A DNA stretch of 64,000 bases. It comes from Candidatus Multivoradales bacterium. Lineage in GTDB: Bacteria; Acidobacteriota; Thermoanaerobaculia; Multivoradales; JAHEKO01. The DNA lies in NCBI GenBank assembly GCA_965248055.1, contig CBDFIJ010000004.1, positions 1,216,001 through 1,280,000 of the forward strand, in the 5' to 3' direction. Shown here one piece after another: positions 1 through 64,000 of this stretch (its first letter is position 1; every line of letters starts with the position of its first letter). The notes under the pieces were generated by a model. The model had not been told where the DNA came from. It did no database searches and saw only the letters and a list, made by a program, of their open reading frames with translations. The translations under genes were made by a program, and so were the position numbers.

Positions 1-686
1 TCCAAGCCCACCCACTCTTCGATCAGCATGCCTTCTTCGCCGTCATCGGGATTCGACAGGCGTCCCAGATCAGCGAACAAGCGCTCCACTTCCCTGACTC
101 GCTGTGGCTCGCGCATAGCCAATACGTCCCAGGCGGCCAGATGAACCGCCAAGCGCATGGTCAATGGCGTGTTTGAACTCCAACCAGCTTGGCGCAACAT
201 CACCGCCGTCGCTTCCAACTGAAGAAACAAATCCGACACCGCCAACGCGTCGGCACCTTCCGGCGCACCGACCAAGGGGTATCCAGGAAGCCGTTTCGCC
301 GGTCTACCCAGAAGTCGACGCCAAAAAGAGGCTAACTCGATGTCGCCCTCAGCCGCGATCGCCAACGAGTCACCTGTCACTTGACCAGGCACACCGTAGT
401 AAGGGCCGGCGTTGGCTTCGCCCCAATCGGCCCGGGTCAACACGTAAACCGTCATGCCGTACGGGTGTTTGGTCCACTTGGTCAGGGTAGCGGCCAGAGC
501 CTCCAACCGCTGTTGCACGTGGGCTGCGCGGTCGAGAGTACCTGCCGAATACATCACATGAACCGTATCTCCCGGGAGCCTGAAGAGTCTGACATCGGCA
601 GAGGCCCCTGCCGGTAACAAAGCACGGCTCAAGAGCACAGCCACCAGCAGACCCCATTTTCGGCTAGCCGTTGATCTATCCACCAT
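1..686 (-). CDS. Hypothetical exported protein, partial (runs off window start)
   Basis: Read manually: open frame from ATG 686 (MVDRSTASRKWGLLVAVLLSRALLPAGASA-DVRLF...) to base 1 with no stop; signal-peptide-like N-terminus. Missing from the ORF track because there is no stop in the window. Confidence 0.75.
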   Translation of the reverse strand, partial: MVDRSTASRKWGLLVAVLLSRALLPAGASADVRLFRLPGDTVHVMYSAGTLDRAAHVQQRLEALAATLTKWTKHPYGMTVYVLTRADWGEANAGPYYGVPGQVTGDSLAIAAEGDIELASFWRRLLGRPAKRLPGYPLVGAPEGADALAVSDLFLQLEATAVMLRQAGWSSNTPLTMRLAVHLAAWDVLAMREPQRVREVERLFADLGRLSNPDDGEEGMLIEEWVGL

Positions 687-879
687 GGTCGGATCATACG
701 GCACCACCCTCAGCTATTCTTGTAGCTCTTGCAGGGGAGGGGCTTGTCCCTCTCCCGTGATCCCCCACCTCGGACGCCAACCAGCGTCTCCTCGACTCAC
801 CTGACTGCCGATGCGCCTTGCTTTAGACTGTGGAATACGTGCCCATGCGGGGCCCGGCAACTACGCGGAGAAATCTATC

Positions 880-1752
880 TTGGACATCAACACCATTGCC
901 GTTCTAGGCGCAGGCACCATGGGACGGGGTATTGCCCACGTCGCAGCCCAGGGCGGATACCGAACCTACCTTTTTGACACCCAAGCACTTGCCTTGGAGC
1001 AAGCGACCATTTCGATTCACCGCAACCTGGATAAGGGTGTCTCCTTGGGTAAACTCGAGGAAACGGTCGCCCAAGACGCCAAGCAAAACCTCAATACTTC
1101 CTCCGATCTGGCGATGGCAGTCGGTGACGCCGATTTGGTCATCGAAGCGATCCCCGAGTCGATGGAACTCAAGCTCCAGGTTTTCGCTCAGGTGGTTGAG
1201 GCGGCACCCAAGCACGCACTTCTAGCCTCCAACACCTCTGCCCTTTCAGTCACTGAAATGGCAGCCGGAACCGACCGACCGGAACGCTTTGCCGGCATGC
1301 ATTTTTTCAACCCAGTGCACCTGATGCGCCTGGTCGAGCTGGTCAGCGGGCTGCAGACCTCAAAGGAAACCCTAGACGTCATGGCCAAAGTATCAAGGCG
1401 CATGGGCAAGAAAGTGGTGCGGGTCAACGAGTCCCCCGGCTTCATCACCTCACGCATCAACGTGTTGATCGGCAACGAAGCCTTCCGCATGCTGGAACAG
1501 GGCGTCGCGTCGCCAGAAGACATCGACACCGCCTTGAAACTCGGCCTCAACCACCCGATGGGTCCGTTTGAGATGGTCGACCTCGTCGGCCTCGACGTGC
1601 GCCTGTCGATTTTGAAATTCCTGCACCAGACCCTGGGCGACACCTACCGCCCGACCCCGCTGATGGAGCGTTACGTCAAAGCTGGGAGACTGGGCCGCAA
1701 GACCGGACAGGGCGTCTACACCTACGACGAAGGCGGCAAACGAATTGACTAG
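880..1752 (+). CDS. 3-hydroxyacyl/3-hydroxybutyryl-CoA dehydrogenase (PaaH/Hbd family)
   Basis: GAGTMGRGIA NAD-binding motif, LASNTS, GMHFFNP, GLNHPMGP; likely TTG start at 880 after GGAG. Confidence 0.92.
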   Translation: MDINTIAVLGAGTMGRGIAHVAAQGGYRTYLFDTQALALEQATISIHRNLDKGVSLGKLEETVAQDAKQNLNTSSDLAMAVGDADLVIEAIPESMELKLQVFAQVVEAAPKHALLASNTSALSVTEMAAGTDRPERFAGMHFFNPVHLMRLVELVSGLQTSKETLDVMAKVSRRMGKKVVRVNESPGFITSRINVLIGNEAFRMLEQGVASPEDIDTALKLGLNHPMGPFEMVDLVGLDVRLSILKFLHQTLGDTYRPTPLMERYVKAGRLGRKTGQGVYTYDEGGKRID

Positions 1753-3053
1753 CTTGCTGAACTGAGATCCCGCACCGCTCGCTCCATCGACTCCACAGTG
1801 CGTTCGATGTCATCCTGGTGCATCGAACAGAAGGCGATACGCAAAAAGCGTGGGGCGATCGAGACCACGCCGACCGACTCGACGTCCAATAGGTGAAGGC
1901 GCACTTGCTCGGAGGTGAGCCCGAGCTGTTCAGGAATCTCGACCAGAGCGAAGCAACCGGCGTTGCATGCCAGTGGGCGCAAGACGGCACGATCCAAACC
2001 ATCCAAAACGGGGCGCAGGCGTCGATAGCGCTCCGAGAGGGTGACTCGAATTTTCTCGATGTCGGCGGCGACATCGGCAGACTGAAGAACCTGGAGCAGG
2101 ATCTCTTGCGCGATCGCCACCGGGGAACCCAACAATGCCCGAGACAGACACTTGAGCTTGCTCTCCAAGATCGCCGCGACCTCGCTATCGGGCTCATAGC
2201 CAAAAGTGATGAATCCAACGCGACCGCCGAACAAACCAAATTCTTTGGTGCCGCCGTCGACTTTGATCGGAATCAGGTTGGGATGGTTGGCGGCGACGGC
2301 GTCCCAGAACAACGACTTGGGATCACAGTCGTCTTGATAAACCAGTCCAGCGTAGGCGTCATCAAAAATCGCCACCAAAGGTCGACGATTGGCCGCCTGC
2401 AACAGGCTGTCGAGAAACGCTTGGCGCTCGTCGTGGTTGGGAAAGTAGCCCCCCGGGTTGGAGGGGAAATTGACAATGGTGACCGCCGGTTGGTCGCCCG
2501 GAAGTTGATCCAGCGCGGTCTGCCAGGCGGACGGATCGAAGCCGCCATCAGTGTTGTAGGCCGATCCACCGCTTAGGATCGCCCCTCGTCGCAACCCAAA
2601 CATCTGCCGGTAGTTACCCCAAAACGGCGTCGGCACGACCAGCGGAGTCCCTGCTTCCGAGAAAACGTCGGCCAGCAGACTCAGGCTGTGGCTCAAGCCC
2701 ACCGTGACCATCGGCAGGGTTGATGGCAGGTCTTCAGCGACGAATCGACGTTGCCAGGCGCGCCAAGAGTCGCGTAGCTCAGCGTTGCCTTGAATCGGTG
2801 AGTAGAGGAGCGCCCGATCTTTCTTTTCTACGCCTTTGAGCGCTGCCTCAACCGCGGGCAAGGCCAGCGCGTGACCCCGTCCGTCGGTGATTTGGCCAAT
2901 GGTGGCGTTGATGTCTTTGCCGCGCGCTTGGGCCGCTTGTTCGGGAATATCAGGAGGAAAGGTGGCAGCTAGTCCGAGGCTAGACATCGAACGGGCCAGC
3001 GCCGGGTGATTGTTAAGGAAAAACTCAGCTTGACCGGTGGCGTCGCTAATCAC
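1749..3053 (-). CDS. PLP-dependent aminotransferase class I/II
   Basis: NFPSNPGG, FDDAYAG, DGGTKE (PLP lysine), GGRVGF motifs. Confidence 0.88.
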   Translation of the reverse strand: MISDATGQAEFFLNNHPALARSMSSLGLAATFPPDIPEQAAQARGKDINATIGQITDGRGHALALPAVEAALKGVEKKDRALLYSPIQGNAELRDSWRAWQRRFVAEDLPSTLPMVTVGLSHSLSLLADVFSEAGTPLVVPTPFWGNYRQMFGLRRGAILSGGSAYNTDGGFDPSAWQTALDQLPGDQPAVTIVNFPSNPGGYFPNHDERQAFLDSLLQAANRRPLVAIFDDAYAGLVYQDDCDPKSLFWDAVAANHPNLIPIKVDGGTKEFGLFGGRVGFITFGYEPDSEVAAILESKLKCLSRALLGSPVAIAQEILLQVLQSADVAADIEKIRVTLSERYRRLRPVLDGLDRAVLRPLACNAGCFALVEIPEQLGLTSEQVRLHLLDVESVGVVSIAPRFLRIAFCSMHQDDIERTVESMERAVRDLSSAS

Positions 3054-3101
3054 CTTGGAAGACTCCTGATGAAATGGATTTCTGTGTGGCGGTGGCGGTG
3101 G

Positions 3102-3470
3102 TTACCAAACTTGCCAGTCGACCGAGGTTGCAACAGTTGATCGCTGAGCCGGATGCTGAGTTGAGGTGGCAACAGCCTCTCCTTTAGCTGCCTGCAACCC
3201 ACCAATCGCCGACGTCAGTGCGCTCAGGGCATTGGCTCGCAACGAATAGACCCGTTGCCGGCCCTGGGTGGCAACTTCCACCACGCCGCCGCTGAGCAAT
3301 ACCTTGAGATGCCGGGAAATCGCCGGAGCACTGATCTTGAATCCGTCACCGAGCTCGGTCGCCGACAGGGGCCCACTCGCCAGCCGCTCAACGATCTGCC
3401 AACGAACCGTGTCCGCCAGCGCTTTGACTATCGAGACAACGTCGGTGGATTTTGCGCTGGGCTTGCTCAT
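3102..3470 (-). CDS. ArsR/SmtB family transcriptional regulator
   Basis: KALADTVRWQIV...SAPAISRHLKVL...GRQRVYSL winged helix-turn-helix. Confidence 0.88.
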   Translation of the reverse strand: MSKPSAKSTDVVSIVKALADTVRWQIVERLASGPLSATELGDGFKISAPAISRHLKVLLSGGVVEVATQGRQRVYSLRANALSALTSAIGGLQAAKGEAVATSTQHPAQRSTVATSVDWQVW

Positions 3471-3505
3471 ATGAGGTGAGTCTATTGCAGGTCCGATTTC
3501 TGTGC

Positions 3506-3585
3506 TTCTGAAACTGGATTCCTGAACTGGGCTCCTGAAATCGGGCTCACGAAATCGGGCTCACGAAAACTGGCCCAAGAAACTG
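3506..3585. repeat. Degenerate short tandem repeat (GAAATCGGGCTCAC-like units)
   Basis: ctgaaactggattcctgaactgggctcctgaaatcgggctcacgaaatcgggctcacgaaaactggccc in the divergent intergenic region. Confidence 0.6.
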
Positions 3586-3644
3586 AATCGCCCCGTCGAT
3601 ACTGCCGGCGGCGGGAAGCGGACCAATTTGAAACCTTGGAATTC

Positions 3645-3664
3645 ATTCAAACGTATGTTTAAAT
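3645..3664. promoter_or_regulatory. Palindromic operator, PsrA-like (CAAAC-N4-GTTT)
   Basis: ATTCAAAC-GTAT-GTTTAAAT ending 24 bp before the TetR start codon. Confidence 0.65.
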
Positions 3665-3688
3665 CCGCGCCTCGCTCTAGCCATCGAG

Positions 3689-4315
3689 ATGACCAAGACA
3701 ACACTCAGCACCCGCGACCGCATTTTGGACACCGCCGAACAACTGTTCAGCGAACACGGCATCTCTGGGACTTCGCTGAGATCGGTCACCAGCGCTTCCG
3801 AGGTCAACCTCGCGGCGGTCCACTACCACTTTGGCTCCAAAGCGGAACTGGCGCGAGCGGTGGTCGCCCGGCGCATCGAGCCTTTGAATCAAGAGCGCCT
3901 ACAACGCCTGCGGCGGGCACAGGAATCTGGGGTAGCGCAGGTGCGTGAAATCGCCGAGGCCTTTGTACGCCCAGCGATTCACATGGCAATCGATCATCCC
4001 GAGGGGCCGCGATTTGCCCGCATGGTAGCTCGGGCATTGGTTGATCCGCATCCTGATATCCGTGCCGTGCTTTTCGAACAATTCAAGGAAACAGGCCCAG
4101 CGTTTCGTACCGCTCTGGGGCAAGCACTCCCGGCATTGAGTGACGAGGAGCTGAGCTGGCGAATGCAGTTCATGGTTGGTGCTATGGCTCACACCGTCAC
4201 CCGTTGTGCCTCCAACGAACAGCTCCCGATTCAGGTACCGGTGGAAAGTTCCGACGTCGTGGCGGATCGTTTGGTCGGTTTCTTGGTCGCGGGACTCTCC
4301 CAAGAGGAAGCATGA
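3689..4315 (+). CDS. TetR family regulator (PsrA-like)
   Basis: RILDTAEQLFSEHG...VNLAAVHYHFGSK N-terminal HTH. Confidence 0.92.
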   Translation: MTKTTLSTRDRILDTAEQLFSEHGISGTSLRSVTSASEVNLAAVHYHFGSKAELARAVVARRIEPLNQERLQRLRRAQESGVAQVREIAEAFVRPAIHMAIDHPEGPRFARMVARALVDPHPDIRAVLFEQFKETGPAFRTALGQALPALSDEELSWRMQFMVGAMAHTVTRCASNEQLPIQVPVESSDVVADRLVGFLVAGLSQEEA

Positions 4316-5793
4316 GATACGGCGTCCAGTTAACCGTTACGGTCTTTACGATGGCGCTCGCGGGTTGTTCATCAGTGGCCGTTGTACCCGAGATCGAGCT
4401 GCCCCAGATTCCGCACCAGTGGACCTCTTCGCTGGCGCCGGCGACCGATCAGAACGAGCCGTGGTGGTCGACGCTGTCTGCTCCTGGTCTTGCTGAGGCG
4501 GTCGAAATCGCCCTGGTCAAGAACCCCACTCTGGGGCAACGGCGGGCGCGGTTGGACGCGGCCTTGGCGCAAGCTCGGATCGCTGGCGCCAGCCTGAAGC
4601 CTCAGGTGGGCCTCGGCGTCAATGGTTCTCGCAGACAACAGAACTTTATTGGCCTGCCGATCCCTGGAGCCGATGGCGGTGTTTTGACCTCAACCAGCAC
4701 CACAGTTGGTGTGTCTTTGGATACCGCCTGGGAGATCGACCTTTGGGGCCGCGGTCGAGCCAATCGTGCAGCGGCACGCTCGATGGTCGCGGCGAGCGAA
4801 CTGGAGCTGACCGCAACAGGTCTATCGATCGCCGCCCAGACCGCCAAAGCCTGGACTGCTGTGGCCGAATCCGCAGCGCAATTGGAGCTCTCGCAACAGA
4901 CTGTCAGCAACCGAGTGCGGGCTCGCGAACGGATTGAACGACGATTCGAATTGGGCATCGCCACCGCCTTGCAAGTCCGTTTGGCCCGCAGCGAGGAGCA
5001 GATTGCCAACGCCGATCTGCAGCAAAGCGATCTCAGCCACGACGCGATTCAGCGGCAATTCGAAGTACTGCTACGGCAGTACCCTACCGGGCAAGTCGCC
5101 GCGGGCTCGCTGCCCGATCTGCCAGCTATCTCCAGTGACTCATTGCCCACTGACCTGATCGCCCGACGTCCTGACCTGTTGGCTCTGGAAGCCAGGCTGG
5201 ACGCCGCTGGCTACTCACTGTTGGAGGCCAAGCGTTCCCTCTACCCCCGGCTGTCGCTCAATGGTTCGGTGGGCCGCACCGGCCAAGAAATGGCCGATCT
5301 TTTAGAGAGTGATTTCGATGTTTGGAGTCTGGCGGGAGGGTTGCTGCAACCGTTGTTTCAAGGTGGACGATTGCGCGCTGCGGTAGACCTGTCGCGGGCC
5401 CAACGCGATGAACTAGTAGCGCTCTATGTCCAGACCCTGCTCGATGCCTACCGCGAGGTCGAAACCCGCTTGGCCGCGGAGGACCGCTTAGCTGCGCTAG
5501 AAGATGCGCTCGCTGCCGCCGAGCAAGAAAGCCGTTCTGCGGTTGACTTGGCGGAGCGTGAATACTCCCGCGGAATCAATGACTACCTGGTAGTGCTGCG
5601 AACGCAAACCGATCACCTCAACGCCGCACGACGACGCTTAAGTGTGCGGGCGCAGAGATTGAGCAATCGAATCGACTTGCATCTGGCGCTGGGCGATGGG
5701 CTGGACACCATCCGTGATCGACAACGCTCTCAGATGCCGAGTTCAAGTTCGCAGGGACATTCGCCGAGGGTCTCGAAACAAGAACCCCAATAG
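4312..5793 (+). CDS. Outer-membrane efflux lipoprotein (TolC/NodT family)
   Basis: Lipobox LAGC, WEIDLWGR, RRPDL, PLFQGGRL motifs; ATGA overlap with the TetR stop. Confidence 0.92.
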   Translation: MRYGVQLTVTVFTMALAGCSSVAVVPEIELPQIPHQWTSSLAPATDQNEPWWSTLSAPGLAEAVEIALVKNPTLGQRRARLDAALAQARIAGASLKPQVGLGVNGSRRQQNFIGLPIPGADGGVLTSTSTTVGVSLDTAWEIDLWGRGRANRAAARSMVAASELELTATGLSIAAQTAKAWTAVAESAAQLELSQQTVSNRVRARERIERRFELGIATALQVRLARSEEQIANADLQQSDLSHDAIQRQFEVLLRQYPTGQVAAGSLPDLPAISSDSLPTDLIARRPDLLALEARLDAAGYSLLEAKRSLYPRLSLNGSVGRTGQEMADLLESDFDVWSLAGGLLQPLFQGGRLRAAVDLSRAQRDELVALYVQTLLDAYREVETRLAAEDRLAALEDALAAAEQESRSAVDLAEREYSRGINDYLVVLRTQTDHLNAARRRLSVRAQRLSNRIDLHLALGDGLDTIRDRQRSQMPSSSSQGHSPRVSKQEPQ

Positions 5794-5815
5794 GAACCCC
5801 AGAAGGACTCGAACG

Positions 5816-6997
5816 ATGCCTGAATCAAAGAAAAAGTGGTTGCTTCCCTTGGTGATCTTGGGCGGCGCGGTTCTCGCCGCCATGGCGATCGTCGCCCTGC
5901 GCCCTGAGCCCGCCACTGCCCAGCGTCCAGAGGTACTACCCATCGTCGAAGTGCTGACGGTGCAACCCACCGATGTGGTATTCGAAGTGTCGGCGCAGGG
6001 GACGGTACAAGCAAGTACCGAAACTACTTTGGTGGCCCAGGTAGCCGGTGAGATTCGCCAGGTCGGCCGGGGACTGGCAGACGGCGCCTTGGTGCGATCG
6101 GGCGACCTGCTGGCGGTGATCGACCCGCGTGACTACCAACTCGCGGTGACCCGATCCGAAGCCCAGTTGGCGCAAGCGCAGCTCGGACTCAACCTAGAGC
6201 AAGCTCGCTCTGAAATCGCGCGCGAGGAGTGGTCGGAACTGGGCAAAGGAGAGGCTTCGCCCTTGGCAGCCCGGGAACCGCAAATCGCCGAAGCCCAAGC
6301 GGCGGTAGCGGCCGCCCAAGCCAACCTACAACAGGCACAGCTCGCACTTTCGCGGACTACGATTCGCGCTCCTTATAACAGTCGAGTGCGCACCAAGCTC
6401 GCCGATCGCGGTCAGTACGTCGGCCCAGGAACGCCGGTGGCGCAACTGGTCAGTACCGATCGTGCCGAGATTCCCTTGGCGGTTGCCCAAGAAGAATTGC
6501 AATTTCTGAACGCGGATTTTGGCACTACCAAAGATCTAAACATCCCGGTTGATCTTACGCTGGACGGTAGCAACCACTGGCAAGCACAAGTGATCCGGGC
6601 GGCGGGAGAAATTGATCCTCGCTCGCGAATGATGACCCTAACCGCACGCATCGAAGATCCTTTGGCGCTGCAGCGTGAAGGAAAAGCTCTGCCCTTGGGA
6701 TCGTTCGTGACCGCGTCGATTCGTGGTCTCCAGATGGAGGGTCTCTTTGTCTTACCCCGCTCCGCGCTACGCGGTCAGAATCGGGTGTTGATTCTGGAGG
6801 ACGGCAGGTTGAATTTTCGCCCGGTTACCATCCTGCGCATTCAACCCGATCAAGTGTTGGTGCGCTCTGGTCTGCAGGCGGGTGATCAAGTTTGTACCTC
6901 GGCAATCGAAGCCCCGGTGGACGGAATGCGAGTGGTGTTGCAAGCGGTCGATAGCGAGAGCCAAGACGTAGAAGCCGAATCAGAGGTCCGGCCGTGA
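5816..6997 (+). CDS. RND efflux periplasmic adaptor (MFP)
   Basis: N-terminal TM, lipoyl half-motifs, helical hairpin, TIRAPY...GQYV; sits between TolC and the RND pump. Confidence 0.92.
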   Translation: MPESKKKWLLPLVILGGAVLAAMAIVALRPEPATAQRPEVLPIVEVLTVQPTDVVFEVSAQGTVQASTETTLVAQVAGEIRQVGRGLADGALVRSGDLLAVIDPRDYQLAVTRSEAQLAQAQLGLNLEQARSEIAREEWSELGKGEASPLAAREPQIAEAQAAVAAAQANLQQAQLALSRTTIRAPYNSRVRTKLADRGQYVGPGTPVAQLVSTDRAEIPLAVAQEELQFLNADFGTTKDLNIPVDLTLDGSNHWQAQVIRAAGEIDPRSRMMTLTARIEDPLALQREGKALPLGSFVTASIRGLQMEGLFVLPRSALRGQNRVLILEDGRLNFRPVTILRIQPDQVLVRSGLQAGDQVCTSAIEAPVDGMRVVLQAVDSESQDVEAESEVRP

Positions 6998-9900
6998 ACA
7001 AGATCATCGCCTGGTTTGCCACCAATGGCGTTGCCGCCAATTTGGTGATGGTCTTCATTCTGGTGATCGGATTTCTTTCGCTGACCAACCTTACCAACGA
7101 GGTATTCCCCGAGTTTTCAGCCGACCAGGTGGCAATCCGGGTGGTCTACCCGGGCGCAGCCCCGGAAGAAGTCGAAGAAGCGATTGTCCAGCGCATCGAG
7201 GAGCGCATTCAGGACCTGGAGGGGATTGAAGAGATCAATTCCACCGCCTCAGAGAACGTCGGCAACGTGATGGTCAAGATCAAGAGCGGCACTTCGGTGC
7301 AGGAATTGGTCAACGACATCAAATCACGGATCGATGCCATAGATACTTTCCCCGAAGAAGCCGAAGAGCCGGTGATCGAAGAACTGGTGATTCGACGGCA
7401 AGTGATCGACGTCGCAGTCGCTGGCGAGGCAGAAGAAAGCACTCTGCGCAGTATCGCCGAACGGATTCGAGAGGATCTCTTGGCGCTGCCGCAGATTTCT
7501 CAGGTTGACACTGCTGCAGTACGCCCGTTCGAGATCTCGATTGAGATCTCCGAGAAAGCCCTGCGCCGCTATCAACTGAGTTTTGACCAAGTTGCAGCCG
7601 CGGTGCGGCGGGCCTCGTTGGACTTACCCGGAGGCTCAGTTGACACTTCAGGGGGTCAGGTCCTGCTGCGTACCGAGGGCCAAGCCTTGCGCGGCGCGGA
7701 GTTCGAGAGCCTGCCCTTGCTCACCCTGCCCGACGGCACCCGAATTCAATTACAGGACGTGGCGCAGGTGGTCGACGGGTTCGCCGAGACCGACCAATCA
7801 GCACGTTTTGATGGCAAACCCGCGGCTTTGGTGCAGGTCTATCGGGTCGGTGATCAAGATGCGATCGCCATCGCCAATGCGGTCAAGGACTACGTTCCCA
7901 ATGCCAAACGTTGGGTGCCAGACGGAATCGAAATCACCACCTGGCAAGACGACACCAAGATTCTGCGCAGTCGACTGGACGTCTTGTTGCGCAACGGTCG
8001 CACCGGCTTGATCCTGGTGTTTTTGGTTCTGGCGCTGTTTCTCAGGCTACAGCTCGCAGGCTGGGTCGCACTTGGGATTCCGATCTCGTTTATGGGTGCG
8101 ATCGCCATGATGCCGACCCTGGACGTCACCATTAATTTGATCTCGCTGTTCGCCTTCATTGTGGTGTTGGGAATCGTGGTGGACGACGCGATCATCGTCG
8201 GCGAGAATATCTACACCAAACTGCAATCCGGAGATCGCGGACTTCCAGCGGTGATTGCCGGAGCCCAAGAAGTGGCAACCCCAGTGATCTTTGCCGTCCT
8301 CACCACCGTCGCGGCATTCGCTCCGCTTCTCAATATCCCGGGCGCTACCGGAAAAATCATGCGGGTGATTCCGCTAATCGTGATTCCAACCCTGGTGTTC
8401 TCGCTGGTTGAATCGTTGTTGATCCTGCCCAACCATCTGCTCCACGTTTCCTTCGAAGAACCCAAGTCCTGGTTGATCGGTGGTTGGCGCAAAGTTCAGG
8501 TGAAAGTCAGCGCCGCTCTAACCAAGAATATCCAGAACGTTTACAAACCTACCTTGGAGCGAGCGATTCGTTGGCGTTACGTCACCGCAGCGTCGGCGGT
8601 AGCCGGGCTGATCATCACTGGCTCGCTGATCTCGGCTGGGCTGATCCGCTTCACCTTCTTTCCTCCGGTGGAAGCGGACAATGTGGTCTCGCTATTGACC
8701 ATGCCCTTGGGAACGTCACCCAGCACCACCAGTGAAGCGATGCGCGGCATCGAACAGGCGGCGTTGGAACTGGAACGCGAACTGGAGGAACAGTACGACG
8801 AAGAGATCGTCACCCACGTCCTGACCTCGATCGGTGAACAGCCATTCCGGGCAGCGCAGAATCGTGGCACTGGCGACTCGATCACCGTCGACGCGCCGCA
8901 TTTGGCCGAGGTCAATATCGAGTTGACACCCGCCGAGCAGCGGTCGATCACCAGCGGCGAGATCGCCGCCCTATGGCGAGAAAGGTCGGGGCAAATCGCC
9001 GGAGCGGTGGAGTTGTCGTTTGCTTCCTCGCTGTTTAGTACCGGCGACCCGATCGATGTGCGCCTCTCAGGGCCGGAGGTGGAGGGATTGGCGCGGGCCG
9101 CCACCGAACTCAAAGAACACCTAGCCAGCTACGCTGGGGTCCGCGACATCACTGATTCCTTCCGTGCCGGTAAACAAGAACTCCATCTCGACATCACTCC
9201 CGAAGCCGAAGCCGCCGGGCTGACTTTGGCGGACATCGCTCGCCAAACCCGACAAGCGTTCTATGGCGAAGAAGTACAGCGCATTCAGCGAGGGCGAGAC
9301 GAGGTCAAGGTGATGGTGCGACTGCCGGAGGCAGATCGCCAGTCCCTGGGCAACCTGGAAAACCTGCGCTTTCGCAGCCCGAACGGAGTCGAGATCCCCT
9401 TCTCCACCGCGGTCAACGCGGATCTCACCCGAGGTCCGGCGACCATTCAACGTACCGATCGTCAACGGGTAATCCGGGTGTCCTCGGATCTAGATGTGGA
9501 GGTTGGCAACGCCAACCAGATCATCGGCGATCTATCCACCAACTACCTGCCCGGTCTGGCAGACCGCTATCCAGGTCTGCGCTATGCCTACGTCGGGCAA
9601 CAGCAAGAACAGCGCGACACCATCGGCGGCTTGATCCGTGGCTTCAGTCTAGCGTTGATCATCATCTACTCTTTGCTGGCGATTCCCTTCAAGTCCTACA
9701 TCCAGCCGGTGATCGTCATGTGCGCGATCCCCTTCGGCCTGATGGGGGCGGTCTGGGGCCATTTGGTGATGGGTTACGACCTGACCATTCTTTCTGGGTT
9801 TGGAGCCGTGGCTCTCACCGGGGTGGTGGTCAACGACAGCCTGGTGATGGTCGATTTCATCAACCGGGCTCGAAACGCCGGAGCCAGCATCTTCGACGCC

Positions 9901-10215
9901 ATCCGCCAAGCGGGTGTCAAACGCTTCCGACCCATCTTACTGACCTCACTGACCACCTTCGCCGGCCTGACTCCGTTGCTACTCGAGCGCAGCATGCAGG
10001 CGCAATTCTTGATCCCGATGGCCCTGTCCTTGGCGTTCGGCATTCTGTTCGCCACCGCCATTGTGTTGATTCTGGTGCCGACGCTCTACGCGATCTTGGA
10101 GGACCTGCGGGGACGAGAGTTGGGGGTGATCGGTGGCGACCCGGAACCAACCGAAGACGATGACCTAGTTGTCGATCCCGATTGGGACGATTTGGATCCT
10201 GAGCCTGCAACCTAG
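6994..10215 (+). CDS. RND efflux permease (AcrB/HAE family)
   Basis: 1073 aa; GIVVDDAIIVGEN, GVVVNDSLV, RFRPILLTSLTT motifs. Confidence 0.95.
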   Translation: MNKIIAWFATNGVAANLVMVFILVIGFLSLTNLTNEVFPEFSADQVAIRVVYPGAAPEEVEEAIVQRIEERIQDLEGIEEINSTASENVGNVMVKIKSGTSVQELVNDIKSRIDAIDTFPEEAEEPVIEELVIRRQVIDVAVAGEAEESTLRSIAERIREDLLALPQISQVDTAAVRPFEISIEISEKALRRYQLSFDQVAAAVRRASLDLPGGSVDTSGGQVLLRTEGQALRGAEFESLPLLTLPDGTRIQLQDVAQVVDGFAETDQSARFDGKPAALVQVYRVGDQDAIAIANAVKDYVPNAKRWVPDGIEITTWQDDTKILRSRLDVLLRNGRTGLILVFLVLALFLRLQLAGWVALGIPISFMGAIAMMPTLDVTINLISLFAFIVVLGIVVDDAIIVGENIYTKLQSGDRGLPAVIAGAQEVATPVIFAVLTTVAAFAPLLNIPGATGKIMRVIPLIVIPTLVFSLVESLLILPNHLLHVSFEEPKSWLIGGWRKVQVKVSAALTKNIQNVYKPTLERAIRWRYVTAASAVAGLIITGSLISAGLIRFTFFPPVEADNVVSLLTMPLGTSPSTTSEAMRGIEQAALELERELEEQYDEEIVTHVLTSIGEQPFRAAQNRGTGDSITVDAPHLAEVNIELTPAEQRSITSGEIAALWRERSGQIAGAVELSFASSLFSTGDPIDVRLSGPEVEGLARAATELKEHLASYAGVRDITDSFRAGKQELHLDITPEAEAAGLTLADIARQTRQAFYGEEVQRIQRGRDEVKVMVRLPEADRQSLGNLENLRFRSPNGVEIPFSTAVNADLTRGPATIQRTDRQRVIRVSSDLDVEVGNANQIIGDLSTNYLPGLADRYPGLRYAYVGQQQEQRDTIGGLIRGFSLALIIIYSLLAIPFKSYIQPVIVMCAIPFGLMGAVWGHLVMGYDLTILSGFGAVALTGVVVNDSLVMVDFINRARNAGASIFDAIRQAGVKRFRPILLTSLTTFAGLTPLLLERSMQAQFLIPMALSLAFGILFATAIVLILVPTLYAILEDLRGRELGVIGGDPEPTEDDDLVVDPDWDDLDPEPAT

Positions 10216-10322
10216 CTCGGGAGTTGTTTTGTTTTCGGTGCCTCCTCGACACCTGCCTCCGTCGGTAGGGATTGGCAGATTGTTACTCGGTCCTATCAGC
10301 ACAATCTACCCAGCGATCGGAT

Positions 10323-10485
10323 AGACCCCGGCTCCCCTCCCCGACACCTGTCGGAATGACGAGGGCGACGAAGCCACGCGGAGGCTCCTAGCCGGGATCG
10401 TCAACCCCTGACGCGTGCGTTCTCAACGCTCGAGCAAACAGGTGCCTCTCAGTCATTCCCGCAAAGGTGAGCGGGGCGGGGATCT
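10323..10485. repeat. Inverted pair of REP-like elements (AGA(T/C)CCC...GGAATGAC / GTCATTCC...GGGATCT)
   Basis: 10323-10360 and 10452-10485 are approximate reverse complements; the same family occurs at 20476-20568. Confidence 0.6.
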
Positions 10486-11068
10486 ACTCGAACTTGGTTA
10501 GGGCCTTATCCACTTCTGCCACTGCCCGCACCGCATTAAGTACTTCGTTCGCCGGTGGGCGCTTGCGGTAATTCTCATCGGAAAACACAGCCCTGACTCT
10601 TTGCTCCTGATCCACCACCACCACGGTCGGATGGGGCACGGTCTTGTCGTGTCGCTCGTTGCGAATACCGTAGCGCTCGAACGTCTCACCGTCCGAGTCG
10701 TGGAGCATCTTGTAGGAGATCCCTTTCTTGTCACGGAAGGAGCGCATGCGCTCTGGGTCGTCAGCGCTGACTGCCCATACCTGAGCGCCGAAGGCGTCAA
10801 ACTGTTTGATCTGTTCTTGCAGCTTCCCGAGCTGCGCTCTGCACCATGGTCACCAAACACCGCGGAAGAAAACCAGCACCACAGGTCCATCGGACACCGC
10901 TGCCGACAGTTTCGCATGATCACCATCGATAGACTCTAGGGAAAAATCAGGGGCTACGTCTCCACTGGCAACGAGTGTGGGCGACTCGGCCCCCTGTGGC
11001 CATGCACTGGTCGTTGCCACAGCCGCCAGAAACAAAAAGGTCGAAACGCGAAACCCTAGCCTTGTCAT
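10484..11068 (-). CDS. Exported peroxiredoxin-like (AhpC/TSA) selenoprotein, UxxC motif
   Basis: ORFs 10850..11068 and 10484..10747 are one frame joined across TGA 10852-10850: APDFSL...VLVFFRGVW-U-PWCRAQLG...AVSAD...HPTVVVVD (thioredoxin fold); SECIS-like hairpin follows. Confidence 0.88.
10819..10835 (-). promoter_or_regulatory. Putative bacterial SECIS hairpin
   Basis: Minus strand GCAGCU-CGGGA-AGCUGC, a perfect 6-bp stem with G-rich loop, 14 nt 3' of the in-frame UGA. Confidence 0.65.
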
Positions 11069-11185
11069 ACCGCGAGTCTATTCCAAAGACGACTAGACCG
11101 TCGACGGCGGAGAATTCCAACCCGCAGCCTTAAAGTCGCTTCCCTCCCTATTTTCTTTCATCAGGTTTTCTTTCATCACGGTATT

Positions 11186-11249
11186 GACAAATAAACTTGA
11201 CATCGGGGGTCCGATGGTGGGACACTTCGTTTTGTCAAGTTAATTTAAC
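11186..11249 (+). promoter_or_regulatory. AT-rich promoter with two imperfect GTCAAG-N4-CTTGAC operators
   Basis: GACAAA-TAAA-CTTGAC (11186-11201) and GTCAAG-TTAA-TTTAAC (11234-11249); TTGACA hexamers overlap the first site. Confidence 0.55.
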
Positions 11250-11307
11250 TTATAGACAAAGACATACGACATGAATAATCTCATCCTCCTACCTTCTGGG
11301 GTCTTCA

Positions 11308-12240
11308 ATGCCAGATAGCGTCATCGAAGTTTCCAACCTGCGCAAAGCGTACGGTTCCACACTTGCGGTTAACGATGTTTCGTTCACCGTACAAGAGGGT
11401 GAGATCTTCGGACTGATCGGCCCCAACGGTGCCGGCAAGACCACCACCATGGAGTGCGTCGAAGGTATTAGGTCCAAAGACGCGGGAACGATCTCGGTGT
11501 TCGGACTGGATCCCATCAAGGACGAACGACGGCTGCAGAGTCGTATCGGCGTTCAACTCCAGCAGGCACAACTGCAAAAGCGCATCAAGGTTTGGGAAGC
11601 CTTGGACTTGTGGTCCTCGCTCTACCCAACAACAACCGTAGACGGCGACGACCTGATGGAGCAACTTGGTCTCAGCGACAAACGCGATGCTTGGTTTATG
11701 ACCCTTTCAGGAGGCCAAAAACAACGTTTGTTTATCGCCTTGGCCTTGATCAACGACCCCGACGTCGTGTTTCTCGATGAATTGACCACCGGCCTCGACC
11801 CCCAAGCACGGCGAACCATCTGGGGACTGGTGCAGGGAATTCGAGAGCGAGGAAAGTCCGTGTTCTTGACCACCCATTTGATGGAAGAGGCAGAGCGGCT
11901 CTGCGACCGGGTGGCGATTATCGAGCACGGCAAAGTCATCGAGATCGACACTCCCAGCGCCCTTGTTCAGCGCCATTGTCCTCAGCGCAGCGTGGTCTTC
12001 TCCAGTCACATGGATAACGCGCAGCAGCAGTTGGCCACCATCCCTGGACTCAAGAGCGTTGACGCTGAGACAACTAACAAGACGCCGCGCTACACCGTGA
12101 CTGGCGATGGTGATGCCTTCGTCAGCGATGCAATTCGATTTATTGCGACCCACGCAAACGACCTCAACGACCTACGCACGGTAACGCCGACTCTGGAAGA
12201 TGTGTTCTTGAAGCTCACCGGACACACCATCCGCGACTAA
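11308..12240 (+). CDS. ABC-2 type transporter ATP-binding protein
   Basis: GPNGAGKTT, LSGGQKQR, FLDELTTGLDP, TTHLMEEAE. Confidence 0.95.
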   Translation: MPDSVIEVSNLRKAYGSTLAVNDVSFTVQEGEIFGLIGPNGAGKTTTMECVEGIRSKDAGTISVFGLDPIKDERRLQSRIGVQLQQAQLQKRIKVWEALDLWSSLYPTTTVDGDDLMEQLGLSDKRDAWFMTLSGGQKQRLFIALALINDPDVVFLDELTTGLDPQARRTIWGLVQGIRERGKSVFLTTHLMEEAERLCDRVAIIEHGKVIEIDTPSALVQRHCPQRSVVFSSHMDNAQQQLATIPGLKSVDAETTNKTPRYTVTGDGDAFVSDAIRFIATHANDLNDLRTVTPTLEDVFLKLTGHTIRD

Positions 12241-12248
12241 AGGGAAAA

Positions 12249-12998
12249 ATGATGCTACGCGGCCTCGGAAAACTGACCTGGTTGGAGATCAAGATCTTCT
12301 TGCGGGAACCCATGGGAGTGTTTGGCACCGTGCTGATTCCGGTGGCATTGTTCGTATTACTAACTCGGATGATCGGATCCCGAGCTACTCCCTCGGAAGA
12401 CGCGCTGACTTTCGCTCGCGTTCGACTGCCGGTTCTGGTGATCATGTTCATTCTCTTGGGAGCAGTCACTTCACTGGTAGCGGTGATCTCGATTTACCGC
12501 GAAGGCGGCATCTTGAAACGCCTGAGAGCCACGCCGCTACGCCCCACCACGATTCTGGTCGCTCATGTGATCGTCAAACTGATCTTGAGTCTGGTGACCT
12601 TCGGCCTGTTGGCCTTGGTCGGTCGGAGGGTCTACCTCTTCGACCTCACGGTGCATCCGGTGAGTTTCATGCTGGCGCTACTGCTCTGTCTCGCCAGCAT
12701 CGTCTCAATTGGATTCATCATTGCCAGCGCGGTCCCAACCGCGCGTTTCGCGCAGCCTCTGGCGAGTGCCGTTCTCTATCCAATGCTGGCGCTATCAGGA
12801 TTGTTCGTTCCCATCTCGCGGCTGCCAGATCTGTGGCAAAAGATCGCCCAATCATTGCCCTTGACTCACGCAGCCCAGCTAATGCAGGGAATCTGGACCG
12901 GTGACCCCTGGGGAGCTCATTTCGCCAATGTCATCGCACTGTGTGTCTTTTTTGTCGTCTTTACCGTTATCGCTGCACGTTTCTTTCGATGGGAATAG
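12249..12998 (+). CDS. ABC-2 type transporter permease
   Basis: About 6 TM segments; REGGILKRLRATP, LSGLFVP, C-terminal FRWE. Confidence 0.92.
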   Translation: MMLRGLGKLTWLEIKIFLREPMGVFGTVLIPVALFVLLTRMIGSRATPSEDALTFARVRLPVLVIMFILLGAVTSLVAVISIYREGGILKRLRATPLRPTTILVAHVIVKLILSLVTFGLLALVGRRVYLFDLTVHPVSFMLALLLCLASIVSIGFIIASAVPTARFAQPLASAVLYPMLALSGLFVPISRLPDLWQKIAQSLPLTHAAQLMQGIWTGDPWGAHFANVIALCVFFVVFTVIAARFFRWE

Positions 12999-13037
12999 CC
13001 GGCTTTTGAAAGAGCCCTTTACCAGCCAGGAAATTCC

Positions 13038-13466
13038 ATGACCCAAGAACCCCTTGCCATAGCAAACAATTGCCACACAACCGAGAATAGTCGCCGCAAC
13101 GAGTTGCGTACAGCGCTTTCGACCTTGATATGGGTCGGCTCTTGGCTACTGGTGCTCAAGGCAATCAAGAGCGAGATACTGACCCCCGGGCCGCTGGCCT
13201 ACGCCGCTATTCTCGCCACCATCGCACTGGGCGTCATCACCGTCATTTCGTTCATCCATATGTTGCGAGAAGCCGACGAACTCCAGCGCAAGATCAATCT
13301 TGACGCGCTAGCTTTTTCCGTCGGTGTAGGCGTGGTGGGAGGCCTTACATCGCAGCTCCTGACCGTCGTTGGCCTGGTACCGGAAGATGCCTTCACCTAC
13401 ATCATCACCGCGATGATGGTCAGCTACAGCCTTGGCGTGATCATCGGCCATCGTCGCTACTCATGA
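13038..13466 (+). CDS. Hypothetical 4-TM membrane protein
   Basis: Hydrophobic segments with DELQRKI motif; ATGA-coupled to the downstream XRE gene. Confidence 0.8.
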   Translation: MTQEPLAIANNCHTTENSRRNELRTALSTLIWVGSWLLVLKAIKSEILTPGPLAYAAILATIALGVITVISFIHMLREADELQRKINLDALAFSVGVGVVGGLTSQLLTVVGLVPEDAFTYIITAMMVSYSLGVIIGHRRYS

Positions 13467-13663
13467 AGAACCGGCTCAAGGTACTGCGCGCCGAACACGA
13501 TTGGACCCAGGCTCATTTAGCCCAAGAACTCAAGGTCTCTCGACAGACGGTCAACGCTATTGAAACCGGCAAATTCGACCCCAGTTTGCCGCTGGCCTTT
13601 CGTATCGCCCGGCTGTTTGACATGGCGATCGAGGAAGTGTTCCAACCGAGACCGCAGGACTAG
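13463..13663 (+). CDS. XRE/Cro-C1 HTH regulator
   Basis: MKNRLKVLRAE...TQAHLA...VSRQTVNAIETGKFDPSLPLAF. Confidence 0.93.
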   Translation: MKNRLKVLRAEHDWTQAHLAQELKVSRQTVNAIETGKFDPSLPLAFRIARLFDMAIEEVFQPRPQD

Positions 13664-13680
13664 CACCTCCGTTGAGCTGG

Positions 13681-15489
13681 CTACTCGCGCCAGTACGCAA
13701 CCTCTTCCAACAGTCGAGTCGCCACGTTCCGCTGGGGTCCGGGTTTGGAATCCACGATCAACGCTTGGAGAGTTTCGACAGCCCGATCCCACTCTTGGCT
13801 TTGATAGGCGACCACCGCCTGGCTGTAGCGCTCAGCGAACTGGTTGTAGGCCTTAACTTTACTTACACTGTCGATCCATTCGGTTGCTTTGGCCCGCAAG
13901 GCATCGCTGGTGGTACGCGCTTGTACTTCGCTGAGAACTCCCAACGCATCGCTTAGGCGGTCCGCTTTCATATGCTCCCGGGCTTCGCGCATCGACAACT
14001 GCAGCAATAGCTCTCGACCCCGCAGAACCAGGCTGGGCGCGGTACCCATCGCAGCCAGTCGAGTCAAATGCTCGCGTACATCAGCGGATTGCCCGCGTTT
14101 GGCTTTCATCAGTAGCAAGTTGTAGAGCAAGTCATCTCGCCCAGGTAGCTGCCGCACAATCTTTTCGCCCACTTCGATCCCCCGATCGGGGACTTTGGTT
14201 TGACCGGCATAGGCGAGCGCCAGCCGTTCCCAGCAGACCACGTTGCCAGGCTCTCGCGAAACACAGCCCTCCAGCTGCGCAACAGCTTCCTTACGCAGCA
14301 GCTCTGATTCAGCGTCTTTTCGGGCTCCAGCGGTCCTGACCAAGGCTTGACCTAGAAGCTGTGCCGCCCGACCGGTGCTCGACTCCAGCGCAACCGCCTT
14401 TCGAGCGGCATCGACCGCGTCGCCCCACCTCTCTTGGCGCACCCGGGTTTCCGCCAAGAGGGTCCAGGCATGAGCGTTCTCTGGATGCTGTTGGGTCACC
14501 GCCTCTATCTGCGCACCAACTCGATCCAGTTGGCTTCCCTCTTGATTAGGCAGGGTAAACAACTGCAACTCCAACAAGCTCAGGTGGGCTTGTTCGGGGG
14601 AGAGATTTCTTGACCTGAGTTGCGGAATTGTCAAATCGGAAACTGGAATCTTAAGATACAGAAATCGATCTCCCTTGATGTGCTCCAAAGCCCTCTTCTC
14701 AAGCTCCAACGGAGAAGTGCCAAACGCGGAGCGAAATGCACGGGAAGGTCGTTCCAGGTCTTCGATCAGGCGCATGTATTCGTTGAGCTGTTGGCCAAAT
14801 TCTTCCTCTTGCAGAATCAAGTAGTGAACCAACGCCCAGCAACGTGCACTGTAGTCGGCGATCTCCACCGCTTGCCTCTCGTTTGCACTCAAGATGATTC
14901 CCAACGGCGGCCCTGAACCGTTCCCCAACTGCCACAAATGACTCTGAATAGGCAGCCCGATCGAGAAGTGCCCTTCGCCCATCTCAAACGAACTGTAGAA
15001 CTCGGCTAGTCCGTAGCGGAACCACAGCGGCAGCCCAGGGAAATGGGTGGTCAAAATCTGATGTACCGCCTGACGATAGACCGCCTTCATTCCTCCTTGG
15101 TTTGCCGCCAAGAATGCTCCGTACGAACCGGATCGGTGAGGAACCAGATAACCCGCAACTCCAGGTCCACCCACCTCGTAAGAAGCGAACCCCTTGTGAC
15201 TGGAGAAGGCAAACAGCGTCACCGGAATCGGATTGCTCAGGTCTCTGGGAGAAAGCTGGTTCGCCGCAGCGACTACCTGCTCAGCCGAGAAAGCAACTTG
15301 CTGCGCTTCGACCCAAGGCAGGTCGGTGTAGATGTGGAAGTTGTCGCTCTCGACCTTGATCCAACCCTCGCCATGAACCGGGATAACCGAGTTCAAGGCG
15401 ACCAATATCGCCAGCGCCTGTGCCCATCGCAGCCAACGATTCCGGCTTGTCTGAGGACCGACTCCGGCCACACTTTCTAATCGCAACAT
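13681..15489 (-). CDS. Exported TPR protein with degenerate DUF1570/gluzincin-like domain
   Basis: Signal peptide; W..VESDNF..YTD; PLWFRYGLAEFYS; C-terminal TPR-like helices; GGAGGAG RBS before ATG 15489. Confidence 0.75.
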   Translation of the reverse strand: MLRLESVAGVGPQTSRNRWLRWAQALAILVALNSVIPVHGEGWIKVESDNFHIYTDLPWVEAQQVAFSAEQVVAAANQLSPRDLSNPIPVTLFAFSSHKGFASYEVGGPGVAGYLVPHRSGSYGAFLAANQGGMKAVYRQAVHQILTTHFPGLPLWFRYGLAEFYSSFEMGEGHFSIGLPIQSHLWQLGNGSGPPLGIILSANERQAVEIADYSARCWALVHYLILQEEEFGQQLNEYMRLIEDLERPSRAFRSAFGTSPLELEKRALEHIKGDRFLYLKIPVSDLTIPQLRSRNLSPEQAHLSLLELQLFTLPNQEGSQLDRVGAQIEAVTQQHPENAHAWTLLAETRVRQERWGDAVDAARKAVALESSTGRAAQLLGQALVRTAGARKDAESELLRKEAVAQLEGCVSREPGNVVCWERLALAYAGQTKVPDRGIEVGEKIVRQLPGRDDLLYNLLLMKAKRGQSADVREHLTRLAAMGTAPSLVLRGRELLLQLSMREAREHMKADRLSDALGVLSEVQARTTSDALRAKATEWIDSVSKVKAYNQFAERYSQAVVAYQSQEWDRAVETLQALIVDSKPGPQRNVATRLLEEVAYWRE

Positions 15490-15595
15490 AGGCTCCTCCT
15501 CCACGAGGCTTCTTATCCGAACGCAACGAGTATATGCGGAGAGCAAACGCAACAGAAGGAGATCAGGCCGCGTAGCCGAGTGGTAACGTCCTACC

Positions 15596-16141
15596 ATGCC
15601 ATTTCGATTCGACAGCGCAACCCAGATTCTCGAACGGACGCCAGATGTTCTTGAACGGTTGCTAGCCGACCTCAGCGATGACCCATGGATCTATGGCAAT
15701 GAAGGTCCGGATACTTTCAGTCCCTTCGACGTGGTCGGCCACCTCATCCACGGCGAGAATACTGATTGGATTCCGCGTATGGAGATCATCCTCACCCAGG
15801 GCACTGGGCGGCCCTTCGATCGCTACGACCGCTTTGGCCAGGCGCGTGAAAGTCAGGGCAAGACGATGGCCCAGCTTCTGGACGAATTTCGCACCTTGCG
15901 AATGCTGAACCTAGAACGACTGGCATCCAAGAATTTAGGCTTGGATGAACTTGCGTTGACCGGGATGCACCCTGGCTTGGGCGAGGTCACCCTCCAGCAG
16001 TTGCTTGCAGCCTGGGTGGTCCACGACCTCGGCCATATCGCTCAGATCTCCAGAGTAATGGCCAAGCAACTCATCGAAGCGGTGGGCCCTTGGACCGAGT
16101 ACATGGCCGTCCTTAGGGATCGACCTGTTCCCAACCCCTGA
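15596..16141 (+). CDS. DinB/YfiT family protein
   Basis: DVVGHLIHGE...WVVHDLGHIAQ metal-binding histidines. Confidence 0.88.
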   Translation: MPFRFDSATQILERTPDVLERLLADLSDDPWIYGNEGPDTFSPFDVVGHLIHGENTDWIPRMEIILTQGTGRPFDRYDRFGQARESQGKTMAQLLDEFRTLRMLNLERLASKNLGLDELALTGMHPGLGEVTLQQLLAAWVVHDLGHIAQISRVMAKQLIEAVGPWTEYMAVLRDRPVPNP

Positions 16142-16154
16142 GCACCAACTCGAC

Positions 16155-18383
16155 CTACAGATAACCCAGAGCGCGTAGGCTCTCTTCGGTTTCCTCGTCC
16201 AGTTCGCCAAGCTCTTCACCGGCTTCAATCCGAGTACCGACGTCAATCCAAGACATCAGTCGTTGCCACAACCAGTCGGCTTCCATGAGCGGTTCACCGG
16301 CCAAGTTGACCCTCTCTTCGGGATCGGATTCCAGATCAAAGACGTACTCGGCGTCGAATCCCCGACCGCGACCTTGTCCCATCCCCCAGCGACCACCGCC
16401 ACGGCTTCCCTGCCGAGGCGCATAAACCACTTTGTAGCGCTTGGAACGCGCCATGAAGATGCCACCTTTGACCGAGGCCGCGGCGGCAAAGACAACATCC
16501 TTGTCCGGGGTTTCTGCGCGCCGACGACCGTCCATATAGGGCCACAGAGAATCTCCGGTCACAGGATTGTCGGGCTGACTTCCAGCTATCAACCCGGCTA
16601 GGGTACTCTGCAGATCCACGTTGTCGGTCAGCTCCTCTACGCGCCCTTTGGCCACGGTACCGGGCCACCATGCCACCAAGGGAATTCGCAGCATCTCGTC
16701 ATAGAGGGTGTACCCGTGGAGAACACCGCCTCGCTCAAACAGCTCTTCACCGTGATCCGAAGTCAGAAAAAAGAGCACTTCTTTCTTGTCGTAGCGTTGC
16801 AGCACTTGGTCGATAAAGGTGTCTATATGCGCGTCGTTGTAGGCGACACTGGCGGTGTAGAGACCCTTCAACCGCTCCTTGTCGTCGTTATTAACCTTGA
16901 CTCTGTGGGTCCGAATGCCCTTGAGGTTATCGGTCGAACCACTGATGGTTGATCCGTTCTCAGGAGCAAATTGACTCAAGAACGGCTCAGGTGGATCGTA
17001 GGGGTTGTGGGGGTGCACGGTTTGAATGTGGACAAACGCGCGATCGGTGGTCTCAAGCTGGTCGAGCCAGGCGAGCGTCTCTCGGTGGATCACTTCGGCA
17101 TTGTTGTTGTAACCCGCTGCGCGGCGGCTCTTACTCCCCCGCCACAGCACCTTGCTGGAGTCGGTCTCAAACCCACGCGTCATACCCAACCAGGACGAAA
17201 CGTTGCCGTTGCCAGAGAACAATCCAGTTCTATACCCTGCGTCGTGAAAACGCTCAGCGAGAGTAGGGCCACTGGCTCTGTCCAACTTATGGCCACCCTT
17301 AAGCAGGAACTTCTGGCCAGTCAAGATGCTCTTGGTCGAGGGCACGGTATTGGGAGCCACGCTGAAATGGTTGACGAAGGTGGTCCCTTGGTCCGCCAAT
17401 CGATCGATAGTCGGAGAAACTCCCTCGGGTCCTCCCAAGTGGCCAAGATAGTCGCTACGCAAGGCGTCCATGATGTAGAGAACGATCAACTTCGGCGGTT
17501 CGGGTGCGGCCGGAAGCGGCGGCGGCCCCTCTTTACCAGCGCGGACCGTCAACCCACGCCACTCGGCAGCGGGTCCCGCACCCTGGGCAAAGAATTGAAA
17601 CCGACCAAAGCCCGCTGGAACCGAGCTCGAGAACGAACTCACCCCGTCTACGTCTATTCCCTGTTGCCACTCAAAGATCTTCTTCTGCCCCTCGGAAGTT
17701 TCTAACTGCAACCAGAATCTCTGCCCGGCTTGCGCTCGCGTCGGCGAGCGAAAACTCCCACTCACCTCAGTCTTTTGGTCAAACTGGCGCACCAACTCGG
17801 CCAGGGAATAACCCGACTGCACGAGGTCGCCGGCATCGGTCACTTGGACCTCTCCCTTGTCCTTTCTCTTCAACTCGAGAGATTTGACGACCAGCTCATT
17901 GCCCTCTGGAAGGCGAAGATCCAGGTTCACCCGCCCCAGTTTCTGCTCCTGAGGAATCACCAGTTCCATCTTGCGCTTGAGTGGGATCGACTGCCATGGA
18001 CGCCCGTCAACGCGGTACTCAACAGTGCCGTTCTCGTGGGGTCGGATCGCCGCTTTCAAGGTCAATTTGCGCGACCTCTGCTCGAGGTGAACAATTTGGA
18101 TCCTAGCCTCGCCTCGTGGCTCCAGTTGGGGATCATTGCGCCGCGCGCGATCTCTCCATCCTTTGATGAAGCGATTCCCCTTTTTCGAAGCCGGCAACGA
18201 AATTCCACGGCCCTCGACCAAGATCACCGGCTCGTGCAGCGCATCAATCAGGCGAGTCTTCACCTTAGGGCCACCGCATGCCGCCAGACCCATCAACAGA
18301 ATCGTAAGAACCAAGGGCCCGATGGGCTTGCAAGCTCCCGTTCGGTGAAAAGTGTTTCGCTTCAAATTGAAATTCCCGCGCAT
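16155..18383 (-). CDS. Sulfatase-like hydrolase (Thr-type), probable lipoprotein
   Basis: LAAC lipobox; YIMDALRSD, PNTVPSTKSILTG, HPHNPY, TSDHGEE, HGYTLY, C-terminal LRALGYL. Confidence 0.85.
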   Translation of the reverse strand: MRGNFNLKRNTFHRTGACKPIGPLVLTILLMGLAACGGPKVKTRLIDALHEPVILVEGRGISLPASKKGNRFIKGWRDRARRNDPQLEPRGEARIQIVHLEQRSRKLTLKAAIRPHENGTVEYRVDGRPWQSIPLKRKMELVIPQEQKLGRVNLDLRLPEGNELVVKSLELKRKDKGEVQVTDAGDLVQSGYSLAELVRQFDQKTEVSGSFRSPTRAQAGQRFWLQLETSEGQKKIFEWQQGIDVDGVSSFSSSVPAGFGRFQFFAQGAGPAAEWRGLTVRAGKEGPPPLPAAPEPPKLIVLYIMDALRSDYLGHLGGPEGVSPTIDRLADQGTTFVNHFSVAPNTVPSTKSILTGQKFLLKGGHKLDRASGPTLAERFHDAGYRTGLFSGNGNVSSWLGMTRGFETDSSKVLWRGSKSRRAAGYNNNAEVIHRETLAWLDQLETTDRAFVHIQTVHPHNPYDPPEPFLSQFAPENGSTISGSTDNLKGIRTHRVKVNNDDKERLKGLYTASVAYNDAHIDTFIDQVLQRYDKKEVLFFLTSDHGEELFERGGVLHGYTLYDEMLRIPLVAWWPGTVAKGRVEELTDNVDLQSTLAGLIAGSQPDNPVTGDSLWPYMDGRRRAETPDKDVVFAAAASVKGGIFMARSKRYKVVYAPRQGSRGGGRWGMGQGRGRGFDAEYVFDLESDPEERVNLAGEPLMEADWLWQRLMSWIDVGTRIEAGEELGELDEETEESLRALGYL

Positions 18384-18509
18384 GGTCAATAGTGCTCCCT
18401 TGGCGGGGATTCTACAGACCACGGGCGAACTTGGCTGACCCGTCTTCCACCGCTGCCGAACCGACACCCCGGCGAAAATGCCCCCTGCGGTGAGTGCTAA
18501 CCTTCATAG

Positions 18510-19304
18510 GTGCGCCAATACCTCGACCTTGTGCAGCACATCCTCGACCACGGGGTCGACAAAGGAGACCGTACTGGGATCGGGACACGCAGTGTATTTG
18601 GCCATCAGTTGCGGTTTCCGCTGGCGAATGGTTTTCCTCTGCTGACCACCAAGAAGCTGCACACTCGGTCGATTTTTCACGAGCTGTTGTGGTTCCTTTC
18701 CGGGGATTCCAATATCCGCTACTTGAAAGAAAACGGAGTGCGGATCTGGGATGAATGGGCGGATGCCGATGGCAATCTAGGGCCGGTATACGGAGTGCAG
18801 TGGCGATCGTGGCCAACCCCAGACGGTCGCACGGTGGACCAGATCAGCAACGTCCTTGCGGCCATCCGCAACAATCCCGACTCACGACGACACATTGTCA
18901 ACGCTTGGAACGTGGCTGAAGTTGACAGCATGGCTCTGCCGCCGTGCCACACCTTGTTTCAGTTCTACATTGCCCAAGGCAAGCTTTCTTGCCAGCTCTA
19001 CATGCGCAGCGCCGATGTTTTCCTCGGGGTGCCGTTCAACATCGCGTCGTATTCTCTGCTCACACACATGGTCGCCCAGGTGACGAATCTCGAAGTCGGC
19101 GATTTCGTGCTCAGTTTTGGCGATGTCCACCTCTACTCCAATCATTTCGAGCAGGCCCGCAAACAACTCGGCCGCCAGCCAAGGTCTTTGGCCCAATTGG
19201 CACTCAACCCTAAGGTCACGGATCTCTTCGCTTTCACCTTCAAAGACATTCAAGTCCTCAATTACGATCCTCACCCCAGCATTCCCGCCCCCATCGCGGT
19301 CTAG
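18510..19304 (+). CDS. thyA: Thymidylate synthase
   Basis: [42 protein letters not shown]. Confidence 0.98.
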
Positions 19305-19417
19305 CTAACGTCTTCCCGCTCGCTTCGACTCCTTGGCTGAGAGTCGATCACCGTACGCCTGAGCTATGATCAGATCAACAGTGGTCAAACCCCACCGGGG
19401 AGACACAAGGAGGCGTT

Positions 19418-19822
19418 ATGAATTGGTCGAAAGCTTTGATCGCAGGAGTGGTCGGTGGAATTGTGCTTTTCTTCGCGGACTTCGTGATGCACGGCATGAT
19501 CATGGGCAGTACCTACGCTAAATACCCAGCGCTATTCGTTCAAGAAGAAGGCGGTATCCACTGGTTCTTGTTGATCTCCCTGTGCATCGGCATCGCCCTA
19601 GCGATTCTGTTCGCCAAAACCCGGCAGTGCTGGGCTGATGGGGCCAAGGGTGGCGCGACCTTTGGTTTCTGGGTCGGGCTAGTGGTTTTCTTCACTCCCT
19701 TTTACAGCACCCTGGTCATCATCGGCTTCCCCTACTACCTGGCGTGGTGTCAGGGCGGAATCGTGTTGATCGGTATGATGATCGTGGGCGCCGCAATGGG
19801 CATGATCTACAAGCGCGGCTAG
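19418..19822 (+). CDS. Hypothetical 4-TM membrane protein
   Basis: Strong AAGGAGG RBS, four hydrophobic segments, hairpin after the stop. Confidence 0.8.
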   Translation: MNWSKALIAGVVGGIVLFFADFVMHGMIMGSTYAKYPALFVQEEGGIHWFLLISLCIGIALAILFAKTRQCWADGAKGGATFGFWVGLVVFFTPFYSTLVIIGFPYYLAWCQGGIVLIGMMIVGAAMGMIYKRG

Positions 19823-19942
19823 CTCTTCGTCCTTTCCTGTGGAGGGTTGGGTGGTCGCTCAATCCTCCGCAAATGACTTTCTCTTGACCAGATATTCATC
19901 TTGATACTGGTTCAGGGAATTGTTTCGCCAAGTCGCAATCTC

Positions 19943-20458
19943 ATGAAAAAATCCATCATCGTTGCCATCGCCTGGAACGGAGTCATCGGACACGACGGCG
20001 ACTTGCCGTGGCGGCTACCCGCTGATCTCAAGTACTTTAAGAAGACCACCATGGGTCATCACCTGCTGATGGGTCGTAAGACCTACCAATCGATCGGAAA
20101 GCCGCTTCCGGGGCGCAAGATCATTGTCCTATCCACCAGTGGCTTTGATCCCGACCTGCCCGCAGAGACCGAGCCCGAGGCGGTTACAGTCGCCGCTAAC
20201 CTTGAAGACGCCTTCACGTTGGCTTCAGATCGAGGCGAAGAGGAGTTGATGATCGCTGGCGGAGCGAAGATTTATCAACAGGTGATGGATCGAGTGGATC
20301 GGCTCTACGTCACGCGAGTGGACTCGTCGTTTGAGGGAGACGTGTCCTTTGCGTTTATCGACCCAGAAATATGGTCTCTGGCCGACGAGCGTTACCACCT
20401 GCCGGATGATCGAAACGAGTATCCGATGCGCTTTCAGGTGTGGGATCGAGAGGAGTAG
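19943..20458 (+). CDS. folA: Dihydrofolate reductase
   Basis: NGVIG..GDLPWRLPADLKYFK, MGRKTYQSIGKPLPGR, IAGGAKIY. Confidence 0.96.
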   Translation: MKKSIIVAIAWNGVIGHDGDLPWRLPADLKYFKKTTMGHHLLMGRKTYQSIGKPLPGRKIIVLSTSGFDPDLPAETEPEAVTVAANLEDAFTLASDRGEEELMIAGGAKIYQQVMDRVDRLYVTRVDSSFEGDVSFAFIDPEIWSLADERYHLPDDRNEYPMRFQVWDREE

Positions 20459-20475
20459 GCGGGACTGGCCATCCC

Positions 20476-20568
20476 GTCATCCCCGTAGGGCGGAGGCCTT
20501 GGGGGTCGGGGATCTCTGTCATGGGGTACCAGATCCCGGCCCCCCACCCTTTCCACCGCCGGGATGAC
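20476..20568. repeat. Inverted REP-like pair between convergent genes
   Basis: GTCATCCC...GGGGATCT (20476-20515) and AGATCCC...GGGATGAC (20531-20568). Confidence 0.65.
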
Positions 20569-20639
20569 GCGTAGAGCTACACCGCAAACAACATGTTGGG
20601 GGTTCGCGAAGCGAGGGTACTCGGACTACGGCTACTTGA

Positions 20640-21536
20640 TTACCGATCCTTACGCCGCTTCATCAAATCCCGCAGGCGCGGACGGCGACCTTCTTCCTCT
20701 TCTTCACCGTCCTCGCCTTGCATACCCTCAAGCTCCGCTAGGTCGGGCATCAACTCCACTTGCTGGTAGCCGGCAGGGATCTCAAAGGTCGAGTCGGCGA
20801 CCGACTCCTCACGCAAGACGGTCACTTCGGTGGTTGAAGTTGAAGCTGTGGTTCTTCCTTTCTTGTCGGTCGTGGTCATGTGCATAACCGACTTAAGTGG
20901 CACACCGTCCACCTTGCTGAACTCGGTTTCCATCATCTCGTCGAGACCCTCGATCATTCCACCCATCCGCTTGTCCGGGCGCAACCAAACAGAAAAGGCA
21001 CGGGTGTCAAAACCGCTGGTGGTCCACATTTCCTGATCCATCTCAATGCGCTGCTCCTGCTTCATTCCCATCACCGCCATACGCATGGTGTAGCCCGACT
21101 GGAAACGTAGGTGTTTGGTGCTGTAACCAAGAATCGACTCTCCTGGACTTTCTGAGATCTTCTCACTGTGAACATCAGTGAATTCGATTTTGAACATGCT
21201 TCCCATGCCCTCCATGACCTGGCCAGCCATGTTCATGATCTGTCCGAGGTCGAACTCAGAGTAGGTCTCGTCCTCAGTGTTGACTAGGTACATCAATTCC
21301 CCGGCGTCGCGGGTGACCATGTAGGTTCCAGGACCAAAAAAACCGGTCTCTTTACCTTCAGCAAACTCAATCTTGGTCGAGTCGCCTTCAACCCAGACCG
21401 AGACCGTCATTTGGCCATCGCCGCCCCGTTCATCGTCGGTGGCGGTAACCGCTTCGTAGTAGTGCCCAGCACTTGCCGCACTGGTTGCGAAAAGAAAGGT
21501 GCCCGCCACCACCAACGCTGTCTTTTTCTTAATCAT
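20640..21536 (-). CDS. Exported DUF4412-like protein
   Basis: Signal peptide; GESILGYSTKH, GVPLKS, VADSTFEIPAGY motifs. Confidence 0.7.
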   Translation of the reverse strand: MIKKKTALVVAGTFLFATSAASAGHYYEAVTATDDERGGDGQMTVSVWVEGDSTKIEFAEGKETGFFGPGTYMVTRDAGELMYLVNTEDETYSEFDLGQIMNMAGQVMEGMGSMFKIEFTDVHSEKISESPGESILGYSTKHLRFQSGYTMRMAVMGMKQEQRIEMDQEMWTTSGFDTRAFSVWLRPDKRMGGMIEGLDEMMETEFSKVDGVPLKSVMHMTTTDKKGRTTASTSTTEVTVLREESVADSTFEIPAGYQQVELMPDLAELEGMQGEDGEEEEEGRRPRLRDLMKRRKDR

Positions 21537-21708
21537 GATTCGTCTCCCCAGGTTGCCAAGCCAGATCGGCTCTGAGTCGTCATCAGTAACAACAGCCAAA
21601 GCGTAACCTCAATATCGTTCCTCGCCAAGCGTCGAGCAACGCGCGCCCCCTGGATACAACGACGCCAGACAGGCGAACTCCCAACTCACTGACGCCACAG
21701 AAGCACGG

Positions 21709-22860
21709 CTACTCCGAGGGAGCGAGGGGAACGGTAATCCACGCCGACTCTCGGCCCGAGGCGGTCGCCTGGTCGCTCGATCCTGGCTCGCTTTCAAAGC
21801 CTTGGTTGCGGTCAGGGCTGAGCTCTCGGTCAAACAGCGAGCCAATTCGATTGCCCGCCAGATCCTCTATCCGGTGATGCACCCGCAAACGGACTTGCCC
21901 TGCCTCGGGCAACTGCCCAAGCAGCAGGTATTCGCCGGATGGAGCTACCTCAACTTGAGCTTCAACCGGTTCTCCCAGCTCTTTTTCGACCCGGACCGAT
22001 CGTTCGACTAGATAGGGGTCTAAGGCTTCGCCAAAATCGACACGTAGCGATTGGTCTCCAAGACTCGTGGTGCTCCAGGTTGCAGGATTAACTTCGGCAC
22101 GATCCGCATCGGTGGCCTGAAAGTGATGCTCGAAGCGTGCCCCTGACGGTGCTTCGACAACCAGGGTGTAGTCGTGACCCGAGGCCAAGGGAGGACCGAG
22201 GGCCCGATTGGGGCCGACCTCTCGTTTGATCCGGCCGGGATGGAAAATCAAGGTCAGCCGCCGTTGCTCGCCATCCCAGAGTCCCTGCGGAATCTCGACA
22301 AACGGAGTGTCGACCCATTTCTCAACGGTGTTGTCGCGCAACCGAATCCAGGTGTGGACATCTTTGGCAAAGACTGGACGCGAAAATTCAAGGTACAAGC
22401 GCAATGCGTTGGCAGGCAATACCGAAACGGACGGCATCACGCGGATCACCCTCAGATACTGGGCCGTGCGCTCACCGTTCCACGGCATTGTTAGAACCTC
22501 AGCATGAACGGCTTCAGCACTCGGCTCTTCGTGGCGGGAACGGAGAATCGCACAATAGTTGCCCTGGGGGTCCAACGGAAACTGCGGCACCATCTGAACT
22601 TCGTCTGTCCCAGTCTCTATTCGGGCCAAGATCGCCGGCGTCGTGGCAACTTGGTCGCAATCTCCAACGTGCAACGACAAAGCCTGTTGGTATTTGATAG
22701 CAGGCTCTTGGTTCGGTCGCCCGACGACCACCACCAATCCATATGCTGGATCCTCTTGCCACCTCAGAGGTTCCGATGGGACTGGCTGTACCAGAAAAAC
22801 TACGCTAGCAACTCCGACCAGAGCCGCAAGCATGCAGTGCTTTGAAAACAAGCGTAGCAA
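21709..22860 (-). CDS. Hypothetical exported protein (beta-rich/Ig-like)
   Basis: Signal peptide; LPANALRLYLEFS, LWD...RLTLIFHPGRIKR, IEDLAGN; start uncertain. Confidence 0.7.
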   Translation of the reverse strand: MLRLFSKHCMLAALVGVASVVFLVQPVPSEPLRWQEDPAYGLVVVVGRPNQEPAIKYQQALSLHVGDCDQVATTPAILARIETGTDEVQMVPQFPLDPQGNYCAILRSRHEEPSAEAVHAEVLTMPWNGERTAQYLRVIRVMPSVSVLPANALRLYLEFSRPVFAKDVHTWIRLRDNTVEKWVDTPFVEIPQGLWDGEQRRLTLIFHPGRIKREVGPNRALGPPLASGHDYTLVVEAPSGARFEHHFQATDADRAEVNPATWSTTSLGDQSLRVDFGEALDPYLVERSVRVEKELGEPVEAQVEVAPSGEYLLLGQLPEAGQVRLRVHHRIEDLAGNRIGSLFDRELSPDRNQGFESEPGSSDQATASGRESAWITVPLAPSE

Positions 22861-22883
22861 AGGGACTAAACCTAGCGCAATGA

Positions 22884-24071
22884 CTAAAGGCGACTGGTAT
22901 GCAGGGCTACCAAATCCATGGTGCCAGCGTTGGTGCGCACCAACGCCACCACCGCATCGTCGCTCAGCACGTCCAATTGCTGGACACCGGAACCGGAGCG
23001 AATTTCGTACTCCAGACCTGCGGTGTAGCCTTCGACTCCCTCAGTAATCGAGCCTTCGTAAGTTGCTACCTCAGCCGGATCGACAATCATCAGTGGCAGG
23101 TTGCTGTTGGCGATGAGGATGCGCTCCTGACCATCTTTGCGGTAAACGATCATGTCGAGCGGATAGTTGCCGGAACCGAACTCGGCCAACGTTCGTCCGG
23201 TCACATGGGCGCCATCTTCCAGGTCATCGAGCGAAAAAGTCACGAAGGGAGTACACAAGTAGGCGGCGAGCATCTGGATGGAATCCTCAAATTCGTACGG
23301 GACAAAGGTTCGCACTGGGGAATGCGTTTCGTACTTGCCATGGGCACCGTGAAAAATCTCAAGAGTCGTGGTCTCGGCAGAGTCAGTAAACGGGTAAGGA
23401 ATCTTCCACATCGCCGACGCAAACTCTTCATTCGAAAGCCCGGTGACGTAGACCGAACCATCGTAGTAGGCCATATCGGTGATGGTGTCAGAGCGGGTCG
23501 TGGCGTCTGGCTTCCAGGGATGTGGCTCGTCAGCAATCGGATTGGGCAGATGAACAGCTGTGACTTCCAGTTGACTCAACTCGACCACGCCAATTTCTCC
23601 GGCGGCGTTGACCGTCAGCAGGACTTTGGCGTCACCGAGATCGTTGGGTAGTTGCCATTTGGAAACCCAATTGGGCCGCGAGCGTGAAACGGCGAGATAG
23701 ATCACTTTGTTGGTCGGATGCACCGCCAGATCGTGGACCACAATCTGCTCAGCCGTGGTTCCCAGCCGCGCAGCAACCTGGGTTTCAAAGTTCTGCACCA
23801 CAGTCGTTCGGAACTCCGCAACCTCCCAGACCACTTGATCGCTAGCAGCCAAATCGACCGCGTAAATCGCCCCCGCCTTGCTATCTCCCATCAGCAGCGT
23901 CCCGTCCGGGTGGAAAGCCAGCGTCGAGATCGACTGCGGAGAAAATCCTTCTTCACTCTCTTGGGCAGTCGTCGGAGATAGAGGCAGAGCTATCGAAGCT
24001 GCAACAAACAGCAAAACACAAACGAACAATGATCGCATCATCGGTTGGGACTCCATCGGTTGACGCACCAT
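22884..24071 (-). CDS. Hypothetical exported beta-propeller-like protein
   Basis: Signal peptide; LAFHPDGTLLMGDS, DLAVHP, GNYPLDM blade-like motifs. Confidence 0.75.
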   Translation of the reverse strand: MVRQPMESQPMMRSLFVCVLLFVAASIALPLSPTTAQESEEGFSPQSISTLAFHPDGTLLMGDSKAGAIYAVDLAASDQVVWEVAEFRTTVVQNFETQVAARLGTTAEQIVVHDLAVHPTNKVIYLAVSRSRPNWVSKWQLPNDLGDAKVLLTVNAAGEIGVVELSQLEVTAVHLPNPIADEPHPWKPDATTRSDTITDMAYYDGSVYVTGLSNEEFASAMWKIPYPFTDSAETTTLEIFHGAHGKYETHSPVRTFVPYEFEDSIQMLAAYLCTPFVTFSLDDLEDGAHVTGRTLAEFGSGNYPLDMIVYRKDGQERILIANSNLPLMIVDPAEVATYEGSITEGVEGYTAGLEYEIRSGSGVQQLDVLSDDAVVALVRTNAGTMDLVALHTSRL

Positions 24072-24201
24072 AGTGCTTGGAAATAGTGGACGAGATCGAC
24101 CACCTGCGTTCAGATACGCACAATCACGAACAATGGTTCACCTCTCGCCAGAATCTAGCGCTACACCAACCATTCCTGCCGCGCGAATTAGGACGAAACT
24201 C

Positions 24202-27200
24202 CTAACCGCCGATCTGCTCGATCCAGTCCTCCATGGTGCCCTGCGAGCAACCGAACTTGCGCTGACCATTGCCCAAGTCCAGCGCATCGATAATCTGATC
24301 GCAACTGCAACCGGCGGTGTCCTCGGTGGTGAAGGTCGACGAACCACCCAAGGTATCGAAGACGTTATCGCCGTCGGTCAATGCATAGTGATTGGGCTTG
24401 AGCCCCTGAGTGGGAACCGCTTCCGGATTCTCGGTATCGGGGCAAAGATCGTCGTCATTGCCAACTCCGTCACCGTCATCGTCGAGAAAGCTTTGCAGGT
24501 ACAAGACCAGACCGTCGTGATCCGCAATGCGCAAGTTGGAGCCAAAATCCAAAAGCAGTCCGCCCGGCGCATCGACGTTGCCGCGCGCGTAGGCGACATC
24601 CACCACCCTCGGATGGGTGACTTCAGAGGTCAGCATGTGGTCGATCGCCTGCGAGCTACCTCGAAAGTTAAACGAATAGCGTTGCTCGGCCGGCAAAGAA
24701 AGAATCTCGTTGCGCAGATCCGGGTTGACCGCATCGTAGGTCGCCGCTTCATCTCCCAACGGATCGAGGTTGCCGCTGATCTGGCCAACCACATCAACAT
24801 AGCCATCGGTGAACTCGAAAGCATTGAAATCACCGGTAACGATCAACGGAGTCAGCGAATCATTTGTCTGCCGTAGTTGGATGAATTCGGAGAGATCTCG
24901 CGCCTGCTCGAAGCGCTTCAAGCGCACGCGGGTCGCCTGGGATCCTTCGATGCCACCGAGCGAACGCTGGTGGACCCCGATGACGGTGAAGTCAAAGAAA
25001 GCCCCGTCGCCGATGTAGGTGGCCTCCAAAATCAGTGGTGGACGATCGTTGAGCAGGCTGTTGTCAAAGGTGAAGATGGTGTTTTCCCCGAACTGTGCGA
25101 CATCGGAAACCAAGATCCGGTCGTTGCGGGTTAAGTAGCCAACATCGATCCCTCCGACATCGTTGCCTTCCAGCAGCCACGCGGTGTACACCAAGCCCGG
25201 CTGGTCGCTGGCGATACGCGCGGTCAAGTCGTCCAGGACTGCTAAACCTTCCACCTCTTGAACCACCAGGACATCTGGAGCGTTGAGAACTTCGCGAACC
25301 CAGGTTGAAATCTTGTCGAGACGGCCTTGATACTCCAACGTATCCACCACTTCATCATCGACGAGCGGATCATCGATATCGTCGAAGAAGCGCTGCAAAT
25401 TCTGGGTGGCGATGGTCATTTCGCCTGCCGCCCGGTCTCTGGTGACCAACGGCAATACCGGAGGAGTCCCGAGTGCGTAACTAGTCGGCCACACCTGATA
25501 GTCACCGAACGAGAAACCCAAGGCACCTTCGGCGATTACCGATTGGCCACCAAAGACATCGGTATCGGCCAGTGTCAAACCATCTGGATCAAATTCGAAA
25601 ATCTCTGGATTCCCATCCCATACCGGCAAACCGATTAACCCTGGATACTCAATTCCTGGTTCGCGGAACGCTCGGTTCGGCCCAGCCACCACTGCAACAT
25701 CGCCGAAACGATCGCTGGGAGCGGTGGCGACTCCGTCAAAAATCACCAGCATGCCCTCAAAGCGCTCAAGCTCGGTGTCCGGCTGCGGTTGATTGGGCGA
25801 AGGATCGACAACCACCGGAGTGGGAAGCGCGGCGCCCGAACTGGTCACCACGACATTCACCGCGCCGGACAGCTCGGTGAAGTCGAAGAATTCCTGCACT
25901 GCACCGGTGACATCGACCAGGTCACCAACCGCAACTGCGGGGGCAACACTGGTGAAAACGAAGATTCCGTCCGAGGTGACCGGATCGCCATCTGTGCGGA
26001 CTTCGGGCGTTTGCATAAAGAAACCATCCGGCGCGATTGCGGTCACAACATTCTGCATCGTCGACACCGGGGAATTCGCGACCGGGCTGGCCAGCCCAGA
26101 ACCCTGAATCTCAAAGATCTCGAACGGCAGCGGTGGCCCGAGAACGCAGTTAGTGTCGCTGGAACTATTGGCCTCCCCAGGGGTGACACACTGCAGCGAA
26201 AAATCGGTGCTGTTGTCGTCGGTGTCGTTACCATCGGGCAGGCGAGATAGTCCGAGTAGCTGGGTACCGCTGGAATCAGCCGGAGCCCCGGTTCCTTCGG
26301 CGTAGGGAGCTGCGACTTCACCTTCGTAACTCACAGCGTCCAGGATCAGGCTGCCAAATGCCAGAGCCACCGCATCTGGAGAACCGTTTTGAATCAGGTT
26401 GGTATCCGGCGAAACGTCAAGGTCGCATTCGGGAGTATTCGCTGCATTGGCGCAAACTACGTAGTAGTCGCCAGCAGCAAGTTGGACGTCAGGAAGAGCG
26501 AAAGAGCGATATTCGGCTCCGGTGGAGCCATTTGCCATCACCAACTCGACCCCCAACAGACCCACCGAAGCCGCCGTCGGATTGTAGATCTCGACGAACT
26601 CGGCCGCGTCGGTGCTCGGTTGATCGTAGTCCACTTCGTTGATCACCAACTCGGGCGGACCCGCGCTAGCGCAGCCGGAAGTCGCGCTGCTGTTGGGTAG
26701 TCCGGGAGTTGCACAACGTTGGGAAAAGTCCACATTGTTGACATCGCTATCCACGGAGTCCGGGAAGCGAGAAATACCAGACAAGTCAATACTCGAAAAA
26801 TCTTCCAGGCCAACGCCCGATCCTTCGGTGTAGGGAGCCCCGGTGTCTCCCTCATAGCTGACCGCATCCAAGATCAATCCGCCCGCGACCAATGCGGCTC
26901 CGTCGGGCGCACCGTTTTGGATCAAATTGGTGTTGGGAGAGGCATCCAGGTCGCACAGAGTGACCTGGGCTGCATCGCCGCAGACCACGAAGTAGCCGCC
27001 TGCGGGCAGATTCACCGCGGGTAGCGCGATGGTGTTGTAAACGGTTGCGCCACCGCCAGTACCGTTAACCAGTTCCAGATCGACGCCATCTAGGCTGACA
27101 GCCGAGGTACCAGTGTTGACGATCTCAACGAACTCGGCGGCATCGGTTCCCGCCTGATCGTAGTCGATCTCATTGATCACCAACGTTGGAGGCCCGGTAG

Positions 27201-27807
27201 CCGCACAGGCGGAGTTCGCGGCCACGTTCGCCGTTCCAGGTGTGGCACAGCGTAAAGACAGATCAACATTATTAACATCGGTATCGACGCCATCGGGAAA
27301 GCGCGAGATTCCAACCAGCTCGGTGGTCGATAAATCGGTGAGACCGGCGCCCGACCCTTCGGTGTATCCCCCGCCGGTGTCCCCTTCGTAGCTCACGCTG
27401 TCCACGACCGCTCCTCCGAACAGCAATGCCACAGCGTCTGGAGCACCGTTTTGAATCAGGTTGGTATTCGGAGAAACATCAAGATCGCAATTGTCGGTAT
27501 TCGCTGCATTGGCACAGACGACAAAATAGTCACCGGCGGCAAGTGTCACATTTGGCAAAACAACCGTTTTGTAAACGACCGAACCGCCGCCAGAGCCATT
27601 CACCAATTCAAGGCTGTAGCCATCAAGACTCAGAGAACTCGCATCGATATTCTTGATCTCGATGAACTCCGAAGCGTCGGTACTTGGCTGATCGTAGTCA
27701 ATTTCGTTGATCACCAAGTCCGCAGCCGCCGGAGAGGCGAACGCGGCCAGGACAACAAAAATCAAACTTGAAATCGCTACCCAGGATCGAATGCTACTTC
27801 TAGACAT
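24202..27807 (-). CDS. Extracellular nuclease: 3x lamin-tail domain + OB-fold + EEP (ExeM/YhcR-like)
   Basis: Three LVINE(I/V)DYDQ...EF(I/V)EI repeats, IFEIQG...GFFMQ, VQEVE, VTGDFN, IDHML, ADHD; DDDGDGVGNDDDLCPDT Ca-binding tail. Confidence 0.9.
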   Translation of the reverse strand: MSRSSIRSWVAISSLIFVVLAAFASPAAADLVINEIDYDQPSTDASEFIEIKNIDASSLSLDGYSLELVNGSGGGSVVYKTVVLPNVTLAAGDYFVVCANAANTDNCDLDVSPNTNLIQNGAPDAVALLFGGAVVDSVSYEGDTGGGYTEGSGAGLTDLSTTELVGISRFPDGVDTDVNNVDLSLRCATPGTANVAANSACAATGPPTLVINEIDYDQAGTDAAEFVEIVNTGTSAVSLDGVDLELVNGTGGGATVYNTIALPAVNLPAGGYFVVCGDAAQVTLCDLDASPNTNLIQNGAPDGAALVAGGLILDAVSYEGDTGAPYTEGSGVGLEDFSSIDLSGISRFPDSVDSDVNNVDFSQRCATPGLPNSSATSGCASAGPPELVINEVDYDQPSTDAAEFVEIYNPTAASVGLLGVELVMANGSTGAEYRSFALPDVQLAAGDYYVVCANAANTPECDLDVSPDTNLIQNGSPDAVALAFGSLILDAVSYEGEVAAPYAEGTGAPADSSGTQLLGLSRLPDGNDTDDNSTDFSLQCVTPGEANSSSDTNCVLGPPLPFEIFEIQGSGLASPVANSPVSTMQNVVTAIAPDGFFMQTPEVRTDGDPVTSDGIFVFTSVAPAVAVGDLVDVTGAVQEFFDFTELSGAVNVVVTSSGAALPTPVVVDPSPNQPQPDTELERFEGMLVIFDGVATAPSDRFGDVAVVAGPNRAFREPGIEYPGLIGLPVWDGNPEIFEFDPDGLTLADTDVFGGQSVIAEGALGFSFGDYQVWPTSYALGTPPVLPLVTRDRAAGEMTIATQNLQRFFDDIDDPLVDDEVVDTLEYQGRLDKISTWVREVLNAPDVLVVQEVEGLAVLDDLTARIASDQPGLVYTAWLLEGNDVGGIDVGYLTRNDRILVSDVAQFGENTIFTFDNSLLNDRPPLILEATYIGDGAFFDFTVIGVHQRSLGGIEGSQATRVRLKRFEQARDLSEFIQLRQTNDSLTPLIVTGDFNAFEFTDGYVDVVGQISGNLDPLGDEAATYDAVNPDLRNEILSLPAEQRYSFNFRGSSQAIDHMLTSEVTHPRVVDVAYARGNVDAPGGLLLDFGSNLRIADHDGLVLYLQSFLDDDGDGVGNDDDLCPDTENPEAVPTQGLKPNHYALTDGDNVFDTLGGSSTFTTEDTAGCSCDQIIDALDLGNGQRKFGCSQGTMEDWIEQIGG

Positions 27808-28082
27808 ATTCCCCTACCTCCTAGTCAGTCCGTGATGGTGCTTCCGCCAGTTGAAGCACGACTATATAGCGAAGACCGAAGATGACGGTGTCACCGACGT
27901 CACAGTTCCCTTAGAGCCACTTCACAGGAATTCTTGCCAGAGTGCCTTTTCGCAGGTGCGCTGGTACTGGGCGCGGCGTTTCGCAACAGACCTGGCCGAA
28001 ACGTACGACGCAAAGACTCCAACAGATCAGGCTTTTGTAACCAGCGGAAGGCCGCGGCAAGCTCGAACGAGCGACCGTTTGA

Positions 28083-29633
28083 CTACGATTCAGACTGCGG
28101 GGGGTTGATCGCCTCAACCTCGGCTCTGGAGCCCTGCACCGCAGTGCGCTGCAGATAGTGGTCGAGACCTCGCAGACCACCGAGCTCTTCTCCACCGCCA
28201 GCGCGTCCTGGGCCACCGTGCATAGCCTGGGGCATCGCGGCACCGGAACCCATCGCAGCAGGGGCTGATGCAGCCGACCCCAAATATACTCTTCCGGTCG
28301 CGTGCCCTACCTCGCCAACCAACGCTCGCTGCCATTCGCCATCGTCAGAGTAGGCGGAGGTAACCAAGGTTCCGCCACCTAGAGCAACGACCTCAGCAGC
28401 CGATTCGGCCGTGCCATCGTAAGTCATCAGCGTCGCTGCCGGACCGAAGACTTCGCGTTGATGAACCACGGTGGCATCACCTGCCGCACCGCAACGCAAC
28501 AACGTCGGGGCAACAAAGAAACCAGCTTCGGGAGCAGAACCTTGGTACACCACTTCGGCGTCCAGGGCTTCGATCCCCTCGAGGGCGTCTGCCTTTTGTC
28601 CGGCGGTGGCTAACGGTCCCATCTTGACGCCATCGTCCGCCGGATCTCCGGTGACGGTGCGCTCCAAGCGGCTAATCAAGTCTTCTTGCACCGTATCCAC
28701 GCGATCCCCCGGGACCACAATGCGTCGGATGGCAGTACATTTTTGACCCGCTTTCTGGGTTATCTCTCGGCTCACCTCGCGGATAAACATCTGGTAGCTG
28801 TCCGAGCCTCGATCGACATCGGGAGCCAAGACCGCCGCATTGAGGCTATCGGCCTCAACGTTGACCCGGGCCGAAGAAGTGGTCAAATTGGGTAAAGTGC
28901 GCAGCTTCTCAGCGGTCGATGCCGAACCGGTGAAAGCGAACACGTCGTCGGCCCCCAGTCGGGCCAACAAGTCCCCAGTCGAACCACAGATGAACTGAAA
29001 GGCACCCTCGGGGAATACTCCGCTTTCCATCAAAATCTCAGCGACCCGCTCCGCCACCAGAGCGGTTGAGGTTGCCGGCTTCGAGATCGCCGGAACTCCG
29101 GCTAAGATTGAACAGGCGAGCTTCTCCAACGGCCCCCAGGCCGGGAAATTAAACGCATTGACGTGAACCGCCACGCCTCGGCGAGGCGTGAGCACGTGAC
29201 TGGCCCAAAATTCCTCGGTCTTGGCCAATTGGGCGCCATCACCGTCACTCAGAACGTTGCCGTCGCCCAGCCGCTTGCCCAGCGATCCGTAGTAGGCCAA
29301 GGCAAAGCCGCCGCCGTCGACATCGAACGAGCCGTCGGAGGGCGTTGTGCCGTTGTTGATCCGAGACAGTTCCAACAGTTCATCGCGGTGTTCACGCAGC
29401 GCCGATGAAGCCGCCTTAAGCATCGCCGCACGACCGGAGAATCCCGCCGCTCGCAAAGCAGGGCCACCGACCGAGCGGGCGTATTTGTAGACCTTGGCGA
29501 AATCGACTCCGGCGCTGGAAACCTCAGCCACCACCTGTTCGGTCGACGGATTGTGAATCGCCACTCCCTCGGAAGGGCGGTACGTTTCTCCGTAGACGAA
29601 GCTCTTCAAGACCGGCACGGATTGCGTCATCAA
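28083..29633 (-). CDS. Aldehyde dehydrogenase, BoxD/PaaN type (PaaZ ALDH domain without MaoC)
   Basis: [46 protein letters not shown]. Confidence 0.88.
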
Positions 29634-29685
29634 AAACTCCCGTTTGCCCGATTCACTTCGGGCTCCTTCTGCGGCGAACTCGCGG

Positions 29686-30222
29686 CTATAGCCGCAGAGT
29701 CATCTTGGTCATATCGTGGGTGCCGCCTTCCGGATCGGTTCCGTAGTCGGGCGCGGTCTCAGCGTCGAATCCCAGTTCGGTCAAGGTCTCGATCGCGTCG
29801 CGCTCCAGATCAGAGACCAACATGCAGGACAGGTAGCGCAGCCCATTGTGGCGAGCGGTATCGATGAAGTGATTTACCAACAAAGTGCCCAGACCACCGC
29901 CGCGGTACTCCGGGTCGATCAACCACTTGATCCGTCCCACCAGGCGCAGAGGTCCATATTGCCTGCGATGCAAAGTGGCGTCGGCAACAATCTGGGAGCC
30001 AGAGAAAGCAAGCAAAGGGAACGTCTTGCCGTAGTCGATATTGGCCGCCCAGGAGTCAACTAGCGAACGCTGATCGATGCGATCCCAGGCGAAATCCCGT
30101 GTCTGTTCCGGAAGTCGCTGAAAAAACGCAAAGAGTGCATCCGAATCGGCTTCTTCAAAAGGTCGAATTAGAATCTTGCGACCATCACGAAGCACCGCTA
30201 GTTGAGGGTATCGACTGAGCAT
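29686..30222 (-). CDS. GNAT family N-acetyltransferase
   Basis: LRDGRKILIRP N-terminus; DPEYRGGGLGT acetyl-CoA loop. Confidence 0.85.
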   Translation of the reverse strand: MLSRYPQLAVLRDGRKILIRPFEEADSDALFAFFQRLPEQTRDFAWDRIDQRSLVDSWAANIDYGKTFPLLAFSGSQIVADATLHRRQYGPLRLVGRIKWLIDPEYRGGGLGTLLVNHFIDTARHNGLRYLSCMLVSDLERDAIETLTELGFDAETAPDYGTDPEGGTHDMTKMTLRL

Positions 30223-30321
30223 GTAGTGTCTCCTATGGTGTCCATCCGACGATTCAAACGTCGAGGTTGGAGGCCGAATATATCAGCGTCGAGAGTCAGC
30301 AAGGTGGTCTAATCTGTCGCC

Positions 30322-30654
30322 ATGTCGGCAAACTACGAACGAGTTTTCGAAGTTGTCTCACTGGTGCCAAAAGGCAAGGTAGCTACCTACGGGGATATTG
30401 CCGCGCTCGCGGGTCGACCGGGAGCACCTCGCTGGGCTGGCCAAGCATTAGCCAACCTGGAGGCAGATCGTGATATTCCCTGGTTTCGCGTGATCAACGC
30501 CCAGGGCAAAGTTAGCCTTGACGGCACCCGCGGCGAGATACAACGCCAAATCCTAGCCACCGAGGGAATCCAGTTTTCTGCTAGCGGTCGGGTCAACCTG
30601 AAGCGCTATCGGTGGCGCCCAGAGATCCGAGTTCGTAAGACTCCAGAGTCCTGA
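30322..30654 (+). CDS. Alkyltransferase-like protein (Atl/YbaZ, MGMT family)
   Basis: PKGKVATYGDIA, IPWFRVIN (Trp at the catalytic Cys position). Confidence 0.9.
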   Translation: MSANYERVFEVVSLVPKGKVATYGDIAALAGRPGAPRWAGQALANLEADRDIPWFRVINAQGKVSLDGTRGEIQRQILATEGIQFSASGRVNLKRYRWRPEIRVRKTPES

Positions 30655-30676
30655 CGCCCGAGGTCTGGATTCCTCA

Positions 30677-30711
30677 CCCACAGCCCACAGCCCACAGCCC
30701 ACAGCCCACAG
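30677..30711. repeat. Heptamer tandem repeat (CCCACAG)x5
   Basis: Five perfect copies between the convergent atl and mscL genes. Confidence 0.9.
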
Positions 30712-30719
30712 CCAGAGAG

Positions 30720-31136
30720 TTAACTGCGATGCAAAGAGTCGCGGATTTCGGTCAGCAGAGTGACCTCTTCGCTCGGGCCCTTGTCGACTTCCGCTTCTTC
30801 GGCCTGCCAGCGATTGATGGTGCGCACCATCATAAATACCGCGAAAGCAACCAGAACGAAAGTGATGATGGCGTTGATCAACACCCCGTAGCCGATCACC
30901 ACGGCGCCCGACGCCCGCGCTGCGTCCAGAGTCGAGAGGTCCACTGCGTCGCCTCCTCGAAGTAATAGAAAGCGGTTGGTGAAGTCCGCACCACCGATCA
31001 ACAGGCCCAAAACTGGCATCAACACTTCGTCGACCAAGCCCTTGACGATTGGCGTAAAGGCACCGCCCAGAACAATGCCGATCGCCATATCGAGGACGTT
31101 GCCTCGCATCGCAAACTCTTTGAATTCCTTGAACAT
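30720..31136 (-). CDS. mscL: Large-conductance mechanosensitive channel
   Basis: MFKEFKEFAMRGNVLDMAIGIVLG...LLTEIRDSL. Confidence 0.97.
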   Translation of the reverse strand: MFKEFKEFAMRGNVLDMAIGIVLGGAFTPIVKGLVDEVLMPVLGLLIGGADFTNRFLLLRGGDAVDLSTLDAARASGAVVIGYGVLINAIITFVLVAFAVFMMVRTINRWQAEEAEVDKGPSEEVTLLTEIRDSLHRS

Positions 31137-31329
31137 CGTCGCCTCCTTACTTGGCTACCACCCTGCCTACGGTAATCGTCGATTTTGCGATTCACAAGTA
31201 CGCTCAATTAAGTGTTTTGCAATTATGGCAAAAAATATGTGTCACAATCGTAGTTTGAATCAGCCTTAAGGCTGGGGCTTTGGCGTGGGGCCGTAGTTCC
31301 GGTTTTTGGGGCGTAAAGGAGGTAGTGAA

Positions 31330-31578
31330 ATGAGTGGACAAAGTTTGTTGATTTTTCTTGTTATCGGTCTGATTGCGGGTTGGATTGCTGGACAGATCAT
31401 GAAGGGTCGCGGATTCGGCCTAGTTGGCAACTTGGTGGTTGGCGTCATTGGTGCTTTGTTGGGTGGCTGGCTGTCCGGCGTCCTAGGTTTGTCACTGGGC
31501 GGAATGATCGGTGAAATCCTCACCGCAGTTGTCGGTGCACTGGTCCTCTTGTTCCTTGTCGGCTTGGTCAAGAAGTAG
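31330..31578 (+). CDS. GlsB/YeaQ/YmgE (transglycosylase-associated) membrane protein
   Basis: IGLIAGWIAG...GNLVVGVIGALLGG; AAGGAGG RBS. Confidence 0.9.
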   Translation: MSGQSLLIFLVIGLIAGWIAGQIMKGRGFGLVGNLVVGVIGALLGGWLSGVLGLSLGGMIGEILTAVVGALVLLFLVGLVKK

Positions 31579-31795
31579 TTACTTCACGACCAGTGACACC
31601 AAAAGCAAGCCCTCCGGCGCCGGCCGGAGCGGCTCAGCTTTTCCGCCCCAGAATTTCCCCCCTTGAACCAGACGCCGCGTTGGCGCGTATTTGCCGCATA
31701 GAAGGAGGCTCGGATCGTTGATCGTCATCGCTCGGGCCGCGGGTAGCAGCCCGCAGTAACCATGACCCCATTCATTGGAACAATAAGGAGAGGTA

Positions 31796-32173
31796 ATGAA
31801 TCTCAGTACAATCGCTCGTTACGTAGTCGGTGCAATATTTCTAATTTTCGGCGCTAATAAGTTTATCGGCTTCATGCCCATGCCGCCGTTTGAAGGTGCT
31901 GCAGGCGAGTACATGGGTGGCCTGGGCGCTGCTCCCTATTTCTTTGGCGTGCTGGGTGCAGTCGAAGTGATCGGCGGTTTGATGCTTCTGGCTGGCAAGT
32001 ACGCGCCCTTGGGGATTACGCTCTTGGCCGCCCCAATCGTACAGATCTTGCTTTTCCATACCATGCTGGCTCCAGATCCGATGATGACCAGTTTGGCGGT
32101 CGTGCTCACCGTTGGTGCCATTCTGATCGCGCGCGGTCATAAGGATCGGTTCGCCGGCGTTCTGGCCCGGTAG
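31796..32173 (+). CDS. DoxX-like membrane protein
   Basis: ARYVVGAIFLIFGANKF...EVIGGLMLL...ILLFH. Confidence 0.8.
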   Translation: MNLSTIARYVVGAIFLIFGANKFIGFMPMPPFEGAAGEYMGGLGAAPYFFGVLGAVEVIGGLMLLAGKYAPLGITLLAAPIVQILLFHTMLAPDPMMTSLAVVLTVGAILIARGHKDRFAGVLAR

Positions 32174-32266
32174 TTCGGTAAGGCCTGCTCTGTCCTGATT
32201 TGCAGTACCCAGCATCCACGCTTGGTTGCTGGGTACTGCTATGCCCTGACTGCTAAACTGCGGTCA

Positions 32267-32605
32267 ATGAGCGATACAGAGAGCTTCACCCCTGATCGAA
32301 ATGCAACGGACGAAGACGAACTAAATTGGACCTCGGTTGCCGAAGTTGGCAAGGAAGCGGAAGCAGCCGTCGTCGCCGGATTTCTCAAGTCGCAAGGGAT
32401 ACCAGCGGTGGTTGATTCAGAGAAATTTCATCAAGCTCCGGTCAATTTCGGCGACTTAGCTCAGATCTCGATCATGGTACCTGCCGGTCAAGAGCAGCGA
32501 GCTCTGGAGATACTGGCGTCGCAAACGGTCTCCGAAGAGTCCGACGCTACGGACGCTATCGACGAAACGGACGCTGCCAAAACACCCAGCAACCATGATG
32601 CCTGA
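32267..32605 (+). CDS. DUF2007-like putative signal-transducing protein
   Basis: EAAVVAGFLKSQGIPA...IMVP...ALEIL. Confidence 0.7.
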   Translation: MSDTESFTPDRNATDEDELNWTSVAEVGKEAEAAVVAGFLKSQGIPAVVDSEKFHQAPVNFGDLAQISIMVPAGQEQRALEILASQTVSEESDATDAIDETDAAKTPSNHDA

Positions 32606-33776
32606 TCAGCACAACGATCGGCCCACCGATAAACCCATAGCAAGTTCAGACATTCTGGGCCTTGGCGAACGTCAGAGACGGACCATCGCCACTGCCTTGA
32701 CCACCCTGGCGGTGGTGGTGATCGTGATCGCACTGGGTGCCCTGCTGTGGCTCGCGGCCGCTTTTCTGCGCAACTTTTCTTCTGTGCTACTGCCGGTGGC
32801 GGTGGGTGCGGTCGCTGCGATGGTGTTTCACCCCTACTTTGGCTGGCTACGCGGACTCCGGTTCCCTCGCGTCCTGGCACTTGCGGTGGTCATCCTGTCG
32901 ATCGCCATCCCATTGGCGGCTTTTTTTTGGTTTTTTGGTTCCATGGTGGTGGACCAGATCGCGCAATTGGTAGACCAGTTCCCGAAAATGCGCGACCAGG
33001 CGATGCAGGACATCAACGAAAAGTGGCCCAAGGTGGTCGCCTTTTTTCAAACCAACCCGTGGGGAGTTCGCATTCGAACCGCGGTAGAAAGCCAACAGGC
33101 CGCGTTGCTCGACGGCCTGGGCCAGGTCGGTGGCGGTGCGCTAACCGTCGGTGGCCGCATCTGGAACTTCTTCACTTCTGCATTCGGCTGGGCCGTGGCG
33201 CCGATTTACTTTGGTTTCTTTCTGATGGCGCAGCCCGATCGGTTCCTCGAGATCGAAAAATTTCTTCCCTTCTTGAAGTCCGAAACCCGCAATGACGTCG
33301 GCTTTCTGACCCGTGAGTTTGTCGGCGCGATTGTCGCTTTTTTTCGCGGTCAGTTGATCGTCGCTTTTCTCCAAGGGCTGCTGTTCGCCATTGGTTTTTC
33401 CCTGGTTGGCCTACGCTACGGATTCGTACTCGGCTTGGCACTGGGATTTCTCAACATCATTCCCTACCTAGGGTCGATTGTCGGCCTGGGGGTGGCAATT
33501 CCGCTGGCCTTGGTCCAGCCAAACGGCGGTTGGACTTTGGTCGCTTGGGTTTTGGTGGTCTTTACCATCGTCCAAGCGATTGAGGGAAACTTGCTGACTC
33601 CTAAGATCATGGGTGATCGTACTGGGCTTCATCCGGTCGCAATCATCTTCGCGGTGTTTTTCTGGGGCACCGCCCTGGGCGGTATCTTGGGAATGATCCT
33701 GGCGATTCCTTTGACTGCTTTTCTGGTGGTTTTTTGGCGCTTGCTCCGGGAACGCTACATCGCCGAATTGGTCTGA
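32595..33776 (+). CDS. AI-2E family transporter
   Basis: NIIPYLG, EGNLLTPKIMG..TGLHP, GMILAIP. Confidence 0.92.
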   Translation: MMPDQHNDRPTDKPIASSDILGLGERQRRTIATALTTLAVVVIVIALGALLWLAAAFLRNFSSVLLPVAVGAVAAMVFHPYFGWLRGLRFPRVLALAVVILSIAIPLAAFFWFFGSMVVDQIAQLVDQFPKMRDQAMQDINEKWPKVVAFFQTNPWGVRIRTAVESQQAALLDGLGQVGGGALTVGGRIWNFFTSAFGWAVAPIYFGFFLMAQPDRFLEIEKFLPFLKSETRNDVGFLTREFVGAIVAFFRGQLIVAFLQGLLFAIGFSLVGLRYGFVLGLALGFLNIIPYLGSIVGLGVAIPLALVQPNGGWTLVAWVLVVFTIVQAIEGNLLTPKIMGDRTGLHPVAIIFAVFFWGTALGGILGMILAIPLTAFLVVFWRLLRERYIAELV

Positions 33777-33805
33777 GAAGCCGCGACCACACGACAGGAG
33801 CGATC

Positions 33806-34213
33806 ATGGGCGAACGCGCAACAGGAACTTTCGAAGTCAATCTAAACCCCCTGGAGCTGGCTTTCGCCTCCGAGGACCCGCGATTCGGCAGGTTGTTGAT
33901 CACCAAACAGTTCTTTGGCGATCTGGAGGCAACAAGTTCGGGCGAAATGTTGAGCCTGCGCAGCGCAGTCGAGGGGTCGGCGGGTTACGTCGCGATCGAA
34001 TTCGTCACCGGTCGTCTCGGAGGCCACGAAGGGAGCTTCGTTCTGCAGCACTCCAGCACCATGGATCGAGGAACCCCCAAGCAAAAGATTCAGGTGATCC
34101 CTGACTCGGGAACTAAGCAACTGCAAGGCCTGACCGGCGAGTTGGCGATTGACATCGTCGACGGTCAGCACCACTACACGTTCGACTACGCATTGGCGGA
34201 TTCGGATCACTGA
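33806..34213 (+). CDS. DUF3224 family protein
   Basis: ATGTFEV, GSAGYVAIE, GSFVLQH, DSGT..L.GLTG, HHYTFDY. Confidence 0.88.
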   Translation: MGERATGTFEVNLNPLELAFASEDPRFGRLLITKQFFGDLEATSSGEMLSLRSAVEGSAGYVAIEFVTGRLGGHEGSFVLQHSSTMDRGTPKQKIQVIPDSGTKQLQGLTGELAIDIVDGQHHYTFDYALADSDH

Positions 34214-34248
34214 CCACCAACGACTAGTCCAACCAAGAGGGACCCACT

Positions 34249-34692
34249 ATGTCCGATCAAAAGACCGCACAATCCTTTACCAATCACGCCAGGTTCGTCA
34301 CCGGATATCACTTCGTACTGGCCGGAGTGTCCCTGATAACCCTAGGTGCAGCGATCTACTATTTGGTGACCCGCTGGGGGTCGGAGAATGCGTTGCTGTC
34401 CTGGATCTTGCTGGGGTTGACGTTAGCCCTAGCGATCAACGTCTACTACACCCGAACCTTCGCTCTCAAAGCACAAGACCGGGCAATTCGAGCCGAACAA
34501 CACCTGCGTCATTTCGCGCTCACCGGCCGCCTACCAGACGGCAAACTGACCACCCGCCAGGCGATTGGGCTGCGCTTCGCCGATGATCAGGAATTCGTCG
34601 AATTGGTCAACCGTGCGATCGAGGAAGGGCTGTCTGAGAAGGCGATCAAGAAGTCGATCAAGGTTTGGCGCTCGGACGTCTACCGCGTCTGA
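34249..34692 (+). CDS. DUF6526-like membrane protein
   Basis: QSFTNHARF, QDRAIRAE, LRFADDQE, W.SDVYRV. Confidence 0.75.
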   Translation: MSDQKTAQSFTNHARFVTGYHFVLAGVSLITLGAAIYYLVTRWGSENALLSWILLGLTLALAINVYYTRTFALKAQDRAIRAEQHLRHFALTGRLPDGKLTTRQAIGLRFADDQEFVELVNRAIEEGLSEKAIKKSIKVWRSDVYRV

Positions 34693-35810
34693 TGAAGTCG
34701 GATTCCCGATCGAGCCTGGGGCAAAAGGCCCTGCCCAGTCGGTATTTCGTCGACCGACAAGTTTTCGCGCGGGAAATTAAGCTACTGAGAAAAAGCTGGA
34801 GTGCGATTGCTCTGGTTGACGATCTGCGTTCTGCCGTTTCAGTGCAGCCAATACAAGTCTTGGGATCCAGTCTGATTGCGGTGCATAGTGAAGACGGCGG
34901 GTTCTCAGTATTTCACAACCTGTGTCGACATCGGGGCACCGAACTCTGCGATCAATCGAGCACTGGCGCGACGCGATTGGTCTGTCCTTATCATGGTTGG
35001 TCCTACGGCTTGGACGGGACCCTGATTTCGGCGCCGCAGATGGTCGAAGGGGATGGTTTTTCGACCGCCGATCACGGTTTGATCGAAGTTGAATCGGCCG
35101 TTTGGCAAGGCATCCTGTTTGTCCGCCTAGACAACACCATTGCAGAAGCCACTTTGGAGGACAGCTTGGCAGACAGTTTGGCGGCGCTGGGCCCCCAGGT
35201 TGCGCCCTGGCGTCCTGACTCCTTGGAGGTCGTCAACCGGACCCAGTATCAGGTCGCGGCCAACTGGAAGATCCTGTTTCAAAACTATTCCGAGTGCTAC
35301 CACTGCCCGATCCTGCACCCAGCGCTCAACCGACTAACACCCTTTCGCGATACCGATAACGTCTTTGACGAGGGGCCAATCTTGGGCGGCCCGATGCGGC
35401 TCTCCAACCAGGAAGGCAGCATGACCACGACCGGAGACCGCTGTGGCCCGGTGCTTCCGGGTTTAAGCGCAGAGCACCAAGGGTTGGTGCATTACTTCAC
35501 CGTCTTTCCCAATCTGTTCTTGAGTCTGCACCCGGACTACGTCCTGGTTCACCTGTTGCGACCCACGGCGGTAGATCAAACCACGGTCGATTGCCATTGG
35601 CTGGCACCGCCGGGCGCCAACCCACAAGACTTTGCTCCAGCGGTTGAGTTTTGGGATACCACCAACCAACAGGACTGGTGGGTTTGCAGCCAGATGCAGA
35701 AGGGTGTGTCGTCCGCGGACTACCTCCCTGGCCCCTACTCCAACCTGGAGAGTTTGTTAGCGGCTTTCGATCGAGATTATCTGAAGCGCATGGAGGCTAG
35801 TGGAGACTGA
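34692..35810 (+). CDS. Rieske oxygenase alpha subunit (choline/glycine-betaine monooxygenase-like group)
   Basis: NLCRHRG...CPYHGW Rieske motif; NWK...ECYHCPILH mononuclear Fe site. Confidence 0.92.
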   Translation: MKSDSRSSLGQKALPSRYFVDRQVFAREIKLLRKSWSAIALVDDLRSAVSVQPIQVLGSSLIAVHSEDGGFSVFHNLCRHRGTELCDQSSTGATRLVCPYHGWSYGLDGTLISAPQMVEGDGFSTADHGLIEVESAVWQGILFVRLDNTIAEATLEDSLADSLAALGPQVAPWRPDSLEVVNRTQYQVAANWKILFQNYSECYHCPILHPALNRLTPFRDTDNVFDEGPILGGPMRLSNQEGSMTTTGDRCGPVLPGLSAEHQGLVHYFTVFPNLFLSLHPDYVLVHLLRPTAVDQTTVDCHWLAPPGANPQDFAPAVEFWDTTNQQDWWVCSQMQKGVSSADYLPGPYSNLESLLAAFDRDYLKRMEASGD

Positions 35811-35822
35811 CGCTGGCCTCGC
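35689..35822 (+). repeat. Direct repeat copy 1 (134 bp; Rieske gene 3' end)
   Basis: Aligns to 38407-38540 with 8 mismatches; 87-bp identical core at 35725-35811. Confidence 0.92.
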
Positions 35823-35983
35823 CTCTCCTCAAAGTGCCTCCCTCTTTTTTCCCCTCTCTTCAAAGATCTCTCCACCTCAAGAAGATGGTGTCACCCGCCT
35901 TAGTCAGCGTCGGCAGCGCCCAAATCGTGGTTAAGTCACAATTGGAAGCCTGCGAACAGTCGCGACGTGCCGTTCGGCACCTT

Positions 35984-37729
35984 CTAACCCTCGTCCCCGA
36001 GCAGTGCCAGTCTCGTAGATGTCACACCTGCGGTATCGTTCAAGGAGTCGTAGAAGGCACCGTTGATCAGGTATTCACCCGGTGGCAATTCGACCTGTGC
36101 TGTCGCTTGCAGTCGCGCCTCCGGCCCGACATCGACTCCCGCCTGTATGTGAAATTCGGATGAGTTTAGCTGCAGGAATTCGACCAGCTCGCCTTCCAGA
36201 TTGTGGACAGAGATGTATGGCTCCAGACGGGCTATTTGTTCCCCATCCTCCTCCACCATGCCGATCTGTCCGGCTGGCACCGCTATGGTTACAGTCACAC
36301 TAACTGTCTCTCCCATCTCTCCTGTCTCGGTCCTAAGATATACCGGAAAGGAGCCGTACGAACCGGGAAGCATCGAAAGGCGCTGGAGTTGATTCATCAG
36401 CAGCTGCTTCTTGGAGAGATCGAGATAAGTTAGCGGATAGCGCAGGATAGCTAGCGGGTAACCCTGTTTGATCTTGACCTTGATGTCATGTTCCTTGCCG
36501 TCTCGCCCGTGCGGGACTAGGACCGCGATTTCATAGACGGTGTCCTTGAATGCTCGGTGAAAGATCCAAGACGGGTCATTGAGGCCCACCTTTTGCCCGC
36601 CTGTGTGGTTGGCGAGGGACTTTGCCATGGTTCCCAGTGAAAACGTGGACTCGAATTGCCGCGGCGAAACGGAGTTCATGTTCGACTCAGTGACCTCATC
36701 ATTGCTGAACAACTCGAGTCCAGCGAGGCTAGATGCGTGAAAGATGACTCCCGCCGATGTCGCAATTGCGCCTAGGTCTGACAGCGACCGAACCGCCTTG
36801 AACACGTCGCCCTTGCTGCACCCTTCTTCTTGTTTGAAGTAGACGGAAGAATGCATCCAGACCACGCTCTTGCGACCCGGAATTGGGGCCAAGCTCTCAA
36901 CCAAACGCCCCAGTGAGTCAATCTGGCTCATGATCCACCCCAGCTTGCCGGAGCAGCCCTGCCGCTTCAGCATGCGTTGACGGAGATCCTCGTCGCCCCC
37001 CGACGCTTGCCCCCCCTTGGCGTCCTGAACCCAGGATGCGTTTGCCGGAGACTCGATAAATCGCCAGATTCTCCCCTGAATCTTCCGCCTCTGGAGATCT
37101 CTCAGCTTCGCCTTCAGTTCGACTGGATCACTAGTGGGACCTCCGAGGAATCCAACCGTTCGATCAACAAAACCGACCATCCAAGTTCGCTCACCGACCT
37201 CTTGAGGGTGATCACTAACCCACGCCAGCAGCTTACCCATCGCGGCGACAAACCGTGGACGGATTGTCTGAAAATCCGTCAGGATGACGACCAACTCCGG
37301 CTCAGATTGCACCGTTGCTGCAGGCTCGGACAACGCCAGCGCGATCTGTCCCGGTGTGACCCCTGAACGCTCGGCCAAAGGCACGAATGGGTCGCCGTCT
37401 TGTACCAGTCTGAAATCAACCATCTCGACCGAGGCACCGTCTTCTGTAACGACGAAGTCTTCTACGGTCAAACCATCGACTGGCAGTCCCAGGCCGTTAT
37501 CGACTCGCACGGACAGTTTCACTTCATGGACTTCTATCGATTCCTGGAACACAGGAACTTCGCTATCCTGCCCGAGTCCAGCTGGGGGACCGGCTAGTGC
37601 AACAACGGTTACACTCCAGATTCCTAGCCGCCTAAACACAAGGGCAGATCGTGTCTGACCTGTCTTGAGCTTGCGGACTGCTAGCCTTGGCAATAAACAC
37701 CACCCGATAATGCGACGCAGTTGCCCCAC
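35984..37729 (-). CDS. VWA-domain protein (VWFA-related Acidobacterial type)
   Basis: PVDGLTVEDFVVTEDG, IPGRKSVVW, LANHTGG, DGKEHDIKVK; C-terminal Ig-like domain; start uncertain. Confidence 0.8.
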   Translation of the reverse strand: MGQLRRIIGWCLLPRLAVRKLKTGQTRSALVFRRLGIWSVTVVALAGPPAGLGQDSEVPVFQESIEVHEVKLSVRVDNGLGLPVDGLTVEDFVVTEDGASVEMVDFRLVQDGDPFVPLAERSGVTPGQIALALSEPAATVQSEPELVVILTDFQTIRPRFVAAMGKLLAWVSDHPQEVGERTWMVGFVDRTVGFLGGPTSDPVELKAKLRDLQRRKIQGRIWRFIESPANASWVQDAKGGQASGGDEDLRQRMLKRQGCSGKLGWIMSQIDSLGRLVESLAPIPGRKSVVWMHSSVYFKQEEGCSKGDVFKAVRSLSDLGAIATSAGVIFHASSLAGLELFSNDEVTESNMNSVSPRQFESTFSLGTMAKSLANHTGGQKVGLNDPSWIFHRAFKDTVYEIAVLVPHGRDGKEHDIKVKIKQGYPLAILRYPLTYLDLSKKQLLMNQLQRLSMLPGSYGSFPVYLRTETGEMGETVSVTVTIAVPAGQIGMVEEDGEQIARLEPYISVHNLEGELVEFLQLNSSEFHIQAGVDVGPEARLQATAQVELPPGEYLINGAFYDSLNDTAGVTSTRLALLGDEG

Positions 37730-38013
37730 AGATCAGGATGCGTGCAGCTGACGAAAGTATTGTTGACTCTGCATGTCACGCCGAAGTTGCCAGACGAGCA
37801 TGTCTCACCATACTTGACACTCGTCGCGCCGCTTTGCGAACCGTCGATGATTCGCTGACCATTGCAACCGCGAAAGTACCAACCGATCTCATCCCCGCTG
37901 GCATCATAGTAGTGAATCTCCACTTCGTTCGGAGGAAGAGCTACTGCGGGTCGGGCGGCCCACAGCGCCACCACTGCAGCGACTGCAACTGCTAGCAACA
38001 TGATTTGCTTCAT
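37681..38013 (-). CDS. Small secreted Cys-rich protein (DUF6289-like)
   Basis: Signal peptide; EIHYYDASGDEIGWYFRGCNG; six Cys in the mature part; GGAG RBS. Confidence 0.75.
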   Translation of the reverse strand: MKQIMLLAVAVAAVVALWAARPAVALPPNEVEIHYYDASGDEIGWYFRGCNGQRIIDGSQSGATSVKYGETCSSGNFGVTCRVNNTFVSCTHPDLWGNCVALSGGVYCQG

Positions 38014-38217
38014 AGTATCTCTCCAATTCCCGATTTTTGACCGATTCGTGGCCTGTTCAAGGCCGCTGAATTCAAGCACCCAGTCCGTTCGGCGTTCACC
38101 TTCAAGCGACCCTCCAGAACCAATCCTCGGTTCGGATTGTCAATCAAAAGACCCCCAAGAATCTGAGACTCATGTTCCACCAACGAATGTTTCATACATG
38201 AAAAACCACAAGAAAAC

Positions 38218-38233
38218 TGTGACGCCAGTCACA
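38218..38233. promoter_or_regulatory. CRP/FNR-family consensus box
   Basis: Perfect TGTGA-CGCCAG-TCACA about 200 bp upstream of the Cys-rich gene. Confidence 0.6.
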
Positions 38234-38406
38234 GACAGGCTCTCACTCTCTCTCTGCCGCATCGAAGAAGCTGCGGCTCGTTGACAACTCCCAACGATCT
38301 GTTTTTGATCTATCTTCAAGCTTGCGGCCATCGCAGGCGCAAAAATCTCGGCGCTAGCCAGCAATCGAGCGACATACTCGACCGGTGCTAGACCTCCGAG
38401 CGAAGT

Positions 38407-38540
38407 GCCAGATGCAAAAGGACGTGTCGTCAGCCGACTACGTCCCTGGCCCCTACTCCAACCTGGAGAGTTTGTTAGCGGCTTTCGATCGAGATTATCT
38501 GAAGCGCATGGAGGCTAGTGGAGACTGACCCTGGCTTCGC
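38407..38540 (+). repeat. Direct repeat copy 2 (orphan Rieske gene 3' fragment)
   Basis: Encodes QMQKDVSSADYVPGPYSNLESLLAAFDRDYLKRMEASGD*; contains the stop codon of the DsbA-family gene. Confidence 0.92.
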
Positions 38541-39198
38541 TATCGGCCGATGCAAGCCGATCATCGGCGGCCCGCCTCATGGCCGTCAACAGGTCTTCAG
38601 CTGGCTGGGCTCCGGAGACGGCGTACCGGTGGTCGAGCACGAAAAACGGCACTCCTCTGATGTCGAGCCGGGCAGCCAGAGCCTGGTCTTCGCGCACCTT
38701 CTTGGCGTGGGCGCCACTCTCTAGAACCGCTGCGGCGGCCTCGGGGTCGAGGCCCACATCCTTAGCGAGTCCGGTCAGAATATCGTGCTCCGAGATAGCA
38801 AGTCCCTGGTACAGGTAGGCTGCGAACAGTCGCTCTTTGAGGTCTGTCTGGTGCCCGAACTGCGCGGCCCAGGCCAGCAGGCGGTGAGCGGCGAACGTTT
38901 TGGTCGGGCGCACACGGTCAAACCGTAGCTCGAGCCCGAGAGAGCGGCCTACTGCAACCATCCGGTCGATCATCGCCTGGGCTTCGTCGGGAGTAATTCG
39001 ATACTTCGTGGCCAGTCGTTGGGCGTAGTCGACGCGGTCCGGTGCTTCTGTCAGAGCGTCCTGATCGAGTTCAAACGCCCGCCAGGTGAGAGTCACTTCA
39101 CCCTCGAAAGCATCGATAGCGGCCTCAAGGCGCCGCTTGCCAATCCAGCACCAAGGGCAGGCGATATCGGACCAGATGTCGATCTCGAGTGTCGTCAC
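38515..39198 (-). CDS. DsbA/FrnE family oxidoreductase
   Basis: IWSDIACPWCWIG, AHRL, GVPFFV, SGAQP. Confidence 0.92.
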   Translation of the reverse strand: MTTLEIDIWSDIACPWCWIGKRRLEAAIDAFEGEVTLTWRAFELDQDALTEAPDRVDYAQRLATKYRITPDEAQAMIDRMVAVGRSLGLELRFDRVRPTKTFAAHRLLAWAAQFGHQTDLKERLFAAYLYQGLAISEHDILTGLAKDVGLDPEAAAAVLESGAHAKKVREDQALAARLDIRGVPFFVLDHRYAVSGAQPAEDLLTAMRRAADDRLASADSEARVSLH

Positions 39199-39324
39199 GA
39201 GGCAAGCCTACCGTGACGAGTGTGAGAAGCAGAGTGCAGCCTCAGCCCCAACGGGTGGCCGGAACCTCAAGCCCTCGGCCAGAGCCCTCTGGCACATTTA
39301 TCTCACCTTTACCTGGGCTGACCC

Positions 39325-41100
39325 TCACAACGGCCAGACGAGCAGGATCATCGGGATCCCGACGAACAGCACCAGAATCTCGAGCGGCAGGCCCATCCTC
39401 CAATAATCGCCGAATCGGTAACCCCCAGGGCCGAGGATGATGGTGTTGTTCTTGTGCCCGATCGGGGTCAGGAAAGCGCAAGAGGCCGCGACCGCGACGG
39501 CCATCAAGAAGGTGTCGGGGTTGGCGTTGAGGCGTTGGGCGATCTCGACCCCGATTGGCGCTGCAATGAGGGCCGTGGCAACGTTGTTGAGAACGTCGGA
39601 GAGAGTCATGGTGATGACCATCAGTAGCGCCACAACCGCTACCGTCGGCAGGCCTTCGGTCCAAGCCACCAGGTGATTGGCGATCAGTCCGGTGCCACCG
39701 CTCTCCTCGAGGGCGACGCTCAGCGGGATCATCGAGCCCAGAAGAACGATCACCGACCATTCGACCGATTCGTAGATCTCGCTCAACGGCACGATATTGA
39801 GAACAACGTAGAGGGCGACGACCGCCGCCAGCGCAACCGGCAGGTAGACCCAGCCCAAGCTAGCCACCACGATGGCGGCGACGAACGCACCGACGGCGAC
39901 CCCGGCCTTCTGACGCTGCGACACTTCGAGACCCCGCTCAGCCAGGGGCAGACAGCCCAACCAGTGGGCAACGTCCGGCATATGCCCCTTGGGCCCCAGC
40001 AGCAACAGGATGTCACCAGATCGAATTGGGGCTTTGCGCACCCTTTCGCGAATACGACGGCCGCTTCGTGAGATCCCGAGCAGCGTCACACCCCGGCGAG
40101 CGAGCAGCCGCGCTTCCATTGCCGAGCGTCCGGCGATTCTTGCCCCGGCCGGTACAACAACCTCGACCATATCCAGTGAATCCGAGGCCACGCTGTCTTT
40201 CTTCCGCGATGCCGAGAGCTTGAGATCCGCAGAGCCCGCCAGCTCGTGAATTGCATCGGGAGCGCCGCCGAGAACAACAAAGTCACTCTTGCGCAGTTCT
40301 TCATCCAGTGCCAGGCCAGGCAGGCGTCTGCCGCGCCGCACGAGACCGAGAAGGTCGACCTCGTTCTCTTCGCTCAGCTCGAGCAAGTCTCGGAACCGCT
40401 TTCCGAGAAACGGTGACGACTCGTTGACTCCTACTTCTGCGACATACTCCTGGAGTTCCTCGAGCTCCCGTACCGCGTCGTGCCGGCTCCGATCCCTGGG
40501 GACCAACCGCCATCCAACCAGCGCCACGTAGATGACACCAACGACGGCCACCGCCGCTCCCACTGGGGCGAAGTCAAACATCCCGTACGGCTTCCCCAGG
40601 GCGTCCTCACGAAAGGTCGCGATCACGATATTCGGTGGCGTTCCGATCAGGGTCACCATGCCCCCCAGAATCGAGGCGAACGAGATCGGCATCAGCGATA
40701 GCGACGGACTGCGCTTCGCCTTGTGGGCCGCCTTGATATCGAGCGGCATCAGCAACGCGAGCGCCGCAACGTTGTTCATTGCAGTCGAGAGTATCGCCGC
40801 TAGGCTTGCCATGATGCCGATGTGTCCCGGAAGGCTTCGGGAAGAATCGAGCACCCTGAGAGCCAGTAAGTCGATCGCCCCCGAGCGCGAGAGCCCGCGG
40901 CTGACGATCAGGACAAGAGCGATGATGACTACCGCCGGATGCCCGAATCCGGAGAAGATCTGATTCTTGGGAACGAGCCCCAAAACGGCGGCGAGAATCA
41001 GGGCCCCGAAGGCCACGACGTCGTACCGAAACTTACCCCAAATCAGTAGGACGAAAACCGCGGAGACGATGGCAAATAGCACGATCTGGTCGAACGTCAC
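39325..41100 (-). CDS. SLC13/CitMHS-type permease with two TrkA-C domains
   Basis: GFGHPAV, TLIGTPPN, central RCK_C repeats, TPIGHKNN, GGYRFGDY. Confidence 0.92.
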   Translation of the reverse strand: MTFDQIVLFAIVSAVFVLLIWGKFRYDVVAFGALILAAVLGLVPKNQIFSGFGHPAVVIIALVLIVSRGLSRSGAIDLLALRVLDSSRSLPGHIGIMASLAAILSTAMNNVAALALLMPLDIKAAHKAKRSPSLSLMPISFASILGGMVTLIGTPPNIVIATFREDALGKPYGMFDFAPVGAAVAVVGVIYVALVGWRLVPRDRSRHDAVRELEELQEYVAEVGVNESSPFLGKRFRDLLELSEENEVDLLGLVRRGRRLPGLALDEELRKSDFVVLGGAPDAIHELAGSADLKLSASRKKDSVASDSLDMVEVVVPAGARIAGRSAMEARLLARRGVTLLGISRSGRRIRERVRKAPIRSGDILLLLGPKGHMPDVAHWLGCLPLAERGLEVSQRQKAGVAVGAFVAAIVVASLGWVYLPVALAAVVALYVVLNIVPLSEIYESVEWSVIVLLGSMIPLSVALEESGGTGLIANHLVAWTEGLPTVAVVALLMVITMTLSDVLNNVATALIAAPIGVEIAQRLNANPDTFLMAVAVAASCAFLTPIGHKNNTIILGPGGYRFGDYWRMGLPLEILVLFVGIPMILLVWPL

Positions 41101-41248
41101 GTAGACACTTTACCCGGAGTGACAGAAACTCTTCGGCTTCAACTGCTCGAAGGTCTGTTACCCGAGCATTGCCGCCCTTTTCTGCAACAGCACCTCTAGT
41201 CGGCAGGCCATGCCTGAGTACCTCCCGATCTTCACTTCGTTTCGTGAA

Positions 41249-41287
41249 GAAAGAAAAAAGGCCCGGAGCGATCATTCGCCCCGAGCC
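41249..41287 (-). terminator. Intrinsic terminator of the small minus-strand unit
   Basis: GGCUCGGGGCGA-AUGA-UCGCUCCGGGCC followed by UUUUUUCUUU. Confidence 0.8.
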
Positions 41288-41358
41288 CGGATGGTTCGCG
41301 TTGGTAGCGTTGGGTCACTTCGACAGACCCGCAAGCAGCAAACGCTCTAAAAGGGTGT

Positions 41359-41403
41359 CTAGAAGCCAGCCACCTCCGTCGAACCGTGTTTACTACTAAC
41401 CAC
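41359..41403 (-). CDS. Putative 14-aa micro-ORF (MVSSKHGSTEVAGF) behind an extended SD
   Basis: AAAGGAGGTGATCCA immediately before GTG (AGGAGG spacer 7 nt); followed by a hairpin and terminator. Confidence 0.5.
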   Translation of the reverse strand: MVSSKHGSTEVAGF

Positions 41404-41642
41404 TGGATCACCTCCTTTTTCGAGCGTACTTAAGGTGCGGCAGGACCCAAACCCGCCCGGGACGAACAGCCGCTCCCAAACCGCCCGACCCGCCGCCCGG
41501 TTGACCAGGACACCAACGATGACCTGCCGACCGCTACGGAACTCGCCGCGATATTGACGCAATTGCCGCTGCTACGTCAATTTCAAGGGTCAAGGCTAGC
41601 CGCGATACAATTTAAGGTTCATGGATTCGGAGGAGGATTCTC

Positions 41643-42503
41643 ATGGCGAACTACAGAACCCCAGTTTTTGGTCGAGGGCAGCAGGTGCAGAGGCAACGCC
41701 GCGGTGGTTTTAACAAGGCTCGGCTACTTTTGGCCTTGGGGATCGCAGCCTTTTCTTTGCTGTCCTACTGCCGAACTCGTACCGAGAATCCGGTCACTGG
41801 CGAAACCCAATACGTAGATTTGTCCCCGGATCAAGAAATCGCCTTGGGACTCCAGGCAGCCCCAGAGATGGCCCAACAGCATGGCGGATTACATCCCGAT
41901 CGCGCGGCTCAGGACCAAGTCGACCTGGTGGGCGGTGAGATTGTAAGCAAGTCGATGGCAAGTCAAACGCCCTACAACTTTGAATTTCATCTCCTCGCCG
42001 ACCCCAACACGGTCAACGCCTTTGCTCTCCCAGGGGGCCAAGTGTTTATTACTGCAGCGCTCTACAACCGATTGGAATCAATTGGCCAACTGGCAGGAGT
42101 TCTAGGACATGAGGTCGCTCACGTGGTTGGGCGCCATGGTGCCGAGCACATGGCCAAAGCCAAGCTAACCCAAGGCCTGGCTGGCGCTGCGGTGCTGGCA
42201 ACCTCTGATCCTTCGCAGAGATCCGCTGGTATCGCGCAGATGATCGGCCGCATGATCAACATGAAATATGGGCGGGCAGATGAACTGGAGTCCGACAAGT
42301 TTGGGATTTGGTTCATGTCTGACGCCGGTTATGACCCCAGATCGATGGAGCGGGTGATGGAGATTTTGGCAGAGGCCTCCCAGGGGCCGCGGCCCGCCGA
42401 GTTCTTCTCCACCCACCCCAACCCAGAGCAACGGGTAGAGCAAATCCGGGCCGAGATTCAGCGTCGATTCCCCAGCGGGGTACCGTCGACTCTCAAGCCT
42501 TAG
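41643..42503 (+). CDS. M48 family zinc metalloprotease
   Basis: NAFALPGG, HEVAH, ELESD, STHP. Confidence 0.93.
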   Translation: MANYRTPVFGRGQQVQRQRRGGFNKARLLLALGIAAFSLLSYCRTRTENPVTGETQYVDLSPDQEIALGLQAAPEMAQQHGGLHPDRAAQDQVDLVGGEIVSKSMASQTPYNFEFHLLADPNTVNAFALPGGQVFITAALYNRLESIGQLAGVLGHEVAHVVGRHGAEHMAKAKLTQGLAGAAVLATSDPSQRSAGIAQMIGRMINMKYGRADELESDKFGIWFMSDAGYDPRSMERVMEILAEASQGPRPAEFFSTHPNPEQRVEQIRAEIQRRFPSGVPSTLKP

Positions 42504-42550
42504 CGGTTGGTTAGATCGCTTTTCTCTGGGGTCTGGATGGACACTGGGGA

Positions 42551-43264
42551 TCAACCTATGAGTAGCTGCATCGCTCCCCACCAGATCGGCCAAAATACGG
42601 TGCCGATCAACTGCCACGCGACCACTAGGCCGACTAGTCTGAGCATCGGGTTGCGCATCCAGTCGCGGTAGGCGTCGGTCCACTTGTTGGGGAGAAACAG
42701 CGGTAGAACCGCGTGGCCATCCAAGGGTGGCACGGGAAACAGGTTAAACACCCCGAGCAGTAAGTTGAGAGAAAACAGGATCGACAGCAAGGCGGCGACC
42801 GCTTGCATCGCTCCACCACTGGTTGCCACCACCACCGCGTCGAAACCGGTGCCGGCTGGGCTCAGCCAACCGAGGGCAATCCCAATCCGGATGATCACAC
42901 CGGCGATCGCCGCCACAAGGAAATTGGCAGCAGGCCCGGCAGCTGCCATCCATGCAGAGCGTTTCGGGTAACGCGCCGCCCACTGCGGGTTGTAGGGTGC
43001 ACTGGCCCAACCCATCGCCCAGCCCATCAAGAGATATGACGCCACCGGCACCACCACGGTGCCAAAGGGTTCTCGTCGAATATGCGGAATTGGATTGAGG
43101 GTAACTTGGCCACCTAGGTAAGCGGTGGGATCGCCCAGTTTCCACGCTGACCAGGCATGGGCAGCTTCATGAACCGTAAGCGAGAGCAAGAAAGCTAGAT
43201 ACCAGATCAGTCCCAGGGCGAGGAATTGGCCGTTGAGGATTTCCATGCGCGGAAGGATACTCAA
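42551..43264 (-). CDS. Site-2 protease (M50 family)
   Basis: HEAAH, AAAGP, FNLFPVPPLDG. Confidence 0.93.
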   Translation of the reverse strand: MSILPRMEILNGQFLALGLIWYLAFLLSLTVHEAAHAWSAWKLGDPTAYLGGQVTLNPIPHIRREPFGTVVVPVASYLLMGWAMGWASAPYNPQWAARYPKRSAWMAAAGPAANFLVAAIAGVIIRIGIALGWLSPAGTGFDAVVVATSGGAMQAVAALLSILFSLNLLLGVFNLFPVPPLDGHAVLPLFLPNKWTDAYRDWMRNPMLRLVGLVVAWQLIGTVFWPIWWGAMQLLIG

Positions 43265-43375
43265 TTGTTGACCAATCTGGACTGTCGCAGTGAATCTTCA
43301 AGTGGATTGTGGCGACACGTCGCCGGCCCGAATCATCCGTTTGGTCGATTGACTGGCCTTTGGACTGGGCTCTAG

Positions 43376-43514
43376 GAGCCTGCTGAAAAACGATTTTGAG
43401 GGTGCCGGAAAACCTGAGATGGCTCGTTCAGAAGACCAAAACAAAGGACTTACGCCGACGGTCGTGCAAGATTGATCCTCAAACCGCCAAATCTGCGACT
43501 TTTTCAGCAGGCTG
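43376..43514. mobile_element. MITE / non-autonomous IS derivative (139 bp)
   Basis: Terminal inverted repeats (G/C)AGCCTGCTGAAAAA match 14/15; CTAG on both flanks (43372-75, 43515-18); no ORF inside. Confidence 0.75.
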
Positions 43515-43544
43515 CTAGAGGCTGAGGTTTTCGGTGTGAAGTCT

Positions 43545-43580
43545 TGGGTCTAGAGTTCTGGGTCTAGAGTTCTGGGTCTG
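43545..43580. repeat. 14-bp tandem repeat TGGGTCTAGAGTTC (x2 plus partial)
   Basis: tgggtctagagttc tgggtctagagttc tgggtctg. Confidence 0.7.
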
Positions 43581-43706
43581 GGCTCTCGGTCTCCTTCTTA
43601 GGTCTGGGCCTCTAGATGTGAGCCGCGAGTCGACCCTCTGCTCGACCGAGGCCTAAGAAGGCCGATCCATTCGGTTTTCGCAACACCATCCTTGACCTGA
43701 GTACTC

Positions 43707-43743
43707 TTGACATAAGTGATATCACTCCAATATCATATCGATA
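43707..43743 (+). promoter_or_regulatory. Promoter with palindrome AGTGATATCACT (probable Arc/RHH operator)
   Basis: TTGACA followed by a perfect 12-bp palindrome (43715-43726) and repeated ATATC, upstream of the SPFH-RHH pair. Confidence 0.6.
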
Positions 43744-43775
43744 TACAAACTTCCCCGAAGGGAAAGGAGAAATCC

Positions 43776-44645
43776 ATGATGCAAGAAAAGAAAAAGCAAG
43801 CAATGCCGGGGTTCTTTATGGTTGCCATCCTGATCGCGGCTGCTGCTGCCCTGGCGTGGCCGTTTGTCAGCGCCCCGTTCGCCCGCTCGCCGATGGCGAT
43901 TGCCACCGGAGTGCTGATCGGCTGCGTGATCCTGCTCTTCACCGCGGGGTTTTTCACCGTCCATCCCAACCGGCCTCAACTGCTGCAACTGTTTGGCTCC
44001 TATCGAGGTACCGCCCACGAGCCGGGATTGCGCTGGGCAAATCCGCTATTGACCAAACGAAAGGTGTCGGTCAGAACCCGCAACTTCGAGACCGGCAAGC
44101 TCAAGGTCAACGACCTCAACGGCAATCCGATCGAGACTGCAGCGGTGGTGGTTTGGCGCGTGGTGGACACTGCCGAAGCGATTTTCAACGTCGACGATTA
44201 CCGCGACTTCGTCCACGTCCAGAGTGAAGCCGCGTTGCGTAATATGGCGACTGGTTACCCCTACGACGCCCACGAAGGGGAAGAGATTTCGCTGACCGGC
44301 AATACCGCCGAAATCTCAGAGCAGCTACGCAGAGAGGTTCAAGAACGACTGACGAAAGCCGGCATCGACGTCCTCGAAGCGCGCATCAGCCACCTCGCTT
44401 ATGCTCCGGAAATCGCCGCGGCGATGTTGCAACGCCAACAGGCTTCCGCGGTGGTGGCGGCAAGACAGAAGATCGTCGAGGGCGCAGTGGGTATGGTCGA
44501 GAGCGCACTCGAGTTGCTTTCCGAAAAGAGTATCCTTGAACTCGACGAAGAACGAAAGGCGGCGATGGTTTCGAACTTGCTAGTCGTTTTGTGCAGCGAT
44601 CGGCATACTCAGCCGGTGGTGAATACCGGAACATTGCACAACTAG
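43776..44645 (+). CDS. SPFH (band 7) domain membrane protein
   Basis: Two TMs, [41 protein letters not shown]. Confidence 0.92.
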
Positions 44646-44677
44646 AACCACGTACAAATAGTTGATCGTCAACCGTC

Positions 44678-44890
44678 ATGGCCGCTCGCAAAGCATTCCC
44701 TCTTCGCATCAACCCTCGTTTGTACGAGGCTCTGCGTCGATGGTCGGATGACGAGCTGCGCAGCGTCAACGGCCAAATTGAGTATTTGCTGTTGGAGGCG
44801 GCCAAGCGCGCCGGCCGCTGGAAACCCCCAACCGACCAGACCCTCGAACCGGGACAAAAGCCGAACGCGGGTGGAGATTCTGCCGACTGA
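44678..44890 (+). CDS. Arc-like ribbon-helix-helix DNA-binding protein
   Basis: RKAFPLRI...[15 protein letters not shown]. Confidence 0.88.
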
Positions 44891-44923
44891 TAGCAGCTAC
44901 TATCTATTCCAGAGGCAATTGTC

Positions 44924-45745
44924 ATGAGTGATCTTAGCCAGTGGTTTCTTGTTCAGCACCCGATCTTCCAGGCGTTCTTGGCGACGCTATTCACCTGGGG
45001 AGTAACCGCCCTGGGCGCCTCCTTGGTGTTCTTCTTCCGCACCGTCAACCGCAAGGTGCTCGACGGCATGCTGGGTTTTGCCGCTGGAGTGATGATCGCC
45101 GCCAGTTTTTGGTCTTTACTGGCGCCCGCCATTGAGATGTCCGAGAGCATGGGCCTCAGCTCCTGGCGCCCCGCCACCATCGGCTTCTTGCTGGGCGGGG
45201 TATTTTTGTGGTCGCTGGACAAGATACTCCCGCATCTCCATCTGGGCTTTCCTATTGAGGAAGCGGAAGGGATTCCCACTCGCTGGCGCCGTGCTGTGCT
45301 GTTGGTCTCCGCCATCACCCTGCACAACATTCCCGAGGGCCTGGCGGTCGGCGTGGCCTTCGGCGCCGTGGCCGCAGATCTCCCAGCCGCCACCATGGCT
45401 GGAGCCATCGCCCTGGCGATCGGCATCGGTATTCAAAATTTCCCCGAGGGGGCTGCAGTGTCAGTGCCTTTGCGTCGCGAGGGCATGTCGCGACGCAAGT
45501 CCTTTTGGTACGGGCAGCTTTCAGGGATGGTGGAACCAATTGCTGGGGTACTAGGCGCGGCGCTGGTTCTGGCGATGCGTCCGATCCTTCCCTACGCCTT
45601 GGCTTTCGCAGCGGGAGCGATGATCTATGTGGTGGTCGAAGAGCTGATCCCTGAATCGCAGTTGGAGAAGAACACAGACTTGGCGACGATCGGAGCAATG
45701 CTCGGATTCGCGGTCATGATGACTCTGGACGTGGCGTTGGGTTGA
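44924..45745 (+). CDS. ZIP family metal transporter (ZupT/GufA)
   Basis: [35 protein letters not shown]. Confidence 0.95.
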
Positions 45746-45747
45746 TC

Positions 45748-46494
45748 ATGGAATCGCTACGACAATTTCGAACCCTGTCCTTCGACTGCTACGGCACTCT
45801 GATCGACTGGGAGAGCGGGATCTGGTCCCAGTTGCAGCCGTGGTTAACAACAGTCGCACCGCGTCACCAGGCAGTCTCGCAATACGACCGAGAGTCCATC
45901 TTGGCGCAGTTCGGCGCCTTAGAATCCGCCGTCGAAGACAAATCCCCGGATGCCCTCTACCCACAGATCTTGACCGAAGTTCATCATCAGCTCGCCGACC
46001 GGCTGGAGATCGAACGAGACTCCGACGCCGCGCAGAAGTTTGCCGCCTCGGTGGGTGAGTGGCCGCCGTTTACCGATACCGCCAAGGCGCTCAAGCGGCT
46101 CTCCAGGCGGTATCGCTTGGTGATTCTTTCCAACATCGACCGCAATAGCTTCTCCCACTCTGCGCTCCAGATCGGCGTTGAATTCGATGCGGTTCACACC
46201 GCACAAGACATTGGCAGCTACAAGCCCGACCACAGGAACTTTGAATACTTGTTGCGTCGCGAAACTGAACTAGGGATTTTCCCTGAGCAGATCCTGCACG
46301 TGGCCCAGAGCCTCTACCATGACCACGTTCCCGCCCAAGCTTCCGGTTTGGCTACCTGCTGGATCGATCGTCGTGATGGTCAAATCGGCGGCGCGACGCC
46401 AACCCCCGAGCAACCGGTGCAGCCGCATTGGCGATTTTCCAGCATGAGCGATTTTGCCGCAGCAGTGGACAATGCATTCGACCTCCAGTCCTGA
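45748..46494 (+). CDS. HAD hydrolase, 2-haloacid dehalogenase type II-like
   Basis: SFDCYGTLIDWE, LSNID, SYKP, HVAQSLYHDH. Confidence 0.9.
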   Translation: MESLRQFRTLSFDCYGTLIDWESGIWSQLQPWLTTVAPRHQAVSQYDRESILAQFGALESAVEDKSPDALYPQILTEVHHQLADRLEIERDSDAAQKFAASVGEWPPFTDTAKALKRLSRRYRLVILSNIDRNSFSHSALQIGVEFDAVHTAQDIGSYKPDHRNFEYLLRRETELGIFPEQILHVAQSLYHDHVPAQASGLATCWIDRRDGQIGGATPTPEQPVQPHWRFSSMSDFAAAVDNAFDLQS

Positions 46495-47101
46495 GCTTCC
46501 CGAGCTCAAGGCCGGCATCTTGATCGGCGGCCAGAGCAACCGCATGGGGCAGCCCAAACAGTTGCTTGAACTAGATGGAAGACCGCTGCTGGACTACGCG
46601 GTTCAGTCTCTTTGCCTATTCAAGGAGATTGCCTTGATCGGTCCGGGGCCAGTCCCCGAACAGCACAGCGCACTACGACCCATCGCCGACGCCGAGGGTT
46701 TTCGAGGGCCTTTGGCGGGAATCGGCGGCGCGTTGCAATCGCAGCCACTGTGTTCATGGTTGATAGTCGCCTGCGATCAGCCTTGGCTGTCTGAAGGCGC
46801 GATCGAATGGCTATTGCGACAAAGACGGCCCGGCGCGATCGCGGTCATTCCTCACAGCGCCTCTAGACCGCAACCATTTCCAGGGATCTATGAAGCCTGT
46901 TTCCTAGAAGTACTGACTAATGAATCATCAGCTCGAACTAGGCTCGCGGATCAAGGGCTTGGAATTTCCAGTTTTTCTGAACTACCCACTGTTCACTCGC
47001 CGACACTGCCGGACTCAGTGGTTGGTGCCTGGGGCAGCGTCAATACGCCCGACGATTTGCGCGACGCCTCCGTCGCGAAGACCCAGTTCTCGTTCACCTA
47101 G
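46472..47101 (+). CDS. mobA: Molybdenum cofactor guanylyltransferase
   Basis: ILIGGQSNRMGQPK, GPLAGI, VACDQP, VNTPDD. Confidence 0.85.
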   Translation: MHSTSSPELPELKAGILIGGQSNRMGQPKQLLELDGRPLLDYAVQSLCLFKEIALIGPGPVPEQHSALRPIADAEGFRGPLAGIGGALQSQPLCSWLIVACDQPWLSEGAIEWLLRQRRPGAIAVIPHSASRPQPFPGIYEACFLEVLTNESSARTRLADQGLGISSFSELPTVHSPTLPDSVVGAWGSVNTPDDLRDASVAKTQFSFT

Positions 47102-48522
47102 TCCGCAACGATCACCTCAGGACCCAATTTTTCGCGCAACCGATCATTGATCCATTTGCCATCCCACCACTCGGTCGGATTGACTTGTTCTCCGCCCACC
47201 AAAACCGTGTAGTGCAGGTGGTCGCCGCCCGCTAGACCGGTGGCTCCAGTACGACCCACAACATCTCCTCGCTCGATCTCTTGGCCTTGTTCAACATCGA
47301 TCGACGAGAGATGCGCATAGAGAGTCATCAGGCCGAAACCATGGTCAACCACCACCGTGTTGCCGTAGATACCGAAATACTCGGCCATAGCCACCACTCC
47401 GCGGTTGGCTGAGGGAACCGGCGCGCGACGCACCGAGGCCAGGTCGTAGCCAAGATGAGTCTGCTGATCGACCGCTTGGCCGTCGTAAACGTAGGTTCGG
47501 CGGTCGGCGAAACTCGACATCACCTGCCCGTTGGGCAGAGGCAAGAAAGCGCCGCGCCACAGGAACTCAGCACGACTGAAATCCGCGAGATCGCGCAATG
47601 TCTGGGTGTTTTTCTGCCGCAGACCGCCGTTGATCGCCAGATAGTTTTCTAACAGCCCTCCGTGGTCTTCCAACTCCGGGGTCGCGGTCATAATCTCGGG
47701 CACCACCTTTTCCAAGAACGAGTCTGGCAGTTCAATGGTGTCGGTGGTCGGAGGGCTGGCCATCAAACGATCGACGAAGGTGCGGCGACTGGTCATGCCC
47801 GCGTCGTTCTCGGCCACCAACTGAACGTCATTGGGTTGGTCGACATCGTAGGGAACGGCAAACAAAGAAAACCACTCTCCATCTCGACCGGGAACCGGAT
47901 GGCCAGGGAAGAACACTTCACCCACCTCGACACCGCTGCGCTCAGCGTGTTCCCCCACCCGATAAACCACCGCTTCGGCTCCACCTTGTCGCGGATAGTG
48001 ATGGCTGGAAGCAACCGAGATTCTCGGTGCGGACCGGCGCACCGGAAAGGACACGGTAATCACTTGCGGAGCGGGTCGCCGAAGCCAGGTCGGCGCAGGC
48101 CAAGCCGACACTTCGACCGTGATTTCCTCTCCGCTCCAACCCTCCAACTGCTCGTGGGTAACCGGAAACGAGAGTTGGTCCTCTGCGGTTCCAGAACTCC
48201 AGAACTTCCACGACGGAGCCGGATCATACTGCTGGTCGCCGAGGTCCAATTGACGCTCCCCTTGGGTTAAACGGGTGGCGACACGATAGAGACCTCGCTT
48301 GGCGGAGGTGGCGGTGACTTGCACCTGGTTGTCGCCACCAAACGCCGGACGCTGGCTGTTGACCACAATCTCAGGTGCATCACCAGTTCGTAAACTAGCC
48401 CAAACCGTGAACACCAGGGCCACCAGCAAGACAAGCCACAGCCAAATGCGATGGTGTTTCGGTGAAGCTCCGTACTGCGGATGCGGATAGCCCGACCGTG
48501 GTTCTTTGTTTCTGTTAAACAT
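47098..48522 (-). CDS. M23 family metallopeptidase
   Basis: N-terminal TM; HLGYDLA, YGNTVVVDHG, YAHLS, GDHLHY. Confidence 0.93.
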   Translation of the reverse strand: MFNRNKEPRSGYPHPQYGASPKHHRIWLWLVLLVALVFTVWASLRTGDAPEIVVNSQRPAFGGDNQVQVTATSAKRGLYRVATRLTQGERQLDLGDQQYDPAPSWKFWSSGTAEDQLSFPVTHEQLEGWSGEEITVEVSAWPAPTWLRRPAPQVITVSFPVRRSAPRISVASSHHYPRQGGAEAVVYRVGEHAERSGVEVGEVFFPGHPVPGRDGEWFSLFAVPYDVDQPNDVQLVAENDAGMTSRRTFVDRLMASPPTTDTIELPDSFLEKVVPEIMTATPELEDHGGLLENYLAINGGLRQKNTQTLRDLADFSRAEFLWRGAFLPLPNGQVMSSFADRRTYVYDGQAVDQQTHLGYDLASVRRAPVPSANRGVVAMAEYFGIYGNTVVVDHGFGLMTLYAHLSSIDVEQGQEIERGDVVGRTGATGLAGGDHLHYTVLVGGEQVNPTEWWDGKWINDRLREKLGPEVIVAD

Positions 48523-48906
48523 GTCCTTCCCTCTCAAAAAGCATATTGGCCTACGGTGCCCTGGTCGATTGCCGACCTGACCCTGTTCTCCATCTGCAAC
48601 TGCATTGCCAATGCGGCCACTCAAACTAACAGCCAAACTAGTAGCCAAATTGGCAGCTAACCCGCTCAGGCCCATCGAGCGCCCACGCGGAGCGCGGTTC
48701 TCACAGACCGACTACCCTAACCCAAGTCAGCAACAGTTCGTAGACGCAAGGGGCACAGGAAACGGGCAGACCCCATCCGGCCCCGCGCCAAGCCAAATGA
48801 AACGTGCCAAACTAGTCGAACCCGACATGGGGTCGGGCGACAACCGAAGGCGCTGAAACGTTGCAGAGGGGCTCCTCTGCTACAACCAAACCCTTCTCGG
48901 GGCAAC

Positions 48907-49959
48907 ATGGCACTGTTTCGCAAGCCGACGCTCACCAGCTTGGCAAAGACCTGCGGCTGAGCGGCTAAGTTGAGTCCGGTCGGACTCTCTGGCCTGCTCG
49001 AAACGCTTCCCGCGGTCTTGGACGAGAACCTGCTGGTGGGCGTTGAAACGCTGGACGACGCGGCGATCTATCGCTTGGATGACCAGACCGCGATCGTCGT
49101 CACCGCCGACGTGATTACTCCGCCGGTGGACGACCCTTTTGTGTTTGGACAAATCGGTGCGGCAAATGCTCTGTCCGATATCTACGCCATGGGAGCCCGC
49201 CCCTTGGTAGCACTGAATCTGATCGGTTTCCCCGACGACAAACTTCCCCCAGAGACATTGCACGCCATCGTCGCCGGAGCCAATGAACGGGTGATGGCGG
49301 CCGGGGCGGTGCTTGGTGGTGGCCACACAATGCGCGACGACGAACCCAAATTCGGCCTAGCGGTAACCGGTCAAGTACACCCGAATCAATACTGGGCGAA
49401 CGCCGGTGCGCAACCCGGCGACGCTTTGATCCTGACCAAACCGATCGGCAGCGGGGTGCTATTCAACGCCATTCGTGCCAACAAGCTTCACCCCGACGAC
49501 CTGGCGCCAGTGATCGATATCTTGATTGAACTCAACCGCCGAGCGGCAGAGGTTTTTCGCCGTTTCTCGGTGCATGCAGCGACCGACGTCACCGGCTTTG
49601 GCGTCGTCGGACACGCCACCGAGATGGCTGCCGCCTCAGCCGTCACCATGCATTTAGATTTCGACCAGATTCCAGTCTATCCAAGAGCTTTGGAGATGTA
49701 CCTTGGAGGTATCACAACCGCCTCCAATCTAGCCAACGATTCGATGACGCGCTCGTCAACCCGCATCGACGTGACCCTGAGACCGGAGCAAAAGGAACTT
49801 CTCTACGACCCACAGACCAGTGGCGGCTTGCTGGTCGCGGTACCCGCAGAGCAGTCTGCCGCAGTGCTGAGCGCACTAGCCGACAACGATGTCGATCTTG
49901 CGGCCGTGGTCGGCGAAGTTGGGCCGCACCAAGAGTCGATTTCCGTCGTCGTGCGGTAG
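48907..49959 (+). CDS. selD: Selenophosphate synthetase, selenocysteine-containing
   Basis: ATG 48907 MALFRKPTLTSLAKTCG-TGA(48958-60)-AAKLSP is in frame with the track ORF; DDAAIY, ANALSDIYAMG, GGHT, LTKPIG, DVTGFG, DPQTSGGLL. Confidence 0.95.
48972..48987 (+). promoter_or_regulatory. Putative SECIS hairpin of selD
   Basis: GAGUCC-GGUC-GGACUC beginning 11 nt after the UGA. Confidence 0.75.
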
Positions 49960-50007
49960 CGAACCGTCCAAAAATTTTCAACACCGTCCCTCACCCGTTG
50001 CCTCCAG

Positions 50008-50808
50008 CTACAGCAAGCCGGGGAAAATCGCTCTGCGTTGACGCGGATAGTCTGCAAATTTTTCTTGATACCACCGGTGATGCGCGAGCGAGCGCGGCAC
50101 CAAGTTGGCGAAGGTCCAAACTGCAAACGCGGCCCCGGCCAGGGACCATCCGGTGATCGCCCAACCGATCCACTCGATTACCTCGCCCAGGTAGTTGGGG
50201 CAACTCACGAGGCGGTACAAAAACCCGCGCGGGATTTGGTACCCGCGGGCACCGGACTCTCTCCGGCGCTGCCCACTGAGGTGGCGCAAGATCGCGTCTG
50301 ATCGATGGTTGATCCAAGCTCCGCAAACCGCCACCGCAATCCCTATCCACAACCTCGGGTCTGTCCACCACGACTCTGGATAGCCACCCCATGGTGCAAC
50401 CAACCGACTGGCGATCAACCATCCGCTGACCAACTGAAAAGTAAACGCCATGGTCATGATGGTCACCGGGATTGGCTTGGCGTTGCTGCTCAGGCGAAAC
50501 GGATAGACCAAGATTCGGTAGCCGTAGTGCAGAAACCACATCGTCGCGATGGCGATGGCTGGCCCTTGTAAGCGGCCGGCGACGAGAAATCCCACCCACC
50601 ACAGCGCGGGCGACTCCATCATCACCCACGCCCAGCGTGCCGGTACTGCTGGACCCCAACCGGAGCGCAGGTGGCGGCCAAACGGTGCCGTGACCCAAAA
50701 GAGGGCGACAAAGGCCACCAGCGCAAGGCCAATCCAACTCCAGGCCACCGCTTGGTAGTTCGACTCCGACAACAATAGAGCGGTTCTGAACGTCGAGGCG
50801 CTAGTCAC
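50008..50808 (-). CDS. 3-oxo-5-alpha-steroid 4-dehydrogenase-like (steroid 5-alpha reductase family)
   Basis: APFGRH, WVMMESP, YQIPRG.LY..VSCPNYLGE..EW.G, NLVPR..HHRWY. Confidence 0.88.
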   Translation of the reverse strand: MTSASTFRTALLLSESNYQAVAWSWIGLALVAFVALFWVTAPFGRHLRSGWGPAVPARWAWVMMESPALWWVGFLVAGRLQGPAIAIATMWFLHYGYRILVYPFRLSSNAKPIPVTIMTMAFTFQLVSGWLIASRLVAPWGGYPESWWTDPRLWIGIAVAVCGAWINHRSDAILRHLSGQRRRESGARGYQIPRGFLYRLVSCPNYLGEVIEWIGWAITGWSLAGAAFAVWTFANLVPRSLAHHRWYQEKFADYPRQRRAIFPGLL

Positions 50809-50816
50809 GAGGACCC

Positions 50817-52676
50817 CTAGTCTCGGGGGCCAAAGGTGCCAGAAGGCGCTGCGGGTGCGACGACCTCAACCGGCTCAGGCTCGGCAATCTTGGAAGGATC
50901 TTCCCCAGGATTCAGAAATCGATCTTCTTCGATCCGATGTTGCTTGGTGTAGAGCTCGCGATAACGACCATCGCGTTGCAGCAACTCGTGATGCTGTCCG
51001 CGTTCCACTACGCGACCACCTTCCACCACCAAAATTTGGTTGGCATCGCGAATCGTTGACAGACGGTGCGCGATGACAAACGTGGTACGCCCTGCGCGAA
51101 GTCGCCGCAGCCCTTCCTGAATCAACAGTTCACTTTCGCTGTCCAGGCTGGAGGTTGCCTCGTCCAAGATCAAGATTCTCGGATCGGCGAGCATCGCTCG
51201 CGCAATGGCGACGCGCTGTCGTTGTCCACCGGAAAGCTTGACCCCGCGTTCGCCGATCACCGTGTCGTAGCCCTCGGGAAAGCCCTCGACGAACTGCTGG
51301 CAGTGTGCGAGATGTCCGACCTCTTCCACCTCAGAGCGTGCAGCGTGGGGGCGACTGTAGGCGATGCTTTCTGCGATCGTGCCGTCGAACAAGAAATCGT
51401 CCTGCAAGACCGCAGCGAGATGTTCTCGATAGCCGCGCAAGTCGAGTTCGGTGACATCAACACCATCCACCAGAATGCGACCAGATTTGGCCGGGCGAAA
51501 GCCCATCACCAGGGAAATAACCGTGCTCTTACCAGCGCCCGATGACCCCACCAAGGCGGTGGTGGTCCCCGGCTCAGCAACGAAACTGATTCCTGACAAC
51601 ACCGTCTCACCTTCCACATACTCGAAGCTGACGTCATCAAATTCGATGCGCCCTTCGACTGTGGACAAAGTACGCAAGCCATCCACATCGGCACCTTCCG
51701 GCTCGGTCTCAAGGATCTCGCGCACCCGATCGAGACCGGCAAAAGCCTCCGTGATCTGGGTGCCGATCGAACTCATTTGAATCAAGGGCGTGACCATCAT
51801 CGCGGTGTAGAGCACGAACATAGTGAGATCGCCACCGTCCATGTTTCCGTTGAGGATCTCGCGAGCTCCCAACAGGCCCATGGCAACCCCGAACAATCCA
51901 AACACCAGACTGGAGACGCTGGTAATGCTCGCCACCCCGACCATCGATTTGACGATATTGCGCAGCAACTTGTGGGCTGCGTGAGCAAATACCCGGTCCT
52001 CGCGACGCTCGGCGGTGTAAGCCTTCACCTGACGGATGCCGTTAAAGGTCTCGGTCAGCCGGCCACTCATTTCCGCGTGTAACTTGCCACGCTCACGAAA
52101 CAGCGGCCTCAAACGACGAAAACCCAAGGTCATGGTCGCCGCGAATCCCAGCAACAGCACCAACGTGACCAGAGTCAAACGCCAGTTGAGCCACAACAAG
52201 ATCGCTAACGACAAAGTCGAGGTCAAGAGTCCGCCCAGCAACTGAACGAAACCGGTGCCGATCAGGTTGCGCACCCCTTCGGCGTCGTGAATCACGCGAG
52301 TGGTCAACTCCCCCGCCTTGTGATTCTCAAAGTACTCCACCGGCAACCGTGTCACGTGCTGTTGCACCTTCAAGCGCAAATCGTTGATCGCCCTCTGGGC
52401 GGAGACCCCAAGCAGCACCGTCAGGGCGAACCCAGATACCGCCTGCAATACGATCGCCGCTCCCGCGACCGCAGCAATCTTGGGCAGCAAGTCCACTTGA
52501 CCATCGCGGATAACGTCGTTGATCAGAAACCGTGAGGTCCCCGGAACCACCAGCCCCGCCAAGCGAGAGATCGTCAACAGCACCAGCCCCAACCCCAGTT
52601 TCTTGCGTTGCTGCCAGATCAAATCTTTGGCCGCACGCCAGGCGGTGGTTAGGGTCAGTTTCTTCTTGCCGCTCAC
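50817..52676 (-). CDS. ABC transporter fused permease/ATPase (MsbA-like exporter)
   Basis: 6-TM domain plus GSSGAGKS, LSGGQRQR, ILDEATSSLD, IAHRLST. Confidence 0.95.
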   Translation of the reverse strand: MSGKKKLTLTTAWRAAKDLIWQQRKKLGLGLVLLTISRLAGLVVPGTSRFLINDVIRDGQVDLLPKIAAVAGAAIVLQAVSGFALTVLLGVSAQRAINDLRLKVQQHVTRLPVEYFENHKAGELTTRVIHDAEGVRNLIGTGFVQLLGGLLTSTLSLAILLWLNWRLTLVTLVLLLGFAATMTLGFRRLRPLFRERGKLHAEMSGRLTETFNGIRQVKAYTAERREDRVFAHAAHKLLRNIVKSMVGVASITSVSSLVFGLFGVAMGLLGAREILNGNMDGGDLTMFVLYTAMMVTPLIQMSSIGTQITEAFAGLDRVREILETEPEGADVDGLRTLSTVEGRIEFDDVSFEYVEGETVLSGISFVAEPGTTTALVGSSGAGKSTVISLVMGFRPAKSGRILVDGVDVTELDLRGYREHLAAVLQDDFLFDGTIAESIAYSRPHAARSEVEEVGHLAHCQQFVEGFPEGYDTVIGERGVKLSGGQRQRVAIARAMLADPRILILDEATSSLDSESELLIQEGLRRLRAGRTTFVIAHRLSTIRDANQILVVEGGRVVERGQHHELLQRDGRYRELYTKQHRIEEDRFLNPGEDPSKIAEPEPVEVVAPAAPSGTFGPRD

Positions 52677-52823
52677 CGCAGCATCCTACTCTGAGTGAGA
52701 AAGGCGGTGTGCGTTCACCCTAATTCGCTCAGGCTCTGTCTGCTATATTCTGTGCAATCGCAATCGGTTGTCGTGTCTGACAATGCGAATTGTTTCCTAA
52801 TTAATCCTCTGAGGAGAAGAACT

Positions 52824-53024
52824 ATGTCCGTAGCAAAAGTTTCCGAAATCACTTCCACTTCGTCAAAGAGTTTTGAAGATGCCATCAAAGTGGGCATCTC
52901 TCGCGCAGACAAAACCCTCGACAACATCACCGGCGCCTGGGTCAACGAAATGAAGGTTGTTGTCAAGGACGGCGAGGTCAGCGAGTACCGCGTCAATTTG
53001 AAGGTCACCTTTGTACTCAAGTAG
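52824..53024 (+). CDS. Dodecin family protein
   Basis: MSVAKVSEITSTSSKSFEDAI...EYRVNLKVTF; GAGGAG RBS. Confidence 0.92.
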   Translation: MSVAKVSEITSTSSKSFEDAIKVGISRADKTLDNITGAWVNEMKVVVKDGEVSEYRVNLKVTFVLK

Positions 53025-53043
53025 GCGATAGACGATCACCAGC

Positions 53044-53074
53044 GGGGGCGCGCAAGCGCCCCGGTTTCGTTTTC
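53044..53074 (+). terminator. Intrinsic terminator after dodecin
   Basis: GGGGCGC-GCAA-GCGCCCC then GGTTTCGTTTT. Confidence 0.7.
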
Positions 53075-53121
53075 TCAAGGGTGCCGAGTCGGCCAACCCA
53101 CCCCACCAAGATTGTTGAATT

Positions 53122-53868
53122 GTGTCCACGCCCTCCCCACTGTGGACGCCGCCTCTCAACATCGCCCACCGTGGAGCCTCGAAGCAGGCTCCTGAAAATA
53201 CCTTCGCCGCGTTCGAGGCCGCCATCGAGGCAGGTGCCAGTGCAGTAGAAATGGACCTGCGCTTCACGGCCGATCGACGGCTGGTGGTGCTCCACGACTC
53301 CACCGTGGACCGCACCAGCGATGGTTCTGGGGCCATCGCCCGCCTAACCTACGATCAAGCTCGCGACCTCGACGTCGGGTCCTGGTTTTCTCCCGCGTTT
53401 GCCGGGCAACGAATTCCCTTGCTCAGCGAAGTGGTCGACCGAGTCTTGCCGCGGATTCCCTGCGTGTTTCACATCAAAGCGGCCTCCGGTCTGGCCACCG
53501 AGGTGGTCGGCGCGATCGATCCCGAACAACGACAGAGGGCGACAATTTCATGCTCGCGGCTGGGATCCCTGGCAGTGCTTGCCGATCGCGGGGTGCATCT
53601 AACCTGGATCACCTATTGGCGACACTGGCCGGGTTGGACGGCTTGGATCACTCGATTAGCTCGTCGCAAAGGGACCGATCGAGTGGCGCCCAAAGGGTCA
53701 ACCGTGACCCCCGCCATGGTGCAGCAGGTACACCGTGCGCAGTTGCTGGTACGCGCTTGGGGGGTCGGGGCTGACCTTGAGATGGCGCGACGGCTACTGT
53801 CTTGTGGTGTCGACGGCATGACCTTCAACGACCCGGTTGGACTCGGCAAGCTGCTGCAAAGAGTCTAG
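53122..53868 (+). CDS. Glycerophosphodiester phosphodiesterase family
   Basis: IAHRGAS..APENT, EMDLRFT.D..LVVLHD..VDRT. Confidence 0.9.
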   Translation: MSTPSPLWTPPLNIAHRGASKQAPENTFAAFEAAIEAGASAVEMDLRFTADRRLVVLHDSTVDRTSDGSGAIARLTYDQARDLDVGSWFSPAFAGQRIPLLSEVVDRVLPRIPCVFHIKAASGLATEVVGAIDPEQRQRATISCSRLGSLAVLADRGVHLTWITYWRHWPGWTAWITRLARRKGTDRVAPKGSTVTPAMVQQVHRAQLLVRAWGVGADLEMARRLLSCGVDGMTFNDPVGLGKLLQRV

Positions 53869-53879
53869 ACTCCGGCACC

Positions 53880-55013
53880 ATGGCTACCGGCGCCCCATCG
53901 ATCGTCGCCTCGATGCACGATCCAGCCCGTTTTCGAGCGTTTGACACCATGCTCGAACAAACCTCTTTTTTTGAGCTTCTGGACAACGCCCGGGCTGAGG
54001 CTGGTAAGAGTCGTGCGGAATTCTTGATCGCGATCAAGCCCAACTTCATGATGGCGGTGCGCGTTGAAGAGCCGCCGCTGGTCTATACCGACCCCCAACT
54101 GGTGGAGCACTGGATCTCCCGTCTACGCGATCAGGGGTATACCAATCTACGGGTGGTCGAAGCGCAGAACGTCTACGCCCTGTGGTACCACAATCGCTCT
54201 GTGATCAGTGTCGCTCGCGCTCTCGGCTTTAGCGGCGAGGGATACGAAATTCGCGACCTCACCAACGAGCAATTCCGCTACGACTATGGAGGCACCCTGG
54301 GCGATCATTTCGTCGGTGCTTCCTGGCGCGACGCAGACTTTCGCATCTCATTTGCCAAGAACAAGACCCACGATGTTTCTCGCTGCACGCTAGTGATCAA
54401 AAACACCTACGGCTGCCTTCCAGCCAAAGACAAGTTCTCCGAATACCACCGCAAGCGCGAGGTCGACGTGGTCACCATTGAGGCGTTGCGCCATTTTCCA
54501 GTGCATTTTTGTGCGATCGATGCAAGTTGGAGTTTGGACGGCCCGCTGGGCTACAAGGAAGGTTTTGATGTCGTTCAGGACCAAGACGGCAACATCATTC
54601 GCGAGGGTAACATCCACAAAACTGACACCATCATTGGCGGACAGGATCTGGTTGCCGTGGAACAGGTCGGAATGCTCAAAATGGGCCTCGATCCGAAAAA
54701 AGACAAACGCTTCTACAAGCTCGCCACCCAAGCCTTCGGCGAACCCGAATTTGAATGGGTCGGTGACAAGTCGATCTATGAAGGATGGCTCAACGTCGGA
54801 GCCAGCACCGCCGACGCTCTAGATATCGGCGAAGAGATTCCGGTGATCTCCCACTTTCTCGGCCAATCGATGTCCCACGTCGACCACCGATTGTTTCCAC
54901 CCAGAACCCGCGGCTGGCTGCGACGACTCGGACACTATTTCGGTCGCAAGGCGTTTATCAGCAAGGTGCGAAGTCGCAAAGGTGTTTGGGCGTCCAAAGA
55001 TCGATTGTCGTAG
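53880..55013 (+). CDS. DUF362 family protein
   Basis: IKPN, TDP.LVE, KNKTH...TLVIKNTYGC, D.VAVE. Confidence 0.75.
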   Translation: MATGAPSIVASMHDPARFRAFDTMLEQTSFFELLDNARAEAGKSRAEFLIAIKPNFMMAVRVEEPPLVYTDPQLVEHWISRLRDQGYTNLRVVEAQNVYALWYHNRSVISVARALGFSGEGYEIRDLTNEQFRYDYGGTLGDHFVGASWRDADFRISFAKNKTHDVSRCTLVIKNTYGCLPAKDKFSEYHRKREVDVVTIEALRHFPVHFCAIDASWSLDGPLGYKEGFDVVQDQDGNIIREGNIHKTDTIIGGQDLVAVEQVGMLKMGLDPKKDKRFYKLATQAFGEPEFEWVGDKSIYEGWLNVGASTADALDIGEEIPVISHFLGQSMSHVDHRLFPPRTRGWLRRLGHYFGRKAFISKVRSRKGVWASKDRLS

Positions 55014-55041
55014 GCCCAAACAATTTTGCTCAGAAAAGAGG

Positions 55042-55072
55042 AAAAGGCCCGCCGCGAACGCGACGGGCCTTT
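55042..55072. terminator. Bidirectional terminator
   Basis: AAAAGGCCCGCCGCG-AA-CGCGACGGGCCTTT between convergent genes. Confidence 0.75.
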
Positions 55073-55095
55073 GGACTTACCAATGAAACAGCGGA

Positions 55096-56949
55096 CTAGT
55101 CGTCGCCGAGGCGCCGGTTGAGAAACCGGCTCGCCTTGTCTCGCCCACCCAGCCCGAAAGCCAGGGCAAGAGCCAAAGCAACACCGCCCAGCACCGCAGA
55201 TACCGCGACCTGGACGACTTCCTCTCCGACGCCCATCTGGGTTAGACCCATGCTGAACGCCAAGAAGACGATGAAGTAATTGGCGATCAACGAGACCAAC
55301 TTGCCCTGCGGATGGTTGGACAAAAGATCGCCTACCAAGCGGCCAACGTAGGCGCCGACCGACAAGCCAGCAACGATAATTGCCAGACCAATCAGCAGAT
55401 TCGGCAAATACGTCAGCAGGCTACCGACCATGCCGGAGAGCTCCTCCAGATGCAGGGTCGAGAGTGCTTGTTCCGCAGTCAGCAGAAGGATAACTCCCAT
55501 AACCACCGCCCCCACAATCACTGAAAGTGAGGCGCGACCCTCTTTGGGATTGAGAAAACCGAGGCCGAGCTTCTCGGGCAGCGCGTCGAAGCCGACGCCT
55601 TCCAGGAAGCTCTGCACCACGCCACGGATCGCCTTGGCAATGTAGTAGCCGATGCCGATCACAATAATCGCGACAAACACCAAAGGCACCGCTGAAAGTA
55701 ATTGTTCCAGCGTCGCCTTAACCGGCCCAGAGATCGCGTCGATCCCCAGATTGTCAACCGCGGCAATCAAAAACGGCACCAAGACGAAGAAGTAAACCAC
55801 CGCGCCGACGATGTCGGACAGACGCTTACTACCCGCGCCGAAGCCCCACTGCTCCGCGAAGCGATCCAGGCCCGCTACAGCAAGCAGATTGGAGACCACT
55901 TCGCGCACAAAGGTCGCCGCCCATTTGGCAAAGAACACCAAGATAAGGGCGCCGATCACGTTCGGAACAAACGCGAATACCTTGCTGAACATTTCATTAA
56001 TTGGCTGGACCAGAGACTCCTGGCCCAAGGCTTCGAGGAATAACGGAAGAGCCAATACCAGAATTAGATAAAAAAGCAGTCGCCCAACCTGAACGCTGGC
56101 ACCAACTCGCTCACCCTCGACCACGCGCTCGGGAATGTAGCGACCAGCCCAAGAGTCGAATCCAACAGCACCCAGTCCGCGCGAACTCAAGAACCGAACC
56201 GCGCTAGCAATCAACCATGCAATCAACAAAACGATCAACGCTTGGAGCAGCGACAGAACTGCGGAGCCAATCTGCGTCAGTACATTTTCAATCGGTCCGG
56301 CAACCATCCCCAAGTCGAAATAGTTGAAGACAGCGACAAAACCACCGAGCAAGACAACCCATTTGACAATAGCTCCAGCAGTCCCTTCAATGTCCCCTTC
56401 AGAGACCTTCTCAATCCCGGTGTTGGCGGCAAGTCGATTGTCCCAATCCGTTGCCCGCAGAGCTTTGGTCACCAGTCCGCCGAGAAACGACGCCACGATC
56501 CAAAACACCAATAAAATCGCAAAGGCAATCAAGATCGGCCACAGCATCGGACCAATCCGCTTGACCGTTCTCACCACGCCTTCGGTCCACAAGGTCTTGC
56601 CTCCCTCAACTACACTGGCGCCACCTTCGGCGACCGCGTCACGGGTCACCTCGACTGCACGGCGACTCTCGTCAACGGTGTGATCGACGATTCCCTCGCT
56701 GGCGTCAGCAACTGCTTCTCCGGTCGCAACCGCGGCCTCATCGGCGCCCTCAGCGGCTTCGCCGACCGTCTCCGCGGCGACTTCTGCTCCATCTGCGGTC
56801 GCATCGACGGCATCATCGGTCGTGTCAACGACCGCGTGAGCGACCTCTTCGACGACTGATTCTTCGCTCACAGCTTCCTGAGCCACAAGCACTGTCGTGC
56901 CCAATGCCAAAAGCAGCGCTACCGTTCCAACTATGAAAGTTTTTTTCAT
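55096..56949 (-). CDS. CmpX-like TM-helix-repeat (mechanosensitive channel-related) membrane protein
   Basis: Repeated P...A..I...G..IA..V units; C-terminal ALAFGLGGRD; acidic N-terminal extension. Confidence 0.85.
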   Translation of the reverse strand: MKKTFIVGTVALLLALGTTVLVAQEAVSEESVVEEVAHAVVDTTDDAVDATADGAEVAAETVGEAAEGADEAAVATGEAVADASEGIVDHTVDESRRAVEVTRDAVAEGGASVVEGGKTLWTEGVVRTVKRIGPMLWPILIAFAILLVFWIVASFLGGLVTKALRATDWDNRLAANTGIEKVSEGDIEGTAGAIVKWVVLLGGFVAVFNYFDLGMVAGPIENVLTQIGSAVLSLLQALIVLLIAWLIASAVRFLSSRGLGAVGFDSWAGRYIPERVVEGERVGASVQVGRLLFYLILVLALPLFLEALGQESLVQPINEMFSKVFAFVPNVIGALILVFFAKWAATFVREVVSNLLAVAGLDRFAEQWGFGAGSKRLSDIVGAVVYFFVLVPFLIAAVDNLGIDAISGPVKATLEQLLSAVPLVFVAIIVIGIGYYIAKAIRGVVQSFLEGVGFDALPEKLGLGFLNPKEGRASLSVIVGAVVMGVILLLTAEQALSTLHLEELSGMVGSLLTYLPNLLIGLAIIVAGLSVGAYVGRLVGDLLSNHPQGKLVSLIANYFIVFLAFSMGLTQMGVGEEVVQVAVSAVLGGVALALALAFGLGGRDKASRFLNRRLGDD

Positions 56950-57180
56950 ACCCGATTTTCCTCCTTGAGTTGTCAGCCGGGAACGCGATTCCGGCCACCT
57001 CATACACGATCTATCCGAACCGCCGCGCACGCGACTCAGTATTGCTAGGCCATTCTACCCTGTAGACGTGACGCTTACAGGTTTTACTACTTTCGAGTAT
57101 AAGTAAAATGTGTAATAATCAGGGGCACGGACACACCGTCAGGGAGTCCCCTTAATATCTTCCCCGGAGGGAAATGTTCT

Positions 57181-57780
57181 ATGTCCTCGATTCTCGATTC
57201 ACTTACTTCTCAAATCGGCGGTACCGAGCTGGGTCAACTGGCCAATATCCTGGGCGTCAATCAACACCAAACCCAATCTGCAGTCCCCGCGGCGGTCGGC
57301 GCTCTATTGGGAGCTTTGGGTGGCAACGCAGCACGCCGCGACGGCGCAGACTCCTTGCATCGAGCGTTGGGCAAAGACCACGACGGGAGTCTGCTGGATA
57401 ATCTCGGCGGGTTTCTGGGCGGCGGGCAGACCGGGATCGGTGAAGCCATCCTCGGTCATGTGCTGGGGGGTCGCCAAGCCACGGTGGAGAATGAACTGAG
57501 CAAGTCAACTGGCTTGGACAGCCGTTCGATCGCCAAACTGCTGACCATGCTCGCACCGATGGTGCTGGCCTACCTGGGAAAACAGCAGCGTCAAAAGGGC
57601 CTGGACTCCGGTGGGCTCGCCGAGCTTCTCGGTCGTGAACGGCAGCAGTTGCGTCAACAGCCACCAGCAAACCTGGGGATTTTGGGCGCCCTACTCGACC
57701 AAGACGGTGACGGTGACGTCAAAGATGATTTAGCAAAAGCTGGCGTCGGTATTCTGGGCAAGTTGTTCAGCCGACGTTAA
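57181..57780 (+). CDS. DUF937 family protein
   Basis: HDGSLLDNL, ILGHVLGG, LAPMVL, LDQDGDG. Confidence 0.9.
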   Translation: MSSILDSLTSQIGGTELGQLANILGVNQHQTQSAVPAAVGALLGALGGNAARRDGADSLHRALGKDHDGSLLDNLGGFLGGGQTGIGEAILGHVLGGRQATVENELSKSTGLDSRSIAKLLTMLAPMVLAYLGKQQRQKGLDSGGLAELLGRERQQLRQQPPANLGILGALLDQDGDGDVKDDLAKAGVGILGKLFSRR

Positions 57781-57821
57781 TACCTAACCCCTATCCCTAA
57801 CTAAACAGGAGGAGATCCATC

Positions 57822-58277
57822 ATGGGATTAATTGATTTTGTAAAGAGTGCCGGTCAGAAGTTATTTGGCCTTGGCCCATCCGAAGAAGAGCAGGAAGCGT
57901 CGGTCGCCTCGAAACTCACCCAAGCAGTCGCTGACATGGGGTTTGCCGCCGAGAACCTCAACATCACATTTGACGACGGCCTCGCCACCGTGACTGGAAC
58001 GGTTGAGTCTCAGGCAGTCCGCGAGAAAATCGTCTTGGTCGTGGGTAACACCGAAGGTGTCGCTCAAGTCGACGATCAGCTCGAAGTGGTCACCCCTGAG
58101 CCAGAAGCCACCTACTACACCGTGGTTTCCGGTGACTCCTTGTGGAAGATCGCCAGCGAGCACTACGGCAACGGTGCCAAGTACCACGCCATCTTTGAAG
58201 CCAACAAGCCGATGCTGAGTGACCCGGACAAGATTTATCCTGGCCAGGTGCTGCGTATTCCGCCCCTCGAAGGCTAA
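57822..58277 (+). CDS. kbp: BON-LysM potassium-binding protein (Kbp/YgaU)
   Basis: MGLIDFVKSAGQKLF, BON domain, YTVVSGDSLWKIA...PDKIYPGQVLRIP. Confidence 0.9.
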   Translation: MGLIDFVKSAGQKLFGLGPSEEEQEASVASKLTQAVADMGFAAENLNITFDDGLATVTGTVESQAVREKIVLVVGNTEGVAQVDDQLEVVTPEPEATYYTVVSGDSLWKIASEHYGNGAKYHAIFEANKPMLSDPDKIYPGQVLRIPPLEG

Positions 58278-58304
58278 TCGCACCAGCAAACTTTGTTTCG
58301 ATGG

Positions 58305-58342
58305 CAGGCCGACTCGGAAACGAGTCGGCCTGTTTTGTTTTT
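58305..58342 (+). terminator. Intrinsic terminator
   Basis: CAGGCCGACTCG-GAAA-CGAGTCGGCCTG followed by a T tract. Confidence 0.85.
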
Positions 58343-58383
58343 CCCTTTTGCCTGCACACCCTCAAAGTAGGCATAATCCCGCC

Positions 58384-60159
58384 ATGACCACCGTCGGCGA
58401 GCTCTTTCAACAAACCGCAACCCAGAGCGCCGAACGACCGGCGCTGATGGTTGATTCAGAATCTGGATGGCACGGGGATACTTGGTCTCAGTACTACCAG
58501 AAGGCAAGCACTGCAGCAATCGCGATGATCGAGATGGGCATCGCCACCGGAGACCGGGTAGCGATCTTGGGCAGCAATCGAGCTGAGTGGTTCATTGCCT
58601 GGCAAGGCGCGGTTCTCGCCGGAGCTGTCCCGGTGGGTCTGTACAGCTCAGCCAGTGCTGAACAATGCTCCTATATTGCCGACCACGCCGGCGTCAGCTT
58701 GGTGATCGTCGAAAACAGCCAAATGCTTGAGCCCCATCGCTCGTGGGTTAGAGACCAAGGGCTCCGGTTGATTGTCATGGAAGGTACCGACGAAGACGCT
58801 GAGCCCTGGAGCAGCTTGCAACACCCTGAGCCAGATCAGGAACAAATCCAAGCCCGGATCAGCGCGGTGTCCGAGGAGGACCTCTACTCTCTGATTTATA
58901 CCTCCGGCACCACCGGACGTCCCAAAGCGGTGATGTTGACCCATCACAACGTCGTTTGGACCGCAGCCAAGACCGCAACCGAATACGACTTTACCGATCA
59001 ACACCGGGTCTTGAGCTACCTCCCGCTATGCCATATCGCTGAGCAAATCATTTCCCTCAATGCTCCGATGGCGGTGGGAGCGTCCTCGTGGTTGGTGCCC
59101 AATATCACCGACCTTCCACAAGCTCTCAAGGCGGTTCGCCCGCATTTCTTTCTCGGAGTTCCGCGGGTCTGGGAAAAAATGCAGAGCGCGATCACGGATC
59201 AACTGGAAGCTGCCCCGGCGATACGCAGAAAGATCTTTCGCTGGGCGACCAGTGTCGGCCTAGAAGCCGGTTGCCGTTTACAACATCACGAAAAACCGCC
59301 GTTCGCCCTGCCCCTGGCGCGCAAACTCGTCTTGGCACCGCTCCGGCGAAAGCTCGGTTTTGACCACGCCAAAGTGTGCGCAACCTCGGCGGCGCCGATT
59401 GGTCGCTCTACCTTGGATTTCTTCTTGAGCCTTGGCATTCCGTTGTTGGAGATCTACGGCATGAGTGAGTGCAGTGGTCCAGCAACATTTTCCATGCCCG
59501 ATAACTTTCGTATTGGAAAAGCGGGGCGTTGCTTACCCGGAGGCGACCTGAGGGTTGCCGATGATGGCGAAGTACAGATGCACGGCCCTCATGTATTTGC
59601 CGGGTACTACCGAGACCAAGACGCAACTCGCGAGGCCTTTACAGAGGACGGCTGGCTGCGCTCCGGTGATCTGGGTCATTTGGACGACGAGGGATTTCTA
59701 AAGATCACCGGCCGACGCAAGGAAATCATTATCACCGCAGGGGGTAAAAACGTATCTCCGACGGCGGTCGAAGAGCAAATACTGACCATCCCCGAGATCG
59801 CCCAAGCAGTGGTGGTCGGGGATCGCAGGAAATTCTTGGTTGGCTTGCTGACTCTCGACCCTCGACGAGCCTCGGCAAAGGCGCAGGAACTGGGCAGCAC
59901 CGCCGCAGATACGACGCTGGTAGCTAAGTCCCCTGAGTTTCGGGCCTATCTGGAGCAGCGTATCGCCGAGGTCAACCAGCGACTTTCGCGCGTCGAATCG
60001 CTTAAGAATTTCGCGATATTGGATCGTGAGTTATCAATCGCCGGTGGCGAATTGACGCCCACCATGAAGCTCAAGCGCTCGGTGATCGAACAGAAGTACG
60101 CCGAGATCATCGACGGCCTCTACCGCGCCCCCAACACATCACCCGCTCAGGTCAGCTAA
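58384..60159 (+). CDS. Long-chain fatty acid-CoA ligase (FadD15/ACSBG-like)
   Basis: YTSGTTGRPK, YGMSE, SGDLG, ITGRRKEII.TAGGKN, ELTPTMKLKR. Confidence 0.93.
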   Translation: MTTVGELFQQTATQSAERPALMVDSESGWHGDTWSQYYQKASTAAIAMIEMGIATGDRVAILGSNRAEWFIAWQGAVLAGAVPVGLYSSASAEQCSYIADHAGVSLVIVENSQMLEPHRSWVRDQGLRLIVMEGTDEDAEPWSSLQHPEPDQEQIQARISAVSEEDLYSLIYTSGTTGRPKAVMLTHHNVVWTAAKTATEYDFTDQHRVLSYLPLCHIAEQIISLNAPMAVGASSWLVPNITDLPQALKAVRPHFFLGVPRVWEKMQSAITDQLEAAPAIRRKIFRWATSVGLEAGCRLQHHEKPPFALPLARKLVLAPLRRKLGFDHAKVCATSAAPIGRSTLDFFLSLGIPLLEIYGMSECSGPATFSMPDNFRIGKAGRCLPGGDLRVADDGEVQMHGPHVFAGYYRDQDATREAFTEDGWLRSGDLGHLDDEGFLKITGRRKEIIITAGGKNVSPTAVEEQILTIPEIAQAVVVGDRRKFLVGLLTLDPRRASAKAQELGSTAADTTLVAKSPEFRAYLEQRIAEVNQRLSRVESLKNFAILDRELSIAGGELTPTMKLKRSVIEQKYAEIIDGLYRAPNTSPAQVS

Positions 60160-60644
60160 AGGTCGCCAACCCCGCGGTAACCGCGGTTCCAATAGATCAA
60201 GGGTTGTTCGCCCTCACGAGGCACCGAACTGGCCTCTACGTGGCCAACATAGATGGTGTGGGTGCCAACGCAATGACGCGCATAGATCGAGCAATCCAGC
60301 CAAGCCAGGGCGTCTTGGAGAATCGGTGCTCCAGTAGCCGCCGACCCCCAGTCCCCTTCAGCAAATCGATCGCCATCCTTCAAAAACGCAAAACGGTCAG
60401 ACAAGGCTTGTTGATCGGCGGCAAGAATATTGACCGCGAAAACCGCATCGGATTTCTCCAAGAGTTGATGGGCTGAGTGTCCGCGATCAATCGCCACCGC
60501 GACCAACGGTGGATCCGGTGAGATCGAAACAAAAGCCGACACTGTCAGGCCGTGGACTTCACCGGCCGCACGCAGGGTCACCAGAGTGACCCCCGCGGGG
60601 AAATGACGCAGGGCGTCTCGATAGCTATCGGTGTCGATCGGCAA
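60156..60644 (-). CDS. Flavin reductase family protein
   Basis: FPAGVT, HGLTVSAF.SIS.DPP, GTHTIYVG, PLIY..RGY. Confidence 0.9.
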   Translation of the reverse strand: MPIDTDSYRDALRHFPAGVTLVTLRAAGEVHGLTVSAFVSISPDPPLVAVAIDRGHSAHQLLEKSDAVFAVNILAADQQALSDRFAFLKDGDRFAEGDWGSAATGAPILQDALAWLDCSIYARHCVGTHTIYVGHVEASSVPREGEQPLIYWNRGYRGVGDL

Positions 60645-60673
60645 AGTTCGATAGGTAGGCTAGCCGTCTGGGT

Positions 60674-61816
60674 TCATCCGGCAGTTCTTGCAAACTCATT
60701 GGCCAAGGAATACCAGTCATCGCGCATCGCCCGGAATCGAGTTCGCAGTGCTTGCAAATCCTCGCTGCCTTTGTTGACCACGTCCCCAGTGGAGCTTCGA
60801 ACGCGTTGCATCGCCATCCGGATTTCTAAGTGAGTCTTTTCTAGATGCTCTTCAATCTGACTCAGCTTTTGCCACAACGAAGCAGCTCGGGAACGCACGT
60901 CGCGCGACAACAACAGGCGCCGCACCTCCTGCAATCGAGCTAGTTCAATGGTTTCTTCGGGGGTGCGCCTTAGACGCCAGGCCCAACCAAACTTAGACAG
61001 CGTCCAAATGATCCACTTCCCAGGATCAAAGTGCCAGCCGCGGTATCCGTTGCGGTAGTCGGTCTGGAAGGTATGGTGAAAATTGTGGTACCCCTCGCCA
61101 AAGGTCAAGAATGCAACCAATCCGCTATCGCGCGAACTATCGCCAGAATTAAACGGCTGCCGCCCTAGGTAGTGGCAAAGCGAGTTGATGAAAAAGGTGC
61201 ACTGGTGGATCACCGCGATGCGCAAAAAGCCACCGACAAAGATGCCACTCATCAGCCCTGCTAGCAAGGGACGACCGGTAGCCAAGGCATAGCCCAAACC
61301 GATCAGCGTCGGTAGACCCAGCCCGATGGAAAACATCACCGCTGGGATATTGCGGTCCTGCCATTTGAGAAACGGATCTCTTTCGAGGTCCGCAACATTG
61401 GCTCTCGACAACTCGGGATCCCGGTAATGCAGCAACCAACCCATGTGGGCGTGGAAAAAACCCTTGGTGGCGTTGTAGGGATCATAGGGATCCCCCTCCT
61501 GATCGGTGTATTTGTGGTGATATCGATGCTCCGAAGCCCAGCCAATAACCGAGCCTTCAAAGGTCGCGGCACCCAACAACGCTGTGACCACCTTGACCGG
61601 AGAAACCGCGTCAAACGAACGATGGGCGAATAGCCGGTGGTAGCCGACGGTAATGGCAAGGCCAGTGGCATAACAGGCGACAACGAAAAATATGGTGTCG
61701 AAGGTTGTCCAGCCGAACAGGCTTACGTAGACCCAAGTGCCCACAATACCCAGGACGATACAGCTCAGCAAGAAAATCGTGGTTATCCAGTTAATCGCTC
61801 CGGGTCGTTGCTCCAT
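60674..61816 (-). CDS. Delta-9 acyl-CoA/acyl-lipid desaturase
   Basis: His boxes HRLFAH, HRYHH, HNFHH; INSLCH, GEG. Confidence 0.93.
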   Translation of the reverse strand: MEQRPGAINWITTIFLLSCIVLGIVGTWVYVSLFGWTTFDTIFFVVACYATGLAITVGYHRLFAHRSFDAVSPVKVVTALLGAATFEGSVIGWASEHRYHHKYTDQEGDPYDPYNATKGFFHAHMGWLLHYRDPELSRANVADLERDPFLKWQDRNIPAVMFSIGLGLPTLIGLGYALATGRPLLAGLMSGIFVGGFLRIAVIHQCTFFINSLCHYLGRQPFNSGDSSRDSGLVAFLTFGEGYHNFHHTFQTDYRNGYRGWHFDPGKWIIWTLSKFGWAWRLRRTPEETIELARLQEVRRLLLSRDVRSRAASLWQKLSQIEEHLEKTHLEIRMAMQRVRSSTGDVVNKGSEDLQALRTRFRAMRDDWYSLANEFARTAG

Positions 61817-61946
61817 GCTGTCGCTCCTTGGTTTGCTTAACCGGAATGGTCATCGCTGCAGTGATGTGACGCTACCATACCGGCGTTTGGTCAAGAAGCG
61901 GTTAAACTCTGACATTCTGGGCTAGGTTCAGGAAGGGGGGTTTCTT

Positions 61947-64000
61947 GTGTCTTTGGTCGGTCGCAAACTCGATAAGTTCGAAATCATTGAAGTCATAGGC
62001 CGTGGTGGCTTTGGCGAGGTCTATCGAGCCCACGATCAGCAACTGCGCCGCGAAGTCGCGATCAAAGTTCTTCCCTCGCAATTTTCTTCTGACCAAGCTG
62101 CTCGCGAGCGCTTTTTGCGCGAGGCCAGAGCTGCATCGCGCCTGAATCACCCGAACATCTGTACCGTCTATCAAGTCGGCGAGGAGGGCAACACGACCTT
62201 CATCGTCATGGAGTTGATCGACGGCAAGAATCTTTACGACCACATCGATGGCGCCCCGCTGCTGCTCGACGACTTTTTCCACATCGCGATTCAGATCGCC
62301 AAAGGGCTCGCCGACGCGCACCGCCGGGGCCTCGCACACCGCGATATCAAGAGCACCAACATCATGGTGCAACAGAATGAAGTGGTGAAAATACTGGACT
62401 TCGGTCTTGCACGAATGGCTCATACCGAAACCAGCGACGGTACAACCCATATCACCCAGGAAGGTTCCGTCCTTGGCACCATCGGCTATATGGCACCTGA
62501 GATCCTGTTGGGTAAGGAATCCGACTCCCGCGTCGACATCTTCAGTTTTGGAGTTCTATGCTACGAGTTGTTAACCGGAGACCTCCCGTTCAAGGGCAAA
62601 TCGGTCTACGAGACCGCCAATCAGATCTTGACCCAGGCCGATCGCGCGATTTCCAAGTTGCGCGAAGCGGCACCGAACGATCTCGCCAACTTGATCGCTG
62701 GCATGCTCGAACGAGACCCCGGCGATCGGGTACAAGAGATGGAGACCGCGCTAACGGTCCTGAAGCGGCTCGATGAAGAGAGACGATTGGTCGAGACTGC
62801 CGCTTATTCCGATCTCCGCGTTTTCGCCGAACAAATCGTCGCCAGTGGGCCGACCATGGCGGTACTGCCGTTTGGCAATCTGAGCCCTGACCCAGAAAAT
62901 GAGTTCTTTGCCGATGGGCTCACCGAAGAACTCACCACCGTACTGGCCAAGATCGAAGGGTTGTCGGTGGCCTCTCGAACTTCTGCCTTTGCGTTCAAAA
63001 ATCACGCTGGGGATGTACGCGAACTTGGCGAAACTCTGCACGTCGGTCACGTTTTGGAAGGAAGCGTGCGCCGGTTTGGCAACCGGGTGCGTATCTCTGC
63101 CCAATTGGTCAATACCGACAACGGCTATCAGAGTTGGTCTGGGGTGTTTGATCGCAAGATTGAAGACATCTTTGCTCTGCAGGATGAAATCGCCCGCACC
63201 ATCGCCCGGCAACTCAAGATCGAACTGGTTGGCCGCGATGAAAAACTGGTTGAGGCCAAGACCGACGACATTGAGGCCTACAACTCGTATCTCAAGGGTC
63301 GCTATTTCTGGAATCGGCGCTATGAGGCAGGGATCAAGCGGGGCATCGAGTTTTTCAAGCACGCCCTGGAATTAGACCGCGACTACCCTCTCCCCTACGC
63401 TGGTTTGGCTGATTCGTACAACATGTTGGCTTTCTACAGCTATGTTGACCCACAGCAAGGATTTCCGGCTGCCGAGCAAGCAGCTCGCAAGGCGCTTGAC
63501 CTAGATCCTTCGTTGGCTGAAGCCGAAGCTGCTCTCGGTTGGACAGCCTCTTTCTACCATCGGGACTGGCGGCAAGGCGCCAAGCACTTTCAGCGAGCAA
63601 TCGAGCTCAACCCTGAGTATGGCAACGCCTACTTTTGGTACTCATTCCTACTGGTGATCCAGGGCCGGATGCGCGAAAGCTTGGAGCAAGTTAAGAAGGC
63701 CCGAGCTCTAGATCCACTCTCGGCGATCGTCATGACCGGGACCGGATACTTGCTTTATTTCCACCACCAATTTGACGTGGCGATTGAAGAGGTCAACGCA
63801 GGGCTAGAGCTAGACCCCTCGTTTCCAGTGGCCGATCTCTTCTACTGCTGGAACCACTTTGGCAAGAAAGACTACGAGCGTGCCATGGCCCACGGTCTCA
63901 AATCAGTGGAAACAGTCCCGCTATCGACGACGCGCTCCATGCTTGGTTGTTCGATGGTTGGTGCTGGCCAGGTCCAGGAAGCGGAAGAGTTACTACACCA
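61947..64000 (+). CDS. Ser/Thr protein kinase with TolB-N-like and TPR domains, partial (runs off window end)
   Basis: Read manually from GTG 61947: IGRGGFGEVY, VAIK, HRDIKSTN, DFGLA, YMAPE, then AVLPFGNLS...FADGLTEE and TPRs. Absent from the ORF track. Confidence 0.92.
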   Translation, partial: MSLVGRKLDKFEIIEVIGRGGFGEVYRAHDQQLRREVAIKVLPSQFSSDQAARERFLREARAASRLNHPNICTVYQVGEEGNTTFIVMELIDGKNLYDHIDGAPLLLDDFFHIAIQIAKGLADAHRRGLAHRDIKSTNIMVQQNEVVKILDFGLARMAHTETSDGTTHITQEGSVLGTIGYMAPEILLGKESDSRVDIFSFGVLCYELLTGDLPFKGKSVYETANQILTQADRAISKLREAAPNDLANLIAGMLERDPGDRVQEMETALTVLKRLDEERRLVETAAYSDLRVFAEQIVASGPTMAVLPFGNLSPDPENEFFADGLTEELTTVLAKIEGLSVASRTSAFAFKNHAGDVRELGETLHVGHVLEGSVRRFGNRVRISAQLVNTDNGYQSWSGVFDRKIEDIFALQDEIARTIARQLKIELVGRDEKLVEAKTDDIEAYNSYLKGRYFWNRRYEAGIKRGIEFFKHALELDRDYPLPYAGLADSYNMLAFYSYVDPQQGFPAAEQAARKALDLDPSLAEAEAALGWTASFYHRDWRQGAKHFQRAIELNPEYGNAYFWYSFLLVIQGRMRESLEQVKKARALDPLSAIVMTGTGYLLYFHHQFDVAIEEVNAGLELDPSFPVADLFYCWNHFGKKDYERAMAHGLKSVETVPLSTTRSMLGCSMVGAGQVQEAEELLH

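What the first reader, a model, noticed from the sequence alone, without database searches (positions are those of the whole stretch)
41249..41581. Stand-alone structured small transcript with a perfect 16S-3'-end complement and a 14-codon ORF
Seen, on the minus strand, in order: (a) a TTGACG promoter-like hexamer. (b) A ~125-nt leader (41545-41421) whose ends base-pair: CGAG/CTCG, CGTA/TACG, GGT/ACC, CGGCAGG/CCTGCCG. (c) Immediately after it, AAAGGAGGTGATCCA. (d) GTG-VSSKHGSTEVAGF-TAG. (e) A bulged hairpin AGCGTT..GGGTC/GACCC..AACGCT. (f) A strong U-tailed terminator. Established: AAAGGAGGTGATCCA is the exact 15-nt complement of the conserved 16S 3' tail (TGGATCACCTCCTTT), far longer than a normal SD. 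Inference: this is an independent ~300-nt gene, not the leader of a neighbour. It could encode a micropeptide, act as a 30S-capturing decoy or ribosome-sensing RNA, or be an attenuator. I cannot assign it to a named family.
Basis: partly seen in the sequence, partly recalled or inferred. Interest (0 to 1): 0.75.

Follow-up and report, generated by a model that had tools for sequence, protein, structure and literature searches.

The report
Ribosome-binding small RNA with mini-gene
This is a real, stand-alone small gene whose highly folded RNA carries an unusually long ribosome-docking sequence and a 14-codon mini-gene; look-alikes were known only from alpha-proteobacteria and their function is still unknown.

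Summary
The element is real. On the minus strand of window 41581-41249 lie a promoter-like site, a 16-nt perfect complement of the genome's own 16S 3' end that finishes in the G of a GTG start, a 14-codon ORF and an intrinsic terminator. It is single-copy. It has relatives in 139 of 300 genomes of its order (exact pattern), in 24 of 151 sampled genomes of its phylum and in 39 of 80 of a second phylum (covariance model), always one per genome, with no conserved neighbour gene.

Reading frame 0 is kept open: 1 of 106 sequences has an early stop, against 67 and 72 in the other frames. Length changes come only in threes. SD changes are almost all wobble-compatible with the 16S tail.

Covariation supports a different fold: a 5' domain, two pseudoknots, and a long helix that holds the second half of the ORF and its stop codon.

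No Rfam family matches (CC2171 scores 27.5 bits against a cut-off of 75). The closest known kind is the rre small mRNAs of alpha-proteobacteria (rreB/rreR), which bind 30S and have no known function.

Verdict: a new, larger, multi-phylum variant of that kind, probably a ribosome-operated RNA switch. That mechanism is inferred.

The parts
41551..41580 (-). Promoter-like site: -35 TTGACG (41580-41575), a 17-18 nt spacer, then -10 TCAATA/CAATAT (41557-41551). The transcription start is inferred near 41545.
   Evidence: Sequence read. The generic scan did not call it. The same motif, TTGACN-16..18-NANNNT, lies 120-185 nt upstream of the SD in 80 of 103 relatives.
41439..41539 (-). 5' domain. P1 pairs 41539-41536 with 41496-41493 and encloses a variable hairpin. 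The P2/P3 hairpin spans 41491-41459 (P3 loop 41479-41471). The P4 hairpin spans 41457-41439 (loop 41451-41445).
   Evidence: Cells paired across 99 sequences: P1 96.5%, P2 97.3%, P3 76.3%, P4 98.0%. Changes on both sides occur in 5 of 5, 4 of 4, 4 of 4 and 5 of 6 pairs. Window coordinates come and from reading.
41422..41475 (-). Pseudoknot PK1: the P3 loop GAGCG (41475-41471) pairs with CGCUC (41426-41422), which ends 3-6 nt before the SD.
   Evidence: 85.8% of cells are paired and 7 of 7 pairs show changes on both sides. Matched partners score 5.61 against 5.31 +/- 0.056 for permuted partners; 0 of 500 permutations reach the observed value.
41403..41418 (-). Extended Shine-Dalgarno AAAGGAGGTGATCCAG, a 16-nt perfect complement of the genome's own 16S 3' end. 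Its last base is the G of the GTG start.
   Evidence: Family-wide, the 12-nt core gives 475 Watson-Crick, 27 wobble-compatible and 2 mismatched cells out of 504.
41359..41403 (-). Mini-ORF: GTG, 13 more codons (VVSSKHGSTEVAGF), then TAG.
   Evidence: Early stops: frame 0 in 1 of 106, frame +1 in 67 of 106, frame +2 in 72 of 106. Length varies only by whole codons in 139 of 139 pattern matches. Stop codons among 105 distinct sequences: TAG 70, TAA 26, TGA 9.
41369..41377 (-). Internal SD-like GGAGGTGGC at codons 10-12. GGA lies in an internal loop; GGUGGC is the 5' strand of helix Pa.
   Evidence: The spacing from GGAGG to the stop codon is 11 nt in 91 of 105 sequences, 10 nt in 3, 12 nt in 1 and 14 nt in 10. 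Model hits not chosen by the pattern show variants CGAGG, GAAGG, UAAGG and UGAGG.
41293..41385 (-). Long closing helix of the 3' domain. P0 pairs GGUUCG 41385-41380 with CGAACC 41298-41293. Pa pairs 41374-41369 with 41308-41303. Pb pairs GCUUC 41366-41362 with GAAGU 41321-41317. Codons 7-14 are its 5' strand and the stop codon follows directly after Pb.
   Evidence: P0: 77.4% paired, 6 of 6 pairs with changes on both sides; matched 5.45 against permuted 4.32 +/- 0.089, 0 of 500. Pa: 99.2% and 95.2% paired; the eighth pair varies UA 62, GC 6, AU 5, CG 4. Pb: 79.5% paired. Coordinates come and from reading.
41311..41449 (-). Pseudoknot PK2: the P4 loop UGGGU (41449-41445) pairs with the bulge ACCCA (41315-41311), which lies between Pb and Pa.
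   Evidence: 79.8% of cells are paired, but the core GGG/CCC hardly varies. In the register-free test matched partners score 4.81 against 4.50 +/- 0.051 for permuted partners, 0 of 500. Examples of paired changes: GGGG/CCCC, GGGC/GCCC, UAGGG/CCCUA.
41322..41358 (-). Interior of the 3' domain (P8/P5/P6 equivalents). In the window ACCC 41356-41353 pairs with GGGU 41330-41327 around a small hairpin.
   Evidence: This part is less well aligned: P8 60.2%, P5 55.9%, P6 78.5% paired. The window pairing was read.
41249..41288 (-). Intrinsic terminator: a 13-pair stem (41288-41259) followed by a T-rich tail.
   Evidence: A terminator-like hairpin with a T run lies at the same place in 63 of 102 relatives, against 5 of 102 control stretches.

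Best explanation
The locus is a stand-alone, single-copy gene for a structured RNA of about 300 nt. It is an rre-like small mRNA, found here outside the alpha-proteobacteria.

Shown:
- It has its own promoter motif and terminator.
- A 12-16-nt SD is kept complementary to the 16S 3' tail and ends at a GUG start.
- A 12-15-codon ORF is kept open and in frame.
- The conserved fold has a 5' domain (P1-P4) that makes one pseudoknot just upstream of the SD (PK1) and a second with a bulge of the 3' domain (PK2).
- The second half of the ORF is the 5' strand of the long closing helix P0-Pa-Pb of that 3' domain, and the stop codon follows directly after Pb.

Inferred:
- The long SD docks a 30S subunit very tightly, as measured for rreB.
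- A ribosome that translates to the stop codon must unzip P0-Pa-Pb. That remodels the 3' domain and frees its conserved 3' strand (GGGG-ACCCAA-CGCCACC-..-CAAACC).
- The RNA therefore flips between a closed fold and an open, ribosome-held state. It reports or responds to ribosome availability or translation.
- The output acts in trans, or on the RNA's own stability, not on a neighbouring gene.
- The act of translation matters, not the peptide sequence.
For: Real and stand-alone:
- One copy in the genome.
- Exactly one copy in each of 139 of 300 genomes of the order; the reversed-pattern control found 0.
- One copy in 24 of 151 genomes of the phylum sample and in 39 of 80 of a second phylum.
- The largest neighbour-gene cluster covers only 12 of about 105 loci.
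- Promoter motif in 80 of 103. Terminator-like site in 63 of 102, against 5 of 102 controls.

Translated:
- Early stops in frame 0 in 1 of 106, against 67 and 72 in the other frames.
- All 139 pattern matches are 41, 44, 47, 50 or 53 nt long, although any gap from 17 to 29 nt was allowed (lengths read by eye from the coordinates).
- The stop is TAG, TAA or TGA at a fixed place.

The peptide is not the point:
- Eisenbacteria-labelled and Planctomycetota-labelled forms read GGAGGUGGC in two other frames.
- They still stop 10-12 nt after GGAGG and keep 12-15 codons.

SD pairs with 16S:
- 27 of 29 departures from the perfect 12-mer keep pairing by G-U.

Fold:
- 84.0% of cells are paired, against 39-48% when partners are slid.
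- The covariation score is 0.216, against at most 0.104 when slid.
- 0 of 500 shuffles reach any measure.
- P0, PK1 and PK2 also pass the partner-permutation tests.

Analogy:
- rreB binds 30S, is weakly translated, and its stability depends on its start codon (PMC5711450; abstract and sections 13, 14, 18, 19 read).
Against: - There are no expression data. No RNA run holds the stretch.
- Transcript ends, 30S binding and translation are not observed for this family.
- The switch and its output are inference. No partner or target is known.
- For rreB the authors report that the long SD and the GTG impede translation. Overproduction gave no growth effect, so ribosome-driven unfolding may be rare.
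- The relatives used for most counts were found with a pattern that fixes the SD and GGAGGTGGC. Their invariance in A2 and A3 is therefore built in. Model hits show that the inner GGAGG is not universal (CGAGG, GAAGG, UAAGG, UGAGG), which weakens any role for it as a second SD.
- The 16S tails of the other genomes were assumed to equal the window's, not checked.
- Shuffle controls ignore relatedness and are not probabilities.
- P8 and P5 pair poorly in the alignment (60% and 56%).
Confidence: 0.55

Rival explanations
1. It is an ordinary small-protein gene. The 14-residue peptide is the product, and the RNA fold only tunes its expression or stability.
For: - The ORF is kept open and in frame.
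- In the main family the C-terminal half reads G-[LSF]-x-E-V-A-[SAT]-x.
- RreB and RreR peptides are reported as conserved within their clades (PMC5711450, section 18).
Against: - The conserved residues E-V-A are encoded by GAGGUGGC, which is itself a helix strand (Pa), so the RNA explains them.
- Residues 2-6 vary freely.
- Three lineages read the same motif in three frames, giving EVA, GGG or RRW.
- More than 200 nt of covarying structure and two pseudoknots are a great deal for a 45-nt ORF.
Confidence: 0.15
2. It is a 30S decoy or sponge. Its function is to bind the 16S tail, and elongation and the peptide are irrelevant.
For: - The 12-16-nt complement to the 16S tail is kept, with wobble-only changes.
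- rreB sits on 30S subunits.
Against: - The gene is single-copy.
- The rreB authors argue from overexpression that simple ribosome titration is not its main function (section 19).
- Binding alone does not explain the open frame, the codon-wise indels or the fixed stop position.
Confidence: 0.12
3. It is a cis-acting leader or attenuator of the downstream CitMHS/TrkA-C transporter gene (41100-39325, minus strand).
For: - It lies upstream of the transporter on the same strand, about 150 nt away.
- Leader peptide plus terminator is the classical attenuator layout.
Against: - No downstream or upstream gene family is shared by more than 12 of about 105 loci. Flanks differ even among the first eight relatives.
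- There is no run of regulatory codons.
- No conserved antiterminator was seen. The one I sketched fails in the window's own sequence (my reading).
Confidence: 0.04
4. It is a structured non-coding RNA whose ORF is incidental. It would be a protein-binding or ligand-binding RNA, and the SD-like stretch would be part of the fold.
For: - Extensive covariation-supported structure.
- GGA facing GA in the internal loop next to Pa looks like a tandem G-A motif: GA follows the Pa 3' strand in 60 of 99 sequences.
Against: - The frame statistics and codon-wise indels.
- The SD lies in no covarying helix.
- The SD's substitutions fit pairing with 16S.
Confidence: 0.06

Closest known systems
rre small mRNAs of alpha-proteobacteria (rreB of Bradyrhizobiaceae, rreR of Rhodobacterales; Hahn et al. 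2016, PMC5711450; abstract and sections 13, 14, 18, 19 read)
   Same: - A stand-alone small transcript with its own promoter and terminator.
- A 16-17-nt perfect complement of the 16S 3' end whose last base is the G of a GTG start.
- A sORF of 14 codons (rreB) or 18 codons (rreR), with UAA or UAG stops.
- Genomic context not conserved beyond close relatives.
- Function unknown.
   Different: [quoted passage not shown] This family is in records labelled Acidobacteriota, Krumholzibacteriia, Latescibacterota and others.
- rreB is 165 nt with the SD near the 5' end and largely inside a first hairpin. Here the RNA is about 300 nt with an extra 125-nt 5' domain, two pseudoknots, and an SD outside any conserved helix.
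- The short Eisenbacteria-labelled form (about 170 nt, SD able to pair with GGAUCAGC inside the ORF) looks more like rreB.
- Sequence homology could not be tested. No rreB or rreR sequence was at hand, and the paper's figures and supplements were not visible.
Rfam RF01867, the CC2171 sRNA of Caulobacter and other alpha-proteobacteria
   Same: - The consensus begins GAAAGGAGGUGAUCCAGUG, which is identical over 18 nt.
- The first codons form the closing helix of a multi-stem domain, followed by a terminator (alignment).
- Expression was shown by Northern blot in Methylorubrum, and the function is unknown (preprint 10.1101/2022.01.24.477521, passages read).
- I infer that CC2171 is the Caulobacterales rre gene. 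No paper I read says so.
   Different: - It scores 27.5 bits against a gathering score of 75.
- 0 of 10 other family members match at E <= 0.01.
- The match rests on the SD, the GUG and the terminator. The inner stems do not correspond.
tmRNA (ssrA)
   Same: - A single-copy, pseudoknot-rich RNA that carries a short internal ORF.
- The ORF's end lies in a helix, and a pseudoknot lies just upstream of the coding start. These tmRNA details are recalled, not taken from a call.
   Different: - This element has no tRNA-like domain.
- It has an SD and a GUG for ordinary initiation.
- The genome has a normal tmRNA elsewhere, with tag ANDNLALAA.
Leader-peptide attenuators and the trans-acting attenuator RNA rnTrpL with its 14-residue peTrpL (PMC6614838; only the search listing and abstract start seen)
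   Same: A short translated ORF whose ribosome occupancy decides between RNA folds, followed by a terminator. The released small RNA can act in trans.
   Different: - No regulated downstream operon.
- No regulatory codons.
- The long SD and the pseudoknotted domains have no counterpart.
Translation-opened pseudoknot control of IncI-alpha/IncB plasmid rep genes, and S15 entrapment at the rpsO pseudoknot (both recalled, no call)
   Same: - Translation of a short leader ORF to its stop opens a helix and changes a long-range pseudoknot.
- A pseudoknot directly abuts the SD.
   Different: Those act in cis on a downstream ORF. Here there is none.

Membership tests
rre small mRNAs (rreB/rreR) | At least 16 nt of complementarity to the 3' end of the organism's own 16S rRNA, upstream of a sORF | tested here: met
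   The window's AAAGGAGGTGATCCAG equals the reverse complement of the genome's own 16S gene end over 16 nt. Across the family only a 12-nt core is kept, with wobble changes, so many relatives would fail a strict rule of 16 perfect nt.
rre small mRNAs (rreB/rreR) | The complementary stretch ends with the first base of a GTG start codon | tested here: met
   Window. The start is GTG in 41 of 42 distinct model hits and TTG in 1 (the start-codon tally is unaffected by that script's offset error). The base before the GTG varies (A, T, C or G), so in many relatives the perfect stretch stops at CC.
rre small mRNAs (rreB/rreR) | A conserved sORF of about 14-18 codons | tested here: met
   The window has 14 codons. 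Among 105 distinct sequences, 71 have 14 codons, 20 have 15, 9 have 13, 4 have 12 and 1 has 7.
rre small mRNAs (rreB/rreR) | A small independent transcript (mapped start, promoter, terminator; about 165 nt) | tested here: inconclusive
   The promoter motif and terminator are conserved in sequence. No transcript data exist (one search lists no RNA holder). The predicted length is about 300 nt, not 165.
rre small mRNAs (rreB/rreR) | Binds the 30S subunit; stability depends on the start codon | not testable with these tools
   This needs gradients, toeprints and mutants.
rre small mRNAs (rreB/rreR) | Sequence homology of the RNA or peptide to rreB/rreR | not tested
   No rreB or rreR sequence was available from a tool. 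The figures and supplements of PMC5711450 are not held.
Rfam RF01867 CC2171 | Covariance-model score at or above the gathering score of 75 bits | tested here: not met
   27.5 bits, E about 8e-4. 0 of 10 other members match at E <= 0.01.
Any other Rfam 15 family (riboswitches, 6S, leaders and the rest) | A match at the gathering score | tested here: not met
   0 matches in the whole window. Only chance-level hits appear in 41000-41750.
tmRNA | A tRNA-like domain and a tag ORF without an SD, detected by ARAGORN | tested here: not met
   ARAGORN finds one tmRNA in the genome, at another place (contig 4, 1972708-1973062), and none here.
Leader-peptide transcription attenuator | A conserved regulated gene or operon directly downstream | tested here: not met
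   Clustering of flanking ORFs shows no family in more than 12 of about 105 loci, on mixed sides and strands.

The most novel reading that the evidence does not exclude
rre-type genes are not an alpha-proteobacterial oddity but an old, widespread class of ribosome-operated RNA devices. In Acidobacteriota and at least one other phylum the device has grown into a 300-nt pseudoknotted machine. The ribosome itself is its ligand: a 30S subunit is caught on a 12-16-nt SD. Only a ribosome that manages to elongate for 14 codons unzips the core helix and undoes the docking of the 5' domain on the 3' domain. The RNA would thus measure free or competent ribosomes and pass that on, either by exposing its invariant 3' strand, by releasing a bound factor, or by ribosome-dependent decay.
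Probability: 0.3. Interest if true: 0.85.

Novelty: new variant of a known kind. Interest (0 to 1): 0.68.

Why it matters
The function of small mRNAs with SD sequences that span the whole free 16S tail has been open since rreB was described in 2016. My two library searches for follow-up work found only that paper.

This family adds three things:
- It extends the kind to at least two further phyla.
- It supplies hundreds of sequences.
- It shows by covariation what the alpha-proteobacterial examples could not: the mini-ORF is wired into a large tertiary fold, so that translation and folding exclude each other.

That turns a curiosity into a testable mechanism, using start-codon, frame and compensatory helix mutants, 30S binding and structure probing. 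It also gives annotators a model (R1) for a gene that current pipelines miss. If the ribosome is the ligand, this would be a new way for cells to sense translational capacity.

Tried and rejected
- **Single-sequence folding.** The fold is not more stable than shuffles, so I did not use it as evidence.
- **Generic promoter scan.** It found nothing. The promoter argument rests on conservation only.
They are not conserved. One search mapped two stems to the wrong copies of short words; one search replaced it.
- **Expression.** No RNA holder is listed among 6 runs, of which 4 come from one sample. I did not use read laying because contigs cannot show RNA ends or levels.
- **Rfam.** No family fits.
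- **Attenuator idea.** The CGGGG strand of Pb could pair with the terminator's 5' arm in some relatives. The window's own sequence (GAAGU) cannot do this, so I dropped the idea. This rests on my reading.
- **SD sequestration by the 3' domain.**
  - The interior holds more complementarity to the SD region than shuffled interiors do (6.19 against 5.38 +/- 0.11).
  - Matched partners barely beat permuted ones (6.04 +/- 0.058; 4 of 300 reach the observed value).
  - Only 9 of 99 carry a GAUCACC-like mimic of the 16S tail.
  - I kept this as a lead only.
- **Ideas not tested.**
  - Covariation between SD position 8 (A or G) and the P4 loop.
  - A K-turn-like reading of the GGA/GA internal loop.
  - Pairing of CCAGUG with CACUGG, seen in some relatives.
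- **Wasted searches.** searched the same 80 sampled genomes three times, because the three centre genomes proved to lie in one GTDB phylum. They count as one result: 39 of 80, plus each centre.
- **Rows dropped.**
  - L105 (labelled Jatrophihabitans; 46-nt match, no promoter or terminator; taken as chance) was left out of all counts.
  - L021 (in-frame TAG, contig end), L062 (labelled Planctomycetota) and L082, L090, L114 (labelled Eisenbacteria) were left out of alignments A2 and A3.
  - Sequences without enough flank were also dropped. A2 holds 99 of 107 distinct sequences, and A3 holds 101.
- **Unseen material.** Supplements and figures of PMC5711450 (extended alignments, peptide sequences) could not be seen. 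They may bear on homology.
- **Unused tools.** No protein searches, structure predictions or complex predictions were run. They do not bear on a 14-residue peptide.
Full report
**1. What is there**

I read the minus strand of window 41600-41240. In order it shows:
- TTGACG at 41580-41575, a 17-18-nt spacer, then TCAATA/CAATAT.
- A G+C-rich stretch of about 125 nt.
- AAAGGAGGTGATCCA at 41418-41404.
- GTG at 41403-41401, then 13 more codons (VVSSKHGSTEVAGF), then TAG at 41361-41359.
- About 70 nt more, then a 13-pair terminator at 41288-41259 with a T-rich tail.

The neighbours are an M48 peptidase gene that diverges upstream (41643-42503, plus strand) and a CitMHS/TrkA-C transporter gene 150 nt downstream on the same strand (41100-39325).

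The genome's own 16S gene ends with the reverse complement of AAAGGAGGTGATCCAG, so the match is 16 nt and includes the G of the GTG. The 13-mer AAGGAGGTGATCC occurs twice in the 3.4-Mb genome: here and in the 16S gene.

Taken alone, the locus is not statistically striking:
- The promoter scan finds nothing.
- One terminator-like site is what shuffles give.
- The predicted fold is no better than shuffles (z = -0.93).

Everything that follows rests on comparison.

**2. It is a conserved, single-copy, stand-alone gene**

BLAST against 40 relatives gave seven clear homologues (E from 4.5e-53 to 1.4e-4). All seven kept the same order of parts.

A pattern made of the SD, the GTG, a free gap of 17-29 nt and GGAGGTGGC gave these results:
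- It matched 139 of 300 genomes of the window's order, once per genome. The reversed-pattern control gave none.
- The record titles were Thermoanaerobaculia, Vicinamibacterales and Vicinamibacteria, other Acidobacteriota, Krumholzibacteriia, Latescibacterota/Latescibacteria, Eisenbacteria and one Fibrobacteraceae. There was also one Planctomycetota and one Jatrophihabitans; I take the last as chance.

A covariance model, R1, built from 101 sequences, does not demand the pattern. It found:
- One hit each in 24 of 151 sampled genomes of the window's phylum. Whole families were all-or-none: 5 of 5, 6 of 6 and 2 of 2, against 0 of 8 and 0 of 10.
- One hit each in 39 of 80 sampled genomes of a second GTDB phylum. 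That phylum holds the records labelled Krumholzibacteriia, Latescibacterota and Fibrobacteraceae. Searches repeated the same sample by my mistake.

Evidence that the gene stands alone:
- A motif TTGACN, 16-18 nt, NANNNT lies 120-185 nt upstream of the SD in 80 of 103 sequences.
- A terminator-like hairpin with at least 4 T in 8 lies downstream in 63 of 102, against 5 of 102 control stretches.
- Clustering all flanking ORFs of about 105 loci found no gene family in more than 12 loci.

The element is therefore not the leader of a conserved neighbour.

**3. The mini-ORF is kept for translation, but not for its peptide**

- All 139 pattern matches in the order are 41, 44, 47, 50 or 53 nt long, although 13 gap lengths were allowed. 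I count 3, 13, 114, 8 and 1 by eye from the coordinates. Insertions and deletions therefore come only in whole codons.
- I looked for stops between the GTG and 6 nt past GGAGGTGGC in 106 distinct sequences. Frame 0 has a stop in 1, frame +1 in 67 and frame +2 in 72. The one exception sits at a contig end in a 76%-complete genome.
- ORF length is 14 codons in 71 of 105, 15 in 20, 13 in 9, 12 in 4, and 7 in the exception.
- The stop is TAG in 70, TAA in 26 and TGA in 9. All three stop codons fill the same place.
- Residues 2-6 vary freely.
- The conserved end, G-[LSF]-x-E-V-A-[SAT]-x, is encoded by bases that are helix strands (see section 5).
- In records labelled Eisenbacteria the same GGAGGUGGC is read as G-G-G. 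In the Planctomycetota record it is read as R-R-W. In both the ORF still has 12-15 codons and stops 10-12 nt after GGAGG.
- The spacing from GGAGG to the stop is 11 nt in 91 of 105, 10 nt in 3, 12 nt in 1 and 14 nt in 10.

I conclude that ribosome passage up to a fixed point is selected, not a particular peptide.

**4. The long SD is kept complementary to the 16S tail**

I examined 42 distinct model hits, using a regular expression that all of them matched. Compared with the window's own 16S tail, the 12-nt core AGGAGGUGAUCC shows 475 Watson-Crick cells, 27 wobble-compatible cells (A to G opposite U, C to U opposite G) and 2 mismatches.

Transitions at the nine G or U positions would break pairing. 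They occur once. Transitions at the five A or C positions keep a G-U pair. They occur 27 times.

Two caveats apply. Related sequences share changes, and I assumed rather than checked the other genomes' 16S tails. The four bases further upstream are only loosely kept, and the base before the GTG varies. The selected duplex is therefore about 12-14 bp. The window's 16 is at the long end.

**5.

On a 99-sequence alignment (A2) I tested a model derived from the alignments. Overall:
- 84.0% of cells are paired, against 39-48% with partners slid by 1-3 columns.
- The covariation score is 0.216, against at most 0.104 when slid.
- 0 of 500 shuffles reach any of the five measures.

The shuffles ignore relatedness, and I derived the model from these same sequences. 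The slid control and the pair types therefore matter more than the shuffle counts.

Cells paired per helix:

| Helix | Cells paired | Note |
|---|---|---|
| P1 | 96.5% | for example GC 68, AU 21 |
| P2 | 97.3% | CG 48, UA 26; UA 34, CG 28 |
| P3 | 76.3% | |
| P4 | 98.0% | GC 84, AU 15 |
| PK1 | 85.8% | |
| PK2 | 79.8% | its GGG/CCC core hardly varies |
| Pa | 99.2% and 95.2% | last pair UA 62, GC 6, AU 5, CG 4 |
| Pb | 79.5% | |
| P8 | 60.2% | inner 3' domain; the alignment is poor there |
| P5 | 55.9% | inner 3' domain; the alignment is poor there |
| P6 | 78.5% | inner 3' domain; the alignment is poor there |

A further helix, P0, pairs codons 7-8 with the bases just 3' of Pa. It is 77.4% paired, with changes on both sides in 6 of 6 pairs.

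Some partners shift register between lineages, so I also compared each sequence's two partner segments with partners taken from other sequences:

| Element | Matched | Permuted | Permutations reaching it |
|---|---|---|---|
| PK1 | 5.61 | 5.31 +/- 0.056 | 0 of 500 |
| PK2 | 4.81 | 4.50 +/- 0.051 | 0 of 500 |
| P0 | 5.45 | 4.32 +/- 0.089 | 0 of 500 |

Examples of paired changes:
- PK1: GAGCG/CGCUC (the window itself) and AGGCG/CGCCU, against the usual GGGCG/CGCCC.
- PK2: GGGG/CCCC, GGGC/GCCC and UAGGG/CCCUA.
- P0: GGUUCG/CGAACC (the window), GGAUUUG/CAGAUCC with a matched insertion, and UGUCCG/CGGACA.

In the window the model reads as follows:
- P1: 41539-41536 with 41496-41493.
- P2/P3: 41491-41459.
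- P4: 41457-41439.
- PK1: 41475-41471 with 41426-41422.
- SD: 41418-41403.
- P0: 41385-41380 with 41298-41293.
- Pa: 41374-41369 with 41308-41303.
- Pb: 41366-41362 with 41321-41317.
- The stop codon follows directly after Pb.
- PK2: 41449-41445 with 41315-41311.

**6. What the anatomy implies**

The SD, the GUG and the first six codons form the only long stretch outside conserved pairing. PK1 bounds it 3-6 nt upstream and P0 bounds it about 18 nt downstream. PK2 ties the 5' and 3' domains together behind it.

From codon 7 to the last codon the ORF is one strand of a helix of about 20 pairs, and the stop codon follows directly. A ribosome that initiates can sit on the open stretch. To reach the stop it must unzip P0, Pa and Pb. 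That frees the most conserved 3' strand of the RNA and undermines PK2. This step is inference.

The inner GGAGG lies 7-11 nt before the last sense codon. A terminating ribosome could therefore hold it with its anti-SD. However, model hits carry CGAGG, GAAGG, UAAGG or UGAGG there, and GGA faces a GA dinucleotide in an internal loop in 60 of 99 sequences. It may be a structural motif rather than a second SD.

**7. What is known**

Rfam has no family for this element. The only near hit is CC2171 (RF01867) at 27.5 bits against a cut-off of 75. It shares the 18 nt GAAAGGAGGUGAUCCAGUG and a terminator. CC2171 is an alpha-proteobacterial sRNA of unknown function, confirmed by Northern blot in Methylorubrum (preprint passages).

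A literature search led to Hahn et al. 2016 (PMC5711450; abstract and sections 13, 14, 18, 19 read). They report:
- rreB is a 165-nt small mRNA of Bradyrhizobiaceae. It has a 17-nt perfect complement to the 16S 3' end that includes the first base of a GTG start, and a 14-codon sORF.
- It co-sediments with 30S subunits and is translated weakly. The long SD and the GTG both hold translation down.
- It becomes more stable when the start codon is replaced by a stop.
- Overproduction had no growth effect, and the function is unknown.
- Analogues with 16-17-nt complements were reported in Caulobacterales, Rhizobiales, Rhodobacterales (rreR, 18 codons) and Rhodospirillales.

The text of that paper holds no mention of Rfam, CC2171, pseudoknots or Acidobacteria. 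The only paper in the library with both 'rreB' and 'Shine-Dalgarno' is that one. No paper combines 'Thermoanaerobaculia' with 'noncoding RNA'.

The window's element meets the sequence-level hallmarks of an rre gene: a 16-nt complement ending in the G of a GTG, a 14-codon sORF, its own promoter and terminator, and a variable context. I could not test homology. The SD is dictated by the 16S tail, so convergence is as likely as descent.

**8. How it differs**

- The family lies outside the alpha-proteobacteria, in at least two GTDB phyla.
- It is about twice as long as rreB.
- It adds a 125-nt 5' domain with two covariation-supported pseudoknots.
- It shows that the ORF is built into the closing helix of the 3' domain.

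The form labelled Eisenbacteria has its -35 box only 45 nt before the SD. That predicts an RNA of about 170 nt. It also carries GGAUCAGC, a near copy of the 16S tail, inside the ORF, where it can pair with the SD. This resembles the published description of rreB, in which most of the long SD sits in a first hairpin. It suggests a common minimal module of SD, GUG, short ORF, closing helix and terminator, onto which the acidobacterial lineages added a docking 5' domain. This last point is inference.

**9. Verdict**

The interpretation 'independent gene' is supported. The named-family gap is partly filled: the element is rre-like, not a member of an Rfam family. The mechanism remains inferred.

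I rate it a new variant of a known kind. It is of clear interest to RNA and translation specialists, because it makes the open question of what rre genes do testable with a rich comparative model.

Noticed in passing
L082, L090, L114 (records labelled Eisenbacteria); element near L082:3090-3276: A short form of the element. The -35 box lies only 45 nt before the SD, which predicts an RNA of about 170 nt. The ORF runs in another frame (..SGGGCS). GGAUCAGC, a near copy of the 16S tail, lies inside the ORF and can pair with the SD.
   Followed up: partly
L062 / L193 (record labelled Planctomycetota): One weak relative (32.9 bits) with the same SD, a GTG start and a 15-codon ORF in a third frame (..DRRWLSA), stopping 12 nt after GGAGG. 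The rest of the fold was not examined.
   Followed up: partly
L021 (genome handle G043, contig end): This is the only family member with an in-frame TAG, at codon 8. The contig ends just after the match and the genome is 76% complete. It may be an assembly error or a decayed copy.
   Followed up: no
3' domain interior of many relatives (A2 columns 314-422); window 41358-41322: Just after the stop codon most relatives carry a CCUCC-like run paired with a GGAGG-like run (P5). 9 of 99 carry GAUCACC, GGUCACC or GACCACC, which is a mimic of the 16S tail. The interior is more complementary to the SD than shuffled interiors are (6.19 against 5.38). This hints at an alternative fold that hides the SD.
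   Followed up: partly
L037, L045, L061, L092, L097: These relatives carry extra hairpins inserted in the 3' domain. In L092 and L097 the insertion pushes the conserved ACCCAACGCCACC and the terminator about 50 nt further downstream.
   Followed up: no
Genome handles G447, G448, G449: Records labelled Krumholzibacteriia, Fibrobacteraceae and Latescibacterota fall into one GTDB phylum: the same 80 genomes were sampled for all three centres. The NCBI labels overstate the number of phyla that hold the element.
   Followed up: yes
Genome contig 4, 1972708-1973062 (outside the window): A canonical tmRNA with tag ANDNLALAA, found while excluding a tmRNA reading.
   Followed up: yes
window 41232-41411 and 41359-41562, minus strand: Two longer ORFs overlap the element. 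One has 59 codons and starts at the GTG inside the SD. The other has 67 codons, starts at a TTG, and is in frame with the mini-ORF. The 67-codon product has no Pfam match, and the 59-codon frame is closed in the relative L012. Both look incidental.
   Followed up: partly
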